Positions 1 through 64,000 of a stretch of DNA of 64,000 nucleotides are shown piece after piece. Under the pieces are notes generated by a model, which was not told where the DNA came from, searched no databases, and worked only from the letters and a program-made list of their open reading frames with translations. A program made the translations under genes and the position numbers. The DNA lies in the IMG/VR virus record IMGVR_UViG_2639762884_000001; one strand, given 5' to 3'. The number at the start of each line of letters is the position of its first letter. Positions within the stretch are counted from its first letter, which is position 1. The stretch is from a virus (taxonomy: Duplodnaviria; Heunggongvirae; Uroviricota; Caudoviricetes).

Positions 1-1359
1 TATACGATCCGCATAACAACGGCCACAACGACAAGTGTTTCCGGTGCTCTCACTAATGCGGAGTTTATCTATGTATTTAATGGCACAGATTATTCTCCAG
101 GATGGCGAAGAGTATATAACACGAAAAACAAACCAACAGCCTCTGATGTCGGTGCATTACCTCTTACCGGTGGTACATTATCTGGAGGTTTGACATCTTC
201 TGGCGAGATCATTTCAAAATATGCAAATGGTTTCCGCATTGCTTACGGTAGCTTTGGGTTCTTTATCCGTAATGATGGATCGAACACATATTTCATGCTA
301 ACAGCATCAGGAGACACATTAGGTTCATGGAACGGTTTGCGACCTATTACAATTAATAATACCAGCGGTGCTGTATCAATTGGTAATGGACTAAATGTGA
401 CTGGTGGCGTAAATGGTAGTTTGAACGGTAATGCTTCAACAGCTACGAAGTTGCAAACAGCGAGAAACATCAATGGTGTTAAGTTTGATGGCTCAGGCGA
501 TATCAACATTAATACATTGGTATCTCGTGGCCGAGTTACGGCGTTAAGCGGTTCTACTCAAGGTACTGCTGGCATTCAAATGTACGAGGCGTACAACAAT
601 AGCTACCCGACCACGTATGGCAACGTATTGCACATGAAAGGTGCGAGTGCTGCTGGTGAGGGCGAGTTGCTTATTGGCTGGAGTGGTACGAGCGGTGCAC
701 ATGCGCCGGTTTTCATTCGCTCCAGAAGAGATACCACTGATGCGGCATGGTCAGCGTGGGCGCAGGTATATACCGCTAAGGATTCAATCCCTGGTGTGAA
801 TACAACCGGTAATCAGAATACTACTGGTAATGCCGCAACAGCCACAAAATTGCAGACAGCAAGGAAAATTGCTGGTGTGGCGTTTGATGGCTCTGCCGAT
901 ATAACTTTGACTGCGGCTAACCTTAATGCTTACACGAAAACAGAGGTAACAAACCTTCTAAGTTCCTATGTGAAGAGCAGTGCTCTTCCAAGCATGACTG
1001 TGCGAACTTCCTCTGTTTCAGGTGGGGATATGGGCATGAGCTTGTCCGCATTCATTAGCCACCTAAAATCAAATGGGGCGTTTAGCAAAAGTTATTGGAT
1101 TGGCTTTGGCGATGCTATGGGATTCAATGCTGGCAGTATCAACAATATAACGGGATTTGGTGCTGTAGAATTAGCAGAATCTATAATCGAAGTTTTTAAT
1201 CTACCTAACGGTGATTATACAATTCGTTTAACAACGTCACATAAAGCTGACTACGGTGGAGTTACAAACGCAATCCTCGTTTATCACTACCGTAGTAATA
1301 GAAGTCCGTCAGGTCAATGGCTGAAATTTGCAGGTACTGTTGGGGCAACAAGTAACTGA
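1..1359 (+). CDS. tail fibre protein, C-terminal portion (5' end upstream of window)
   Basis: Frame 1 open from base 1 to stop at 1357-1359; table ORF 190..1359 is only the part after the first Met; Gly/Thr/Asn/Ser-rich; two copies of fibre motif GNAxTATKLQTARxIxGVxFDGSxDI. Confidence 0.7.
   Translation, partial: YTIRITTATTTSVSGALTNAEFIYVFNGTDYSPGWRRVYNTKNKPTASDVGALPLTGGTLSGGLTSSGEIISKYANGFRIAYGSFGFFIRNDGSNTYFMLTASGDTLGSWNGLRPITINNTSGAVSIGNGLNVTGGVNGSLNGNASTATKLQTARNINGVKFDGSGDININTLVSRGRVTALSGSTQGTAGIQMYEAYNNSYPTTYGNVLHMKGASAAGEGELLIGWSGTSGAHAPVFIRSRRDTTDAAWSAWAQVYTAKDSIPGVNTTGNQNTTGNAATATKLQTARKIAGVAFDGSADITLTAANLNAYTKTEVTNLLSSYVKSSALPSMTVRTSSVSGGDMGMSLSAFISHLKSNGAFSKSYWIGFGDAMGFNAGSINNITGFGAVELAESIIEVFNLPNGDYTIRLTTSHKADYGGVTNAILVYHYRSNRSPSGQWLKFAGTVGATSN
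427..903 (+). repeat. intragenic duplicated tail-fibre motif (copies ~427-504 and ~826-903)
   Basis: NGNASTATKLQTARNINGVKFDGSGDI and TGNAATATKLQTARKIAGVAFDGSADI in the same frame. Confidence 0.6.
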
Positions 1360-1377
1360 TTTAGACATTATTTATAT

Positions 1378-1409
1378 GGCTGTGAGGTTTAAAATGCGAT
1401 CTCACAGCC
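1378..1409 (+). other. stem-loop downstream of tail-fibre gene (weak terminator candidate)
   Basis: ggctgtgag ... ctcacagcc inverted repeat; no clear T-run. Confidence 0.3.
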
Positions 1410-1479
1410 GCAATCATAGGGATATATTAGTGAGTTACTAGATACGAATTTGAACAGCCGTTAAACGGCATATGCATAG

Positions 1480-1499
1480 ATAGGTAAGTATGTACCTAT
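1480..1499. promoter_or_regulatory. intergenic ATAGGTAAGT...ACCTAT palindromic motif (family member)
   Basis: ataggtaagtatgtacctat, about 60-70 nt upstream of the holin-like gene; same motif family recurs in at least 15 intergenic regions. Confidence 0.3.
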
Positions 1500-1561
1500 A
1501 ATTGAAAGGAGAAGTGTGATATAAATCCGCCATCCCGATTTGACTTTTCATGGAGGAAAAT

Positions 1562-1885
1562 ATGTCGAACGAGATGGCGGGCGTTACAACAGAGCAAGTT
1601 GAGCGTATTGCCGCGATCGTTGCTCGGGAGGTTGTTGGTAAATTAGGTAAAGAGCTACGTGAAGAAATTGGCCAGGAGGTCAATGATCAGCTGAAAACCT
1701 ACTTTGGTGATATGACCCCGGCGCAACATAGTATTCAACACTCCAATCTGGACAAACTCCTTAACCGGTTAGATTCCATCTCCAGTGGGTTCTTTGGCGG
1801 CATTGTTTCTAAAATAACGTCGTTCATTATTACTGCACTGCTTTTGGGGTTAGCCGCGTATGGCGTAAAAAATGGACTGCAATAA
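1562..1885 (+). CDS. holin-like small membrane protein (single C-terminal TM)
   Basis: ATG at 1562 preceded by GGAGG; hydrophobic C-terminal segment ITSFIITALLLGLAAYGV; first gene of a lysis-type cassette. Confidence 0.35.
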   Translation: MSNEMAGVTTEQVERIAAIVAREVVGKLGKELREEIGQEVNDQLKTYFGDMTPAQHSIQHSNLDKLLNRLDSISSGFFGGIVSKITSFIITALLLGLAAYGVKNGLQ

Positions 1886-1898
1886 CAGGAGATCAAGG

Positions 1899-2591
1899 AT
1901 GAAGACTCCGAGAGGCATTCGTAATAATAACCCCGGTAATCTTGATAAAGGATCACCGTGGCAAGGTCTGGTTGCGAATCCAGACGAACCGCGCTTTTGC
2001 ACGTTTAAAGACCCTGTTTGGGGGATTCGTGCGCTGGCGGTGACTCTAATTACCTACCACGACAAACGTCGCGCAAAAGACGGCTCAAGTATCGATACCA
2101 TTCGTGAAGTTATTGAACGTTGGGCACCGCCGAATGAAAACAATACTGACGCCTACATTAATGAGGTGTCTAAAGCCGTTGGTGTAACCGCAGACATGAT
2201 CATCGATCTGCATGATTACGACATCCTTCGACCTTTGGTTGAGGCAATCATTCGCCATGAGAATGGGCGAGGTCCGCTAAAAACGCTGAACACCTGGTAT
2301 GCGGCAGAAGTTATTGAGGAAGGTCTGCGTCGAGCTGGCGTCGTTAAGCCGGTGAAAACCGTGAAGGCTGTTCCTGTAACTAAAGAAACCGCAGGCGCAA
2401 CTGTCACAGCAGGTATTGGTCTGGCGCAGCTGGCCGATGTTATGCAGCAGGTTTCCGCTGCTATGGATAAAGCACAAGGTCATATCTCTAGCGGGGATAC
2501 AGTACGCATCATCTTCGGTATTGCCACTATTGTTGTGGCAGGATTCATTGCCTGGTCGCAGGTAAGAAAACACCAGAAAGGGATGGTCTAA
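1899..2591 (+). CDS. putative endolysin-like protein with C-terminal membrane anchor
   Basis: ATG 1899 with AGGAG RBS; N-terminal RNNNPGNL-containing domain; hydrophobic C-terminus IIFGIATIVVAGFIAW; sits between holin-like gene and spanins; enzymatic family not assigned. Confidence 0.35.
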   Translation: MKTPRGIRNNNPGNLDKGSPWQGLVANPDEPRFCTFKDPVWGIRALAVTLITYHDKRRAKDGSSIDTIREVIERWAPPNENNTDAYINEVSKAVGVTADMIIDLHDYDILRPLVEAIIRHENGRGPLKTLNTWYAAEVIEEGLRRAGVVKPVKTVKAVPVTKETAGATVTAGIGLAQLADVMQQVSAAMDKAQGHISSGDTVRIIFGIATIVVAGFIAWSQVRKHQKGMV

Positions 2592-2592
2592 T

Positions 2593-2844
2593 ATGCTAGG
2601 CAGCCTGATGACAAAGCTAAAAGTTGCTTTGATTACGCTGGCTGCCGTTCTTTTCGTTCTTGTCGGCGCTTACACGATGGGCGGAAATGCGGCGCGACGA
2701 GCAATGGAAGAGAAGGCAAAACAGGAAGACAGAAAACGACTTCAAAGCACAGTGGATGTCAAAAATGAAACGGTTAATGAAGTGCGGCAAAAAGATGCCT
2801 CTGGTGTTCATCGCGAGCTGTTTGATAAATGGGTGCGTGATTAA
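2593..2844 (+). CDS. i-spanin (Rz-like)
   Basis: N-terminal TM (LITLAAVLFVLVGAY) followed by charged, coiled-coil-like region; overlaps o-spanin gene. Confidence 0.55.
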   Translation: MLGSLMTKLKVALITLAAVLFVLVGAYTMGGNAARRAMEEKAKQEDRKRLQSTVDVKNETVNEVRQKDASGVHRELFDKWVRD

Positions 2845-2992
2845 GACGCAGGCTCCAGGCGTGCTATTCTGCGATGCTGCAAATCCTATCTATGTGAGTA
2901 GAGAGGATTTTATGACTGAGGAAACGGAGCGACAGTTGCTTATCCACAATACGATAGGTGAAAGGCTGTGTGAGTGGGGGCACCTGAACTGA
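2765..2992 (+). CDS. o-spanin lipoprotein (Rz1-like), overlapping i-spanin in another frame
   Basis: MKRLMKCGKKMPLVFIAS-C signal peptide with lipobox IASC; short Cys-containing mature part; start inside the i-spanin gene. Confidence 0.55.
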   Translation: MKRLMKCGKKMPLVFIASCLINGCVIKTQAPGVLFCDAANPIYVSREDFMTEETERQLLIHNTIGERLCEWGHLN

Positions 2993-3216
2993 GTCGATGA
3001 TTGATGAGTGGTCTCAGTTTACCTTTTATCCTAAAGATGGCATCTTCACTCATATACACGCCTGTTCACTCAAGCTCATGTTGAATCATTTAGTAATTTG
3101 ATGTAGATTTATTAGGCATCCACGTAAGTGGACACATACAGGCTACGCATCCTCGTAGCCTTCAACCCCGAGAGGGGTGCCGCAATGACACTTGTGTTAA
3201 CGGCTAAGGTGGACAC

Positions 3217-3600
3217 ATGCTGAACGAGAAACGTTCTATACAAACTATTCGCGATTGCACGAGTATTATCGAGACTCATGTGCTGAATCAGCACAAGCTT
3301 GAAGTACGTAAGCTCAATAATGACGCTATTGAACCGGAAGACTCACGCTTCATCGTTACCTTCAAAGACGATGTTGAGCGCGCTGGTGCAAGCGTGAAGC
3401 CATTAGCTGAAGCAATTTACCTGAATGGTCGTGTTCGTTTTGTAGTCAAGCCAGCTAAACAGTACCCTGAGCTGTCTCGTTTTATCGAGGCTTTTTCGGA
3501 GGTTATTGAACATTCTATTCGCCGCTTCTTACGCAATCATGGTAGCATTGTCAGCACGGTTAAGGCTGATGATTCTGCTACAAAATGGCTCCTACACTAG
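3217..3600 (+). CDS. hypothetical protein
   Basis: ORF with AAGGTGGA RBS before ATG 3217. Confidence 0.5.
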   Translation: MLNEKRSIQTIRDCTSIIETHVLNQHKLEVRKLNNDAIEPEDSRFIVTFKDDVERAGASVKPLAEAIYLNGRVRFVVKPAKQYPELSRFIEAFSEVIEHSIRRFLRNHGSIVSTVKADDSATKWLLH

Positions 3601-4337
3601 ATAGCGCATATTCAAAAGATCTAAGCGAGTTTCCTCATAAAGGGGAGACTCGTGTTGTTCGTTTTGGCTTTCTTATCAATGAAGCCTCCCTCTATAAAAT
3701 CTCAGAAATTGAAATCATTGAACCAGAAGATGACATTTGCCTGTATGTCTCTATGGAACGTGTAGGTGCGCGCGACCAAGGCGACCTGAGCGAATTCATC
3801 TTAGATCGAGCGGATGAAGATGCCCCTGAAGAAGAGATTATCAAAGAGGTGCTCCAGTCCGGGCTTCTGGACGAAAACAAAAATACGATCGCTGGTAGGA
3901 TAGCTCTGCGTGAATATAGTTTTGTTGAAGACGGTAATGAGATCGAATGTTACCAGGTAGCCGGTGTCGAAACTGTCAGAGAGCGTCGTCAGCGAGGATT
4001 GTGTCACCGTACCTATCTCTTTCTTCTTCATTGGTATGAGCATTTAGTCTGCGACGATACACAAACCATTCCTGGTGCTAAGATCTGGGCAGGGCCTCTC
4101 ATGCGAACCGGCGATGTGCGTATATACAATGCCAAAACAGAAACGTTCGAGGATGTGTTAGGTGAGTACGGGATGGGGAAAGAAACCGGATTTTTGCCGT
4201 GGAACAGAGGATTGTTGCTTGATGCAGAGTTAAGCTCTTGGCTCCCAAACAAAGTGCAAGTTAACGTTCAGAAATTTATCGTACTTATCATCTCCCGCAA
4301 AACAAGAACTCCAGTAGGTTTATACCTAAAAGATTAA
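3585..4337 (+). CDS. hypothetical protein
   Basis: 250-aa ORF overlapping the upstream gene by 16 nt; followed by a terminator. Confidence 0.5.
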   Translation: MAPTLDSAYSKDLSEFPHKGETRVVRFGFLINEASLYKISEIEIIEPEDDICLYVSMERVGARDQGDLSEFILDRADEDAPEEEIIKEVLQSGLLDENKNTIAGRIALREYSFVEDGNEIECYQVAGVETVRERRQRGLCHRTYLFLLHWYEHLVCDDTQTIPGAKIWAGPLMRTGDVRIYNAKTETFEDVLGEYGMGKETGFLPWNRGLLLDAELSSWLPNKVQVNVQKFIVLIISRKTRTPVGLYLKD

Positions 4338-4342
4338 AAATC

Positions 4343-4366
4343 AGGCGACTTTGGTCGCCTTTTTGT
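4343..4366 (+). terminator. rho-independent terminator
   Basis: aggcgactttggtcgcct stem followed by ttttt. Confidence 0.6.
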
Positions 4367-4462
4367 TAACAGCCATTGATTCTCGCCTAAAAATTCTAAG
4401 GCAGCACCTACCATTTAACCTTTACACCACAGCCGTAGGCATTTAGGCTATATCACATATAA

Positions 4463-4480
4463 GAAAACAAGTTGTTTCAG
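4463..4480. promoter_or_regulatory. GAAAACAA-N-TTGTTT palindromic motif upstream of parA
   Basis: gaaaacaagttgtttcag, 50 nt upstream of ATG 4513; one of six near-identical sites. Confidence 0.45.
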
Positions 4481-4512
4481 ACGATAATTATATACGCAAA
4501 GGGAACTCTCCA

Positions 4513-5181
4513 ATGACCAAGATCTTTGTGGTTGGCGGCACAAAGGGCGGGCCTGGCAAATCCACCGTTGCCCAGCAAATTGCCGTTTGCCTGAAAGTCA
4601 AAAAGAAGAAGAAGGTTTATATCACCGATATAGATATTCAGCGCACGACAACGAGCTGGTGTGAAGACCGTCGACAGAACGAAGATCTTGAGCTGATTCC
4701 TTTTGCATACGTTCAAGATGACATCATTAAGCACCTAAAATCGCTTCAGGGTAGAGCTGAGTATGTAGTGGTAGATGCTGGTGGCTTTGACTCCGAAATT
4801 CAGCGACAAGCGATGCTGATGGCCGACGTTATCATTATCCCGCTGCGTCCTAAGCGTCGTGATTTGAAATCTTTACGTGACATCGATCCTATTATCGACA
4901 ATGTTCGCAATGTAAACGACAAAGTGAAAGTCCGCGCGGTCATGAACCAATGCCCGGCTTTGCCATCACAAGTGTCTCGCATTCTAGCGGCTAAAGAGAT
5001 TGTCGAGACGTTTGGCATCGAGTCTGCGCCAGTCAATCTATATAACCGCAACGTCTATGATGATGCGGAAGAGTCTGGTCGTTCTATCTTTGAAATGACC
5101 GGTAGCGAGCGCGACAAAAAGGCGGAAGCCGAGTTTGAAGAATTTGTAGATTATCTGTTGAGTCTGGAGGAAGAAGAATAA
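4513..5181 (+). CDS. parA: ParA-family partition ATPase (small type)
   Basis: Deviant Walker A GGTKGGPGKST near N-terminus; 222 aa; followed by small partner gene. Confidence 0.8.
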   Translation: MTKIFVVGGTKGGPGKSTVAQQIAVCLKVKKKKKVYITDIDIQRTTTSWCEDRRQNEDLELIPFAYVQDDIIKHLKSLQGRAEYVVVDAGGFDSEIQRQAMLMADVIIIPLRPKRRDLKSLRDIDPIIDNVRNVNDKVKVRAVMNQCPALPSQVSRILAAKEIVETFGIESAPVNLYNRNVYDDAEESGRSIFEMTGSERDKKAEAEFEEFVDYLLSLEEEE

Positions 5182-5540
5182 TGTCCATGAAAATGGGTGA
5201 CCTAGCAAAGCGCAAAGAGCCTGATGCACCGGCTAAGAACACAACTCCTTTGCGCCAACCAATCAGACCACAGGGACGCCCGACTCGTGGCAAAGAGAAA
5301 ATTAAAAGCCGCACGATGTCACTGGAAGACGAATACTTCGAACTGCTGGAGATGATGAAGTTCATCCCTCGCTTCGAGAAGTTCACCCGTTCTGACGTGA
5401 TTCGCGCAGCCATTTTCCATCTGGCAGAGAAGTCACCGCAGGAAATCGAGGACATCGTGAAACTTAACGAGGCGATCACTGCTGCCGATGTCACGATGCG
5501 TACCGATGAAATTAAACGCGAGTTAATGAAGAAAGGTTGA
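5181..5540 (+). CDS. small partition partner protein (ParB/ParG-like centromere-binding protein)
   Basis: 119-aa basic protein translationally coupled to parA (ATG overlaps stop); position only, no motif proof. Confidence 0.45.
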   Translation: MSMKMGDLAKRKEPDAPAKNTTPLRQPIRPQGRPTRGKEKIKSRTMSLEDEYFELLEMMKFIPRFEKFTRSDVIRAAIFHLAEKSPQEIEDIVKLNEAITAADVTMRTDEIKRELMKKG

Positions 5541-5546
5541 TATAAA

Positions 5547-5581
5547 TCTCTAAGGCTGGTCTGCATTGGACAGCCTTAGAA
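5547..5581. terminator. bidirectional stem-loop between convergent genes (also candidate ParB site)
   Basis: ctctaaggctg ... cagccttagaa perfect inverted repeat. Confidence 0.45.
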
Positions 5582-5600
5582 ATATTTCGTTCTATGAAAG

Positions 5601-6659
5601 CTATTCGTAGTTAAGCTCACCGAACAGACTGAACATCAAGTCACCATCCAAAATTTCAAAGGGCAACTCGACATACTCATCCTTATGTCTCGGAATTGCG
5701 TTGCCGTCGTTAGGGGCATTCTTGGTATAACCTTTTACATGTTTACCGTTTTCTTTTGTATACGGCAGCACGACAATTCGACCGTGATTTTTTGAAATGA
5801 TAGTTCCTTCTTTCCAGAGCGTATTGCCTCTTGAGGTGGTTTCGCTTTCGCTAGCAACTTTAACACTCCAACCTACCTGATTTTTGTCCTCAAACCAGAA
5901 AACAAAGTTGCCAACAACCAGTACCTTTTGCCCATTCCTGAGAGCTTCATCCAGCATTCTTTTTACGCTGGCGAGTTGCAGTAACCGGTTAGCACGCGGC
6001 AGAAGCATTGAGCGAATAGTCGCTTTTGTTTTTCCCCAATGTGCAGCGCCTGATAAACCAAAACCTCTGGCTATGCGTTCTTGGTAGCAGATCTTCGCTG
6101 TCTTAGCTTTGTTGTTATATGAACATTCCCAAGTGTTAGGAGCAACGAGTTGAAGTGAAACTTGGAATTTGGGAAGAAAAACAAAATGTAAGTAAGGCAT
6201 CTCGCTTAGCACGTCAAAAAGGGGTTGACGCAAAGTTTCGTAATCTGGGTTAATTATTAACTCATTTAATGTCACTCGCGGATCGTTGGCGTGTGCCTTA
6301 ATTGCTTCGTTGAGCATTATATGCTCTTCATCCATGAGACGTGATTTGGCTTTGAGTGCTTTGTCAACTTTCAAACGCAATGACTTCTTTTGAAACATAG
6401 ATAGAGGAAGTTTTTCAATGTCAAAGCTCACGTTTTTATTCAGCTCTAATGCCGCTTTTCTTGCTTCAGGATAGTTATCGTAGTCGTCATCAAAAGCGTG
6501 GTTTGGCATACCACGATCAACATATCGCCGATACCAAGCAAGGGTTCCATCATTACGGAGTTTCAGACAGAACATCGACCATTTATTCCGTTCATATTTA
6601 GGCTGAGGCCAAAAAGCCAGTTCGGGAAGGCCATATCCTGGAAGTCTATTCATGCGCAT
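5601..6659 (-). CDS. hypothetical protein
   Basis: Long minus-strand ORF (table 5601..6674, GTG); ATG at 6659 preferred; no recognised motif. Confidence 0.5.
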   Translation of the reverse strand: MRMNRLPGYGLPELAFWPQPKYERNKWSMFCLKLRNDGTLAWYRRYVDRGMPNHAFDDDYDNYPEARKAALELNKNVSFDIEKLPLSMFQKKSLRLKVDKALKAKSRLMDEEHIMLNEAIKAHANDPRVTLNELIINPDYETLRQPLFDVLSEMPYLHFVFLPKFQVSLQLVAPNTWECSYNNKAKTAKICYQERIARGFGLSGAAHWGKTKATIRSMLLPRANRLLQLASVKRMLDEALRNGQKVLVVGNFVFWFEDKNQVGWSVKVASESETTSRGNTLWKEGTIISKNHGRIVVLPYTKENGKHVKGYTKNAPNDGNAIPRHKDEYVELPFEILDGDLMFSLFGELNYE

Positions 6660-6777
6660 GGTGACAATATCCACGAGGCTAAAACACTGATTCTAACATG
6701 ATCTCCCTTGATAAATCTGTCAATGACATAGCATCTGGGGTTGGAGTCAAATTATGTTGTTCTTGGTATCCATTAGG

Positions 6778-6838
6778 AGCCTGTTTCTGTATATAAATAA
6801 TAAGTAACTTATTAAATATATACGGAAGCAGGTCTTTT
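6778..6838. repeat. AGCCTG(C/T)TTCTGTATATA...TATATACGGAAGCAGG hairpin element, copy 1
   Basis: Long imperfect inverted repeat with AT-rich loop; near-identical copy at 53874-53932. Confidence 0.5.
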
Positions 6839-6916
6839 AAAAGACACCACCAGACCAACTCCCTTCCGTTTTCACTTCCAAAAACTGACACCAGTCGCTA
6901 TCATCCGCTCATTGTG

Positions 6917-6937
6917 ATAAGTAAGTAACTACCTACC
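6917..6937. promoter_or_regulatory. ATAAGTAAGT...ACCTAC motif (family member)
   Basis: ataagtaagtaactacctacc immediately upstream of gene 6949. Confidence 0.3.
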
Positions 6938-6948
6938 AGGTGAGCCAC

Positions 6949-7689
6949 ATGAGCCAAATCTTTTTCGATACCATCGACAACGACCAGTACGACTTCATGA
7001 CAGAGTGGAATACCGCTGTTATGGACAAGTGGGTCGCTGAAAACATTGGTTTGTCGCGCTGTAAAGACGAGGCTGAACTCTTCGAGACGAAGTGGTTTGA
7101 TTACCGCGACATGCATCCTCTGATGGCCACCTGTCTATTTACGGAGGCATACAAACGTCAGTACTCAAATATCATGCTGACGCACGGTCGCGAACACTTT
7201 GAAACAGCTCCGTTCACCACCGGGTTAAAACGCCTGCCTTATCAGGAGTTGTCGACTGCCAATAAAACGTCGCTATGGAAAGCACGCCAGTTTGCTGACC
7301 GCTATTGCTGCTCATACGACTACTTTATCTCCACCGTTCTTTCCGCAGCTGCACGACGACTGTGGGACAAGCTGCCGCGTCCGCAGCATTTGTGGCAGCC
7401 AGAACTGATTGAGATATTTGAAGATAAATTAGCCAGACGCGCAACAACCCGTCTGGATGACTCTCTGGTTAGCTTTAAGCATATGGGAGACATGCAGTTC
7501 AACCCGATTCAGGAAAGCTATTTTGAGTGGATTCTGGAGCGTTTACGCGCCATCCCCCGCAGCAAGCGCATACGCGCAATTTTCTCCGCTATCTGGCTAA
7601 TGGAAATCGTTCCAGAGCGCCTTATTTCCGCCCACTTTCCAGAAGAACTGGAAGAAGCACGGCGGTTTATTGATCCCCTATCTAATTAA
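6949..7689 (+). CDS. hypothetical protein (upstream of helicase)
   Basis: ATG 6949 with AGGTGA RBS; table start 6940 is GTG. Confidence 0.5.
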   Translation: MSQIFFDTIDNDQYDFMTEWNTAVMDKWVAENIGLSRCKDEAELFETKWFDYRDMHPLMATCLFTEAYKRQYSNIMLTHGREHFETAPFTTGLKRLPYQELSTANKTSLWKARQFADRYCCSYDYFISTVLSAAARRLWDKLPRPQHLWQPELIEIFEDKLARRATTRLDDSLVSFKHMGDMQFNPIQESYFEWILERLRAIPRSKRIRAIFSAIWLMEIVPERLISAHFPEELEEARRFIDPLSN

Positions 7690-7698
7690 CTAATACTA

Positions 7699-7716
7699 GA
7701 AAACAATTTGTTTAAA
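7699..7716. promoter_or_regulatory. GAAAACAA-N-TTGTTT palindromic motif upstream of helicase
   Basis: gaaaacaatttgtttaaa, 34 nt upstream of ATG 7733. Confidence 0.45.
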
Positions 7717-7732
7717 AAACAAAGGAAAGCAC

Positions 7733-9073
7733 ATGACCGAACTTTGCCATACAGGACGCGGGCTGTCCGAAGAGTTTGATGAAGATTTCCAGAACAGACT
7801 GACGGCATATTTTTGTCGTGATCACGAGTTTCTTACTCGTGCGGGAGATCTGGTTGTGCCTAGCCAATTTGCCAATGCGGCCAATGCCATATTGGTTAAT
7901 ATGGTTTCGGGCTATTACCGTATGTACAAGAGCGCGCCCTCTTCATCTGCAATTCTGGATATGCTTAAGCGTGCGAAACGCGATAAGACTATCCGTGAGG
8001 AACTATTCGCCGATGTTGTTGCTGCGTTTAAGCGCATCCTTGCAGAAAAATTGTCCGATACCTCGTACATGGTTGACCAGGTATCAACCTTCGCAAAAAG
8101 CGTAGCGTTTGATGATGCTCTGATTAAGGCTGCTGAACTGAAAGAGAAAGGCGACTTTCAGGGGGCGATGGCAATCATGGCCAAGGTTCAGCAGATTGGA
8201 TCGAACGAAGCGACCGGAATCTATGACTACTACACCTCCGCAAGTGAGCGATTGAAAGCGCGTGAATATGAGGCTTCAGAGGAGTATGTGCCAAACAGCA
8301 TTACAACTGGACTCCCTCTGCTCGATAGGTTGTTGTACCAAAAAGGCTGGGCGAAGCGTGAAATGGTGCTCTTCATGGGGTTCGCTAAATCCGGTAAATC
8401 GACCGCAATGGGTGAGTTTTCCATAAACGCAACGCTTGCTGGCTACAATGTTCTGTATCTCTCGCTGGAGGTTCACACCACCATTTTATCCGACCGTTTT
8501 GATGCAAGATTGTCGGAGACAGAAATGTCCAAGCTAGTGGAACGGCGCGATGAGGTTCATCGTAAGTTGGCAGAGTTGGGAGCCACGAAGGGGATTGGTA
8601 GTTTGTGGGTGGTTGAGCGTCCGTCAGGAAGTATGTCACCGGCAGATCTGGACCGTATGCTTAACAGCATGAAAGCCAACGGCATGGTGCCTGACATGGT
8701 TGTTGTCGACTACGCAGATTTGATGCGTGCCAGTTATGACCTTCGTGATGATCGCGCCAACATTCGTAGTATCTACACCGATTTACGTGCTCTTTATGAC
8801 AAACATAACGTTGCTGGAATCACGGCATCGCAGACAAACCGTGAAGGTGGCGCGTCAGAAGTTGCCACAATGATGCACGCCGCCGACAACATCGAAAAAG
8901 TACGTATTGCTGACCTGGTAATAACGATCAACAAAACCGAAGAAGAAGAAGCGAAAGGAGAGGCTCGTCTCTACTTTGCTGGTTCACGTAACCAGCAGGG
9001 AGGGATCAGCATTCGCGTTAAACAAAACCTCGAACAAATGCGCTTCATTGAGCGAATCTTAGACGTTACCTAA
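7733..9073 (+). CDS. replicative DNA helicase (DnaB-like, RecA-fold C-terminal domain)
   Basis: Walker A GFAKSGKST; DnaB-type C-terminal region (VVVDYADLM, ITASQTNRE). Confidence 0.75.
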   Translation: MTELCHTGRGLSEEFDEDFQNRLTAYFCRDHEFLTRAGDLVVPSQFANAANAILVNMVSGYYRMYKSAPSSSAILDMLKRAKRDKTIREELFADVVAAFKRILAEKLSDTSYMVDQVSTFAKSVAFDDALIKAAELKEKGDFQGAMAIMAKVQQIGSNEATGIYDYYTSASERLKAREYEASEEYVPNSITTGLPLLDRLLYQKGWAKREMVLFMGFAKSGKSTAMGEFSINATLAGYNVLYLSLEVHTTILSDRFDARLSETEMSKLVERRDEVHRKLAELGATKGIGSLWVVERPSGSMSPADLDRMLNSMKANGMVPDMVVVDYADLMRASYDLRDDRANIRSIYTDLRALYDKHNVAGITASQTNREGGASEVATMMHAADNIEKVRIADLVITINKTEEEEAKGEARLYFAGSRNQQGGISIRVKQNLEQMRFIERILDVT

Positions 9074-9154
9074 AAAATAAGCGTGGAGAACACCTCCACG
9101 CTTGATTCATTGGTGAAACAACTTTTCTTTTGCCAAACCACAAAAGAAAAACAC

Positions 9155-17208: not shown

Positions 17209-18429
17209 TTAATTAAAACCGAATGAATTAAGTTCTGCTTTGAATTTATCGACCATTTTTTCAACTTCGTTTACAATTGCGTGAATCTCTTCGTCTTTTC
17301 TCGGATTAGAATTGAGGTCAAAATATGCCTTATATAAGGCATATTTTGACAAGCTTCCTTCAATATTTTCAGAGAAAATATTGGTACGACCATCAGTTAA
17401 TAAGATATCAGCAGATCGGGAATTTAAATTATATTTATAGTAAATCTTTATTAGTCTGCTTATCTCTTTTTCATTCTTGATTACCCTCTGTCTTTTACCA
17501 GCAATATTAAGACTCCAGCCTACATAACTAGTCAGATCGGAATTAAACTTACACACTTCCGCATCAGCTTTTTCCATATTTAGATTAATATTATTTCTCA
17601 TGTGTAGCGGTAATTCGTTGAATTTTTGCTGTAAATGCTGTTTGCAGGGATTGTTGTAAGACCACAGAATTGCGAACGTAGCTCTTTGCATCCGGGTATT
17701 CAGATCGATGTTAAAGTTCTCACGATCACGAATCATTTCATCTACATAAAACTCTACAGCTTTTCGGTATTCTTTGTTAAAGATCTCGGTAACATACATT
17801 TCTAAATAATGGACTTTCGAGATTGCCTCATCAAAAAAAAGCTCACTCTCAAAGAAGTTGTATTTATTTAAGAGATTAGAAAGTCTACTTAAGTCATAGG
17901 TTTTATTATTTTCAATATTAAGACCAAAAATGGCAATTAACAGACTTACTTTATGATTAATACTGCTACGTAATTGAGCTATATAAATTCTCTTTTCATC
18001 TTCTGCTGATGACAGTAGATAAAACTCTTTATCTAAATAATTTAAAATTAGAATTATGTGATTTACATATTTAATGTAAATAGGTTGTTTTGTTACATAA
18101 TAATAAATGCTTTTGATGGAATTAATGCTCAATTTCGTATTAAACTCTTTGTCATTCAACAAAGTGTTATTTACGTCCTCAAGTAATTTATCATGTTGCT
18201 CTAGTAATATTCCGTACCATTCTTTAAAAGAGGCTTTTTTCATTTCAAGAAGTGAATCTGCCGTTAATTGTGTTGCCTTCATTGCAGCTTTTGCACTATT
18301 TCTTGCCTCATAAGCAGCCCAAGCAGTAACAAAAGTAGCAAGTGAACCTATAGCCTCTTTGTATTCTTTAGCCACATCCCAAAAAATAATAGTTATTACA
18401 CACAATATGAGAATTAATATTAAAGGCAT
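17209..18429 (-). CDS. membrane-anchored protein of unknown function (AT-rich accessory gene)
   Basis: N-terminal TM MPLILILILCVITIIFW; remainder K/N/Y/F-rich; composition visibly more AT-rich than neighbours; opposite strand. Confidence 0.55.
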   Translation of the reverse strand: MPLILILILCVITIIFWDVAKEYKEAIGSLATFVTAWAAYEARNSAKAAMKATQLTADSLLEMKKASFKEWYGILLEQHDKLLEDVNNTLLNDKEFNTKLSINSIKSIYYYVTKQPIYIKYVNHIILILNYLDKEFYLLSSAEDEKRIYIAQLRSSINHKVSLLIAIFGLNIENNKTYDLSRLSNLLNKYNFFESELFFDEAISKVHYLEMYVTEIFNKEYRKAVEFYVDEMIRDRENFNIDLNTRMQRATFAILWSYNNPCKQHLQQKFNELPLHMRNNINLNMEKADAEVCKFNSDLTSYVGWSLNIAGKRQRVIKNEKEISRLIKIYYKYNLNSRSADILLTDGRTNIFSENIEGSLSKYALYKAYFDLNSNPRKDEEIHAIVNEVEKMVDKFKAELNSFGFN

Positions 18430-18635
18430 GTTATCTATATCGTTAGTTAATTTTGAACATAAATGATACTTAGTCCACCGCTAAATTTCATCAAATTTGA
18501 TAATTTTCTTGACGATCATGTCTCAAAATTATTTATACTTGGCATATTTGAGATATATAATAATAGGTAATAACACACCTATCACATTTAAGCATCAACA
18601 AGATAAATTACGGACCCAGACCAGAAAGGAAACTA

Positions 18636-18884
18636 ATGAGAAATATACTTATCTACGGACGAGATAACTGCTCATACTGCAAACGTGCGGTCGAGCTGGC
18701 GAAGAAACTAAAGGGACATGGCTACGGTGATTATGAGTACATCGACATCACCACTGCCGGTATCGATAAGGAAAAACTTAGCGAAATTGTTGGTAAACCG
18801 GTAGAGACTATCCCCCAGGTGCTGATCGATGGCCAGCCGATTGGCGGATACACAGAACTGGCTGCATACGTCAGCACCCTCTGA
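18636..18884 (+). CDS. glutaredoxin (NrdH/NrdC-like redoxin)
   Basis: CSYC active-site motif near N-terminus (YGRDNCSYCKRA), 82 aa; AAAGGA RBS. Confidence 0.8.
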   Translation: MRNILIYGRDNCSYCKRAVELAKKLKGHGYGDYEYIDITTAGIDKEKLSEIVGKPVETIPQVLIDGQPIGGYTELAAYVSTL

Positions 18885-18889
18885 TTTTA

Positions 18890-18913
18890 ACGGCTCACAG
18901 GAGCCGTTTTTTA
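18890..18913 (+). terminator. rho-independent terminator
   Basis: cggctc acag gagccg followed by tttttt. Confidence 0.65.
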
Positions 18914-19095
18914 TTCCCACCAAACTCACACCTGTTTCCATTAAAATTCAAAAAACAACGCCTGAATGATTCCATACCTACTATGTATGGAATCATTGCT
19001 GAAAATGAGTTACTTTTACTCTTGATCCTATAAGAATCTATGCCTAATATACTGTTTACTTATACAGTGCATCGGCGTAACTCGGTGATTGTCAT

Positions 19096-20199
19096 ATGAA
19101 AAATAGCTTTGACAGAGCACGCGCTGCGGAGAACACCTCAAAAGAGGCGATAGAGTATCTCGAAAGAGCATCTCAAATGCAGGCCGTTATGATCTCCCAG
19201 GTCAGCAATGACATGAGATTCTCGGACGCATTCATGTTATTCACTCGCTTATCTCTGCTGATAACCAGACGTCGGCCAGAGATCGCTGTTCATTGTATTT
19301 TGATACATGTTTTGCCGCACATTGCCGATGTAAAAGTAAGTGACATTAATAGGTTCATGGTGAACCAACTGGTCAACCCACTAATACTGGATGGCAAAAT
19401 TGTTATGGGCCGCCGCGTTTTCTCTCTGATGAAGCAGTTCCTTAGCTGGTGCGCCTTCCAGGGGATGATAGACGTGTCACCGTTAAACGATATGTCACTT
19501 AACAAAGTTGCCGGTGGCGCAAAGCCCACACCTCGCGAGCGGAAGCTGACCGACGCAGAGGTATGGGTGTTCTGGAATATATGGGACTACTTCAATGTGT
19601 GTGCTGGTACAAAATGGGCGGCCAGGCTGTGTCTTGTATCAGCAAGACGACCTGACGAAGTACTGCGGGCTAAAAAAAGTGAGTTCAATCTTAAGCGTGG
19701 GGTTTGGAATCAAGGCAAGAGGAACAAATCTGCCCGTGAGCATTCTCTGCCTTTAAGCTCATTAATGCGCACTTGTATTGAAGAGTTGTTCGAATATGGT
19801 AAAGACAGCCAGTGGCTCGTGCCTTCGAATAAAAAAATCGGGAAAGACCTTCCTATGTCTAAAGTGGCAATAGCCCAGGCATTACGTCGTATTCTGGAAC
19901 GACCAGAACTGATGGAGCTTGAGCCATTTACACCCCGAGATTTGCGCCGTACTGCGCGTAGTTACTTCCCAGCATTAGGCATAAGCCAGGAGGTATCACG
20001 TAAAATCATGAACCACAGTCTTGAGGGGATAGATCGGGTCTACGACCGGCACGATTATATGGACGAGATGCGAGACGCCTTAGAAAGTTTCTCGACGTAC
20101 ATCGCATCAATCGTAGAGCAACCGGATTTAGACGAAATTGACCACAAATTTAAGGGAGATCGTCTATCAACAGAGCTTATTCGTGTAAATTTTTCATAG
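19096..20199 (+). CDS. int: tyrosine site-specific recombinase (phage integrase family)
   Basis: C-terminal catalytic signature ...RDLRRTARSYF...HSLEGIDRVYDRHDY; core-binding-like middle domain; N-terminal arm-binding region short or atypical. Confidence 0.75.
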   Translation: MKNSFDRARAAENTSKEAIEYLERASQMQAVMISQVSNDMRFSDAFMLFTRLSLLITRRRPEIAVHCILIHVLPHIADVKVSDINRFMVNQLVNPLILDGKIVMGRRVFSLMKQFLSWCAFQGMIDVSPLNDMSLNKVAGGAKPTPRERKLTDAEVWVFWNIWDYFNVCAGTKWAARLCLVSARRPDEVLRAKKSEFNLKRGVWNQGKRNKSAREHSLPLSSLMRTCIEELFEYGKDSQWLVPSNKKIGKDLPMSKVAIAQALRRILERPELMELEPFTPRDLRRTARSYFPALGISQEVSRKIMNHSLEGIDRVYDRHDYMDEMRDALESFSTYIASIVEQPDLDEIDHKFKGDRLSTELIRVNFS

Positions 20200-20580
20200 A
20201 GACTTTATGGCCTCAACAACCTTTTGTGATGCGCCTTTCTCTTTACCGAATCGCTCGTTATATGCAGCAAGAACCTGTTTTTCGTCCTCGTTAAGAGGAG
20301 CAGTGCCTTCTTTGTATAAAAATGCTGCGAGTTCGGGTTGGCGTTCTTCCAGCACCATCATCATAAGACGACTTGGCTCAATACCCAGTGCCAGCGCCAG
20401 CGGACGAACCTTATCGATAGGCAAAGGAATTTTGCCGCTTTTAATTAAAGAAAGGTTGTTGGCGTTTTTATACCCAATTGTTTTGGCTATCTGGGCCTGG
20501 CTCATAGGTGAGGATTCAATCAACCCTGCGATAAAAGCAGCGTAGCGACTTTCTATAAATTCAATCTTGTTATCAGACAT
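20194..20580 (-). CDS. HTH transcriptional regulator (XRE/Cro-CI-like)
   Basis: HTH segment MSQAQIAKTIGYKNANNLSLIKSG; 128 aa; convergent with recombinase; AAAGG RBS. Confidence 0.6.
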   Translation of the reverse strand: MSDNKIEFIESRYAAFIAGLIESSPMSQAQIAKTIGYKNANNLSLIKSGKIPLPIDKVRPLALALGIEPSRLMMMVLEERQPELAAFLYKEGTAPLNEDEKQVLAAYNERFGKEKGASQKVVEAIKSL

Positions 20581-20831
20581 GGTTACAACCTTTGCGCGTT
20601 CAATTCTCTCTGGTAAGTGCTTACCGATATTACATCAAAGGTTAGGGTTGTAAAGCTATTATCATTTTTTTCGATAGGCACTTAAAAGACCGGTTAAAGG
20701 CCATTGCACGGAGAAAAATTAGCCCAAAACAGGTAAGAAAATCAACTTGCATATGATATGTATGTATTCAGTATTGATACAAATTTTAGTAGTATTCCTT
20801 ACCATAGTATAAGTTAGAATGGATTGATTGA

Positions 20832-21044
20832 ATGAACACCACTATTTCCAGCCTAATCGCTCTTGAGATCGGACACGTACAGAAATTAGCTGATGAGTGT
20901 GTAGCTGACATCCTCACCGATCTACCGAATGAGCAGATTCAGGTTGGTGTGAATGACACAACTGGATTTATATTCGAACTTAACAACAAACGCTTCACGC
21001 TTCTCAATACCGGCTCCGGGTCTTTAGCCGTCAGAATCTGTTAA
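20832..21044 (+). CDS. hypothetical small protein
   Basis: 70-aa ORF divergent from the HTH regulator; weak RBS. Confidence 0.35.
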   Translation: MNTTISSLIALEIGHVQKLADECVADILTDLPNEQIQVGVNDTTGFIFELNNKRFTLLNTGSGSLAVRIC

Positions 21045-21142
21045 CCCCTCTTCTCCCTGCGCGAATGGCTTAGTTCCCTGTTCGCGCAGTGCTACATTAA
21101 ACACACTAGTAAATAATTTGTTTTCATAACAAAGGATTAGCC

Positions 21143-23251
21143 ATGTCTAAAAAACGTTCCATCAAAGAGGTTCAGGACTTCCGTGACAGTGTAAAACGAG
21201 TAGTCGCTCTCCTTTCAGGTAAAAACATCCCTGTTGCAGAACGAGGGGACGACGCTTATGTACGCTATAACGATGATGGAGAGCCAATTCTCGTAAACAT
21301 CCCATCAATCCCGGATAACGCAACACCGGCATTGATGAATGCTGTGCGCGGATTTCTCGATCATGAGGTTGCTCACATTTTGTTTACCGATATTCGTGTG
21401 TCCAACAAAATGAGAGAAAAAGGACGCGTTCCTTCCTGGTCGCTATGGAATGCCTTAGAAGACGTGTTCATCGAGCGAAAAATGGGTCAGGTCTTTAACG
21501 GAACAAGACGTAATCTGATGGCAACTCAGCGCCTTATAATCGAAAAAGTCTTTAAACCAAAGGCTTCAGAGGCTATTGCTTATTGTGGCAAAGATCAGCG
21601 CGCGCTTTTTCTAAACTTCTTTCTCTGTCCGGTTGTAAGAGCCTGGGATGGCCAAGCACCGTTCGTAGATTTCATGGATGAATATTGGCCTGTCATTGAG
21701 AAACCAATTTCATTATTAAAAGAACATGGTATCGATGTGGCCGTGCGTAACATGTCTTGCACCGAGGATTGTGTAAAGGTGGCTGCGACCATAGCTAAGA
21801 TCCTCAAAGACACTGAAAGTGAAAGCAAAGGTAAGGAGTCAGCTCCGGGAAAAACTTCCGATCCTTCAGACGCTGACCAGACGGATGCCTCTGGAGAAAA
21901 CAATGAAGACAACGAAGATCATGAGACACCCTCAGCGTTAGATAATCACAAATCTATCAAATCAGAATCACACAGTAAGCACAAACATGATAATAACGAC
22001 AGTGATGATTCAGATAATTCTGAATCATCAGAAACAATATTCGATGATACAGAAAATGATAAAGAGGTATCAGATTCTGATGCTTCTGATAACGCGGTGT
22101 CAGAATCATTTACCGCTGACCACGAAAAAAGAAAAACGACAGAAGACGGCTCTTCAGATATTCCAACTCCGTCAAAAATGAGTCTGGAAGAGGCTTTAGA
22201 GGAGCTGGATAGCATAGAAGATGAAGTCGGAGGCATGACAGAAGATGCTCTATCCGAAACGATTAAAAGCGAGTTAACAGAAAGCTCGAAAAGCGAATAC
22301 AGGCCATACAATCGCTCATACGACTTCATCGGCTCGATTGATCAGGCAGAAGCCCATATCAAACGGCTTATTAAAACATTCTCCGATATTGATTTAGGAG
22401 GATATCCAATCAGCCGCTATCGCATCGTTCCTGAAGGCAACCAGCTCTTCGACAAATATATTGAAAAGCATCTTTCGTCAGGTGTTTCGTCGACGCTGGC
22501 AAAAGACCTGGAGCGAGCAATAGCAAGCAGAAACAGAGTTCAGTTTATACCGGGCCAGCGTCGGGGGCGCATTCATGGTTCTAGTATCTACAGATTAGCA
22601 ATGAATGATGATCGCGTGTTTCGTAAAAAAGAAGAATCTAAAGCCGTTAACGCCTGTGTTCAACAAGTGATTGATTTATCAGGTTCAATGAGTGGTATAA
22701 CGATACAATTGGCTCTTGCAAGTGCATATACCATCGCCGATGCCCTTGATCGAATAAATGTTCCCAACATTATCACCGGCTTCACTACATTTGGTAGTCA
22801 TATGGCGGCAGGAGAACTTAAGGCTGTCAAGTATGAGTTCTCTCGCTTTGAATCTTTAATGCTACCTATCATCAAAAATTGGAATGAAAAGGTAAATTCT
22901 CGCGAAGTTCGCTCACGTATGGGGTGCGTAGGCTACACATTCCCACTTCTTAATAACGTGGATGGTGAAAGCATAGCCAGCCTTGCATCGTTATTTTCCG
23001 GTCGCATGGAGGACAGGAAGATCATGCTTGTTCTGAGTGATGGCGCGCCGTGGGCTGTTGGGAGAGGTTTTGACGCTCATTTGCGTTCGGTTGCGAAGCA
23101 AATTGAAACGCAGACTGACATTGATTTGATGGCAATTGGCATCATGACTGACGCACCGGAGAGATTTTACTCAAATCATGCCCTGGTAACGAGCGTTGAT
23201 AGTCTTGGTTCATCTGTAGTTACTGAACTATCTCGTATCATTTTAAAGTGA
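21143..23251 (+). CDS. CobT-like vWA-domain protein with long acidic Ser/Asp-rich linker
   Basis: MIDAS-like DxSxS (VIDLSGSMSG) in C-terminal half; ~120-aa acidic low-complexity region; paired with downstream AAA+ gene. Confidence 0.55.
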   Translation: MSKKRSIKEVQDFRDSVKRVVALLSGKNIPVAERGDDAYVRYNDDGEPILVNIPSIPDNATPALMNAVRGFLDHEVAHILFTDIRVSNKMREKGRVPSWSLWNALEDVFIERKMGQVFNGTRRNLMATQRLIIEKVFKPKASEAIAYCGKDQRALFLNFFLCPVVRAWDGQAPFVDFMDEYWPVIEKPISLLKEHGIDVAVRNMSCTEDCVKVAATIAKILKDTESESKGKESAPGKTSDPSDADQTDASGENNEDNEDHETPSALDNHKSIKSESHSKHKHDNNDSDDSDNSESSETIFDDTENDKEVSDSDASDNAVSESFTADHEKRKTTEDGSSDIPTPSKMSLEEALEELDSIEDEVGGMTEDALSETIKSELTESSKSEYRPYNRSYDFIGSIDQAEAHIKRLIKTFSDIDLGGYPISRYRIVPEGNQLFDKYIEKHLSSGVSSTLAKDLERAIASRNRVQFIPGQRRGRIHGSSIYRLAMNDDRVFRKKEESKAVNACVQQVIDLSGSMSGITIQLALASAYTIADALDRINVPNIITGFTTFGSHMAAGELKAVKYEFSRFESLMLPIIKNWNEKVNSREVRSRMGCVGYTFPLLNNVDGESIASLASLFSGRMEDRKIMLVLSDGAPWAVGRGFDAHLRSVAKQIETQTDIDLMAIGIMTDAPERFYSNHALVTSVDSLGSSVVTELSRIILK

Positions 23252-23266
23252 ACAAAACAGCCTTAA

Positions 23267-23289
23267 CGATAAGTAACCACTTACGATAG
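23267..23289. promoter_or_regulatory. ATAAGTAA...ACTTAC motif (family member)
   Basis: cgataagtaaccacttacgatag between the CobT-like and CobS-like genes. Confidence 0.3.
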
Positions 23290-23346
23290 ATAATGATATA
23301 TTTATATAAGAAGTTGAACGCTCATTAGAAAACAAAGGAAAAACGC

Positions 23347-24582
23347 ATGACTACTACTGCACTGCAAAATGAAAAAAATCCTTCTGATTACCTTGTTTGC
23401 AAGTGGTGCGGAAAATCATTTCACTATTTTAAGTCCCATGTAGCCAATGGTAATTGCGAGGGCATTCCTGAGTCAGTAAAAGATGCCGATCCTGACACCG
23501 TACTGAAAATGTACACAACACAGTTTCCAGATGAGCCAACGCTATCGAAAAAGGCACTTGATGCAATTCAAGCTAAACGTGCCGAGCAAAAAAGCGAAAT
23601 GGCCAAATCATCTGGCGTGACCAGTAGCCCAGGCTACACAGGCACAGTTGAGTACAAGACAGATCTGGTCGCAGCTCACGAACTGCTAAATGTAACGGTG
23701 AAAGAACTCGGAACAAAACGTGGGACGCCGCTCATGGTTAGCGTCAACGTCAATACGCCGTTTCCAGAGTTCGTTCCAGAAGTGAAGAAGGGATACGTAT
23801 ATGGCGACTTCGAACTGATCAAAGACATTTTCATGATGCTTGAACTTGGCATACCTGGCTATTTGTGGGGTCATGCAGGAACAGGCAAATCTTCATTGCC
23901 TACACAACTATGTGCTTTGCTCAATCGTCCGTTAATCCGTGCCCAACATACAGCATCAATGGAAGAGGCTCATGTTACGGGACAAATTCTGGCGCGTGAT
24001 GGCTCTACGTATTTCGAGCCTGGCTTGCTTGCGCTCGCAATGAAGCATGGCTGGGTTTACCTCGCGGATGAATACGACTTTGCGTTTCCACAGATTCTTG
24101 GCGTGTATCAGCCAGTGCTGGAAGGTGAAGCGTTGGTCATCAAAGAGGCGACTCCAGAATGGCGTCGCATTACTCCGCATGAACGGTTTGCTTTCATTGG
24201 CACTGGCAACACGAACGGATCTGGTGATGAAACCGGCTTGTACCAGGGTACAAACATCCAGAACGCCGCGAACTTTTCGCGTTTTGGCATCGTTTCGAAT
24301 GTGAAATACATGAGCAAAGAGGCAGAGATCAACATGTTGATAAATGCCGGTATCGTGGATGAATACGCAGAAAAGATGGTTAAGTTTGCCGGTATCGTTC
24401 GCGATGGATACGAAGAACACCTTATCAGTCAGCCAATTGGCCCTCGTGAACTTTTGTTGTCGGCCAAGATTGGAATGATGCGAGGCGACTTTGTGACAGG
24501 TATTGAGCGTTCTTTCATTAACAAACTCCCTTCAGCTTCTGCACAAGCGGCTCGTGAAGTTGTTCAAAAAATATTTGGTTGA
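23347..24582 (+). CDS. CobS-like / MoxR-like AAA+ ATPase
   Basis: Walker A GHAGTGKSS, Walker B-like VYLADEYD; N-terminal Cys cluster (CKWCGKSF...HVANGNCEG). Confidence 0.6.
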   Translation: MTTTALQNEKNPSDYLVCKWCGKSFHYFKSHVANGNCEGIPESVKDADPDTVLKMYTTQFPDEPTLSKKALDAIQAKRAEQKSEMAKSSGVTSSPGYTGTVEYKTDLVAAHELLNVTVKELGTKRGTPLMVSVNVNTPFPEFVPEVKKGYVYGDFELIKDIFMMLELGIPGYLWGHAGTGKSSLPTQLCALLNRPLIRAQHTASMEEAHVTGQILARDGSTYFEPGLLALAMKHGWVYLADEYDFAFPQILGVYQPVLEGEALVIKEATPEWRRITPHERFAFIGTGNTNGSGDETGLYQGTNIQNAANFSRFGIVSNVKYMSKEAEINMLINAGIVDEYAEKMVKFAGIVRDGYEEHLISQPIGPRELLLSAKIGMMRGDFVTGIERSFINKLPSASAQAAREVVQKIFG

Positions 24583-24788
24583 TCGTGCGTAAAGGATGTT
24601 TCGGCTCTCTTATCGCTGCTTCTGAAACTGGTAAGGCTTGTCTGGTGTGTCCAGACAAGCCCGATTGTCACCAGTCAGCAAAAGAAGTTGCGATTTCGAT
24701 GCATGGGAAGTTCGTAGGCTTCCCCAATGACAAAATCAAAAAAACCAGAAAGGTAAAAACACATGAAGGCACTGATGGTTCGAACTGA
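24579..24788 (+). CDS. small Cys-rich hypothetical protein (uncertain)
   Basis: 69-aa ORF with TTG/GTG start only; CxnCxxCx5C pattern; overlaps the polymerase start. Confidence 0.25.
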   Translation: MIVRKGCFGSLIAASETGKACLVCPDKPDCHQSAKEVAISMHGKFVGFPNDKIKKTRKVKTHEGTDGSN

Positions 24789-27700
24789 CTTCTCACTTGG
24801 GGAGTCGGCTCTAAAAGCAGAAAACGCGGTGAAGATTGCCAGAGAAGCTGGCTACACCGCTGTAATTTCAGCAGATAGCATGAATATTGCGAGCGTTATT
24901 CCACTACAACGTGCCGCTGGTGACGACATGGCGGTTATTTGTGGTGTGAAACTAAACATTGTTGATGATCCCACATACGAGCACCGGGCTAAACTTGCTA
25001 AAGAATCTATGAGATGTATGGAATCATTAGAGCGGGGACGTAACTACTCGTTTACCGCTCTAATTAAAAATGAGCAAGGATATCGCGACATCTGCGAACT
25101 AATGACGGTGGCCAACACACGAGAACAGTTCTACTTTGTACCGCGTCTCTCGCTCGAACAGTTGGTTTCTACATATGCCAAAGGCAACATCATCCTGCTC
25201 ACTTCCGACATCGGTAGCGTGTTCCAACGCAACGATTTTGCAAAAATCATAAGCTCACTGATTACAGCGGGCGGGAAAGACAACTTCTATAGCGTGGTTT
25301 ATCCGCACCCTACCCCATTCTACGACCAGATTAACGTCCGAGCGATGAAAGTAGCCAGCGCACTGAAAATAGAGCCAGTAGCGTTCTATCCCGCTTATTA
25401 CGAATCGATCGACGATGCAGACATTAAAGACATTGCGCACATGGTTACGAACAACATAAAAATCGACCAGCCGCATCGTCTGCGTATCCCCCACCAGCGA
25501 GATAACGCCGTCAATGGTCGCCGCCATCTCCTTGAGGCGCTTAAAGCCTTCTCCGTTCGCATGGATGTGCCGGTAACAGCTGCAATGGCCTCAACAACGC
25601 AGGACTCCATTATCGAAGCCTGTACATGGCGCTGGCATGAATTGCCACCAGCACTGCCCAAGATGGCAGACGACGAGCCTGCAACGCTGATGAAACTGGC
25701 TGTTGCAGGGCTGCGCAAACGTCTTACCACAAAAGAGTTTGGCTACACACCACCGGCTTCTGAGAACAGGGTTTATGTTGAGCGACTTAAGTACGAAATG
25801 GACACGCTTACTCGCCTGGGATTTTGTGGTTACTTCCTGATGGTACGCGATCTGATGAATCACAGCCGTGAAACTGGCATTCCTGTCGGGCCTGGTCGTG
25901 GTTCCTCCGCTGGCTCTTTGGTGGCATGGTGCATAGGCATAACCAACGTCGACCCTATCCGTCACGGTCTTCTGTTTGAACGTTTCATCAACCCTGAGCG
26001 TCTCGACTTGCCAGATGCGGATTTGGACTTCAGCCAGGCACGTCGCCATGAGGTGATCGAGTATCTGAATGAACGATACGGCGAAGATTACGTTGCGGGT
26101 ATTCCGAACTTCACATATCTGGGCGCAGCCTCTGCACTACGTGACACCGCTCGTATTTATGGTGTGGAGTCCGCAGATATGGCGGTATCAAAAGAACTGA
26201 AGAACGTCGAGGATGATAGCCTTCCATTGGAAGAGCTGCGCGAACAACTGGCAAGTCTCGACAAATACGCGACAAAATATCCTGATGCATTCAATGCAGC
26301 CTGCAAGTTACAAAGCCTTATGCGTGGCTTTGGTAGACATGCGGCAGGGATGATCGTAGCAGGTGTTCCTCTGACAGAACGTACACCGGTTGAGCGCCGT
26401 GGTGACGCGCGTTGTATCGCATTTGACAAGCGTTACTGCGAGGCTATGGGCCTAATTAAGCTGGACGTACTTGGCCTAGCAACTCTCGATTTGCTTGATA
26501 GTGCAAAACGCTACATTAAAGAGAACACAGGTGAAGATATCAATCTTGATGCCATTTCTCTTGAAGATCGCAAGGTGCTGGATGGTTTTGCTGCTGGGTA
26601 CACTCAAGGTGTTTTCCAGCTTGAATCAGGCCCAATGCGCAAGCTGCTTAAAGATTTAGGTGGTGGAATTGAGCCAATGAGCTTTAAAACGGTCGTCGCT
26701 ACGACTGCGCTCTTCCGGCCGGGGCCAATTCAGTCAGGCATGTTGGATGACTATGTTTCTGTCGCCAAAGGCTTTATGACGCCGGAATCATTACACCCCG
26801 TTCTTGATGAACTTACCGCGGAAACAAATGGCGTGATTCTCTATCAGGAACAGACGATGAACGCGACTCGATTGCTTGCCGGCTTCACAATGGCTGAAGC
26901 TGACGCTGTGCGTTCCGCAATCGGTAAGAAGAACATGGAAAAAATGAAGAGCATGGGCGAGAAGTTCATCGTTCAGGCTCAAGCTGGCTGGATAGACGTT
27001 GAGCTGGAAGATGGCACTACACAGCGCATTCACCGTGCGGAACATTTTAAATGCGAAGACGGAACTCTGAAAACTGTCGAAGAGGCACTTGAGCACGGCG
27101 CAAAACTACCTATAAACGCAGTACGCGTTACAGCGTCACATCCAGGGCTATCAGAGATGAAAGCGAAGGAGATCTGGACCGCATTCGAAAAAAATGGTGC
27201 CTACCAGTTCAACAAATCACACTCTGTTGCTTACTCCTTGATCAGTTATCAATCTATGTGGTTGAAAACTCATTATCCCGCAGAGTTTTTCGCTGCTGCT
27301 CTCACTATTCTTGGCGAAGATAAACACCAGGGGCTGGTTAAAGATGCGCTGACCTATGGTATTCGCGTATTGCCACCAGACGTTAACGTGTCATCCAACC
27401 GAATCGAGATCCGCACGCTTGAAGATGGCAGCCAGGTGCTGTATGCGCCCTTCTCTGCTGTGAAGGGGTGTTCTGAGAATGGCTGCCAAGCCATCATGAG
27501 AGCGCGAGAAAAAGTTGGCGGCAAATTCGAGTCACTGGCGCAATTCGAAGAAGCTGTCGAGAAACGTGCCTGTAATAGTCGAGTGCGCGAATCGCTGCAA
27601 AAAGTAGGGGCGTTTGCATCCATCGAGCCAGGTAGTCTGCCAGCAACTGATCCAGAGCGCCTACGCGACCAGGCTGAATTGATGGGAAACCTTGTCATAG

Positions 27701-28281
27701 ACGCAGTTAAAGCCTCACGTCCGTTTGAGATGAACCCCAAACGTTCGGCTGAGATTAACGTGCTCATGACACGGATGGCGGCTGAAATGGGCTTAGGTGA
27801 TGAACTAATCCGCCCCAGCATTGGTATTAAGCCGAAAATCATGATCATTCTGGACAATGCGAACGGCAATGATGCTCGAACCGGTTACTTTATGGAGAAC
27901 GGATACGACGATTTTAAGGCCAAGCTATTGACGGCTGGAGATTTACGCATGGGCGATCTGTATGTCACAGGCGTTTGCAAAAAGGTGAAAGACAAAGAAA
28001 AGGACTACACCAAAGACGAGATCGGCCAGTTCACCGACTTTATGCGTGAAGAGATCAATCTGGTACGTCCGACCTATGTGCTGACGTGTGGCAGCCGGGC
28101 GACGTCGCTCTTCAACAACAAGATCAAACCATCCGACCTGGTTGGACGCAAAGAGTATCTGCCGGAGCTGGATGTGACTGTTTTCTACGGATTTAACCCG
28201 AATATTTTGTACTTTCGCCCAGAGGAAGGCGAAAAGCTGGAAGCAATTCTTGCAGAGGTAGCGGAGACTATTAGCAAATGA
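24763..28281 (+). CDS. DNA polymerase III alpha-type catalytic subunit (DnaE family) with atypical C-terminal domain
   Basis: PHP-domain N-terminus; palm motif [48 protein letters not shown] closely matches bacterial DnaE; 1172 aa; conserved AAAAACACATG leader. Confidence 0.9.
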   Translation: [1172 protein letters not shown]

Positions 28282-28430
28282 ACAAAGAGAACACCATGAA
28301 GGTGGCCAGAGAGAAAAGAGTTTATGGAAGTAAACAAGATTGGCGATGTAAGACAGTACAGGCTGAAGTGCCAAACCAGAGTCTCGCTATCCAACATTCT
28401 TGGTAAGAAGGTCGCTTAATATAATAAACA

Positions 28431-28455
28431 GGCCCGTTATATAACGGGCCTTTTA
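28431..28455. terminator. bidirectional rho-independent terminator between convergent genes
   Basis: ggcccgtt atat aacgggcc with flanking A-run and T-run. Confidence 0.65.
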
Positions 28456-28456
28456 G

Positions 28457-29422
28457 TTAACAAATTCTATTATTAACTAGTATAGTATGGAGTTTATTAT
28501 TTATAGGGGAATACGGATCGAAATCACTCATCATGACACTATTTGATTCGCACGCCTGTTCAAAGGCATACATAATTATAGGCATATAGCGCTCATGACA
28601 TTTTTTAAGTGATTTAACTTCCTCTGATAGATACTCTAGTCGATTGTTACCTCTAATAGCCAATTCCACCTCATCATATGAGTACAACAAATCGTTTAAA
28701 TCACAGAAAAAATTAAAATTTGGTAGTCCATGTTTTAAATCCCCGTCCACAATTGTTTCTTCAAAGAATTCCCCTAATGCAGTAATGTTTCTCTCAATAC
28801 CTTCGCATCGTTCAATGATCTTCAGATCTTCACTAGATAGCCATAATCTAAGCCATTTCTCTCTATCCCTTGGAGATTTCAGATATTGGTCTTCGTTAAA
28901 TGTTACTGATGTACTTCCTGAGTTATTGTAATCCGCTGTACTTGATAACGATGCGATGGTTTGTTTGTCTAAATGCCGCCAGTAAATATCTGGCTCTTCA
29001 TGCTTATTATCTTCGTTTAGACAAATTAAAACGATCACTATAGGGAAATCGCATTCCCCCCAATACTTTAAATTTTTATAGGGGATCTGTACTCCTAGAC
29101 TACTACTCATTGTGCGTGAGGTGGTTTTTACCTGAACGCCAATAAACATACCGGTAGAAAGTTCATTTTCATAGATTTCAACCTGTGCATCCAACCCCAT
29201 ATCAATATCCAGCAGTCGACAAGGCCATTTGAAATAACGGGAAATCCAATAAGCAAATAAGTACTCACCAGCGTGTCCTTCTGCACTGGTCTTCGGATAT
29301 GTCATGCCTTCAGTTTTATTTTTTTCTGCTGCTGACCTCGCAGACTTAACTTTTGGGGGTGGGGACAGTTCTTTAGTCGGCACAGGCTTTTCTGCTTTTG
29401 CTTGATTGTTAGCTTTATTCAT
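28457..29422 (-). CDS. hypothetical protein with DUF4365-like (restriction-endonuclease-like fold) domain; candidate defence gene
   Basis: Opposite strand, AT-rich, terminator-bounded; Lys/Pro-rich N-tail then GEYLFAYWISRYFKWPCRLLDIDMGLDAQVEIYE...IGVQVKTT; domain assignment from memory. Confidence 0.5.
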   Translation of the reverse strand: MNKANNQAKAEKPVPTKELSPPPKVKSARSAAEKNKTEGMTYPKTSAEGHAGEYLFAYWISRYFKWPCRLLDIDMGLDAQVEIYENELSTGMFIGVQVKTTSRTMSSSLGVQIPYKNLKYWGECDFPIVIVLICLNEDNKHEEPDIYWRHLDKQTIASLSSTADYNNSGSTSVTFNEDQYLKSPRDREKWLRLWLSSEDLKIIERCEGIERNITALGEFFEETIVDGDLKHGLPNFNFFCDLNDLLYSYDEVELAIRGNNRLEYLSEEVKSLKKCHERYMPIIMYAFEQACESNSVMMSDFDPYSPINNKLHTILVNNRIC

Positions 29423-29565
29423 TGATTTTATTCTCACTTTGTTCTGTTCGCTTTATGCCCTGATTCTGCCCTTTAGCTCCCATACTGTCTACCGCTAATC
29501 ATAGCAGTAAAGCTCTTTTTATTTGATATAATCAAATACACAAAATTAAGTTGGAACCTATCAAA

Positions 29566-29997
29566 ATGAGTGCAGATATCTACGAAAAAATAATGTCCGA
29601 TCTTGAATTCGACCGCGACAATCTGGAGGAAGTCTGGCGTCAGCAACCGCGCTTGTTGATGGAGTATGGCTCAAAACTCGCTCATGCAGAAAGAAGTGTC
29701 GCAGAGGCAAAACTTAACCTTGAAGCTGTTGAAGCAAAGCTATACGACACAGAGCGTAAGAACTTGAGTATGAACGGCATTAAGTTCAACGAGTCTGTAC
29801 TGGACGCTAAGGTTAAAACAAACCCACAGTATCTATCTAAACGTCAGAAGTTGGATGACGCACGGCACATAGCAGACATATACAAACATGCTGTCGCCGC
29901 CTTTTCGCATCGCCGAGACATGATCGTTCAGGCGTCAAAGATGGCCATCGTTGAATTAAAGCGATTAGGCTCTGAACGCTTTATTACTCCCCGTTAA
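29566..29997 (+). CDS. UvsY-like recombination mediator (tentative)
   Basis: ~140-aa helical protein directly upstream of SSB/FEN/RecA-like genes; loose resemblance to T4 UvsY. Confidence 0.35.
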   Translation: MSADIYEKIMSDLEFDRDNLEEVWRQQPRLLMEYGSKLAHAERSVAEAKLNLEAVEAKLYDTERKNLSMNGIKFNESVLDAKVKTNPQYLSKRQKLDDARHIADIYKHAVAAFSHRRDMIVQASKMAIVELKRLGSERFITPR

Positions 29998-30001
29998 TTT
30001 T

Positions 30002-30030
30002 TGATAGATAATAAGTAAGTACTGATCTAT
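30002..30030. promoter_or_regulatory. GATAGATAATAAGTAAGTACTGATCTATC palindromic motif (family member)
   Basis: Between UvsY-like and SSB genes. Confidence 0.3.
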
Positions 30031-30114
30031 CATTTAACAGCTCGAAAGAGCCACGAATGAACGAAAGCCCAACGCGCATAGCGCCATCGGCCAAATCACA
30101 ACAAGGAGAAACAC

Positions 30115-31143
30115 ATGTCTAAGACATTACTTGATTTGCTTAACAAAACTCGTGAAGACATTGCCGCCAAACGTGGTAACAACGTTGATCTGACTCGCTT
30201 AAAAGACGGCGTTAACTATATCCGCATCTTCCCGAATAAAGACGACCCAAACGGTAAGTTCTTCCAGACTTTCGGTATGCACTACGTTAAGTATCAGAAC
30301 GAGGAAGGTAAAGAAGCAACCAACGCTTATATTTGTGAGCAACATACTCACGGTCGCGCTTGTCAGCTATGCGAAATGGTGATGGAAGGTCGCGCTCGTC
30401 ACAAGGGTAACAAAGCAATGGAAGAACGCATCGGTCAAATGCGTGCCACTCCTCGCTACCTGGTCAACGGCATTCTTTCTGCTCGTGAGGATTTCGCAGA
30501 TGCTGAGAAATGCCAGTTAATCGAGCTGCCGTCTACTGTATTCGATGATATCTGCAAAGCAATCACCGAAGACATCGCTGATGATATCGGCAATCCACTG
30601 AGCAAAGAGGAAGGCTACGCATTCCTGATTAAACGTACTGGCTCTGGTCGCGATACCAAATATGACGTCTCGCCTAAGCGTAAAGTCTACAAAGGCGATA
30701 TCGAAGATAAATTCTGGAACACCCAGCATGATCTGATCGCATACGCAAATCAGGCTGATGAAACTCGTCTTCTGTCGACAGTTCGCACTATGGGTCGTCT
30801 GATTGGCATCGCTGCACCAACTGCCGCAGCATCTGCACCAGCAATTTCCTCAACCGCGAAAACATCGGCTGCGGCACTACCTGGATTTGGCTCTGTCACT
30901 GGTCATACAGAAGGAGCGACGGCTGTAGCAACCGCGCACACACCGGCTTCTGAACCAACCAGTCTGGTTGATGAAGAAATCCTCCGTGCCGTTGAAACTG
31001 AATTTAAACCAGAGGCAAGTTCCGCTGCCGTTGCCGTATCAGTCAAAGAGTCTGAAGCAGTCGCAGCGACATCTGTAGCAACCGCATCTGCGACGGAAGA
31101 TGAAGGTCTGGATGACCTACTGAGAGAGCTGGACTCTCTGTAA
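30115..31143 (+). CDS. single-stranded DNA-binding protein (T4 gp32-like)
   Basis: His/Cys zinc-site-like cluster (EQHTHGRACQLCEM); Ala/Ser/Thr-rich linker; acidic C-terminal tail DEGLDDLLRELDSL. Confidence 0.6.
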   Translation: MSKTLLDLLNKTREDIAAKRGNNVDLTRLKDGVNYIRIFPNKDDPNGKFFQTFGMHYVKYQNEEGKEATNAYICEQHTHGRACQLCEMVMEGRARHKGNKAMEERIGQMRATPRYLVNGILSAREDFADAEKCQLIELPSTVFDDICKAITEDIADDIGNPLSKEEGYAFLIKRTGSGRDTKYDVSPKRKVYKGDIEDKFWNTQHDLIAYANQADETRLLSTVRTMGRLIGIAAPTAAASAPAISSTAKTSAAALPGFGSVTGHTEGATAVATAHTPASEPTSLVDEEILRAVETEFKPEASSAAVAVSVKESEAVAATSVATASATEDEGLDDLLRELDSL

Positions 31144-31160
31144 TCCCATTACGTGACCAG

Positions 31161-31188
31161 TAAGGCGTCTACGGACGCCTTACTTTTT
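31161..31188 (+). terminator. rho-independent terminator or attenuator between SSB and FEN
   Basis: taaggcgtc tacg gacgcctta followed by cttttt. Confidence 0.55.
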
Positions 31189-31203
31189 GGAAGGAATGTA
31201 CCG

Positions 31204-32148
31204 GTGAATTATCTCTTCGTAGATGGCAATAGCCTGGGTTATTACCACCAACAATCTGACAAATTGCACAACGGCGAAATGGAAGTACAGGCTGCTTTCG
31301 GCTTTGTTAAGAACGTCCGTCGTTATGCCTCCATCCTCCATGCCCGACCTATGATTCTTTGGGATGGATTTAGTGACAAGCGTCGCGACTTTTACCCGGA
31401 CTACAAAGCAAATCGCGACGACGATCCTGATATGAAAAAGATGAAGGAAGGCTTTGCTATCCAGAAGCCATACATCCTCAAAATGATGACCGCGCTTGGA
31501 GTTACCCAACTCATTGCAAAAGATGCAGAAGCGGATGATCTGGCCGGGCTGCTGGTATCCCGCATGGCACCGCAGCCAACCGTTGAACACATCTATCTGT
31601 TAACAGGCGATAGCGACTGGCTTCAGTTAGTTCGTGAAAACGTAAGCTGGGTAAGCCTGCGTGAAGACGCCAAAAACAAGCAGGTTAATTTTGAGCAATT
31701 TGCGGAGCTGACAGGATTCGCCACGCCTCGCGCATTTTTGGAAGCAAAAGCATTACAAGGCGATAACTCGGACAACATTAGCGGTGTTGGTGGCATTGGT
31801 GCTGGCGGTGCGAAAGAGCTGCTGCATGAATGGGGAAGTGTCGCAACGATGGTACGCGGCATCAACGACGGCTCAATCGTGGTTAATAAAGGGCGTCATA
31901 AGACCGCCTTCAACAAACTAGCGAAGAATGCCTTCAACGAGAAAACAGGCTGTCGAATGCTCGAAGCGTTCAAGAGAAACATCACGCTAATGAACCTGAT
32001 TGAGACGAAGTTTCCGCCTACCGAAATCGAAACAATCAAAGGCAATCGTGACGTGAAAGCATTCGAGCAACTGTGCTACGAGCTGAATTTCCGTTCGTTC
32101 CTTGAAGACCTTGAAGTGTTTGTTCTTCCATTCGAAAGGTATTGCTAA
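31204..32148 (+). CDS. 5'-3' exonuclease / flap endonuclease (FEN; T5 D15 / T4 RNase H class)
   Basis: Motifs YLFVDGNSLGY, DYKANRD, LTGDSDWLQL, GDNSDNISGVGGIG (H3TH); start moved to GTG 31204 with GGAAGG RBS because the terminator hairpin lies inside the table ORF 5' part. Confidence 0.8.
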   Translation: MNYLFVDGNSLGYYHQQSDKLHNGEMEVQAAFGFVKNVRRYASILHARPMILWDGFSDKRRDFYPDYKANRDDDPDMKKMKEGFAIQKPYILKMMTALGVTQLIAKDAEADDLAGLLVSRMAPQPTVEHIYLLTGDSDWLQLVRENVSWVSLREDAKNKQVNFEQFAELTGFATPRAFLEAKALQGDNSDNISGVGGIGAGGAKELLHEWGSVATMVRGINDGSIVVNKGRHKTAFNKLAKNAFNEKTGCRMLEAFKRNITLMNLIETKFPPTEIETIKGNRDVKAFEQLCYELNFRSFLEDLEVFVLPFERYC

Positions 32149-32414
32149 TGCTTAAATCGATTATCAATGGCGCTACAACCACCCCTGCCCAACTGGCAAA
32201 AGAGATTGTCTTTTATCACGGTGAGTACGCTGTCATCGCACTGCCGTCAATTCTAGGCGCTGCCGGAATGAAAGCGACAGATCGCGAGTTTGGATTAGTC
32301 AGCGAGCAGGTCGTAAAAATCCTCGCTCGTGTATCCAGACTCCTTAACCACGATGCGATTGTATTCGATGAATCCGCCGCTTTAAAACGAATCAACGAAA
32401 CAAAAGGAGCCTGA
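32148..32414 (+). CDS. hypothetical protein
   Basis: 88-aa ORF, ATG overlaps FEN stop. Confidence 0.45.
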   Translation: MLKSIINGATTTPAQLAKEIVFYHGEYAVIALPSILGAAGMKATDREFGLVSEQVVKILARVSRLLNHDAIVFDESAALKRINETKGA

Positions 32415-32416
32415 TC

Positions 32417-33490
32417 ATGGCAAAAGGAAAATCCGCACTGGCACTTGCTCTGAAAAAGAAAATCGGTAGCAACGACGAAATTCAGAAAGTAACTCATTGG
32501 ATTGATACAGGCTTTCCACCGTTAAACAAAGCTATTTCTGGTCGTTACGATGGCGGCTTCCCATGTGGTCGTATCGTCGAAGTATTCGGTCCTCCAAGTG
32601 CAGGGAAAACGTTCCTTGCAACAGCAGCGATGATCTCCGCTCAAAAACAAGATGGTCTGGCGGTATTCCTCGATCATGAAAACAGTTTTGACGTTGGCCT
32701 GGCTGTAGCCAATGGCCTGAACGCAGATGAGGATGACGGTCAGTGGGTATACAAGCAGCCAGATACCTTCGAAGACTCTGTAGAGTTGATCGGCACAATA
32801 CTTAAATTGGTTCGTGATGAAGAGCTTATCCCCGAATCAGCACCTATCTGTATCGTGGCTGACTCTCTTGCGTCTATGGTTCCGAACTCCAAAGCTGAGA
32901 AGTTCGAAAAGATGGCTGAAGGCACTGCCAAAGACAAAGATCAGCTAAACATGAACGACAATACGGCACTGGCTCGTGCGACGAGTGCGAACTTCCCTAC
33001 TCTGGCTTTGTGGGCACGCAAATACAACGCCTGCATCATCTTCTTGAATCAGGTTCGCACAAAAATCGGTGTAATGTTTGGCGACCCTACTACGTCGCCA
33101 GGTGGAGATTCACCGAAGTTCTACGCTTCTGTACGTATCCGTCTTGGTGCATCGGTGATGAAGGATGGTAAAGAGAAGATCGGCCAGGACGTAGGCGCAG
33201 AATGCATCAAAAACAAAGTTGCACCACCGTATGGCAAATGCACCTGGAAATTCTACTTCGATCCTACTCGTGGCCTCGACGTTATCGAATCGCTCGTCGA
33301 GTACATGCTGGAAGAAGGATACCTGCCAAAGAACGCCAGCGGGCGAGTTGAAATTGGTGACAAGAAATACACCAAATCGCAGATCGTCGAGATGTATCGG
33401 GAGAAGCCACTGGCTGAAATCATTGCGGCTTTGCAGGCAATCGACGACCGAAGAGCAAAAGACAACCCCACCGAGTCAGTAGAAGAGTAA
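32417..33490 (+). CDS. RecA/UvsX-family recombinase
   Basis: Walker A GPPSAGKTFLA inside RecA-like core; Walker B-like VFLDHE; 357 aa. Confidence 0.8.
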   Translation: MAKGKSALALALKKKIGSNDEIQKVTHWIDTGFPPLNKAISGRYDGGFPCGRIVEVFGPPSAGKTFLATAAMISAQKQDGLAVFLDHENSFDVGLAVANGLNADEDDGQWVYKQPDTFEDSVELIGTILKLVRDEELIPESAPICIVADSLASMVPNSKAEKFEKMAEGTAKDKDQLNMNDNTALARATSANFPTLALWARKYNACIIFLNQVRTKIGVMFGDPTTSPGGDSPKFYASVRIRLGASVMKDGKEKIGQDVGAECIKNKVAPPYGKCTWKFYFDPTRGLDVIESLVEYMLEEGYLPKNASGRVEIGDKKYTKSQIVEMYREKPLAEIIAALQAIDDRRAKDNPTESVEE

Positions 33491-33495
33491 ACACA

Positions 33496-33520
33496 AGGCG
33501 TCCACAGGACGCCTTTTTTA
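33496..33520 (+). terminator. rho-independent terminator
   Basis: aggcgtcc aca ggacgcct followed by ttttttat. Confidence 0.7.
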
Positions 33521-33532
33521 TCTCTTGAAAAT

Positions 33533-33551
33533 ATATAAGTGCTTACTTATT
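33533..33551. promoter_or_regulatory. ATATAAGTGCTTACTTATT motif (family member)
   Basis: Immediately after the terminator, ~30 nt upstream of gene 33583. Confidence 0.3.
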
Positions 33552-33582
33552 ATTTTCGCATAACAACCACATAGGAAAACAC

Positions 33583-33783
33583 ATGATCAAAATCTATCTA
33601 TTGGCAGTAGCCACAGGCCTTTCAGTGGCTCTCATCTACGGTTTACTGGTTCCGTCGCTGATTTCTACCAAGAGTGATTTAGCCGTCATGTTTGGAGTTA
33701 TCGTTGGTTTTGGTGCTCCTGTAATCGGTCTTATTGCTGGTCGTAAGTTTATCAACTCATTAATCAAAGCAAAGGGGAAATAA
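33583..33783 (+). CDS. small two-TM membrane protein
   Basis: 66 aa, two hydrophobic segments; directly precedes the SPFH gene. Confidence 0.5.
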   Translation: MIKIYLLAVATGLSVALIYGLLVPSLISTKSDLAVMFGVIVGFGAPVIGLIAGRKFINSLIKAKGK

Positions 33784-33786
33784 GTA

Positions 33787-34617
33787 ATGAAGAAAGGTTT
33801 ACTTGCAGTTGCTCTGGCGGCTATTTGCACAATGGGTCTTACTGGCTGCGATCGCGTGGAGCCTGGATACGTTGGCATCAAAGTAAACAAATTAGGTGAA
33901 GACAAAGGGATTGGTGAAGTGGTTGGCGTTGGTCGCCAATGGACAGGTCTTAACACCGAACTTTACGTATTCCCGACCTTCAAACAAATGAAGACCTACG
34001 ACGAGCCGTTCACATTCCAGATGAGTGACGGTACTGCTATTGGTCACAAAATTGGCGTTGCGTATCTGGTTAATCGTGACAAGGTAACGACGGTGTTCCA
34101 GACCTATCGCAAAGGCGTAGACGATATCACCGAATCAGATCTGCGTCAGAAAATTGCCGACTCTCTAAACCGTTTGGCCAGCCGTATGACCACTGACTCA
34201 TTTATCGACGGTGGTAAGGCACAATTGCTGGACAACGCACTGAAAGATATTCAGAAAGAGATGTCTCCGGTTGGTATTGAGGTACTGAGCCTGTCATGGG
34301 TTGGAAAGCCTGATTACCCAAAAACTGTCATTGAATCTATTAACGCCAAAGTAACGGCTAACCAGCGTACTCTGCAACGTCAGCAGGAAGTTGAACAACG
34401 TAAAGCTGAGGCGAATATGCTACGTGAACAGGCTAATGGTGAAGCTGATGCTATCCGTGCTCGTGCGCAAGCAGAAGCAGACGCCATTCGTCTGCGCGGT
34501 GAAGCTCTGCGTCAAAACCCGAACGTTATGGAACTGGAAGCCATCAATAAATGGAATGGCCAGTTACCGCAGTACATGACTCAAGGGGCTAACACTCCTT
34601 TCATTACAGTGAAATAA
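33787..34617 (+). CDS. SPFH/band-7 (stomatin/HflC-like) lipoprotein
   Basis: Lipobox LTGC in signal peptide; SPFH-like core; C-terminal coiled coil (QRTLQRQQEVEQRKAEANMLREQANGEADAIRARAQAEADAIRLRGEA). Confidence 0.65.
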   Translation: MKKGLLAVALAAICTMGLTGCDRVEPGYVGIKVNKLGEDKGIGEVVGVGRQWTGLNTELYVFPTFKQMKTYDEPFTFQMSDGTAIGHKIGVAYLVNRDKVTTVFQTYRKGVDDITESDLRQKIADSLNRLASRMTTDSFIDGGKAQLLDNALKDIQKEMSPVGIEVLSLSWVGKPDYPKTVIESINAKVTANQRTLQRQQEVEQRKAEANMLREQANGEADAIRARAQAEADAIRLRGEALRQNPNVMELEAINKWNGQLPQYMTQGANTPFITVK

Positions 34618-34633
34618 CTCCCCTAAAAAGTTC

Positions 34634-34660
34634 AGGCGTCCAGTTGGACGCCTTTTTTAT
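34634..34660 (+). terminator. rho-independent terminator
   Basis: aggcgtcca gt tggacgcct followed by tttttta. Confidence 0.7.
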
Positions 34661-34677
34661 CGCAATTATCTTATTAA

Positions 34678-34695
34678 GAAAACAATTTGTTTAAA
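34678..34695. promoter_or_regulatory. GAAAACAA-N-TTGTTT palindromic motif
   Basis: gaaaacaatttgtttaaa, 31 nt upstream of ATG 34709. Confidence 0.45.
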
Positions 34696-34708
34696 AGGAT
34701 AAGAAAAC

Positions 34709-35134
34709 ATGGCAGCTATTAAGAAACTCTACGATGCCGCAAACGTGGCTCTGGATGTTATTGATGATGAAGTAGCAAAAGGCTTTCCTGAACCTGATTG
34801 GGCGCATCAGCTACGAAACGCTATCGCAGAAATGACCCCACCAGATCCAACCCCCGACGAGACAGACTGGCAGCGATTCATCCGTATGTACGCTCAGGAA
34901 ATAGGTCCAACGCCAACGGCAGAGCAGGCAATGCTGCTGAAATACTTCAAAGAGGCGGGAGAGGATTTACCAATTGATGACTCAGCATATTGGTTCCACT
35001 GCGCATGGCGTAAGTATGACGTGATATTCACACAAGGCATGGGAAGCAAAGATATGGTTGTGTGGCATCTACTCCATATAGACACAGCCGTTGACAGAGT
35101 TATTGAACAGTTTTTCCCTAAACAAGAAGATTGA
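34709..35134 (+). CDS. hypothetical protein
   Basis: 141-aa ORF downstream of the palindromic motif. Confidence 0.5.
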   Translation: MAAIKKLYDAANVALDVIDDEVAKGFPEPDWAHQLRNAIAEMTPPDPTPDETDWQRFIRMYAQEIGPTPTAEQAMLLKYFKEAGEDLPIDDSAYWFHCAWRKYDVIFTQGMGSKDMVVWHLLHIDTAVDRVIEQFFPKQED

Positions 35135-35189
35135 TCGCCTATTCATAACTAACAAAATAAGTAAACACTAACCACAAAAGGAAAAACAC

Positions 35190-35465
35190 ATGAGAGTTTT
35201 AGTTCGAATCGTTACCAGCACTGTCTATGACGTGTTTCCGCTTTTTATGGTCAAAGCCGATGGCCTTAACGACGAAGAAACTGACGCGCTGATCCAGCGT
35301 ATTCTCGTTGAATATACAGGTCATGACGCTGATTCAGTGATGGTTGATGATGATGGTGTTTGTTGGCATAACGGCAACTGTTGGTACGTAGAAGAGACTC
35401 AACAAATCAGTGATGAAGATGCCGCACATCTTGAGCGTATTTTAAGCATCAGCACTTTTGAGTGA
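35190..35465 (+). CDS. hypothetical acidic protein
   Basis: 91-aa ORF with conserved AAAGGAAAAACACATG leader. Confidence 0.5.
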   Translation: MRVLVRIVTSTVYDVFPLFMVKADGLNDEETDALIQRILVEYTGHDADSVMVDDDGVCWHNGNCWYVEETQQISDEDAAHLERILSISTFE

Positions 35466-35504
35466 GTTTACAGTAAAATTTATATAAGTTAGTATCTACC
35501 TATC

Positions 35505-35684
35505 ATGAAGATTTTTATTGAATACTTGTTACTCATCGTTTCAATAGCTTTTGTCATCGACTGCATTTTCACCGGTGTCATTCGTAAAGTCTTTTCCCCG
35601 GTGAACGACGTAGTCATAAACGCTTTGGCTATCGTGCTCGTATTTAATTCAGCATTTGATGTAATCAAAGAGGTGGCAGCATGA
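35505..35684 (+). CDS. small membrane protein (~59 aa, not in ORF table; coordinates +/-1)
   Basis: MKIFIEYLLLIVSIAFVIDCIF...; stop overlaps next ATG. Confidence 0.3.
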   Translation: MKIFIEYLLLIVSIAFVIDCIFTGVIRKVFSPVNDVVINALAIVLVFNSAFDVIKEVAA

Positions 35685-36016
35685 AGGCCATCCCATTCGC
35701 GCTGTTGTTCCTTTCTTCGATCGTTGTGGCCGACACCACTGTTTATCAGTGTGAAATGTCTGTAGCCGACGTTAAGAATGGCGCTCTTACCGACGTCATA
35801 AAAGCACCATATGGCGCGATGGTCGTAGACAGCGGCGACCAGTTCTATGTTGTGCGAGACGATCGAGTATTGTCATCCCCATATCTCACAAACCGTAATG
35901 GCAAATTAACCGGCGTCGGAGAAGACCACTTCGTATACAACAAATACAAGGGCTTCTATGGCGTTCACGCTTCTCAGCAAAGCTACCTTTTCGATGACTG
36001 CAAGGAGGTTGGATAA
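35681..36016 (+). CDS. secreted hypothetical protein
   Basis: Signal peptide MKAIPFALLFLSSIVVA; AGAGGTGG RBS. Confidence 0.5.
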   Translation: MKAIPFALLFLSSIVVADTTVYQCEMSVADVKNGALTDVIKAPYGAMVVDSGDQFYVVRDDRVLSSPYLTNRNGKLTGVGEDHFVYNKYKGFYGVHASQQSYLFDDCKEVG

Positions 36017-36228
36017 TGGCATTAACACTGGCAGGTCTGGAAATCGAGAAAACAAGCGGATACTGGCGTGCTAAGGGTTTCAAGCAGCCTGGCATTCTTG
36101 AGCGTCTGGAACGTGAAGATGGGTATATCGTCCACCAGCGGCGTGAATGGCGTATGTACGATCCAGAAACAGGAAAACTGACTACAAAAGCCGGAACACT
36201 TTGGGGTCTGTTGAAGAAAATACACTAA
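36016..36228 (+). CDS. hypothetical protein
   Basis: 70-aa ORF, ATG overlaps upstream stop. Confidence 0.4.
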   Translation: MALTLAGLEIEKTSGYWRAKGFKQPGILERLEREDGYIVHQRREWRMYDPETGKLTTKAGTLWGLLKKIH

Positions 36229-36275
36229 ATGCAAACTGACTGCGGCACGTTCCGCAGTCATATTTCATAGTCGTC

Positions 36276-36808
36276 ACCGCTGACAGCATACACAATCAAC
36301 TGCCGCTGATAGCATATCGAGAGTCTATCTCACCGCTCACAGCATACTTTACTCGATTTTTTACCGCTGACAGCATACTTAAGACATTGCATGAATAATG
36401 TGTACCGGTATGGGTATAACCAGAACAAAATTACCGCTGGCAGCATACGAAGGTCTGATATATGCCATTAATTACCGCTGATAGCATATCCAAACAAAAA
36501 TTCCTCAATAAAACACCGCTGACAGCATACGTTCTATCAGGGAGCAGCAGGGAATAAATACCTTTCACTACAAGTAATCAGCGCAATGGGAATAGAATGT
36601 TAGTGAGCGCAAACCTATATGGAATGCACTCTTCGAGGTTAGTAACCACTGGGGAGGTATAAAAGAGCATTGAGTGGTGATAGATGATTTACCGCTCACA
36701 GCATACGTTTATCTCACTATACCGCTGGTAGCATATCTTTAACCGTTCACAGCATACTTTTCAGAAAAATAGCCGCTGATAGCATACATTTCACCGCTGA
36801 CAGCATAT
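36276..36808. repeat. iteron array I (12 copies of ACCGCTGACAGCATAC-like 16-mer) downstream of repA
   Basis: Copies start near 36276, 36302, 36332, 36363, 36433, 36474, 36515, 36691, 36721, 36742, 36772, 36793; variants CCGCT(G/C)(A/G)(C/T)AGCATA(C/T). Confidence 0.8.
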
Positions 36809-37902
36809 CAAAGCAGTTTGAGACTATTGGAAAGGATCTCAATCATCTTGATATTTTCAGGCGTCAAATTCTGCGAAAGTTCAGTTATCTTGTTGATAAT
36901 GTTCTGTTTAGCATCAATTTCCCCGGCTTTCTCATCTGGTTTTTTGGGTTCGATGTCTTCAGGTTTTGGCGGTGCGACTTTAAGTTTTGGATTGCGGCTG
37001 TGAATCTGGATATAGATCGACCGCCCTCGCTTAATCTCGCTGTATTCGAGATAGCCCAAATCTTGGAGAGCTTTTAAGCCGTTACGTATAGTCTGATTCT
37101 GCGAGCTTACATTCCTGCTACTCAAATTGAGTCGCGCACGCAATCGAGCAAGCGATACCGGCGCAGGCTTGGTTGGAAGACTTTCGATGAAGGTGTACAG
37201 AGCCTGTGCTGTTTCTTTGCGTGGTAGCTTATTGATAACCTTTAACTGCAAAAGAACCTTATGGTCAAAGCGATATAGTTCGGCCAGCTTCGGTTCTGCA
37301 TAGAACACCACCGTATCTTTCTGCTCGTTGTAGTCCACGCTATTGATGAGGTGCACCATCAGAAGCGAGATCTTGTTAGAGCCGTCGACGTTCTTTTCTT
37401 CATACGTTCTCTGGAAAGACAGAGTTGTACGCATGATCTTCAAAAGACTGTTTGTAAGCCGGTCGCGGAGTGTTTTGCGGATCTGTGACGATGGATAGCC
37501 ACAAAACTTCGCAAATTTCGTGATGCTTAACTCGACACGACCGTTAGGTTCGCCGTATTCTGCCAGCGAACGCACAACGCCCACCCACGTTTTGAAATCA
37601 TGATCCATGTCGAGACGAGGACCGGTTATCTTGATATCGGAATAGCCTTCAGAACGGGCTACTTCGAGCTGAACAAGCTCCTTTGAAGCATCGATCTCAT
37701 TTGGCTTGTTACGCTTGCTGTATTTTGTCCCCTTGAGCGTGGGCACGAACAATCCCAGCCGCATCAACGCAATTGGTTGGACTGTATTGTTGCTATTAGG
37801 GACAAGTTCCCCTGTGTACAATTCAAGGGAACCTTCTTCAAAGTTGTCGAGATTATCTTCTACTTCTTTGTTATTTTTACCTTTTTTATTTTTTGTGGAC
37901 AT
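36808..37902 (-). CDS. repA: plasmid-type replication initiator (RepA-like, iteron-binding)
   Basis: 365-aa basic protein flanked on both sides by iterons; ATG 37902 with AAAGG RBS (table start 38022 would run through the origin iterons); call rests on context. Confidence 0.6.
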   Translation of the reverse strand: MSTKNKKGKNNKEVEDNLDNFEEGSLELYTGELVPNSNNTVQPIALMRLGLFVPTLKGTKYSKRNKPNEIDASKELVQLEVARSEGYSDIKITGPRLDMDHDFKTWVGVVRSLAEYGEPNGRVELSITKFAKFCGYPSSQIRKTLRDRLTNSLLKIMRTTLSFQRTYEEKNVDGSNKISLLMVHLINSVDYNEQKDTVVFYAEPKLAELYRFDHKVLLQLKVINKLPRKETAQALYTFIESLPTKPAPVSLARLRARLNLSSRNVSSQNQTIRNGLKALQDLGYLEYSEIKRGRSIYIQIHSRNPKLKVAPPKPEDIEPKKPDEKAGEIDAKQNIINKITELSQNLTPENIKMIEILSNSLKLL

Positions 37903-37922
37903 GTGGACACCTTTGTCATTCA

Positions 37923-38024
37923 ACCGCTGACAGCATACTTGATTTGCCGCTGACAGAATACCAAAAACAGTTGGCAGCATACGGTGAACCGCTGACAGAC
38001 TATCAATTACCGCTGACAGCATAC
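37923..38024. repeat. iteron array II (4-5 copies) upstream of repA: candidate origin
   Basis: Same 16-mer at ~37923, 37946, 37971 (partial), 37988, 38009 with ~21-25 bp spacing. Confidence 0.75.
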
Positions 38025-38059
38025 ATGAACATGGCTTCAGACCAGTCGTGGCGCGGCTT

Positions 38060-38140
38060 ACAGCGATCGGGGATCTTATTTGATCTATACAAGGATCTAT
38101 CTATGGATCTCTTTATTAGGATCTATCCTGTGGATATGTG
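38060..38140. promoter_or_regulatory. origin-adjacent GATC cluster with DnaA-box-like site
   Basis: Six GATC within ~60 bp (repeated GGATCT/AGGATCTAT units) and TGTGGATAT at ~38129-38137 (one mismatch to TGTGGATAA). Confidence 0.55.
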
Positions 38141-38223
38141 AATAATTAAAACAGGCATTTACTACCTTCGGCGCACCTGGTGGGTTATCGTTGCCTCGGC
38201 TAACAATCACAGAAAAATGACAT

Positions 38224-38868
38224 ATGGATCTAAAACGCACGCGCTGGGTTCGTCGTCTTGAAGACGGCTCCTACACTATCGAATCAAATTCCAACCTGAA
38301 TAAGCAGAAGTTGCTTTGTGACATCTGCGGTATAGCGGCGAAGTGCCCGATCTACGAAACCAGAATTAAACTTGATAAGGCTGGTGTGAATTTTCATTTA
38401 AACAGTTGCATCAGGTACGTTCCATTACTCGCATTTCGTAAACCGATCATCGGATTGGATGCTCCCTACTTCAACACACTCCGTTCAGGTGTGACGTGGC
38501 GAGATCGTTTATCACCAGACAAGCTGATTTGCCTCGTATCCGCAGACACAGGGAAAATCATCCGTTTTGGGAAAGTAGACAAGGTTTACTCAGGCCCAGT
38601 AGACGAAATGTTGCGGAAACACAGCCGGTTTAATCATCTCTGTATGGGTGGTGAGAAAATCGAGAAGGTAGAAGAAGTGATCCGCAAATCCTACGGACAC
38701 TTTCTGACCAAAGATAGCCTGCTCACCGCAATCTACATCAGACATGTAAAACGTGAGTTCGACCTCGAATACCACAGCGAAGAAGAGCTTAACCTTGTTG
38801 ACCCACGTCCAAAAGCTGGCGTCATAAGCATAAACGCAGCGCGTAAAAAGCCCACTGACGCGCTGTAA
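38224..38868 (+). CDS. hypothetical protein
   Basis: 214-aa ORF next to the origin region. Confidence 0.5.
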   Translation: MDLKRTRWVRRLEDGSYTIESNSNLNKQKLLCDICGIAAKCPIYETRIKLDKAGVNFHLNSCIRYVPLLAFRKPIIGLDAPYFNTLRSGVTWRDRLSPDKLICLVSADTGKIIRFGKVDKVYSGPVDEMLRKHSRFNHLCMGGEKIEKVEEVIRKSYGHFLTKDSLLTAIYIRHVKREFDLEYHSEEELNLVDPRPKAGVISINAARKKPTDAL

Positions 38869-38990
38869 CCCTCCAGATCGTATATTGGCGTAGATAGAAT
38901 CTACGCCCCCTCAAAATAGCTCTCATAGCGTTCTACAGTGATCCTGTCTTATTTTTAGTCATACAGACAAGCAAAGTTGCGCCACGATAA

Positions 38991-39009
38991 ATAGGTATAT
39001 ACTTACTTA
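38991..39009. promoter_or_regulatory. ATAGGTATATACTTACTTA motif (family member)
   Basis: ~130 nt upstream of SbcD-like gene. Confidence 0.3.
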
Positions 39010-39122
39010 TAAATTTTGTATATTAAGGCGCTCGTTTCATTCCTAACATACCGTTATGCATAGTTGTTTACCTCCTCATTGCTCTTAGAATTTGTATCAA
39101 AATAACCACAAAGGAAAAATAC

Positions 39123-40208
39123 ATGACTTTGCCATACGGCGTCATTTCTGACTGCCACTACCACAAATGGGATGCGTTCTCCACGACGAACGCTGAGGGG
39201 CTTAACTCCAGACTTGAAATACAGTTGGAAGCAACGAAAGAAGCAGCCATCGCCATGAAGAAGGCCGGTTGTAAGTACATGTTGGTTGCCGGTGATACAT
39301 TTCACGTCCGAGGAACTGTGTCCCCTTCTGTTTTGCATTACGTAACTGAAACGTACAAGTGGATTATCAACGAGCTTGATCTGACAGTAGTAATGCTGGC
39401 CGGTAATCACGATCTTGAAACCAACGATTCAGTATATAGCGCCAACGCAGCAGCATCGCTGAGTTCTATCGGCGTGGTAATCGTATGTGGCAAGCGCCCA
39501 CACTCAATAAAAATTGGTGATGTGACTGTCCACCTGATTAGCTGGCGTAACAATCATGCGGAACTTATCAGCGATCTGAAAGCATTACGTAAGAGCGTAG
39601 AAGGTGATAATCATGACGTTGTTATCCATACATCCATTAACAAAGCCATTCCAACAATGCCTGACGTCGGTATCGATGCGCAGGAGTTAAAGGATATCGG
39701 CTTTCGTCTCGTGCTTAGTGGGCATTACCACAACCACAAAGAGGTCATTCCTGGAGTTATCAGTGTCGGTGCACTGACTCATCAAAATTGGGGAGATGTT
39801 GGATCTCTGGCTGGCTACATGATCGTAAACCCGGACGGCAGTTTCAGTCACTACGAAACCAGTGCGCCTAAATTCATTAACCTGGAAGATGATGTTGCTG
39901 ATGACCAAATTCGCGGCAACTACGTGCGTTTCCGCGCCGTAATTGAGAACGATGAAGAAGGCATTAAGTACCAGAACATCCTCAAAACAATGGGTGCAAA
40001 AGGTGTCGTGTGCAACTTCATCCGTAAGTCATCAATGATGGAAGGGACAGCCAGCACAACTGAAACCAGCAAAATCGATAGCCTAGGAGAGTCGGTATCT
40101 GCTTATTGCAAGATTGTCCACGATACTGACGGCGGATTTGATCTGAGCAAATTGGATATTTTGTGTCAGGAAATCCTCACCGAAGCGGAGAGTTCGGAGG
40201 CTGTGTGA
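39123..40208 (+). CDS. SbcD/Mre11-like nuclease (calcineurin-like phosphoesterase)
   Basis: Phosphoesterase motifs GDTFH, MLAGNHD, GHYHNH; followed by SbcC-like ATPase. Confidence 0.75.
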   Translation: MTLPYGVISDCHYHKWDAFSTTNAEGLNSRLEIQLEATKEAAIAMKKAGCKYMLVAGDTFHVRGTVSPSVLHYVTETYKWIINELDLTVVMLAGNHDLETNDSVYSANAAASLSSIGVVIVCGKRPHSIKIGDVTVHLISWRNNHAELISDLKALRKSVEGDNHDVVIHTSINKAIPTMPDVGIDAQELKDIGFRLVLSGHYHNHKEVIPGVISVGALTHQNWGDVGSLAGYMIVNPDGSFSHYETSAPKFINLEDDVADDQIRGNYVRFRAVIENDEEGIKYQNILKTMGAKGVVCNFIRKSSMMEGTASTTETSKIDSLGESVSAYCKIVHDTDGGFDLSKLDILCQEILTEAESSEAV

Positions 40209-40441
40209 AGCAAAGTCGTTATGGGAGCTTTCGAGACTTTGCCATCACGATGAAAAGACTTGAACGAGGCCAGACGGTGATGTTTCACAAGCCCTACCCG
40301 CCACAAGGAAATCCCGTAGCGTTTTATCTTGGAAGGTTAACAAGAAAAGGCGTATTGAGGCGCAGATCCTTCCCGGCGCATACGGAGTTCAGATTGAAAG
40401 AAGGCCAAAAGCTAACACACGGTATCAGAGGTGTTATATGA
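40163..40441 (+). CDS. small hypothetical ORF between SbcD and SbcC (uncertain)
   Basis: 92-aa ORF overlapping SbcD 3' end; no clear RBS. Confidence 0.2.
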   Translation: MSGNPHRSGEFGGCVKQSRYGSFRDFAITMKRLERGQTVMFHKPYPPQGNPVAFYLGRLTRKGVLRRRSFPAHTEFRLKEGQKLTHGIRGVI

Positions 40442-42354
40442 AGTTTTTAAAGCTCCAGGTTGAGAATTTTATGGCTATCGCCAGCGCGGAGGTCGAGTTA
40501 GATCAGCGTGGTTTAGTGCTCATTCAGGGTGTTAATAGTGATGATAGTTCCGCATCAAGTAATGGCTCTGGAAAGTCAACTCTAATGAATAGCCTGATGT
40601 GGTGTCTTTATGGCGAAACAGCTCATGGTGTGAAGGGTGACGATGTGTTGTCTACCGACCATGAAAAGAACTGTCGTGTTGCAGTAACCATCGAGGATGA
40701 AGGCAAGAGATACGCAATCATTCGTCACCGTAAACACAAAGAGTTCAAAAATCGTCTTATCGTTCGTGGTGAAGATGGCGATATGACGAAAGGCAAAGAT
40801 GCGCTGACGCAGGAGTTCGTCGAGCGTCTGATCGGTGCATCTAAAGAGGTTTTCATGGCTTCCATCTATGCGAGCCAAGAAGCTATGCCAGATTTACCTG
40901 GAATGTCCGACAAAAACCTCAAAACCATCGTAGAAGAAGCCGCTGGCGTTGACAGACTGACACGCGCCTACGCTATTGCTCGTGAGCGAGCTAATGCAGC
41001 TGCCGCACGTATGGATGTGGTTAAAACCAAATTGGAGTCGACAATCTCGACCATTGAGGCAACACAGTCAGAAATTGAGTCAGCGAAAGCCTCCTCTGAA
41101 TCATGGGAGCAAGAGCGTTCTAAACGTTATGACGATGCCCTGGCTGGGCTGGCCAGTGCCGAAGTTGAGTTAACGGAAGTTGAACTTGAGATCCGCACTC
41201 TTCCCGAACAGATACGTGATACCGAGAAGGCAATCGAAAGTGAGCGCAAAAAGTTAGCCTCAAAAGAAGAACATGACGCCAAGTTGCTCAAAGTTCGTGG
41301 TGCGATAACTGATATTCGGGCAAGCATCAACGCTACAGAAAATAGTCAGGCTGATGCAATGAACCGCGCGCGTAATTTTAAGACCAAAGCAGAAGAGGTT
41401 GGTACTAAAGTGGGATCACCATGCCCTACTTGTGGCAAAGCCTACTGCGAAGAAGATCTATCAACGGTGAAGGAGAATTTCATTGAACAAGCACGTCAGG
41501 AAATTGGTCAGGCGAAGACACTTGCAGAGGCAATGGCTAAACACAAAACGAATCTTGAGAAAGCGTTAAGCATTGAGTCTGCCCTTGTTAAAACGACACC
41601 TGATGTAACGGCTATCATTGCCCGGATTGAAGAGCTTACGAAACAACTCTCATCTTTGCGTCATCGTGAGAAGGAGGTTGTTGCTATTGAGTCTCTTGTG
41701 ACTCGTGCTCGTACTGAGGTCGATCGTATATCAAAAGAGATTAATCCGTTTATTGCTCTTATCGCCAGACACGAAGATAACTTGGTATCCAGTAAGTCTA
41801 CCTTCAAGTCCTTAAAAGATGAGTTGAAGGCTATTCAGGAACAAACGTTGCTATTGGAAAAAGCTCGTCAGGTCTACTCTCCTGCCGGGGTGCGTTCTCA
41901 TATTTTGACGTCTGTTACGCCTTTCCTGAATACACGCACTGCCGAGTATCTCAATACGTTGTCTGACGGGAATATTACTGCTGAGTGGTCGACGATGGAT
42001 GTCACTAAAAAAGGTGAGTATCGCGACAAATTCAACATTAGTGTGCAGAAGAAAGGTTCAAGTAAGTCGTTCCAGACCCTCTCTGGTGGTGAGAAGCGGA
42101 AGGTTCGCATTGCGTGTTCTTTGGCATTGCAGGATCTGGTTAGTAACCGGGCGAGTAAAAACATCGATTTGTTTATCGGCGACGAAATTGACGATGCACT
42201 CGATACAGCCGGTCTTGAACGCCTCATGGGTATTCTGGAGTCCAAAGCTCGCGAGCGAGGTACTGTGCTGATTATCTCCCATAAAGAGATGAAGTCATGG
42301 TTCCGGGAAACTATTACGCTGGAAGTTAAAGAGGGGCGCAGCTATGTCGTTTAA
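40438..42354 (+). CDS. SbcC/Rad50-like ATPase
   Basis: N-terminal Walker A GSGKSTLMNSL; long coiled-coil middle with CPTCGK zinc hook-like motif; C-terminal signature LSGGEKRK and Walker B FIGDEIDD. Confidence 0.8.
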   Translation: MKFLKLQVENFMAIASAEVELDQRGLVLIQGVNSDDSSASSNGSGKSTLMNSLMWCLYGETAHGVKGDDVLSTDHEKNCRVAVTIEDEGKRYAIIRHRKHKEFKNRLIVRGEDGDMTKGKDALTQEFVERLIGASKEVFMASIYASQEAMPDLPGMSDKNLKTIVEEAAGVDRLTRAYAIARERANAAAARMDVVKTKLESTISTIEATQSEIESAKASSESWEQERSKRYDDALAGLASAEVELTEVELEIRTLPEQIRDTEKAIESERKKLASKEEHDAKLLKVRGAITDIRASINATENSQADAMNRARNFKTKAEEVGTKVGSPCPTCGKAYCEEDLSTVKENFIEQARQEIGQAKTLAEAMAKHKTNLEKALSIESALVKTTPDVTAIIARIEELTKQLSSLRHREKEVVAIESLVTRARTEVDRISKEINPFIALIARHEDNLVSSKSTFKSLKDELKAIQEQTLLLEKARQVYSPAGVRSHILTSVTPFLNTRTAEYLNTLSDGNITAEWSTMDVTKKGEYRDKFNISVQKKGSSKSFQTLSGGEKRKVRIACSLALQDLVSNRASKNIDLFIGDEIDDALDTAGLERLMGILESKARERGTVLIISHKEMKSWFRETITLEVKEGRSYVV

Positions 42355-43087
42355 ATTAAGCCGCTCGCAGTTTTTGCAGGTATTTGCAGTGATGCAGTCG
42401 ATAAAACTGATCAATGGGCATACTTCCAATGGTGCGGCTCCACGTATTCTGTGGGGCAGCAACAATATTGACGGAGTACAATTCGCCGCGTTGCTTGGTC
42501 TAATATCCGAGACGCCATTGATGCAAAGTTTGAAATCACTACCACCTGGATGTATTGCGCCGATCCTGATTAATCCTTTTGTTGAGGGGGGATATCTTCC
42601 CAACGTCGGGCCTGGGTTTATTGCATCCCATGAAACTGAAGATCTTAACATTAATAGCGAAGGGTTCTTTGGGGGAATGGGTGCGCATCACTGTATGGCT
42701 TTCACGAACCTTATTCGACTTGCCAATAAGCGGGTGGATAGTTTGGCATCGCCAGGTGATGCTTTTACTGGTTTCCTTATCCAAAGGAGGGATAAAAAGT
42801 ACAGTGCGGACAAACTACAGTTTGTTGGTAAGTATGGAGAAATGGTAGAAATCGAACTTCAGCTCCCTCATGTTTTAGCAAACGATAGTGCAGACAGTCG
42901 GAGGCTGTTGGGCATCATGCGTCATTTCATAGCAAGTGGTGTTAAACATGCCGCAGATAAACGTGTCACGCAGGAAAATGAGTATTCAGACTTTGCAAAC
43001 TATCCCCAACCAACGTTGCAAACGGCAATAGTAGCCAATTCGTTGGAGGCGAGATTATTGGAAAACCCTATATGGGGAACATGGTAA
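42344..43087 (+). CDS. hypothetical protein
   Basis: 247-aa ORF overlapping SbcC stop. Confidence 0.5.
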   Translation: MSFKLSRSQFLQVFAVMQSIKLINGHTSNGAAPRILWGSNNIDGVQFAALLGLISETPLMQSLKSLPPGCIAPILINPFVEGGYLPNVGPGFIASHETEDLNINSEGFFGGMGAHHCMAFTNLIRLANKRVDSLASPGDAFTGFLIQRRDKKYSADKLQFVGKYGEMVEIELQLPHVLANDSADSRRLLGIMRHFIASGVKHAADKRVTQENEYSDFANYPQPTLQTAIVANSLEARLLENPIWGTW

Positions 43088-43096
43088 GGAGACTAT

Positions 43097-43666
43097 ATGA
43101 GTAAAAAAATCAGCGTAGTTGGTGTTGATCCCTCAATGAGCAACTTTGGGCTTGCTGTGGGCACTTTAGACCTTGAGACGGACGAACTTGAGATTCACGG
43201 CCTTACTCTTGTTGAGACTAAAGCGGGGAGTAACAAAAAGACCGTTCGTGTGAACAGTGACGATCTGCGCCGAGCCAGTGAAATATGGCGTGTTGCGAAG
43301 CCAATCATTGATAAGGCAAATATGGTTTTTTGTGAGCTACCGGTTGGGAGCCAAAACTCTCGTTCGCAGACGTCTTACGGTATTTGTATCGGTGTACTTG
43401 CGTGTGTGGATAAGCCATTGATCCAGGTTACTCCAAACGAAATCAAGCATTTTGTCGGCAATAAACTTACTACATCGAAAGAAGAGATTATCCAGTGGGC
43501 TACGAAAAAACACCCTAAAGCACCGTGGCTGCGTCGTAAGCAATCTGGACAGGATGTTCTCGTGAACAAAAACGAACATTTGGCTGATGCGGTGGCTGCC
43601 ATCCATACCGGTATGCAAACAGATCAGTTCCGCCAGGTGCGCGATGTTCTTAAGTCTCTCATTTGA
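43097..43666 (+). CDS. RuvC-like Holliday junction resolvase
   Basis: N-terminal VVGVDPSMSNFGLAV and C-terminal LADAVAAIHTG resemble the RuvC/RNase H-fold resolvase pattern. Confidence 0.6.
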   Translation: MSKKISVVGVDPSMSNFGLAVGTLDLETDELEIHGLTLVETKAGSNKKTVRVNSDDLRRASEIWRVAKPIIDKANMVFCELPVGSQNSRSQTSYGICIGVLACVDKPLIQVTPNEIKHFVGNKLTTSKEEIIQWATKKHPKAPWLRRKQSGQDVLVNKNEHLADAVAAIHTGMQTDQFRQVRDVLKSLI

Positions 43667-43673
43667 TTTCATT

Positions 43674-43696
43674 GATAGGTAAGTGCTTATCTATTA
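43674..43696. promoter_or_regulatory. GATAGGTAAGTGCTTATCTATTA motif (family member)
   Basis: Just after RuvC stop, before a hairpin and nrdA. Confidence 0.3.
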
Positions 43697-43700
43697 ACAT

Positions 43701-43733
43701 GGGCCACTATATTTAGTGGCCCTCTTTATTTGG
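43701..43733 (+). terminator. rho-independent terminator-like hairpin before nrdA
   Basis: gggccact atattt agtggccc followed by tctttattt. Confidence 0.5.
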
Positions 43734-43739
43734 TGATAC

Positions 43740-46055
43740 ATGATAAGCATCGTAAAACGTAACGGCCAAACAGAGCCGTTATCCGAAGAAAAATACAACC
43801 GCGTCGTAATGTATGGCGTAGAAGGCATTCGTGGTGTAAGCGCATCCGCTGTAGCAATGGGAGCTGCGGCCAGCATTTTTGATGGGATTACCACCAGCCA
43901 GTTGCATGAGGCTTTGGTTAAATCTGCCGCTGATTTGATCTCACCAGAAGCACCAAATTACTCACAGGTGGCTGCCCGCCTGAACATTTTTAAAATCCGC
44001 AAAGATGCCTTCGGTCGTTACGACTATCCGAACTTCTACCAACACATTGTCAAGAACGTTAACAAGGGCGTTTATGACAAGGATTTGCTGACACATTATT
44101 CGTTTGAAGAGATCGAAGAACTCGGCAATTACATTAAGCCGAAACGTGACGATCTTTTTGGCTATGCAGCTACGGTGCAGTTGCAAAGCAAATACCTCGT
44201 TCAAAACCGTGTTACTGGTGAGATTCATGAGGGGCCGCAACATATCTATATGCTGGTAGGCATGTGTCTGTTCCAGAATTGGGAAGACGACTGCGCTGGC
44301 AAAACACGTATGGAGATGGTCAAAGGTTTCTATGACGTTACAAGTACGTTCAAACTGTCTCTGCCCACACCAATCATGGCCGGCGTCCGTACTCCAACCC
44401 GTCAGTTCTCCAGTTGTGTGCTGATTGAGTCTGGCGATAGTCTGAAAGGGATTAGTGCAGCTTCAGCCGCAATTATCGACTACGTTTCACGTCGTGCTGG
44501 AATTGGTATTGGTTTTGGCCGTATCCGTGCGCTGGGCAGCGAGATCCGCAATGGTGAAGCCACCCATACTGGAGTTATTCCATTCCTGAAGCATTTCCAG
44601 ACGGCTGTTAAATCTTGTTCGCAAGGTGGTGTTCGTGGTGGCGCAGCAACAGCGTTTTACCCGATCTGGCATCTTGAAGTTGAAAGTCTGCTGGTGGTGA
44701 AAAATAACCGTGGTATTGATGAAAACCGCGTTCGCCATCTTGATTACGGCGTCATGAGTAACCGTCTAATGTACCGTCGACTCGTCAGAAGCGAGAACAT
44801 CACTCTGTTCAGCCCGCATGATGTGCCTGATATGTACGAAGCCTTCTTCACAGACCAGGAGCTGTTTGAAAAGCTGTACCATAAATACGAAGCCGATGAT
44901 TCAATTCGCAAGAAGTCAGTACCTGCCATTGAGCTGTTCTCATCTCTGATGCAGGAACGAGCGTCCACGGGCCGAATTTATATTGCGAACGTCGATCATA
45001 TTAATGAGCATGGCGCTTTCATTCCTGCTCTTGCACCTGTTCGCCAGTCAAACCTGTGTATGGAGATCACCCTACCCACCCGTCCACTGGCATTTACCGA
45101 CGACCCGAACGGTGAGATCGCGCTATGCACTTTATCCGCTTTTAACCTCGGAGCCATCCGTTCACTGGAGTCTCTTAAAGAGGTGGCGTTCTATGCCGTT
45201 GCTGCACTGGATTCGTTACTGGATTATCAAGACTATCCGATGGAGGCAGCCGAAGTGCCTGCCAAAGCTCGTCGTAGCTTGGGAATTGGTGTAACCAACT
45301 TTGCTTATTACCTGGCAAAGAATGGCGTTCGTTATTCTGATACCGCTGGCAATAAACTGGTGCATGAAACGTTCGAAGCTATCCAGTATTACCTTCTTGA
45401 TGCCAGCTGCCGACTTGCTGAAGCAAAAGGTGAGTGTGACTGGTTTGAGCAGACCAAATACGCAATTGGTCAGTTGCCGATCGACCATTACCGTTCTTCA
45501 TTAGACGAAAGTGGCGAAACCAACTTTGAGTTAAAGATGCCGTGGGAAGAACTGCGTGAACGTATTGCAAAATACGGCCTTCGCAACTCCACTCTGACGG
45601 CACAAATGCCATGCGAGACTTCCAGCCAGATCACTAATTCCACCAACGGCATCGAACCGCCTCGTGGCCCGGTGTCAGTGAAATCTTCTAAGGACGGCAT
45701 CGTCAAGATGGTCGTGCCTGAGTTTGAAAAACTGAAGGAACAGTATGAATACCTGTGGGATATGCCGGACAACCGCGGCTATCTGACAAAGGTGGCGATC
45801 ATCCAGAAGTTCTTTGACCAGGCTATTTCAGCCAATACCAACTATGACCCTTCTCGCTTTGAAGGCGATAAAGTCCCAATGATGACGCTACTGTCAGATT
45901 TGCTTCTCGCCTACAAGATGGGAGTTAAAACGCTTTACTACCACAACACCAGAGATGGTGCAGGAAAGCGTGATGACGACGAACCGCAGAATCCACTGGC
46001 GCAAGCTGTAGCCGTCGAGCCAGAAGATGAGTGCGACGGAGCCTGCAAAATCTGA
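43740..46055 (+). CDS. nrdA: ribonucleoside-diphosphate reductase large subunit (class Ia)
   Basis: 771 aa; N-terminal ATP-cone-like segment; core shows the class I large-subunit pattern with a C-terminal Cys pair (EDECDGACKI). Confidence 0.85.
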   Translation: MISIVKRNGQTEPLSEEKYNRVVMYGVEGIRGVSASAVAMGAAASIFDGITTSQLHEALVKSAADLISPEAPNYSQVAARLNIFKIRKDAFGRYDYPNFYQHIVKNVNKGVYDKDLLTHYSFEEIEELGNYIKPKRDDLFGYAATVQLQSKYLVQNRVTGEIHEGPQHIYMLVGMCLFQNWEDDCAGKTRMEMVKGFYDVTSTFKLSLPTPIMAGVRTPTRQFSSCVLIESGDSLKGISAASAAIIDYVSRRAGIGIGFGRIRALGSEIRNGEATHTGVIPFLKHFQTAVKSCSQGGVRGGAATAFYPIWHLEVESLLVVKNNRGIDENRVRHLDYGVMSNRLMYRRLVRSENITLFSPHDVPDMYEAFFTDQELFEKLYHKYEADDSIRKKSVPAIELFSSLMQERASTGRIYIANVDHINEHGAFIPALAPVRQSNLCMEITLPTRPLAFTDDPNGEIALCTLSAFNLGAIRSLESLKEVAFYAVAALDSLLDYQDYPMEAAEVPAKARRSLGIGVTNFAYYLAKNGVRYSDTAGNKLVHETFEAIQYYLLDASCRLAEAKGECDWFEQTKYAIGQLPIDHYRSSLDESGETNFELKMPWEELRERIAKYGLRNSTLTAQMPCETSSQITNSTNGIEPPRGPVSVKSSKDGIVKMVVPEFEKLKEQYEYLWDMPDNRGYLTKVAIIQKFFDQAISANTNYDPSRFEGDKVPMMTLLSDLLLAYKMGVKTLYYHNTRDGAGKRDDDEPQNPLAQAVAVEPEDECDGACKI

Positions 46056-46060
46056 CATAT

Positions 46061-46092
46061 GGTGGGGGATATCCCCACCTTCTCTTTGATTT
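46061..46092 (+). terminator. rho-independent terminator
   Basis: ggtggggatatccccacc followed by ttctctttgattt. Confidence 0.6.
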
Positions 46093-46115
46093 GTAAGCCT
46101 TGTTTAAACACATAA

Positions 46116-46133
46116 GATAACAACTTGTTTAAA
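46116..46133. promoter_or_regulatory. GATAACAA-N-TTGTTT palindromic motif upstream of nrdB
   Basis: gataacaacttgtttaaa, 46 nt upstream of ATG 46162. Confidence 0.45.
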
Positions 46134-46161
46134 CGCACCAAAAAAGAAAAAGGAAAAACAC

Positions 46162-47304
46162 ATGTCATATTCAACGTTCCGTTTGGGTGCTAATGATGCA
46201 ACCAAAGAGCCTATGTTCCTCGGACAATCTGTCAACGTGGCACGTTACGATCAGCAAAAATACCGTGATTTTGAAAAGTTGATTGAACGTCAATTGTCTT
46301 TCTTCTGGCGGCCGGAAGAAGTTGATATTTCGAGCGATCGTATCGACTTCAACACGAAGCTGCGGGACCACGAACGTCACATTTTTCTGAGCAATCTCCG
46401 TTATCAAACGTTACTCGATTCAGTTCAGGGACGTAGTCCAAATGCAACGCTGCTGCCGCTTATCTCTATTCCTGAACTGGAAACGTGGGTTGAAACGTGG
46501 TCTTTCTCTGAGACTATCCATAGCCGCAGCTACACCCACATTATTCGTGGCATGGTGGACGATCCGAGCATTGTTTTTGACGGTATTGTTACGGATGAAG
46601 AAATCATCAACCGAGCGATCAGTATCTCTGCTGAATATGACAGGCTTTATGGGATGACCTGCGAGCGCCAGTCGTTAGGTGAGAAGGAGTTTGAACGTCT
46701 GTACGTAAATGAATATGGCTGGGAGCCATACCCTTTGCACCGTCAGCTTTTCCGCACGTTGGTGTCCATTAATGCGCTTGAGGCGATCCGTTTCTATGTA
46801 AGTTTTGCATGTACGTTTGCCTTTGGCGAACGGAAGTTGCTTGAGGGTAACACCAAAATTATGCGCTTTATTGCCCGTGATGAAGCTCTGCATTGCGAAG
46901 GAACTGAACGCATGATCCGCTTCATGCGTACCGGTCGCGAAGGTTTATTGTGGAAAGAGATTGCCGCTGATGAAGAAAACGTCATTTACGACACCATGAA
47001 ATCAGTCGCCGAACAAGAAATGAACTGGGCAGACTATCTCTTCAAAGACGGTTCGATGATTGGTTTAAACGCGGATATTCTCAAAACCTATGTAAAATAC
47101 CGCACCAATCTGGCTATGAATCGTCTTGGCCTGAAGGCTTTATTTCCAGAGGTTACCACCGATCCGCTGGTCTGGATGAACAAGTGGTTGTTAACCGACA
47201 CACTGCAAATTGCACCACAAGAGGCAGAGCAAAGCACATATCTGGTAGGTCAGATCGATTCTACCGTGGATAAGGCTTCTCTAAGCCAGTTTGCTGACCT
47301 GTAA
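46162..47304 (+). CDS. nrdB: ribonucleoside-diphosphate reductase small subunit (class Ia)
   Basis: 380 aa directly after nrdA; di-iron/tyrosyl-radical subunit pattern ([22 protein letters not shown]). Confidence 0.85.
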
Positions 47305-47381
47305 ACCGATACAAAGCATTATGTGGCCTGGCAACGCTGGGCCACAATGGATCACAAGAATTAAGAAGGAACAAAACTAGC

Positions 47382-48251
47382 ATGAACTTTACCAAACTGA
47401 CTGACCACCTGAAACTTGCCACCGATCGACTCATTGGATTTAAGCCAGAACCATATGAGTTGCATGAAGGTCATGGTGTAGCTACTGAAAGTATTTACAA
47501 GATGGTCGATCAGTTTCATGAACTCTTCCAGCATCCGAGACGCGTTATGCCGACACCAGAGCTGCTTCGTCTCCGTGCAAGCCTGATTCATGAAGAAGCT
47601 GTAGTGGAAGGTATTCCAGCCGCAATGAATGGGGATATTGAGCAACTGCTGGATGCAATGGCCGACTTTTTATACGTTGGTGTTGGTACGATGGTCGCCA
47701 TCAAAGGTGGTATTTCTACCGGCATGACCTATTACACGCAGGAACAGAGCATTGATCGCTTTATGCAGACAATTTTTGTGCCCGGTAACACTGTTTTCGA
47801 TGATATGGCAATGCCATTTCAGGAAGCTCGTGAGGCGTCATGTATGCTCGAAGAGCTGGCAGATAAACTTGAGAACAAGACTGTTAAGGATTCTGAGCTG
47901 ATTCAGGAACTGCGCCGTGTCATGAACAAAATCTATGTGGCGTGCATGATGACCTATCGACTGGCTGATTTCCTCGGTATCAATGTAGTCGAGCTGGTTG
48001 GCGAAATTCATCGGTCTAACATGACAAAATTATGGCCTGCTGATGTCGAGGAACGTCGCCAGGCTGTGGCCAACTGCAAATACGACTCTTCAGACCTGGG
48101 ATTTCGCCATGCTGATGGTACCGATAAGATGATCGGTTTTCGAATTTCCGATGGAAAGATTCTGAAGTCTCCAACCTATAGTGATGTCGATTTATCCTCC
48201 TTTGTTGAGCAAGCTAAAGCCTCAGCAATGTACGGAATGATCAAAAAATAA
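47382..48251 (+). CDS. hypothetical protein, possibly all-alpha NTP pyrophosphohydrolase (MazG-like)
   Basis: Helical protein in the nucleotide-metabolism block; weak similarity of EExxE/D-containing helices to MazG-type enzymes. Confidence 0.3.
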   Translation: MNFTKLTDHLKLATDRLIGFKPEPYELHEGHGVATESIYKMVDQFHELFQHPRRVMPTPELLRLRASLIHEEAVVEGIPAAMNGDIEQLLDAMADFLYVGVGTMVAIKGGISTGMTYYTQEQSIDRFMQTIFVPGNTVFDDMAMPFQEAREASCMLEELADKLENKTVKDSELIQELRRVMNKIYVACMMTYRLADFLGINVVELVGEIHRSNMTKLWPADVEERRQAVANCKYDSSDLGFRHADGTDKMIGFRISDGKILKSPTYSDVDLSSFVEQAKASAMYGMIKK

Positions 48252-48253
48252 TT

Positions 48254-48270
48254 GTAGGTAGTTATCTATC
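48254..48270. promoter_or_regulatory. GTAGGTAGTTATCTATC motif (family member)
   Basis: Immediately after stop of gene 47382..48251. Confidence 0.3.
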
Positions 48271-48319
48271 TATGTATATTGTGTTAGCGCGTTAAATTCC
48301 TGAAACAACTATTCGTTTT

Positions 48320-48346
48320 GGTGGCCTATGGCCACCATTTTTTTAT
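48320..48346 (+). terminator. rho-independent terminator
   Basis: ggtggcc tat ggccacc followed by atttttttat. Confidence 0.7.
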
Positions 48347-48421
48347 CTATCTGGCCTTGTTCCCTCAATAAATGTAAACTCACGTAATGAATAAGTGGTT
48401 ACTTATCTTTGTGAGGTTTTT

Positions 48422-49525
48422 GTGTCACTCCTTTTGAATCGTGAGCATACGAACGGTCAGGTAACAAACGCATCGTATGCAAAAGTTATTGAGACGGTGC
48501 TTAAAAGCGGCGTGCAGGCTGATGATCGCACAGGCACTGGTACTTTAAGCACCTGCTACGTTCCCTCTTACTACATGCTTACTGGTGGGACTGTGCCGCT
48601 TATTTCTGGAAAGGCGGTAAATCTTAAGCCACTGCTTGTCGAACTTGAGTGGTATCTGAAAGGCACGGGCAACATCCAATTTCTCAAGGATAACGGCGTT
48701 AAGATTTGGGATGCATGGGCCGATGAGAATGGCGATTTGGGGCCAGTTTACGGTAAGCAGTGGCGTCGATGGGAAGATACCCGCATCGTGAGCCATAGTG
48801 AATATCTGAGCAAGATCGCTACTTTCCGTGAACGCGGGTACAAAGTCGAGGGATACCTAGGTATCAGTGAAGATCGCGTAGTGCTGTCCCGTGAAATCGA
48901 TCAGCTACAGCGTATTGTCGATACACTGCGCACGAACCCTACCGATCGTCGCATCATGCTTAACGCATGGAACGTAGGCGAGCTTGAGGATATGAAACTG
49001 CCACCTTGCCACTTTGTCTTCTCTTTGTGGAGTCGTGAGCTTGATTTTGAAACCCGTTTAACGATGGCAACTGACATTGGTCTTCAACACAGTCGCCTCG
49101 GTTACGAGTCTATCTACACCAAGATGCTATACGATCTGGAGATGGACGGCAGTGTTACTGAAGCTGAACTGGATGAACTTGGAATCCCCAAACGCATCCT
49201 CAACTCCTGCCTCGTACAGCGTAGCGTAGACACTTTTGTTGGTATGCCATTCAATATTGCTGGCTATGGCATTCTCACTCATTTTCTCGCGAAGATTACG
49301 GGTCACATGGCCGGTGCATTTGTGCATTTTGGCTTTGACGTGCATTTGTACAATAACCACATGGAAAGTGTGCGTGAGCTAATGCAACGACAGGCTCCAG
49401 AGCATTCAGATCCGGTCGTTATATTCCCTAATGAATGGTCTGAGCTGGATGATTTCAAATGGGACGAGATTCTTATTCTTGGCTATGCCCCTCTACCGTG
49501 GATCAAGGTTCCAGTGGCGGTGTGA
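48422..49525 (+). CDS. thyA: thymidylate synthase (ThyA family) with internal insertion
   Basis: DRTGTGTLS, WDAWADENGDLGPVYGKQWR, active-site LPPCHF, PFNIAGY, HLYNNH; ~60-aa insertion after PPCHF versus E. coli ThyA; start moved to GTG 48422 with GAGG RBS. Confidence 0.8.
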   Translation: MSLLLNREHTNGQVTNASYAKVIETVLKSGVQADDRTGTGTLSTCYVPSYYMLTGGTVPLISGKAVNLKPLLVELEWYLKGTGNIQFLKDNGVKIWDAWADENGDLGPVYGKQWRRWEDTRIVSHSEYLSKIATFRERGYKVEGYLGISEDRVVLSREIDQLQRIVDTLRTNPTDRRIMLNAWNVGELEDMKLPPCHFVFSLWSRELDFETRLTMATDIGLQHSRLGYESIYTKMLYDLEMDGSVTEAELDELGIPKRILNSCLVQRSVDTFVGMPFNIAGYGILTHFLAKITGHMAGAFVHFGFDVHLYNNHMESVRELMQRQAPEHSDPVVIFPNEWSELDDFKWDEILILGYAPLPWIKVPVAV

Positions 49526-49526
49526 T

Positions 49527-49940
49527 ATGGCAAGAGGTATGTATGTCTTATGCGAAATTGAAGGTGTGCTGGCAAATACCAGCCATCGTAAATCTGTATC
49601 TGACTCGGATGCAGGCCAATTCATTGCCGGTGATGAACTCATTTTCCCCACCAGCCGTATGTTGCGTGGTTTTGCTCGCTCAGGGGCTGAAGTGGTGCTT
49701 ATCAGTAGCCGCTCTGAAACTCTTGAAGCGCCCACTAAACGATGGCTGAAAGATTTTGGTGTTGATTACGACTGGCTTCATCTCGTACCGAATAGCACTA
49801 GTTATGAGAAGCATATTAAGCGCACATTAGCGGAGCATAAAGGCGATCTGCTTATCGCTGCGCTGGTGCACGATCCTCGACTCCGTGCCGCTTTAGCTGA
49901 CTCTCATCATAGACCGGTCATCTATGAGGTGAGCAAATGA
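49527..49940 (+). CDS. hypothetical protein (possibly HAD-like hydrolase)
   Basis: ATG overlaps thyA stop; N-terminus MARGMYVLCEIEGVL loosely resembles HAD motif I. Confidence 0.3.
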   Translation: MARGMYVLCEIEGVLANTSHRKSVSDSDAGQFIAGDELIFPTSRMLRGFARSGAEVVLISSRSETLEAPTKRWLKDFGVDYDWLHLVPNSTSYEKHIKRTLAEHKGDLLIAALVHDPRLRAALADSHHRPVIYEVSK

Positions 49941-50413
49941 AGATGATAGCTGCTGTTGGCCGTAACTATGAGATCGGCATAGCGAACGAACTGCCCTGGC
50001 GTTGTTCTACCGATCTGAAGCTATTTAAGAGACTCACCAAAAACGCCACTGTCGTTATGGGGCGTAAAACGATGGAAAGTCTCAAACGCCCTCTTCCAGA
50101 GCGTCATAACCTCGTTTTGACGCGCTCTCATGGCTTTGTACCAAATGGATTCTACCCTGCTGGTGTGGATGATGTGTTGCGATTACCAGAGCCTGTGTGG
50201 GTGATTGGCGGGAAACAAATTTACTCGCTATTCATGCCGCATGTTGAAGAGATTTGGCTCTCCCACATCGACGTTGATGTGCCAAACGCCGATGCATTCT
50301 TCCCGGCAAGCATGATGCGTAATTTAGGCTTTGTGCCTGTTGAAACAGCTTATACCCAACGAGCCAGCGAGGAAGAGCCTGGCTTTTCGCAGATCGTATA
50401 CAGAAGGTCGTAA
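49937..50413 (+). CDS. dihydrofolate reductase
   Basis: 158 aa; N-terminal MIAAVGRNYEIG...LPW and VVMGRKT segments typical of DHFR; adjacent to thyA. Confidence 0.75.
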   Translation: MKMIAAVGRNYEIGIANELPWRCSTDLKLFKRLTKNATVVMGRKTMESLKRPLPERHNLVLTRSHGFVPNGFYPAGVDDVLRLPEPVWVIGGKQIYSLFMPHVEEIWLSHIDVDVPNADAFFPASMMRNLGFVPVETAYTQRASEEEPGFSQIVYRRS

Positions 50414-51057
50414 TGGATTACCGGATTGGGATCACTGGTGCTCAGGGCAGTGGGAAAACAACCCTGGCTAAATATATCGACAAACATTACGGAATCCCTT
50501 ACGTGGATGCTGGTGTCGGAAGTTTGATGAGCCGCCTCGGTGTTCGAGTAGGTGAGTCTATGCCTCTATATGAGCGGCTTCAGATTCAAATGGAAATAGC
50601 AAAGCATATAGAGCTACTTACACGTGGTGTTGAAGGCTTTGTTATCGATCGCACACCTGCTGATGTTATGGCCTACACGTTGGATTTGGTCGGCCATACA
50701 AATGAAGATCGGTGTATTGAGTTAGCCCTCGATATCGAAAAGTTTTGCCACAAAACTGCTATTTCAAACTTTAACGCCATTGCTGGCCTACGCCCGGGGG
50801 TCTCTCTCTCAGAGCGAGATTACTTGCGGTCACAACGAGCATCATTAGACCGTCTGTATGTCGCTCGTATTGATGCGTTGATGTGCGGGGAACTGACAAA
50901 AATTCACCTGCATCCGCAAAGGGGAGATCTGCAAACCTTCGTCGTTTCCAACCGGTATCGCACAGTTGAAGCAAGAGCCAGATCAGTAATGAGAATGCTC
51001 GATAACGCGGTAGAAAAGATAGAAAACCGCTTCTGTGGCCGAGTTACCGTTCATTAG
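50413..51057 (+). CDS. P-loop nucleoside/nucleotide kinase-like protein
   Basis: Walker A GITGAQGSGKTT at N-terminus; 214 aa; in nucleotide-metabolism block. Confidence 0.5.
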   Translation: MDYRIGITGAQGSGKTTLAKYIDKHYGIPYVDAGVGSLMSRLGVRVGESMPLYERLQIQMEIAKHIELLTRGVEGFVIDRTPADVMAYTLDLVGHTNEDRCIELALDIEKFCHKTAISNFNAIAGLRPGVSLSERDYLRSQRASLDRLYVARIDALMCGELTKIHLHPQRGDLQTFVVSNRYRTVEARARSVMRMLDNAVEKIENRFCGRVTVH

Positions 51058-51118
51058 AAATTGTTCGCCTCTTCGACATTGCGACAATAAAACTCTCAAA
51101 ATGGGTTAAGGATAAAAA

Positions 51119-51538
51119 ATGTTTAGTGAACTGTTGCTTGAAGATGAACTGGATCGGAAAACAACAGAGGCTTTGATTCGTGTAGCGGACGAACATTCCC
51201 GGTCGCTTATGAGCGATCGAGAGGCTCGTCTGGCTATTCGTGCCATATTCGAAACTGTGCAGGGGCTTGTTGGCGCACAAGTAGGTGAAGCCATTAACAT
51301 CGCCATGTCTCAGTTCAGTGAAGGCAGTATAAAGCCTCTGTTTCCTATGCATTTGATGCTGGCTGGTGGCACGGTGCTTTACGTCTCTGTTTGTCTGGAT
51401 AGCAACCAAATCAACATTCTCAACACGGCGTCAGGTAAGTGGAAAGATCCGGTTGTCTGTGAAACCAGTGAAGAAACTTTGAAAAAAGCGGCTCAATTTG
51501 TACGTAGCGCACTACTTAAGGGCGCTAAGAAGTTGTAA
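51119..51538 (+). CDS. hypothetical protein
   Basis: 139-aa ORF with AAGGA RBS. Confidence 0.5.
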   Translation: MFSELLLEDELDRKTTEALIRVADEHSRSLMSDREARLAIRAIFETVQGLVGAQVGEAINIAMSQFSEGSIKPLFPMHLMLAGGTVLYVSVCLDSNQINILNTASGKWKDPVVCETSEETLKKAAQFVRSALLKGAKKL

Positions 51539-51547
51539 GGAGTTTTG

Positions 51548-52105
51548 ATGACAACGATTGTTGCAGGCATCGATATCGAGTCTACGGGGCTGGATTTCCT
51601 TTCTGGTCATAAAATTATTGAAATCGCAATTACCCGCTATGAACTGGAGACACAGAGACATATTGATAGTCTGGAGATGCGTTTTAACCCTCGCAGGAAC
51701 ATAGATCCGAAAGCTCAAGCCGTTCATGGCATTTCATTAGAACAGCTGGCAGCTGAACCTTTGTTGTCAAATCATGCCAGCGAAATTGGCGCTTATATGG
51801 AGGCATGTAGTGCGTGGGTTGCTCATAACGGCGAAGCGTTTGATATACCATTTATTAGACACGAGTTTTCAGGGTATGGAGTAAGACTGCCAGACGTTCC
51901 CGTTATAGATACTATGTTATCGGGATTGTGGGCCACAGAAGACGGCAAACGTCCTCGCCTTGAAGAATTGGCCTTCTCTCTTGGCTTTATATACGATCAT
52001 ACCAAAGCACATAGTGCCTTATATGACACAAACTTAATGATGCAATGCTTCTTTAAGGCACGTAATAAATACGGATTTTTTAAATTACCCTCTGAAATTG
52101 TGTAA
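51548..52105 (+). CDS. DnaQ-like 3'-5' exonuclease (DEDDh family)
   Basis: Exo I motif GIDIESTG, Exo II-like AHNGEAFDIPFI, C-terminal H...D (AHSALYD); ATG 51548 with AAGGAG RBS. Confidence 0.75.
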   Translation: MTTIVAGIDIESTGLDFLSGHKIIEIAITRYELETQRHIDSLEMRFNPRRNIDPKAQAVHGISLEQLAAEPLLSNHASEIGAYMEACSAWVAHNGEAFDIPFIRHEFSGYGVRLPDVPVIDTMLSGLWATEDGKRPRLEELAFSLGFIYDHTKAHSALYDTNLMMQCFFKARNKYGFFKLPSEIV

Positions 52106-52109
52106 AACA

Positions 52110-52150
52110 AAAGCCTGCTTTAAAGATAGTTTGAAGCAGGCTTTCTTTTA
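52110..52150 (+). terminator. rho-independent terminator
   Basis: aagcctgctt ... aagcaggctt followed by tcttttaaa. Confidence 0.65.
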
Positions 52151-52265
52151 AAGAACAGTCGCCTTTCAATCATTTCCTGCCTGTATTTAATACTTTTCCG
52201 CCTGATAGGTTTAGTCAAAATGTAGCCATCGAAACGCAAATGCAACTAAACAGAAGGAGACTTAC

Positions 52266-53075
52266 ATGAGTTCGGTTGAAAATGTAATGACAAATGATGA
52301 TCTGGATGAGCTGACAGCCATGTTGCAATCACTTGATGAACCAGTAAAAAAAGCTGCACAGGTTGAAAATACTGATGATATTGACGATCTGCTTCTCGGC
52401 CTCGATGCTGGCGTAGCCATGAGTTCTGATGATGTTGCCGAAGAACTGTTCAATGAAGAAAAAGTAGGTGATTTCAGCTCCGCTTTAAATGAGTTGGAAT
52501 TAGCTCATGAGCCTATAAACGTAATTAACGCTGAAAGTGTTGAAGCTGCCGTAAACGAGCCAGAACAATTGGGATTTATTGAGGTTGAAGAGTGTGTTGA
52601 GGTTAATGAAGAATTAAAAGTTCAACAGTCAAATGATAGCAATACAAATAAAAAAGCTCGTACTGCAAGAGGTCCTCGTTTTACTTTAAGTGATAAAGAT
52701 GATTCGTTTTTCAATAAAGCAGGCTTAGAAAAAGATATTTTCTTAGACGCTTACGATAACGCGCCTGTCAAAGCAAAGGATAAGATATTAAACCTTCTTA
52801 ATTGGTTTAGCGGAGGTCCAGATATTAGTGTTTACACGGTAATTTCCATGAGACACCTTCTCACAGAAAAGAAGGCTACAAGTAATAGTATTAAGATTGC
52901 TTTAATGAGCAATCCAGAAAAACCGTATCCGCTTAACACTGCGTCAACTCAGGCTGGGCAAATGATGGCTGTATTTCCAGCTACAGGAATTGCCGTTAGA
53001 GACGGTGGAAATCTAACATTGAACGAAGAATCACCGATCGTTAAGAAGTTTGTCGCGGAGTACACTATTGGATGA
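52266..53075 (+). CDS. highly acidic hypothetical protein
   Basis: 269 aa; N-terminal half very Asp/Glu-rich (DDLDELTAMLQSLDEP...DDIDDLLLGLDAG...); AGGAG RBS. Confidence 0.5.
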   Translation: MSSVENVMTNDDLDELTAMLQSLDEPVKKAAQVENTDDIDDLLLGLDAGVAMSSDDVAEELFNEEKVGDFSSALNELELAHEPINVINAESVEAAVNEPEQLGFIEVEECVEVNEELKVQQSNDSNTNKKARTARGPRFTLSDKDDSFFNKAGLEKDIFLDAYDNAPVKAKDKILNLLNWFSGGPDISVYTVISMRHLLTEKKATSNSIKIALMSNPEKPYPLNTASTQAGQMMAVFPATGIAVRDGGNLTLNEESPIVKKFVAEYTIG

Positions 53076-53227
53076 CGTTCCCCTACTGAAAATAAAGCCC
53101 ATAGAGAGCTTTATAGTGCTGGGTAAGCCAATCACATACCCAGCACCACAAAAACGCGCCAGAGAGCTTCTCGTTTGCATTTCTGGCGCGTTTTATTTGA
53201 TTGCCATACATAAAATCAAATGCAAAA

Positions 53228-53247
53228 ATAGGTAATCACTTACCTAT
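53228..53247. promoter_or_regulatory. ATAGGTAATCACTTACCTAT palindrome (family member)
   Basis: Perfect AGGTAA/TTACCT inverted repeat just upstream of the Dam-like gene. Confidence 0.35.
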
Positions 53248-53258
53248 TGAGAAAGAAG

Positions 53259-53852
53259 ATGATTGCAGCCGAAAAAATCAAAAAGCGAAAGCGCGACAAC
53301 TCTCTTCGTGACCTCTGGAGAACACCTGACTGGCTGTTTAATGCCATTCAACGTTATCTGGGAGTGACATTTGATGTTGACGTTGCCTGCAATAAGGACA
53401 ATGCAAAGCTGCCTATTTTCATAGGCGTTGAGCGCGATGCTTTGAAATCTGAATGGGGGCAGCCAGGTACAATTGCCTTCCTCAATCCACCCTACTCCAA
53501 AATCTCCCCCTGGATTGATGCGGCTATACGTGAGCAGGCTCGCGGAGTTACAACAGTGATGCTAATTCCTCAATCCCTCGATACAAAGTGGTATGAGCGT
53601 GCAACAGAGTGTGCGAATGAGACGATTATTCTGTCTGGTGGCCGCGTAGCGTTTGTCGAGCCTGACGTCAATCTGGGTCAGGTAGAAGTAAACATCAACC
53701 CCGGTGGCAGTATGCTCGTTGTTTTTCGCGGATTCTGTCAGGACGCTGGGCACTCTATAAGCAAGATCCCTTTGGACGTCATGAAAAGTCTGGGAGGGTA
53801 TGATCCTGCGAATGTGATCAGGAAAAAAAGACCATCAAAGAAGGCTGCTTAG
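53259..53852 (+). CDS. DNA N6-adenine methyltransferase (phage Dam-like)
   Basis: Catalytic NPPY (AFLNPPYSKISPWIDAA); 197 aa from ATG 53259 (table start 53247 is TTG). Confidence 0.7.
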   Translation: MIAAEKIKKRKRDNSLRDLWRTPDWLFNAIQRYLGVTFDVDVACNKDNAKLPIFIGVERDALKSEWGQPGTIAFLNPPYSKISPWIDAAIREQARGVTTVMLIPQSLDTKWYERATECANETIILSGGRVAFVEPDVNLGQVEVNINPGGSMLVVFRGFCQDAGHSISKIPLDVMKSLGGYDPANVIRKKRPSKKAA

Positions 53853-53873
53853 TTTGCTCTGGCGTCTGTAATT

Positions 53874-53932
53874 AGCCTGCTTCTGTATATATAAATAACT
53901 ACATATTAATTATTAATATACGGAAGCAGGCT
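53874..53932. repeat. AGCCTGCTTCTGTATATAT...ATATACGGAAGCAGGCT hairpin element, copy 2 (likely terminator)
   Basis: Near-identical to 6778-6838 element; followed by gttttg. Confidence 0.5.
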
Positions 53933-54038
53933 GTTTTGTATCAGAGACTCCCAGACCTGAACATCACTACAGAATCCACTAGAACCCCTTCCCAGACGCT
54001 TTAAAATCGATTTTATGAACCACTTTAAGGAAACCAAC

Positions 54039-54269
54039 ATGTCATACCCGACTAATGTCGTTGCGCTCGTAGAGAGCGATTTTCTGGCCCAGGCTCGTGA
54101 AATGATGAAAGATCGTGAGCAGGCCTTCAACTTGTACGAATGGGCAATTAAGTGCTTGCATCTTGGCGAGCATCGCGAACTTGTTGAACAGCTTTTAGGT
54201 GAGTTGATCAATGAGGTGTTTGCCTTGAATGTTCAACTACATGGTAGAGAAAATAATCAATCACAATGA
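54039..54269 (+). CDS. hypothetical protein
   Basis: ATG 54039 with AAGGA RBS. Confidence 0.45.
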   Translation: MSYPTNVVALVESDFLAQAREMMKDREQAFNLYEWAIKCLHLGEHRELVEQLLGELINEVFALNVQLHGRENNQSQ

Positions 54270-54850
54270 TAGATAAGTACAAACTATTCATAAAGTGAAT
54301 TGTAAGTGCTAAGATCTGATAGTTTCCAGTCGTAGACTGGAGGCTCGATCTGATGGGTGGGGGTAAGCGTCACTGGCGTCAGGTTTAAAAAAGCTCACTA
54401 CCAGCGTAGAACCGGTGCCGTTTAGGTGTCGGGGAAGGGGGAACCAAAGTGAGCAGAGACAAGGGTCACTTTATGATTGTCGAGTCTGGGGTGTTTCGAG
54501 AGGTTGAATCCAGTACTCCCCTTCATAAAGTGTGGGAAGATCTCGGTTCTGGGGTGCTGTCATCCATAACTTCCCAAGTCTAAGCTGGCAGTAGACTTAG
54601 ACCATAGCTTTTCAGGTTATGAAACGACCAGGTTGGTGAGGAATTTTATACTCACCTCCCTGGGAGAGTATTACCTGAAAAGACAACCTCTCACTTCGTT
54701 CGAGGTGAACTTCACTCACTTCGTTCGTTCAGTTCAGGTTTATAAAAACCTGTTCTGGGAAGTAATTTGTTTATTTTAATAATTATTAACACGCACGCGT
54801 GTGCGCACGCGCGAGGAAAAAATCGGCGCGGCGCTTGATTCAGGAGTTTA
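54270..54850. other. ~580-bp non-coding, GC-richer structured region (candidate ncRNA or cis element)
   Basis: No plausible ORF on either strand; hairpins (ccagtc gta gactgg), direct repeats (tcacttcgttcg x2, tctggggtg x2) and GC palindrome cacgcgtg near 54790-54812. Confidence 0.35.
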
Positions 54851-54851
54851 T

Positions 54852-55445
54852 ATGACGACGAAGACACCAGCCCGATCGCAAGCAAAAACTCGCAAAAAAG
54901 ACAAAAACAAAAATTCTCCCCGCACCAATCCCACAACGCCTGTCGTAGAGTTCAACCCCCAGCTTAAAACCGTGAAAATCTTTAGTGATGGCTCTTGCCT
55001 CAAAAATCCGGGTGGCCCGGGCGGTTACGGTATCGTTCTCCAGTATCGTGGTGAGGAACGCGAGTTCTCAGATGGTTTTCATAGCACCACCAATAACCGC
55101 ATGGAGATGATGGGGGCACTTATCGGGCTGGAGCGTTTGAAATATCCATGCAACGTTATTTTGTACTCTGATAGCCAGTATCTGAAAAACGGCATGACAC
55201 AGTGGATGAAATGGTGGAAACGTAATGGATGGATGACTTCTGATAAAAAACCGGTAAAGAATGTTGATCTGTGGAAACGTCTGGATGAGGCCGCAAGTCG
55301 ACATAATGTTCGCTGGAAGTGGGTTAAAGGTCACGCCGGGCATCGTGAAAATGAAATATGTGATCGACTCGCGAAGATCGCAGCTTTTTCCGCAGCCGAT
55401 ACGCCTCACAAGAAAGACATTGGTTTTATTTACAACAAGTGGTAA
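54852..55445 (+). CDS. rnhA: ribonuclease HI with N-terminal basic extension
   Basis: Core closely matches bacterial RNase HI ([51 protein letters not shown]); ~38-aa Lys/Arg/Thr-rich N-terminal extension; ATG 54852 with AGGAG RBS. Confidence 0.85.
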
Positions 55446-55462
55446 GTAAGTGTTTACCTATC
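55442..55462. promoter_or_regulatory. GTAAGTAAGTGTTTACCTATC motif (family member)
   Basis: Overlaps the RNase H stop codon. Confidence 0.3.
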
Positions 55463-55590
55463 ATATTAAATCATGTATCTTATCGGCGTCAGGATGACAA
55501 TGTGTCGGTAAGACACAGTTCCAGGATGGAACGAGAAAGGCGGCTGGCGATCGCCAGCCGCAACTCTTTCTGACACTGGATGGAGTCCAC

Positions 55591-56085
55591 ATGGCACGTC
55601 AAACCTATTTCACTTCTGCAACTAAACGTCCTCGTTCACTACGTCAAATTTTGGCCGAATTATTTAGCGGTCGTGTTCTGTCACGTCTTGATGAACTGGA
55701 GACTACCGTTCGGTTGCTGAATGAACGTTTAGATAAGCAAGCGTCAGTTGTTGCGAACGTGGGGGCGATTGTTACCTCTGGTTCTTCACACCAAGCGAAA
55801 AATGCACGGCCTTTAGTGAAGGAGAAAAACAACAAGGACAGTTCGAATGGAAAATTTTCAAAGAAAGAGGCTGAAACCAATGGCCTACGTTCTCATTATA
55901 GTTTCACTGGCGACGGTAGCCGTTCCAGCCGGTCAGAGCCTTTTGATGCCGGATTCATCCATCACCACACCTCCGTCGACGACAATTACCACCACTCCAG
56001 TAGAGCGTCCTGTCACTCTGGATGGGATGACGGTGGATGCGATACCTCAAGTTCATCCAGTTACTCAGGATCATGTTGTGACTAA
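55591..56085 (+). CDS. hypothetical protein (3' half doubtful)
   Basis: Convincing coiled-coil-like N-terminal ~90 aa; 3' half overlaps ORF 55847..56098 in another frame and looks low-complexity. Confidence 0.3.
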   Translation: MARQTYFTSATKRPRSLRQILAELFSGRVLSRLDELETTVRLLNERLDKQASVVANVGAIVTSGSSHQAKNARPLVKEKNNKDSSNGKFSKKEAETNGLRSHYSFTGDGSRSSRSEPFDAGFIHHHTSVDDNYHHSSRASCHSGWDDGGCDTSSSSSYSGSCCD

Positions 56086-56098
56086 GGTGGTTGTATGA
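55847..56098 (+). CDS. membrane protein with Thr/Pro-rich linker
   Basis: TM segment MAYVLIIVSLATVAVPA then TTPPSTTITTTP. Confidence 0.4.
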   Translation: MENFQRKRLKPMAYVLIIVSLATVAVPAGQSLLMPDSSITTPPSTTITTTPVERPVTLDGMTVDAIPQVHPVTQDHVVTKVVV

Positions 56099-56283
56099 AC
56101 TGGCTTTCAAATCACTTTGGGAAAATTTGGCTGGCAATTCTGGCTCTCATGGCCGCCGGTTGGGTATCCAACATTATAAAACTCGTTTGCTCAGGTGATC
56201 TCCAGTTTCAGGCTGGCATGACCTTGGCTCGTGTAGTTGGGATTTTTATTTTTCCAGTCGGTTCGGTACTTGGTTATTTCTGA
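56095..56283 (+). CDS. small membrane protein
   Basis: 62 aa, two hydrophobic segments. Confidence 0.45.
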   Translation: MNWLSNHFGKIWLAILALMAAGWVSNIIKLVCSGDLQFQAGMTLARVVGIFIFPVGSVLGYF

Positions 56284-56337
56284 CGGTTGTTAGTGCATAT
56301 GCATTGACCGTCTTTGCGTAAGCAATTTATGTAACCA

Positions 56338-56355
56338 GAAAACAATTTGTTTTGA
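56338..56355. promoter_or_regulatory. GAAAACAA-N-TTGTTT palindromic motif
   Basis: gaaaacaatttgttttga, 39 nt upstream of ATG 56377. Confidence 0.45.
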
Positions 56356-56376
56356 CAAATAGCAAAAGGAAAACAC

Positions 56377-56802
56377 ATGTTAGGTTTCTTCAAAAAGAAA
56401 ACTCGTAAAGCTGTTATCGAAGTCAAAAAAATGGAGAACCGTGATGCGGTTGAAGCCACCGTGTGGGGCGGGTACATGATCTCCTATGCCAACGGTACAT
56501 GCGATGCAAAAGAAATTTCCATTCTTGAGAAAACAATTGCAGCTCTGCCTGCATTTTCTCCTTTTGCTGGTGAGATTGCCCAGATGAGCGCCAATATCCG
56601 CGCTCAATACGAAGCCTCACCGCGCCGTGCTAATGCCCAGGCTTTACGTGAGCTGGCGGATGTGGCCGGGACTGATGATGCAGTAGATGTACTGTGTCTG
56701 TGCCTTGATATTGCCGACCAGGACGGCATTGATGAACCAGAAGAGCAGGCGCTGAAAAAGATCGCCCAGGCGCTTCAGTTGTCACTGGATGCTTATCTCT
56801 AA
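56377..56802 (+). CDS. hypothetical protein (possibly TerB-like)
   Basis: 141 aa; acidic C-terminal helical region with loose resemblance to TerB-type domains. Confidence 0.3.
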   Translation: MLGFFKKKTRKAVIEVKKMENRDAVEATVWGGYMISYANGTCDAKEISILEKTIAALPAFSPFAGEIAQMSANIRAQYEASPRRANAQALRELADVAGTDDAVDVLCLCLDIADQDGIDEPEEQALKKIAQALQLSLDAYL

Positions 56803-56960
56803 TGCTTGAGAGATTCCGGCTTGTGACCGTCATTGCTCTTCTGGTGATGGCGGTGTTGGTGGATTTTACGGGAAAGATGATGTCTGTCATTTCTGATGGC
56901 GTCCTCATTGGTCTGGCGATCTACTTCGCTTATCCGCTAGTCCGTAAAGCAACGTGTTAA
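56802..56960 (+). CDS. small membrane protein (52 aa, not in ORF table)
   Basis: ATG overlaps upstream stop; two hydrophobic segments; followed by terminator. Confidence 0.4.
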   Translation: MLERFRLVTVIALLVMAVLVDFTGKMMSVISDGVLIGLAIYFAYPLVRKATC

Positions 56961-56962
56961 TG

Positions 56963-56992
56963 ACAAGGGCCAAATGGCCCTTGTGTTTCGTT
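56963..56992 (+). terminator. rho-independent terminator
   Basis: acaagggcc aaa tggcccttgt followed by gtttcgtt. Confidence 0.6.
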
Positions 56993-57066
56993 GACCGAAA
57001 TAGAGAGTTTGCACCTTTACGTTTAGCTTGCTCCCCTTTTATGCCACATCACAATAAAGCCAATAA

Positions 57067-57084
57067 GAAAACAACTTGTTTAAG
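57067..57084. promoter_or_regulatory. GAAAACAA-N-TTGTTT palindromic motif
   Basis: gaaaacaacttgtttaag, 33 nt upstream of ATG 57100. Confidence 0.45.
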
Positions 57085-57099
57085 CATTAGGAAAAACAC

Positions 57100-57669
57100 A
57101 TGTGCAAGAAATGCAAAGCGATAGCTGATGAACAAAACGCCTTATTCGAAGAAATGGATGCTAATGAACTGGTCAAAATGTTAGCCATTCTTCGAGGAAT
57201 AGAAGACGTTTCCATATTTGAGAGAGTGGTTACAGCACTTAATTTTGAGTCCACCTTTGAAGAGCCAACTCAGGTTGTAGCTTTAGCACATCATTTCGGT
57301 GTTCATTATCTTGCTGAAAAAGAGCGCGCTGATAAGTTGCAGGCGACTTTGGATATGGTGAGCGAGACTCAACGAACTGATGACACTAACAAGAGTGAGG
57401 CGATTATTGCCAGCAAAGATCGTGAAATTGCTGGGCTTAAATCCTCTCTAACGATGTTGATGTCTGCGTTCAATCTTATGTCTTCTCAGGCGGGTTATAA
57501 AATGCCATCACTAAACAGCGATGATCCGATGGCCGTTCGTCAGCTTTTGGGAGCAATGGCCGACCAACTCGACGACACAAAGAGTCGCCTTGAAGACATG
57601 ATGCGTGAGTTAAGCCATCGACATAACCTCGCAACACAACCACACAAAGTCTTTCAAAGCTCTAATTGA
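57100..57669 (+). CDS. hypothetical protein
   Basis: 189-aa ORF with conserved AAAAACACATG leader. Confidence 0.5.
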   Translation: MCKKCKAIADEQNALFEEMDANELVKMLAILRGIEDVSIFERVVTALNFESTFEEPTQVVALAHHFGVHYLAEKERADKLQATLDMVSETQRTDDTNKSEAIIASKDREIAGLKSSLTMLMSAFNLMSSQAGYKMPSLNSDDPMAVRQLLGAMADQLDDTKSRLEDMMRELSHRHNLATQPHKVFQSSN

Positions 57670-57723
57670 TCTGATATGGCCGCATGATCGGCCATATTGT
57701 GTTGATAAAAACAAGGGTGAAAA

Positions 57724-58005
57724 ATGGCATACGGTACAGGGATTTACAACAATAAAGGAATTAACGTTACTGGCTTCCTTACACCTATTTTTTTTCTTGA
57801 TCGATTTACGGCGTCATCAGGCTCTAAGACGTACTCTAATCCGCCACCGGGTAAATCACTACATGCCGTGTGGTCATTAATGCCTCTTAACAACGACAAC
57901 TACATCAATTTACCTGTTCCAAATGTTACTATTAATGGAAATACGGTTAGTTGGTCAAATTTATATACGGGGCTTGGTTCTTACATATACACATACTGGG
58001 GATAA
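57724..58005 (+). CDS. hypothetical protein (AT-rich accessory gene 1 of 2)
   Basis: 93 aa, Asn/Tyr/Gly-rich; AT-rich composition. Confidence 0.45.
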   Translation: MAYGTGIYNNKGINVTGFLTPIFFLDRFTASSGSKTYSNPPPGKSLHAVWSLMPLNNDNYINLPVPNVTINGNTVSWSNLYTGLGSYIYTYWG

Positions 58006-58007
58006 TT

Positions 58008-58622
58008 ATGTTCGGGATGTCAATTACTCAATCAGATGGAAGTTTGTGGATGAGTCCAGAATTTACTCCGCAAAATCTGATTAATAAAGGGACAATGTCT
58101 ACATCTAAAGGTTCTGTTTTTCAAACATCAATCCCATCAAACAAATCATGTTTTTTTTTCATAAAAAGCAGTAATAAGGCGAACATGATGTTTATTCATG
58201 AGCATAGTAACGGATACAATGCTCTCAGATTGCATCAGGTAAATGGTAGCCCCGGAACAATAACAGTTTATGCTTTTTCTGATATGGTGTTACCACATTC
58301 TGGCTATGGCATTGCCATGTATAACAGCGCAGGCGCAATGGTGTATCACGGTGAGATGATGCCCCTTGATGCGAAACTTATCACTATTTCTGACCCTCAA
58401 TTTACAATAGATATGGGGTATCCATGTGCGGTAATGCCTGCTATGGTTGGAGTATATAACTATAGACGAACCGATTACGACAGACCTGTCTATGTAACAA
58501 TGACAGGTGCAACTGGAAACCAAGTATATAACGGTCAATGGTATTCCGGTAATGTCACATGGGATATTAAGAAGATTTATACAAACAAAATTCTGGTGAT
58601 AAATACCTCCAAGTATGATTAG
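58008..58622 (+). CDS. hypothetical protein (AT-rich accessory gene 2 of 2)
   Basis: ATG 58008 three nt after upstream stop; Asn/Tyr/Met-rich, predicted beta-rich. Confidence 0.45.
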   Translation: MFGMSITQSDGSLWMSPEFTPQNLINKGTMSTSKGSVFQTSIPSNKSCFFFIKSSNKANMMFIHEHSNGYNALRLHQVNGSPGTITVYAFSDMVLPHSGYGIAMYNSAGAMVYHGEMMPLDAKLITISDPQFTIDMGYPCAVMPAMVGVYNYRRTDYDRPVYVTMTGATGNQVYNGQWYSGNVTWDIKKIYTNKILVINTSKYD

Positions 58623-58685
58623 CCAATGCCTTTATTTGAAGGATTGCCTGTTTATTTCTATTTAGTACCTTTTCATTTTTGAAAT

Positions 58686-58725
58686 AATTGCACCATTAAA
58701 CAAATCACTTCTTAATGGTGCAATT
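58686..58725. promoter_or_regulatory. perfect 14-bp inverted repeat abutting the methyltransferase start codon
   Basis: aattgcaccattaa - 12 nt - ttaatggtgcaatt, ending at the ATG. Confidence 0.5.
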
Positions 58726-60411
58726 ATGAATACAGCCCTTTCCATCATCGACGATGCCAACTCAAACACTGCTATCGACTATCGGCAGGAAATGAACGTC
58801 ATCCACGAAATTGTGGCCGAGTGCGAGAAAGAGATCGCCTTCATGTATCAGGTTCACGACTTCGTTTATGGCGACGAACGCCACAACATGATTAATCGCC
58901 TGCTGAGACTAAACCATCGACCAGATGAAGATCGCTCGCGTTTAAATCGAGGTTGGTTGGATAAAGTCGATCTGGAATGGGTGAAACAGAATATTTGGGC
59001 CGAGTACTGGAGGAAGGTCACGGACATGACTAACGTTTTGCTGATCATGCCAGCTTCCCGTCGAGATGAGTGGCGCGAGCAGTTTATAGAGGGCAAACAG
59101 GAAGTCATCAAAACTGACAGAACCGGCTACCAGATGAAGGTTAAAGAGTTCGTTGGTGTACCGGAGTTCAAAGCAGAAACGGTCATACCCACGATGCTTA
59201 ATTTGCTGAATGACAGGCACAAATATCTCTCTGAGCGCGTGTATGGCTTGTTTAAGGCGCTGAGTCCTGCGCACAAGACAAATAAGACAAACGGTTTCAG
59301 CGAGCGTCTGATAATCGCTGACTGCATTTCTGATTTCTGGCGGGACAGCGTTAGCGTGAACTATCGCAAAGAGGACTACATCGACGATCTGCGTGTCTTG
59401 CTTCATTTCTTCGCGCACAAAGAATTTATTACCATCAACCGCACTGCTGAGGTGCTATCAGCTGCGTATCGGGCAAACGACTGCCAGACCGGTGACTGGA
59501 TGAACGTCGATGGAAATCTGATGCGCGTGAAGATGTTCAAGAACGGCAACGTTCACTTTGAAATACATCCTGACGTGGCCTGGAAGTTGAATGAGGTGCT
59601 GGCTTACAGTATGCCTGCTGCAATTCCCGCGCCATGCCGAACTGCGCCAAAAACACGGGCACCAAAGCAGTTCGGGTTAATCCAGAAGACGATCTCCGTG
59701 CCGGTTCGCACTGCGCTTCGTGACGGGCGATTTAGCAAAGACAAAGGCGTATGGTACTTCTCTGATTCAGCTCTCCAGAAGTCGCAGGTGGAAGAGCTTG
59801 AGCGCACACTGAGCTTCATTGGCGGCGTGCAGGAGAAAAAGCACTGGCAGTTCCCGTATGAGATCGGCCATACGCTAAATACGATTGTGGCTACCGGTTT
59901 AATACCGGATACAAAATCACACCAGTTCTACCCTACCCCACGCTTGATTGCTGAGTACGTTGCCAGAGCCACTGAATTGAAGCCTGGTGAGAAGTTGTTG
60001 GAGCCTCAAGCCGGACGTGGGGATCTTCTGGCCTATATTAACGCCGATCTGGAAGATGTTACCTGCATAGAAATCGCACCTCTCTTCGCTGATATCCTGC
60101 GTGGAAAAGGGTATACGAACACGATTTGCTGCGACTTCATAAAGTGGTCTGAGGACAACGCAGGTTATCAGTTCGACAAAATCGTTATGAACCCGCCGTA
60201 CTCGCTTGGTCGTCATAGAGAGCACACGCTGGCTGCGCTGGGGCATCTGAAAGTCGGCGGGCGTCTTGTAGCAGTATTGCCGGGCACTGCGCCAATACTG
60301 GACTGGATGACGATGGATAATTACGTTTATGCCAGAGGGAAGTCGTTTACCAACGAGTTTGAAGACACAGGGATCACAGTCAGCGTATACGTTTTCAAAC
60401 GCGTTAAATGA
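58726..60411 (+). CDS. DNA N6-adenine methyltransferase (gamma-class) fused to a large N-terminal domain of unknown function
   Basis: C-terminal ~180 aa: FYPTP, SAM motif LEPQAGRGDLL, catalytic MNPPYS; N-terminal ~380 aa without recognised motif; no adjacent restriction enzyme gene. Confidence 0.65.
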   Translation: MNTALSIIDDANSNTAIDYRQEMNVIHEIVAECEKEIAFMYQVHDFVYGDERHNMINRLLRLNHRPDEDRSRLNRGWLDKVDLEWVKQNIWAEYWRKVTDMTNVLLIMPASRRDEWREQFIEGKQEVIKTDRTGYQMKVKEFVGVPEFKAETVIPTMLNLLNDRHKYLSERVYGLFKALSPAHKTNKTNGFSERLIIADCISDFWRDSVSVNYRKEDYIDDLRVLLHFFAHKEFITINRTAEVLSAAYRANDCQTGDWMNVDGNLMRVKMFKNGNVHFEIHPDVAWKLNEVLAYSMPAAIPAPCRTAPKTRAPKQFGLIQKTISVPVRTALRDGRFSKDKGVWYFSDSALQKSQVEELERTLSFIGGVQEKKHWQFPYEIGHTLNTIVATGLIPDTKSHQFYPTPRLIAEYVARATELKPGEKLLEPQAGRGDLLAYINADLEDVTCIEIAPLFADILRGKGYTNTICCDFIKWSEDNAGYQFDKIVMNPPYSLGRHREHTLAALGHLKVGGRLVAVLPGTAPILDWMTMDNYVYARGKSFTNEFEDTGITVSVYVFKRVK

Positions 60412-60429
60412 TAGGTAAATACTTACTTA
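60411..60429. promoter_or_regulatory. ATAGGTAAATACTTACTTA motif (family member)
   Basis: Overlaps the methyltransferase stop codon. Confidence 0.3.
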
Positions 60430-60472
60430 ATTTGTGTAAGAATGTAATAACTAAACGATAAGAGAAAAACAC

Positions 60473-61177
60473 ATGAACAACCTCCAGTTAGAGCATTTTA
60501 ACGTCACAGGCCATTCTGATTTTCCTTTCAAGTTTACATTGAAAGGTTATGCAGAGGATGCGGTAGGCCAGATCATTATTGATAAAGGCATCGTTAAGTT
60601 TGAGGGGGATTTTGATGAATCCGCGAAAACATTCATAGACTTCGTTGCCAAACGTTGGAGCGAGCAATGGAAAGACCTGGAAAAGCGCGCTAATGAGTTT
60701 GATCGGTTCATGGATGCAATGGATACAGCAAAAGAGGCTCTTGCTGCCGGGACTCCGTTAGATCTGGAGTCACTTTTCAACGGCGAAGTGGCCTCTGCGA
60801 TGTTCGCCACCATGTTCGCGGGTGAGTTCGTCCGCAGCGGTGCCAAAAACTACCTTGAGCTGGATTACAACGTCCCTGCAATTGGCGATTTCGTCGTTAC
60901 CATCCAACGCAAAGAAGGTAAGACGCCAGGTGAACGCGTCGCAGAGCTTGAGGCCGTTGTGGATCAGCGTAACGGAGAGTGTGACCGTTTGATCAACGAG
61001 CTTCATGCACTTCGGGAAGAAAGAATATGCGCGGGTAGTAATACACGTAATGCAGCGGATATCTACTTCCAGTTAGTTGAGGAATGCCAGATTCCACCAG
61101 GTGGCTCTCTTGTCGATTACGTCAGACATTTAATGGCGGAAGTTAACTCCAGCCATAAAGATGGTGAGGTGCGCTGA
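60473..61177 (+). CDS. hypothetical protein
   Basis: 234-aa ORF with AGAGAAAAACACATG leader. Confidence 0.5.
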   Translation: MNNLQLEHFNVTGHSDFPFKFTLKGYAEDAVGQIIIDKGIVKFEGDFDESAKTFIDFVAKRWSEQWKDLEKRANEFDRFMDAMDTAKEALAAGTPLDLESLFNGEVASAMFATMFAGEFVRSGAKNYLELDYNVPAIGDFVVTIQRKEGKTPGERVAELEAVVDQRNGECDRLINELHALREERICAGSNTRNAADIYFQLVEECQIPPGGSLVDYVRHLMAEVNSSHKDGEVR

Positions 61178-61557
61178 TGTTTGGCATTGATGCACAGCGT
61201 ATAGCCGCTTTTGCAAAAAGTCCTCTTGATAATCCCTTGTCTCGTAGTGAGCAAATGGCGCTGGCAAGGCTTTTTCTTCACATTCAAAAACAGGCAGACG
61301 TTTTCAATAACATGCCTGATCAACCTATTCTGGATGGTCACATCCAGATGGTCATTAACAGTCATGAGAAAGGCTGGGCTGCAATCGTCCCCTGCACAAT
61401 TACATACAAGTTGGCGAAAGAGGTTCAAGAGTTTCGAAAAGCCAGTGTCGAATCGGAGTCTACCAAAGCCGCAATAAACACTCTTATTCGCATGGGGTTC
61501 ACATGGACCGGTGGAGCCTACTGGCAAGCACCTCAACCCATTTTATCCGGCAATTAG
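61177..61557 (+). CDS. hypothetical protein
   Basis: 126-aa ORF, ATG overlaps upstream stop; GGTGAGGTG RBS. Confidence 0.5.
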   Translation: MFGIDAQRIAAFAKSPLDNPLSRSEQMALARLFLHIQKQADVFNNMPDQPILDGHIQMVINSHEKGWAAIVPCTITYKLAKEVQEFRKASVESESTKAAINTLIRMGFTWTGGAYWQAPQPILSGN

Positions 61558-61588
61558 GCGCTACAAATCCTTCTGCATGAATAAATAA

Positions 61589-61625
61589 AGGCCATAACTT
61601 ATGGCCTTAAATAAATTGTTTTCTA
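61589..61625 (+). terminator. rho-independent terminator
   Basis: aaggccat aact tatggcctt followed by aaataaattgtttt. Confidence 0.6.
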
Positions 61626-61695
61626 CCTTTTCTTATTTGTGAAAATAAACCAGCACTTGGTAGTACTTATGTAACAGCAAAGAAGAGAAAAACAC

Positions 61696-62151
61696 ATGAG
61701 TAACAAAATCGAAAATCCCGTAGTTCTCATTCACAAGCGCGAGAACCACGACTCCTATGCGGTGGCGATCACCAATGGGAGTCACGATTTTTACGATGGC
61801 CTGCTAATGGCCTCAGTGTCGCCTGATGAGGCAGACAACTCTTTTGCCGTCTTCGCTATGGTTGGTTACTACATGGCTGCCGAAATTGAGAAGTTGCGGG
61901 CGCAGAGAGACGCATTAGCGGCGGAGAATGCAGCCCTGAAAGAATCTGAGCGAGCATTCGATGCGATGTGTGCCGAGGAACACGGAGATAATTGGGTTAG
62001 CGAATTAACGGAGACTCCAGCAACCGATGCTTTTCTGGCTGAAGTACGTGCGCAGGGCGTGGAGATGTTTGCTGAGTGCGCATACACACTTGAACATCAT
62101 GATCACGCAGTAGCTTTTGCCGCTGAGCTTCGTACAGGAGCTAAACAGTGA
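61696..62151 (+). CDS. hypothetical protein
   Basis: 151-aa ORF with AGAGAAAAACACATG leader. Confidence 0.5.
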   Translation: MSNKIENPVVLIHKRENHDSYAVAITNGSHDFYDGLLMASVSPDEADNSFAVFAMVGYYMAAEIEKLRAQRDALAAENAALKESERAFDAMCAEEHGDNWVSELTETPATDAFLAEVRAQGVEMFAECAYTLEHHDHAVAFAAELRTGAKQ

Positions 62152-62714
62152 ATGAGATTTACTACCTGACGTTACGTGAACGTTATTCACCAAAACCAGC
62201 GCCTAAATGCTCTGTTTGTGGCGAGGAAATGTCAATACAGCGCATATCTGGAGCACATGTTGTTTATGCCTGTTCCGGTGAGGGTGATGACGGATATTTT
62301 AAGATAGGGCGTACTTTTGCAGACGAACATTATGAAAAATCACGCGTAACAGTAGTTGATGATAGTGATCCCGATGTGATTGCACTGCTGGACGAACTGG
62401 ATAAAAGACAGCAACACATCCGACGTCTTGAGCAGGAGAACGTAGAGATGGCCCTAACGCTTGAGAAACTGCGTGTTGAGCTGGAGACCGTTAAACAGCG
62501 GGAAAAGGATCTGTTTATGGAAAATGTTCGACTTAAGTCAGGTATAGCAGGTCTGATACACCTCGGTATTCGATATGCGGATGTCGAAGTCATGAAAATA
62601 GCTGGAGATGCCCAGCTTTCTACTCCCTGTACTGACAGCATCATAAACAGTATTGCATCAGGCGTTTTCACCAAAGAGGGTCAGCATGATGAGAACAGTA
62701 GAAGTTCGCGCTGA
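62148..62714 (+). CDS. hypothetical protein with zinc-ribbon-like Cys pairs and coiled coil
   Basis: GTG start overlapping upstream stop; CSVCGEE...YACSGEG; RRLEQENVEMALTLEKLRVELETVKQREKD. Confidence 0.45.
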   Translation: MNEIYYLTLRERYSPKPAPKCSVCGEEMSIQRISGAHVVYACSGEGDDGYFKIGRTFADEHYEKSRVTVVDDSDPDVIALLDELDKRQQHIRRLEQENVEMALTLEKLRVELETVKQREKDLFMENVRLKSGIAGLIHLGIRYADVEVMKIAGDAQLSTPCTDSIINSIASGVFTKEGQHDENSRSSR

Positions 62715-62874
62715 AGATGTAACCCCAGGTGATGTGGTCATAACATCTAAAGGCAAACGATGTGCGGTTAAATCTTTCTGGATGAACGGTGAAAAAGTGA
62801 CTCTGTTCGGTACGGATGGTTCCGAAACTGATTATGACTACGACGAATTGCTTGTTGTTGAGAGAGCCACCTAA
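62686..62874 (+). CDS. small hypothetical protein
   Basis: ATG 62686 with AAAGAGGG RBS; table start 62653. Confidence 0.4.
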   Translation: MMRTVEVRAEDVTPGDVVITSKGKRCAVKSFWMNGEKVTLFGTDGSETDYDYDELLVVERAT

Positions 62875-63410
62875 TGACCACCTTTACCAAAGAACAGTTA
62901 ATCTCCCATGCACGCGAAAGCGTTAGTTATCTGGAAGACTTGAAAGGACGTGTTAGTAAAGAAGGAGCGGACTGCAAAGTTGTTCATGAGATGGTTGAAC
63001 GAGATCTAAAACTGGCTCGAATTGCACTGACCTCACTGGAGGCAGAGCCAGTGGCGTGGCTGGTAACACTCACAAAAAACGATCAGGAATCAGTCTCTAT
63101 TATTTACCGTGACTGTGCAGAGAAAGATACATGGGTTCGGATACATGAGTCACTCGGTTCTGTCGCACATGTTGCCCCGCTTTACATGGCGCAGCCAGAA
63201 CCGTCGAAGGAGGAGAAAGGACGTTCAGTCATCCAGGGTAAAGCCGATAATTCACCATTGCCGCGCTACCAGGTTATCGAATTAACAATGCTGGTTAAAC
63301 AATTGGTCAGCCAACTGAAAAAAGCAAAACCTGATTGCAAATTACCGGATAGGGCGATGGATTATCTTTTGCGGAACGGACTGCTAAGTGTGGAGGATGC
63401 CTTACGATGA
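62874..63410 (+). CDS. hypothetical protein
   Basis: 178-aa ORF, ATG overlaps upstream stop. Confidence 0.5.
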   Translation: MTTFTKEQLISHARESVSYLEDLKGRVSKEGADCKVVHEMVERDLKLARIALTSLEAEPVAWLVTLTKNDQESVSIIYRDCAEKDTWVRIHESLGSVAHVAPLYMAQPEPSKEEKGRSVIQGKADNSPLPRYQVIELTMLVKQLVSQLKKAKPDCKLPDRAMDYLLRNGLLSVEDALR

Positions 63411-63970
63411 TTGAAATGACAAAAGAAGAACTAACACAGGCAACAAAGGATTACGGAAAAAAGCACATCGCACATCGTATGGCGAATGTGTTACTGGCCT
63501 TGTCTGAACAAAAGCCATCTGCGTTTGTAATGAAAGATGATTTGGCCGATCCGGCAATTGTTTCGACTCCGGCATATTTAGATATTGAGGATGCGGAACA
63601 AAAAACGATTGGGGATATTGTCGCGCTTTATGCCGATCCCTTTCCTGTCATCGGCGACACTACTGCTCTTGTGGACGATATTTTAAACATTCTCGCGCTT
63701 CTTGAGGCTGGCGATTGGTCAGAACATTGCACTAAAACGGAGTTAGGCGGTCGGCTTGAAAGAGAGATTACACAACTTATTGGTGATGCCCAAAATGATT
63801 TGTCACCTGAGCATCTCCCCTGCGATGTAGTCCTTGTGCCAGGGATGAGGATACACGAAGGCGTCAGAACGAAAACATTATTAACCGCATTACAGAGAAG
63901 AGCCGAACTAAGCTCGCGGATAAAGTTGATGGATTTGCCCCTATATTTCCAGACATCTGTTATCACTTAA
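63407..63970 (+). CDS. hypothetical protein
   Basis: 187-aa ORF, ATG overlaps upstream stop. Confidence 0.5.
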   Translation: MIEMTKEELTQATKDYGKKHIAHRMANVLLALSEQKPSAFVMKDDLADPAIVSTPAYLDIEDAEQKTIGDIVALYADPFPVIGDTTALVDDILNILALLEAGDWSEHCTKTELGGRLEREITQLIGDAQNDLSPEHLPCDVVLVPGMRIHEGVRTKTLLTALQRRAELSSRIKLMDLPLYFQTSVIT

Positions 63971-64000
63971 CCCATTACAAGCCCGCTGCCGCAGATATTC

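Follow-up and report, generated by a model that had tools for sequence, protein, structure and literature searches.

A probable RNA gene in SSU5/pHCM2-type phage-plasmids

The region at 54270–54850 of the 64-kb stretch of DNA analysed here (the window) very probably harbours an independent non-coding RNA gene of ∼450 nt that adopts a multi-helix fold and belongs to the SSU5/pHCM2-type phage-plasmids. The source DNA is itself an SSU5/pHCM2-type phage-plasmid with E. coli as host. An earlier note on this DNA had proposed three roles for the region: a structured non-coding RNA, a lytic origin, or a packaging or other cis site. The first is now well supported by conservation, a conserved promoter, compensatory changes above those of controls and published RNA-seq (PMC9928086), of which the last three are traits by which structured RNA genes are generally recognized. 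Nothing points to packaging or another cis site. The refined layout consists of promoter and operator-like DNA (54270–54321), the RNA on the + strand (∼54322 to ∼54770–54790, ∼450 nt, both ends predicted) and a GC-rich spacer followed by the rnhA ribosome-binding site (54790–54851).

The RNA body (54343–54767, + strand) is ultra-conserved. This core is 93–98% identical across relatives from E. coli, Salmonella, Klebsiella, Enterobacter and Citrobacter, compared with ∼60–80% for the flanking genes. This comparison shows that the element is under much stronger purifying selection than the neighbouring genes. When the window is compared with SSU5, the element is the sole non-coding island with at least 95% identity; the remaining islands at this level sit inside Pol III alpha and a methylase, so that the same comparison gave no other ultra-conserved non-coding island in the window as a possible partner site. 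Distant-mode blastn found the element in 687 of 72,556 plasmid records (PLSDB). Their genera are those of SSU5-type hosts, 677 of the 687 are typed as non-mobilizable, and the plasmid records among the matches listed are all about 60–240 kb. Of 5426 complete E. coli genomes, 232 carry the element, and a metagenome scan gave 56 contigs with true matches that represent the same clades (2 further matches were due to chance). A scan of species-representative genomes for distant homologues yielded only Buttiauxella and two Kluyvera. One apparent homologue with 81% identity (L096) was discarded; it is an assembly of bisulfite-converted reads in which every C is read as T.

A predicted fold maintained by compensatory changes

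The folding energy of the + strand is −209 kcal/mol (z = −6.6 against dinucleotide shuffles) and that of the − strand −168 kcal/mol (z = −5.7), in keeping with the hairpins noticed earlier. In an alignment of 22 sequences, which includes clades at 68% and 83% identity, 97.6% of the cells are paired. Twenty-six pairs in this alignment carry compensatory double changes, compared with 7.4 ± 2.3 after shuffling (0 of 500 shuffles reach 26) and 2–8 in slid controls, and G·U intermediates are numerous among the changes. The same test on 62 close variants had the same outcome. Standard pairs account for 99.8% of the cells on the + strand compared with 89.8% for the mirrored pairs on the − strand, where the value is lower because G·U becomes C·A. 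Taken at the level of the alignments, at least ten predicted + strand helices are shown to be maintained by compensatory changes. Since the body of the element is mostly invariant in the main clade, the support for several helices comes from two or three divergent clades and depends on a MAFFT alignment. These clades contradict the long-range helices (H5/H6) and the 3′ helices (H15/H16).

All helices described here lie on the + strand. H1 is a long hairpin with a GGGUGGGGG run (54347–54385); five of its pairs show double changes, and it belongs to covariance model R1, which scores 131 bits at this locus. H2 (GCUCAC/GUGAGC, 54393–54454) encloses H3 and an invariant GGGGAAGGGGGAACCAAA segment. 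Three of its six pairs covary, and in the L092 clade the helix reads CCUGU/GCAGG. Helices H7–H9 build a three-tier arm (54467–54532) whose outer arms are a perfect 10-nt inverted repeat, with double changes at two pairs of H7, two of H8 and one of H9. H10 and H11 (54533–54576) contain an invariant GAUCUCGGUUCUGGGGU segment and have three and one covarying pairs, respectively, with no broken cells. The hairpin H12 (54578–54602) covaries at 5 of 10 pairs, again with G·U intermediates. H13 and H14 form a long arm with a variable apical loop (54608–54682); two pairs of H14 covary, and H13 persists in the L092 clade once re-registered, with CAGG/CCUG becoming CUGG/CCAG as read from the alignment.

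Further 3′, two CUCACUUCGUUCG boxes surround the segment GAGG-UGAA-CUUC (54690–54727) and can form mutually exclusive hairpins. They correspond to a direct repeat, (C)TCACTTCGTTCG at 54690–54702 and 54715–54727, for which these are the sole two matches in 64 kb (0.01 expected). A second repeat, TCTGGGGTG, occupies 54485–54493 and 54548–54556; both repeats had been seen in the earlier reading. The L092 and L094 clades retain the boxes in altered form, and L092 has GAGG-GAAA-CCUC as the small hairpin between them. The H15/H16 pairing that RNAalifold predicts at the boxes found no covariation support. The 3′ hairpin H17 (54729–54758) has two covarying pairs and overlaps UUCUGGG (54753–54759), which is unchanged in every clade.

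Promoter, RNA ends and transcription in lysogens

A −10 box, TAAGAT (54310–54315, + strand), predicts a transcription start at ∼54322. The pattern TAnnAT is kept in all clades (TAAGAT, TAAAAT, TAGAAT, TACAAT and TAACAT). The −35 box TTCATA (54287–54292, + strand) occupies columns that are invariant in alignment A1, and 11 of the 12 clade representatives have TTnAnn there, separated from the −10 box by a 17-nt spacer; a generic promoter scan missed this box because it scores 8/12. A palindrome (GGTAAGTACTTACC in SSU5) abuts the −35 box. One of its halves, TAAGTA (54274–54279), is likewise invariant in A1, stands in register in all clades and is also present at the non-homologous type-B locus described below; it may be an operator or mark where the upstream transcript ends. 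A 5′-terminal hairpin (TTTCCAGTC-GTA-GACTGGAGG, 54323–54343, + strand) follows 6–8 nt past the −10 box, and in at least seven clades with differing stem sequences it folds at the same place each time. The alignments thus show that each clade has kept the predicted sigma-70 promoter and 5′-terminal hairpin in register. The sole promoter-like site on the − strand (54328 to 54299) is located before the RNA start and faces away from it.

At the other end, a stretch of 96% A+T (54763–54789), U-rich on the RNA strand and variable in sequence between clades, is the probable 3′-end region. A scan and local folding detected no canonical intrinsic terminator at the + strand 3′ end; we place the predicted end at the U-rich stretch because expression drops before rnhA. 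The RNA would then begin near 54322, protected by its 5′ hairpin, and end in the U-rich stretch near 54770–54790. The ends inferred in this way therefore argue for a discrete transcript and not an mRNA leader.

Published RNA-seq shows that the region is transcribed. In E. coli LF82 lysogens of a 97%-identical relative, Cyrano, the element is expressed at ∼16–45 times the level of both neighbouring genes (PMC9928086). CYRAN_81, which lies inside the element, reaches log2(fpkm+5) values of 6.8–10.35 in 10 samples, compared with 3.1–5.8 for the upstream gene and 2.6–5.0 for rnhA, where the CYRAN_81 counts cover a 135-nt annotated ORF and may not be strand-specific (PMC9928086, Table 1, S1 Table). 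Its level in macrophages at 6 h exceeds that in stationary LB ∼11-fold (PMC9928086).

A possible but unlikely reading of these data is that the element works in cis as the leader of the rnhA and accessory operon to its right, in the manner of an attenuator or riboswitch-like sensor. Transcription would start constitutively at the element promoter and would normally stop at the 3′ end of the element, until a signal (metabolite, protein, tRNA or induction) refolds the duplicated boxes and lets the polymerase read through. The element is co-directional with a long + strand gene array, and no separate rnhA promoter was detected. High expression in the element and low expression in rnhA is the classic picture of a terminated leader, and abundant short transcripts with little read-through are equally expected from an attenuator. 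The two boxes around a complementary segment would permit the switch, and the ∼11-fold shift between conditions would fit a sensor. However, the downstream gene is inconstant. Here it is rnhA (54852–55445, + strand), which encodes an RNase HI with a ∼40-aa basic N-terminal extension (Pfam RNase_H, E = 1e-45). This gene is the usual right neighbour, but in L008, L010, L011, L092 and L095 other genes take its place: betT, IS110 with a reverse-strand gene (one instance), unknown proteins or a non-RNase H gene. The placement upstream of RNase H that was remarked on earlier is thus correct for this DNA, and the tie that it implied is incidental since relatives carry other genes. In addition, ∼450 nt of near-invariant sequence far exceeds the needs of known attenuators, a terminator/antiterminator with a U-tract is not recognisable, the proposed switch region is the least conserved part between clades, and no riboswitch or leader family in Rfam matches.

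Composition and replication-origin readings

The GC content at 54300–54599 is 0.51, compared with mostly 0.41–0.49 in 1-kb windows, which bears out, if modestly, the impression that the region is GC-richer than average. The GC skew of the same segment (+0.33) is the top value within the surrounding 10 kb. The GC palindrome CACGCGTG, which had also been pointed out, falls inside a strictly alternating, GC-rich purine/pyrimidine tract of 25 nt (54789–54813), the longest in the window (the runner-up has 15 nt). Relatives keep an alternating tract that varies in sequence and in length (6–28 nt). From its composition, the tract is predicted to be prone to Z-DNA or cruciform formation.

The suggestion of a lytic origin did not hold up. 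The element contains no repeat family with more than two copies and hence no iterons, no perfect DnaA box (one-mismatch boxes occur at background rate) and no GC-skew switch. An AT-rich stretch is present at 54763–54789, yet RepA is 19 kb away in SSU5. Selection at the RNA level and transcription in lysogens also speak against this role.

We consider it improbable that the element is a transcription-primed origin of the ColE1, T7 or mitochondrial OriH type, in which a G-rich RNA would form a persistent R-loop near the AT-rich/GC-rich region and the adjacent RNase HI would trim the primer for lytic replication. The location in a DNA-replication module would suit such a role (a DnaQ-like exonuclease, Dam and RNase HI are near; Pol III alpha, primase, helicase and ligase are elsewhere), as would the strongest local excess of G over C, with the G-runs GGGUGGGGG and GGGGAAGGGGG on the RNA strand, and a constitutive promoter of its own, as in RNA II. 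The 96% A+T stretch is followed by the GC-rich tract and GGAAAAAAUCGGCGCGGC, an arrangement that we take to resemble the ColE1 RNA–DNA transition GGAAAAACGCCAGCAACGCGGCC. However, rnhA is not beside the element in several clades, and neither the L092 clade nor type B conserves the GC-rich/A6 segment. The plasmids are typed as IncFIB RepA replicons, with RepA at the distance given above, the usual origin signals (iterons, DnaA-box enrichment, skew switch) are lacking, and high transcription in lysogens occurs without runaway replication.

ColE1 RNA II itself is a folded, G-rich RNA of ∼500 nt with its own promoter, accompanied by an antisense RNA I promoter. The element resembles it in length, in having its own promoter, in its folded G-rich RNA and in the A-run after a GC-rich segment, and gene adjacency makes an involvement of RNase H plausible. 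Unlike RNA II, it has no antisense (RNA I-like) promoter inside, its adjacency to rnhA is not conserved, the RepA replicon is elsewhere and its expression is uncoupled from copy-number runaway. Small ColE1-type plasmids are absent from the matches listed from the 687 records that blastn retrieved among 72,556. We also looked for a Rop-like partner. The upstream neighbour (54039–54269, + strand; phrog_5343) encodes a protein of 76 aa (84 aa from an upstream ATG) with a predicted three-helix fold (pLDDT 79). It has no Pfam match and no fold or sequence match in the PDB. This gene is the constant left neighbour of the element, and its family comprises only 29 clusters, all from Enterobacteriaceae phage-plasmids.

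Recombination and coding potential

It is very unlikely that the conservation results from recombination and not from function, with the element serving as a homology anchor beside a cargo-insertion hotspot and exchange keeping it uniform. The genes immediately downstream are highly variable, and Buttiauxella has a 5′-truncated copy at a rearrangement junction, both of which would fit. However, identity between clades is uniformly ∼88–98%, with neither blocks of 100% nor background divergence, and the differences cluster in loops and compensatory pairs. The promoter and 5′ hairpin covary, the element is specifically transcribed, and its fold is kept by the 68%-identical clade.

Of the ORFs that fit entirely between the stop codon of the upstream gene (54269) and the rnhA ATG (54852), the longest have 44–48 aa, consistent with the original observation that ∼580 bp at 54270–54850 are without a credible ORF. 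Substitutions show no 3-nt periodicity (54/53/52, p = 0.98; p ≤ 1e-5 for both flanking genes). We found neither a conserved frame nor a third-position bias that would point to a protein-coding gene or pseudogene. Existing records annotate nothing in the element, a spurious ORF, or a 5′ extension of rnhA; in the E. coli records among the matches listed, PGAP leaves it blank except for rnhA overlapping the 3′ end of the query. That the element codes for a small protein (the 44-aa CYRAN_81 or another micro-ORF) is extremely improbable: the 44-aa ORF, equivalent to 54449–54583, is annotated in one record and Buttiauxella joins the same frame to an ORF upstream, but it starts with GTG without a conserved ribosome-binding site and carries frameshift indels in 18 of 62 distinct variants, with the nucleotides downstream still invariant.

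Relationship to known RNAs

At gathering thresholds, the only matches of Rfam 15 (4227 models, including GOLLD, ROOL, C4, 6S, RNase P, tmRNA, group I/II introns, riboswitches and T-box) in the window are three tRNAs. A permissive scan (E ≤ 10) of 54100–54950 gave chance-level matches only, the best being an HCV stem-loop (21 bits against a gathering threshold of 56, E = 0.06). ARAGORN detected no tRNA or tmRNA in the element and four tRNAs at 16.4–17.0 kb. Our literature search did not find a paper describing this RNA. The RNA gene has been overlooked: it has neither an Rfam match nor an RNA annotation in the records checked. A candidate paralogue at 17.8 kb was rejected, as its same-strand 11–13-mers are not collinear and lie inside an AT-rich, minus-strand ORF of 406 aa.

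In a sister lineage, a non-homologous and equally structured RNA of ∼430 nt (‘type B’) occupies the same slot. Homology to the RNA described here (type A) was rejected, since blastn gave short chance-level matches only (E > 1). A covariance model of the 5′ domain scores known copies at 75–131 bits and finds nothing at type-B loci (best E 0.5), and Rfam searches of the type-B locus, at gathering and permissive thresholds, returned nothing. Likenesses between type A and B motifs seen by eye (GGUGGGGG..AGCG and AAAAGCUCA) were dropped because their helical contexts differ.

In its general character the element resembles GOLLD and ROOL, which span hundreds of nucleotides with many covarying helices and conserved junctions, and which are stand-alone phage or prophage RNA genes that came to light through their conservation and not through homology to a protein system (PMC5737381, PMC12286853). 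Unlike these RNAs, to which it has no sequence or covariance-model similarity (Rfam 15, E ≤ 10), the element is smaller (∼450 nt), has the Enterobacteriaceae phage-plasmids as its host range and is not beside the tRNA cluster, which is 38 kb away.

The P1/P7 c4, P4 CI and N15 CA RNAs are processed immunity RNAs of plasmid-prophages and satellites; they are ∼70–80 nt long and act by short antisense pairing. As with these, we are dealing with an RNA of the lysogenic state that has a constitutive promoter and heads a rightward operon needing silence; in the SSU5 and pHCM2 lineages this operon includes an antirepressor or Rha gene. The direct repeats flanking a complementary segment recall seqA/seqB/seqC of P4, and most transcription ends ahead of the next gene. 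A specificity determinant would be expected to be confined to its lineage, as this sequence is, with the non-homologous RNA in the sister-lineage slot. In contrast to the immunity RNAs, the conserved unit is ∼450 nt and is conserved over its full length. Rfam C4 does not match, and we found no complementary target in the 64-kb window, where the best antisense matches are chance-level 11-mers.

Proposed function and significance

Loops and junctions of the RNA are no less invariant than its stems, and long complementarity to the rest of the element was not found; action through shape, and not simple antisense pairing, is therefore most likely. Our best guess is that the RNA serves the plasmid-prophage state, in which it most likely acts, as a regulator or scaffold that depends on its shape. 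The folded shape would act via a conserved protein or nucleic-acid partner, or by self-assembly. The 3′ part, with the CUCACUUCGUUCG boxes, the weak U-rich end and the alternating GC tract, may also block transcription into the otherwise silent rnhA and accessory operon.

A bolder proposal, which we put forward as speculative and rather unlikely, is that the RNA founds a new class of large, ornate phage-plasmid RNAs and is an RNA machine or RNP that would govern the plasmid-prophage lifestyle. It could then, for instance, determine immunity or incompatibility in a lineage-specific manner, or sense the state of the host, given the ∼11-fold rise in macrophages. With the type-B RNA in the same slot of the sister lineage, the function would on this view be tied to the locus, and the RNA sequence would specify the ‘type’.

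SSU5/pHCM2-type phage-plasmids are common in clinical Enterobacteriaceae and able to carry resistance genes, and how they switch between maintenance as a plasmid and lytic growth is not well understood. The RNA is an obvious candidate regulator of this switch, because it is the most conserved non-coding sequence, is expressed when the phage-plasmid is dormant and responds to the intracellular environment. The host is genetically tractable, and the mechanism is therefore directly testable. The element joins the small group of big bacterial and phage RNAs as a large, well-defined and highly structured member.

Identity and conservation of the element

By sequence, the gap at 54270-54850 and its surroundings match SSU5/pHCM2-type phage-plasmids. 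In megablast searches 54200-54900 was 98-99% identical to Escherichia phages PhiR41_1, CMS-2020a and Cyrano and 87-91% identical to Salmonella phage SSU5 and several Klebsiella phage-plasmids; the E. coli plasmid CP099126.1 is 100% identical across 54270-54850. The region is a gap in a long + strand array of DNA-metabolism genes, with ribonucleotide reductase, thymidylate synthase, DHFR, a DnaQ-like exonuclease, a 269-aa unknown, Dam and a 76/84-aa unknown (in that order) to its left and RNase HI and small unknowns to its right. Ahead of its Pfam RNase_H domain (residues 40-178), RNase HI has ∼ 40 extra residues of basic, low-complexity sequence at the N terminus (the 54852-54970 part). Elsewhere in the window, four tRNA genes (Asn-GTT, Tyr-GTA, Thr-TGT and Ser-TGA) cluster at 16466-17023, where tRNA-Asn alone is annotated in SSU5. 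Directly after them, on the strand opposite to its neighbours, lies a 406-aa ORF (17209-18429, minus) with a GC content of 0.35 compared with ∼ 0.45-0.46 for the window, which looks like a recently acquired accessory gene.

The earlier note had described the gap as free of credible ORFs, GC-rich and structured, and each of these points holds. ORFs wholly inside the gap, which runs from the upstream stop codon (54269) to the rnhA ATG (54852), do not exceed 48 aa; GC is 0.51 at 54300-54599 versus 0.41-0.49 in most 1 kb windows, and the + strand folds with z = -6.6. The skew of G over C is maximal at the gap (+0.33). Both direct repeats occur twice, CTCACTTCGTTCG at 54690 and 54715 (expected copies 0.01) and TCTGGGGTG.

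The window was aligned with 5.5 kb loci taken from SSU5, pHCM2 and plasmids of Enterobacter, Citrobacter, Klebsiella and Salmonella Senftenberg. DNA identity is 93-98% at 54386-54685 and ∼ 60-80% in the flanking genes; the element is conserved far more than its neighbours. Over the whole SSU5 genome identity to the window averages 78.5% (44 kb). Of the islands of at least 95% identity, the element ranks among the two longest and is the sole non-coding one, the remaining islands falling within Pol III alpha and a 561-aa methylase. It is present in 687 of 72,556 PLSDB plasmids, in all 73 IMG/VR contigs that bear the upstream gene, in 232 of 5426 complete E. coli genomes (nearly always on ∼ 110 kb plasmids, with no annotated feature beneath) and on 56 metagenomic contigs, many of them from human gut assemblies. 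One copy, in Buttiauxella gaviniae (NZ_LXEP01000001.1, L086:4740-5170), is a rearrangement junction: it is 5'-truncated and starts at window-equivalent ∼ 54445, with the end of a 387-aa SbcD/Mre11-like phosphoesterase ORF fused to it in frame. A LysR regulator and an MFS transporter come next. An apparent 81% homologue (L096, Logan assembly SRR8137545_1625) was rejected; it has the E. coli version of the locus, but with T in place of every C, and is therefore an assembly of bisulfite-converted reads. This artefact yields its own protein cluster, P0026.

The element is non-coding. Of 62 distinct variants, 18 have a frameshift in CYRAN_81, a 44-aa ORF annotated within the element in Cyrano (window-equivalent 54449-54583), with the downstream nucleotides invariant. 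Between the window and three divergent clades, substitutions fall on the codon positions 54/53/52 (p = 0.98), while the upstream gene and dam give p ≤ 1e-5 for codon-position bias in the same comparisons; that the element encodes a micro-protein is unlikely. At this position database records have no annotation, a spurious ORF (Cyrano) or an rnhA whose 5' end reaches into the element (SSU5_090). The annotated start of SSU5_090 (L001:2864-3628) lies within the element, ∼ 150 nt too far upstream, and CYRAN_81 (L003:2680-2814) is a spurious 'hypothetical protein' that has been scored as a highly expressed moron. Both errors arose because the RNA gene was not recognized.

RNA structure

For the 62 distinct close variants RNAalifold gives 127 pairs with hardly any broken cells and compensatory double changes at eight pairs. 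Since these variants are low in diversity, we sought divergent copies through the upstream protein family and the contigs carrying its members. These are 83% (L094) and 68% (L092, L093, L095 and later L116 and L142) identical to the window. Across 22 sequences including these clades, standard pairs occupy 97.6% of cells, and 26 pairs are changed on both sides compared with 7.4 ± 2.3 in column shuffles (0 of 500 shuffles reach 26). Sliding the 3' partners by 1-3 columns left only 2-8 double-changed pairs, and the covariation score was 0.140 versus 0.087. Among the predicted helices, compensatory support was obtained for H1, H2, H7-H12, H14 and H17, and H13 is retained in the 68% clade once re-registered. 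The divergent-clade test gave no support for the long-range closing helices H5/H6 or the predicted duplicated-box pairing H15/H16. One-sided changes often pass through G·U, and standard pairs drop from 99.8% on the + strand to 89.8% when mirrored on the - strand; the selected strand is therefore +, and the element is a structured RNA on that strand.

Promoter and transcription

All clades keep a -35 box (TTnAnn or TTTACn), a 17 nt spacer (16-18 in L094) and a -10 box (TAnnAT) at a constant spacing to the conserved body, the boxes of the window being TTCATA (54287-54292) and TAAGAT (54310-54315). A 5' hairpin (54323-54343) begins 6-8 nt past the -10 box, and its stem varies in sequence among at least seven clades yet folds in all. 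The predicted 5' end is ∼ 54322. The conserved body ends at 54767 (UUCUGGGAAGUAA), and the stretch that follows, 54763-54789, is U-rich (96% A+T) and differs in sequence between clades. No canonical intrinsic terminator was found at the 3' end, which is therefore bracketed at ∼ 54770-54790 by the conservation boundary and the drop in expression before rnhA.

In a re-analysis of E. coli LF82 RNA-seq, CYRAN_81 is among the Cyrano genes expressed 12-fold over the prophage background (PMC9928086, Table 1); Cyrano is 97% identical to the window at the element. As log2(fpkm+5) in two replicates (S1 Table of PMC9928086), with counts that refer to the 135 nt annotated ORF and may not be strand-specific, CYRAN_81 reaches 6.8/6.9 in stationary LB (BLB), 9.3/9.0 in B1, 6.9/6.9 in B6, and 9.0/8.2 and 10.35/10.3 in macrophages at 1 h (MB1) and 6 h (MB6). 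In all ten samples the upstream gene stays at 3.1-5.8 and rnhA at 2.6-5.0 (PMC9928086), so that no transcription enters from the left and none at that level reaches rnhA. The element is thus regulated independently of both genes and is transcribed as a separate unit in lysogens.

A palindrome (GGTAAGTACTTACC in its SSU5 form, L001:2430-2460; window 54270-54292) abuts the -35 box in all clades with the window's RNA (type A), its TAAGTA being invariant. A feature confined to the E. coli lineage is that the promoter region 54287-54317 (TTCATAAAGTG...GTGCTAAGATCT) repeats the internal RNA segment TTCATAAAGTGTGGGAAGATCT (compared with 54522-54543 and 54466-54476), which makes this region complementary to the 5' strand of helix H7. 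The repeat may be a duplication specific to this lineage or may hint at autoregulation.

A second RNA and a variable right flank

A sister lineage of 30 Klebsiella plasmids, including K. oxytoca pCAV1099-111 and K. pneumoniae pCRKP18622-1, has an upstream protein of 47-50% identity and an ORF-free gap of 570-650 bp ahead of rnhA (L089:3238-3807 and L090:3238-3887 respectively). Within it lies a structured element of ∼ 430 nt (type B) that folds with z = -6.2; it has a 5' hairpin, a promoter-like TTTACT-17-TATGAT and a terminator-like hairpin followed by U7, and comparison of two members shows six compensatory and no broken pairs. Type B had no match in Rfam and no similarity to the window's RNA by blastn or a 5'-domain covariance model. 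The locus therefore seems to need a large structured RNA of lineage-specific sequence. At the type-B locus TAAGTAA..TTACTTA (L089:3236-3262) overlaps the -35 box, and the palindromes of the two types look like a shared operator.

The left neighbour is constant, a 76-aa three-helix protein for which fold comparison gave no match and no hint of a partner role. To the right, relatives carry rnhA, betT, IS110 with a reverse-strand gene, two unknown proteins or an unrelated 200-aa protein (L008:3000-5484, L010:3000-4803, L011:2940-5436, L092:3329-4416), the last followed by a weak Tad2-like (anti-Thoeris) match. The site immediately right of the RNA gene is a cargo hotspot, and the element is therefore not tied to RNase H, next to which the earlier note had placed it. 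The GC palindrome CACGCGTG lies between the RNA gene and rnhA, inside a GC-rich 25 nt strict purine/pyrimidine alternation (54789-54813, ACACGCACGCGTGTGCGCACGCGCG), the window's longest. The tract is present in relatives with variable sequence and a length of 6-28 nt, as if it evolved by dinucleotide slippage, and could adopt a Z-DNA or cruciform structure.

Proposed function

Compensatory pairs, + strand selection, its own promoter and transcription in lysogens favour the structured ncRNA among the candidates of the earlier note. A real structured RNA gene is well supported: it is non-coding, strongly selected, folded as RNA on the + strand and expressed from its own promoter in the dormant plasmid state. 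The product would be a stable RNA of ∼ 450 nt, transcribed as a discrete unit. Its loops and junctions vary no more than its stems, and there is no long complementarity (no obvious antisense target was found within the 64 kb window), so that its three-dimensional shape is probably what matters, either for contact with a conserved partner or for self-assembly. The latter is possible by analogy with the ornate phage RNAs GOLLD and ROOL, which self-assemble (PMC12286853). The 3' part and the Z-DNA-prone GC tract would together prevent transcription from running on into the rightward operon, which is silent.

In the main rival reading the element in its entirety would be a cis-acting leader, or an immunity region like those of P4, N15 and P1, and would gate the rightward operon. 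Both the duplicated boxes and the accumulation of short transcripts fit such a role, but the downstream genes are variable, the element is large and it has no terminator/antiterminator. The lytic origin suggested in the earlier note is not supported, as iterons, DnaA-box enrichment and a GC-skew switch are lacking, RepA is 19 kb away in SSU5 and the plasmids are typed IncFIB; an R-loop origin is likewise unlikely, as is an anchor for recombination.

Returning to the structured RNA gene, no Rfam family was detected at gathering or permissive thresholds, the element contains no tRNA or tmRNA, and no literature or database record describing its RNA was found. The RNA represents a new family among the large structured ncRNAs of mobile elements, and sits in a clinically common phage-plasmid group with a tractable host.

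Follow-up and report, generated by a model that had tools for sequence, protein, structure and literature searches.

In small siphoviruses, the allele carried at the locus adjoining gpJ tracks the terminal receptor of the phage (PMC8594841; confirmed in 10.64898/2026.04.02.716166). One type of protein encoded in this niche, beside gpJ and an exclusion lipoprotein, is represented by Rtp44 and RBP-Oekolampad (DUF6453; PDB 9rpt), which are single chains of ~310 aa. Binding of the Rtp44/DUF6453 protein to LptDE has been demonstrated experimentally, as has exclusion by Rtp45, the lipoprotein encoded next to it (10.1101/2025.07.07.663478). A second type is encoded by two adjacent genes, and Matusiak et al. 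(2025) modelled its small 'Ig-like' and larger 'hand-like' proteins from JLBYU60, phi24B and a Pseudomonas phage (PMC12309495). These authors reported low predicted membrane affinity for the homologues and, in work with AF2-Multimer, suggested that the pair forms a tail-spike tip that had been overlooked, while leaving room for 'structural or chaperone-like roles' (PMC12309495). The split family and the single-chain LptD binders have been called 'unrelated' in a 2026 preprint.

Members of the split family have been tied to BtuB (Bas06, whose terminal receptor was established experimentally), FhuA (JLBYU60) and possibly BamA (phi24B); a look through the preprint's supplements found no receptor prediction for JenP1 or Cyrano. 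In phi24B, gp54 (204 aa) is present at low abundance in the virion proteome and gp55 was not detected, and cryo-EM revealed extra density at the needle tip of approximately the size of a gp54-gp55 heterodimer (10.64898/2026.04.10.717836). Single in-frame deletions of ORF72 (92 aa) and ORF73 (205 aa) have been built in the Stx2 phage Sp5, and neither is one of the nine mutants that could no longer form plaques or lysogenise on K-12 (PMC5155283), so that the pair is not universally essential for infection.

Here we describe a further pair of this kind. It lies in a 64,000-nucleotide stretch of viral DNA, hereafter the window, which derives from an SSU5-like phage-plasmid; over 1.2 kb around the pair it matches Escherichia phage Cyrano (pLF82) at 99.9% identity and several plasmids of E. 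coli and E. marmotae at 100%. The two genes, g1 and g2, probably encode a split, trans-encoded receptor-binding module of the tail tip. Proteins of this kind are already known, and the modest new points are this particular member, its location away from the tail operon and a remote tie to the LptD binders. The features of the locus are as follows:

57674..57697, + strand: hairpin ATATGGCCG-CATGAT-CGGCCATAT, read by eye from the sequence, between the upstream 189-aa gene and g1
57714-57720, + strand: ribosome-binding site (RBS) of g1, AAGGGTG, 3' of the hairpin
57724..58005, + strand: g1, 93 aa, modelled as a small lectin/Ig-like beta-sandwich subunit and matching the N-terminal third of single-chain relatives of ~316 aa
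58008..58622, + strand: g2, 204 aa, modelled as a 'hand-like' all-beta subunit and, by analogy with its relatives, the probable receptor-contacting part
58684..58727, + strand: perfect inverted repeat with 16-nt arms (ATAATTGCACCATTAA / TTAATGGTGCAATTAT) 12 nt apart, overlapping the RBS and ATG of the methyltransferase gene

The TAA stop codon of g1 is separated by 2 nt from the ATG of g2, which is read in a different frame and has GGGGA 7 nt on its 5' side. Because 14 homologues of g2 share the N-terminus M-(F/Y)-G-M-S-I-T, the start at 58008 is favoured over both a 223-aa ORF beginning with TTG and the shorter annotation in Cyrano. The hairpin upstream of g1 was not called in a terminator scan. 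A promoter scan, whose sites were fewer than expected by chance, found no promoter-like site adjoining g1, its single weak match lying inside the upstream gene, and an Rfam search of 56.5-59.5 kb returned no RNA family. The second arm of the inverted repeat downstream of g2 spans the methyltransferase RBS and the first bases of its start codon; this repeat, conserved only in part in SSU5, probably belongs to the flank as an element of the methyltransferase leader rather than to the cassette, and it could act as an operator or block translation. The gene that it precedes (58726-60411) encodes a 561-aa protein in which a DUF4942 domain at the N-terminus is followed by a class I SAM methyltransferase part at the C-terminus. 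Relatives of this protein with at least 80% identity occur in ~546 PLSDB plasmids, and relatives with ~30% identity in ~1,460 more, many of them large and predicted to be conjugative.

Both proteins match PHROG families over their full length, g1 falling into PHROG 557 ('outer membrane protein'; E 6e-29) and g2 into PHROG 425 ('membrane associated protein'; E 2e-72). These are also the families of the 'Ig-like' and 'hand-like' pairs of Dhillonvirus JLBYU60, Traversvirus phi24B (gp55/gp54) and Littlefixvirus, to which Sp5 ORF72/ORF73 and bas06_0025/0024 belong. The pairs agree in size (~92-93 and 204-205 aa), in order, in an all-beta fold and in the absence of membrane features, with g1 and g2 being 63 and 62% identical to the Stx-phage pair and 60 and 44% identical to that of Bas06. 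SSU5, a member of the same phage family, has the same two-gene architecture in SSU5_023/024, but at another locus and with very divergent sequence (29% identity and E 1e-10 for g2 against SSU5_024; 30% identity for g1 against SSU5_023). NCBIfam and PADLOC gave no match for g1 or g2. In Pfam, g1 had no match and g2 reached 15.4 bits against DUF6453 (PF20051), the domain carried by Rtp44 and its relatives, which is under the 25-bit gathering cut-off.

A small gene of ~90 aa followed by one of ~205 aa on the same strand is the order common to the window, JenP1, Bas06, the Stx prophage and SSU5, and in the relatives the pair is placed as follows:

JenP1 (Nonagvirus): flanked by gpJ and the following tail gene, and encoded on the other strand; no associated neighbour
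Bas06/KarlJaspers (Drexlerviridae): downstream of gpJ; a lipoprotein gene (LTGC lipobox) precedes the pair
Stx-type podophage/prophage: right after the 422-aa needle gene; lom is next
SSU5: SSU5_023/024 after the tail-fibre genes, at the end of the tail module; Cor-like SSU5_025 is next

In RTP, the equivalent position is occupied by the single-chain Rtp44 and the lipoprotein Rtp45. Unlike the pairs that adjoin a central fibre or needle gene, that of the window has a 189-aa early-region gene on one side and the methyltransferase gene on the other, and more than 55 kb separate it from the end of the tail-fibre gene. It also differs from its relatives in having no attached lipoprotein, Lom or Cor-like gene, such as the Bas06 lipoprotein gene (L007 4455-4724) and the Cor-like gene SSU5_025 (L006 7621-7854) that flank the homologous pairs; if the pair is a receptor binder, the phage-plasmid would therefore lack, at this site, the exclusion gene that normally accompanies it.

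The relationship of the two genes to a single protein emerged from an exhaustive profile search, which yielded 114 cluster representatives, including proteins of ~316 aa with a g2-like part from about residue 100. In profile-profile comparison, the g2 family aligns with residues 100-317 of these proteins (probability 99.95%, E 1e-37) and the g1 family with residues 3-80 (probability 94%, E 1e-7). The N-termini of the fused proteins are collinear in one alignment with g1, bas06_0025 and SSU5_023, and in tblastn one fused protein matches both genes of a split pair. Judged from these alignments, the ~316-aa proteins are g1 plus g2 in one chain.

A more distant tie leads to the single-chain LptDE binders of small siphoviruses, to which g2 shows a remote profile likeness: hhalign of the g2 family against Rtp44/DUF6453 gave a probability of 93% over 73 columns. 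The same comparison gave no signal for g1 or for the fused family against the Rtp44 family, the latter result probably reflecting shallow alignments. Between g1 and g2 themselves, BLASTP was not significant and the hhalign probability of 58% is suggestive only. A short strand motif centred on Gly, read by eye, occurs three times in Rtp44, three times in the ~316-aa relatives and three times across the pair (once in g1 and twice in g2). Sequence searches of the PDB with the g1 profile, the g2 profile and a fused relative found nothing meaningful. By structure comparison, the nearest solved structure by far is that of a receptor binder in complex with its receptor, and the modelled pair shares its fold with the solved receptor-binding protein of the Rtp44/RBP-Oekolampad kind (PDB 9rpt), the identity over the structural alignment being 13%. 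Rtp44 and RBP-Oekolampad differ from the pair in being one chain rather than chains of 93 and 204 aa, and LptD specificity cannot be assumed for the pair by comparison with Rtp44.

The window contains no other copy of the pair, and none lies between the tail-fibre gene, which ends at 1359, and the holin gene directly after it, the site used in SSU5. The gpJ gene lies outside the window, and Cyrano, 99.9% identical at the pair, served as a stand-in: its gpJ ends in ...IDVYDDNNVLRVRIGRL / ...VYDDNNVLRVRIGRL, a terminal motif shared with the gpJ of JenP1 and Bas06 and with the Stx needle, and over its last ~190 residues it has 37.5% identity to JenP1 gpJ. Cyrano also carries genes annotated as dimethylbenzimidazole phosphoribosyltransferase and cobalamin synthetase at 43137-46576 (L013 3138-6577), which is curious beside the tie of a relative of the pair to BtuB, the B12 receptor.

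We consider a split tail-tip module encoded in trans to be the probable explanation of the pair. In it we infer that the two proteins form a heterodimer, dock on gpJ and bind a receptor, as we do the identity of that receptor and expression during lytic growth. Under this proposal g1 and g2 would be translated as a coupled pair, with g1 as the counterpart of the N-terminal domain that lies nearest the tail in the single-chain relatives and g2 as that of the other two thirds, including the receptor-contacting end. Together they would rebuild a body like that of Rtp44/RBP-Oekolampad, which would dock on the conserved C-terminal tip of a gpJ proposed to have no receptor-binding domain of its own, and the distal loops of g2 would bind a beta-barrel protein of the host outer membrane. 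By analogy with the relatives, candidate receptors are BtuB, FhuA and possibly BamA, with LptD a candidate by way of the remote single-chain relatives.

The same location at the tail tip would suit an assembly factor or chaperone that folds or caps gpJ or a side-fibre tip and takes no part in receptor recognition. The latitude left by Matusiak et al. for such roles is in keeping with this, as are the low abundance of the phi24B homologue, the failure to detect its small subunit and the viability of the Sp5 deletions. We nevertheless judge it quite unlikely, given that a receptor binder on its receptor is by far the nearest solved structure, that alleles at the locus track receptor specificity and that neither Pfam nor PHROGs gave any likeness to known Tfa chaperones.

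The history of the locus can be read from comparison with SSU5, relative to which the pair forms part of an additional segment:

~57670..58660, no strand assigned: insertion relative to SSU5, from megablast, the SSU5 annotation and junction alignment

The genes flanking this site in SSU5, SSU5_094 and SSU5_095, are neighbours 141 nt apart, and the SSU5 megablast match to the window begins only at ~58712. The protein of the upstream flank (189-190 aa) is 61% identical between the window and SSU5, and the other flank is the DUF4942 methyltransferase. Since the flanking genes are adjacent in SSU5, the pair is a ~950-bp insertion. Only its coding part has 78% nucleotide identity to the locus adjoining gpJ in the virulent Nonagvirus phages JenP1, JenP2 and BRET. 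In comparison with the phage-plasmid PhiR41_1, for which E. coli K-12 MG1655 is listed as host and on whose biology a literature search found no paper, dS is 0.07-0.09 in the flanking genes, as against 0.85 in g1 and 0.65 in g2, and dN/dS is 0.08 for g1 and 0.105 for g2. The high dS of the pair relative to its flanks, combined with low dN/dS, indicates an allele swap of genes under purifying selection. In line with the acquisition suggested in the first-pass annotation, the pair is non-core and mobile, and its coding part resembles Nonagvirus DNA. A survey of presence and absence agrees with this, since ~300 of the ~546 related plasmids have no homologue (tblastn E<=1e-6).

Among PLSDB plasmids, 245 carry a gene of the g2 family, of which 122 have the type found in the window and the other 123 that of SSU5_024 alone. 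Extra places number only 11 overall, and three of the listed records among them (EDL933, K. aerogenes and a 198-kb plasmid) do not combine both types, so that the two types seldom co-occur. Plasmid CP099126.1 has both the window pair and a tail-locus pair, and ~300 plasmids with a related methyltransferase have neither. The simple scheme in which the pair is the SSU5 tail-locus pair relocated, on a strict either/or basis, fails on these plasmids, CP099126.1 and a few others having both and ~300 neither. In the 82-kb Klebsiella aerogenes plasmid NZ_CP014747.1, three separate places match g2 at ~38% identity.

Such a distribution raises the question of whether virions use the pair at all, or whether it is a spare, inert cassette captured by recombination and available for host-range exchange. 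The clean insertion outside the tail module, the coexistence with a tail-locus pair in some plasmids and the confinement of Nonagvirus nucleotide likeness to the coding part are all compatible with unused cargo. This reading is distinctly improbable in our view, because neither ORF is disrupted and the pair has an RBS and coupled translation, dN/dS between phage-plasmid alleles is ~0.1, 112 plasmids retain the cassette at >=95% identity, mostly as the only copy, and the gpJ tip is compatible with the pair.

The GC content of 57724-58622 is 0.384 (38.4%) against 0.453 (45.3%) for the whole window, which puts it at the 3.8th percentile of sliding 899-bp windows, ~2 SD under the mean, and g1 and g2 have the fourth and third lowest GC, respectively, among the 68 ORFs of the window. 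At the high end of the same set, the two ORFs rank 68th and 66th in their N+Y fraction and 68th and 67th in N+Y+G+M, and their charged-residue fractions are the two lowest. The deviation is real but moderate in size. The first-pass annotation, which had described two adjacent AT-biased genes with Asn/Tyr/Gly/Met-rich and beta-rich products directly upstream of a large methyltransferase and had suggested a GC profile, was accurate on each of these points: both ORFs are present, the AF2 models of g1 and g2 are almost wholly beta, and the methyltransferase gene starts at 58726. The C-terminus of the tail fibre (190..1359) has the same Asn/Tyr/Gly-rich, low-charge make-up as the pair.

Other parts of the window stand out in composition or content. 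The stretch at 16.9-18.4 kb is far AT-richer (GC 0.29) than the pair; 16900-18430, the most AT-rich part of the window (GC 0.29-0.31), holds an ORF at 17209..18429 on the - strand that encodes 406 aa, is Asn/Tyr-rich and has no Pfam or PADLOC match. Equating this ORF at 17.2-18.4 kb with the highly expressed CYRAN_43 proved wrong, since what lies at this offset in Cyrano are genes for integrase and repressor; collinearity between the window and Cyrano is thus broken at this point. On the - strand at 28457-29437, an ORF of 326 aa (GC 0.37) has a DUF4365 domain (E 2e-16) and a weak PADLOC match to Aga_REase-PNTD1-PNTD2 (E 2e-10), and is a possible defence or moron gene of the nuclease type. The - strand also encodes, at 10328-11518, a Sel1-repeat protein of 396 aa (E 1.5e-53) with lower GC (0.414).

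The first-pass annotation had further proposed that the products could be exclusion or surface-related proteins. The AF2 models of g1 and g2 are soluble beta-sandwiches and not barrels. The N-termini of the pair (MAYGTGIYNNKG and MFGMSITQSDGS) may be compared with that of the lipoprotein bas06_0026 (MKKLIAVLIAAVALTGC); g1 has no Cys. Neither protein has a signal peptide, a lipobox or a membrane segment, maximum 19-aa hydropathy being 0.94 and 1.1. Features of an outer-membrane beta-barrel of the Lom/Ail kind (signal peptide, barrel fold or Pfam OMP domain) are absent from the pair, as is the signature of a superinfection-exclusion lipoprotein (Cor, Llp or Rtp45), a signal peptide with lipobox. 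The PHROG labels 'outer membrane' and 'membrane associated' are accordingly not supported by the sequences of this pair, since g1 and g2 have no signal peptide, lipobox or hydrophobic segment. In an LF82 lysogen, which represents a 99.9% identical relative rather than the window itself, transcripts of CYRAN_88 and CYRAN_89 were at prophage background, and these genes are absent from the list of morons expressed in lysogeny (PMC9928086). Exclusion also has candidates of its own at the relatives' loci, with a separate lipoprotein or Cor-like gene beside the homologous pair in Bas06 and SSU5 and the proven exclusion lipoprotein Rtp45 next to single-chain Rtp44 in RTP.

The reading as a superinfection-exclusion or lysogenic-conversion moron, by which the resident prophage would block a receptor or alter the surface, can draw on the deviant composition and accessory status of the pair, the database labels 'outer membrane protein' and 'moron' and the presence of exclusion genes at the relatives' locus, but is very unlikely indeed in view of the missing membrane features and PADLOC match, the soluble models, the background expression, the separate lipoprotein and Cor-like neighbours and the low computed membrane affinity of the homologues. 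The term 'exclusion protein' is thus not supported, and 'surface-related' is apt only in that the proteins probably belong to the virion tail tip and from there contact the surface of the host; they are not membrane proteins of the bacterium.

In weighing the case for a split receptor-binding tail tip, we set against it the position of the pair among early-type genes and over 55 kb away from where the tail-fibre gene ends, which is atypical for a structural gene, the plasmids with both pairs (CP099126.1) or neither (~300), the sub-threshold DUF6453 match and the dispensability of the Sp5 homologues on K-12. In its favour we count synteny directly next to the central fibre or needle gene in four settings (JenP1, Bas06/KarlJaspers, the Stx-type prophage and SSU5), the PHROG 557/425 match, the ~316-aa proteins that unite g1 and g2, the 93% hhalign probability for g2 and Rtp44, the virion gp54 of phi24B, the proposal of Matusiak et al., the compatible Cyrano gpJ tip and the absence of a pair from the usual site in the window, together with the near-exclusive plasmid types, the low dN/dS of both genes and a composition resembling the tail-fibre C-terminus.

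A larger extension, offered tentatively and in our estimate unlikely, is that the pair is an exchangeable receptor-binding module acting in trans from outside the tail operon, possibly co-regulated with the methyltransferase, by which SSU5-like phage-plasmids change or add a terminal receptor with their tail genes untouched. If this were true, plasmids with both pairs would make virions with two alternative tips, and the split family associated with BtuB, FhuA and BamA would form, with the single-chain LptD binders, a single ancient superfamily of adhesins at the tail tip. Phage-plasmids of the SSU5 kind are common in E. coli, Salmonella, Enterobacter and Klebsiella, and knowing their host-range genes would help to predict their spread and to repair annotations, which now read 'hypothetical', 'outer membrane protein' or 'membrane associated protein'. 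The tail operon is not the only place for a receptor-binding module, and search tools confined to the locus adjoining gpJ would miss one such as this. The remote link to the solved LptDE binder may, in turn, provide a structural template for the whole split family.
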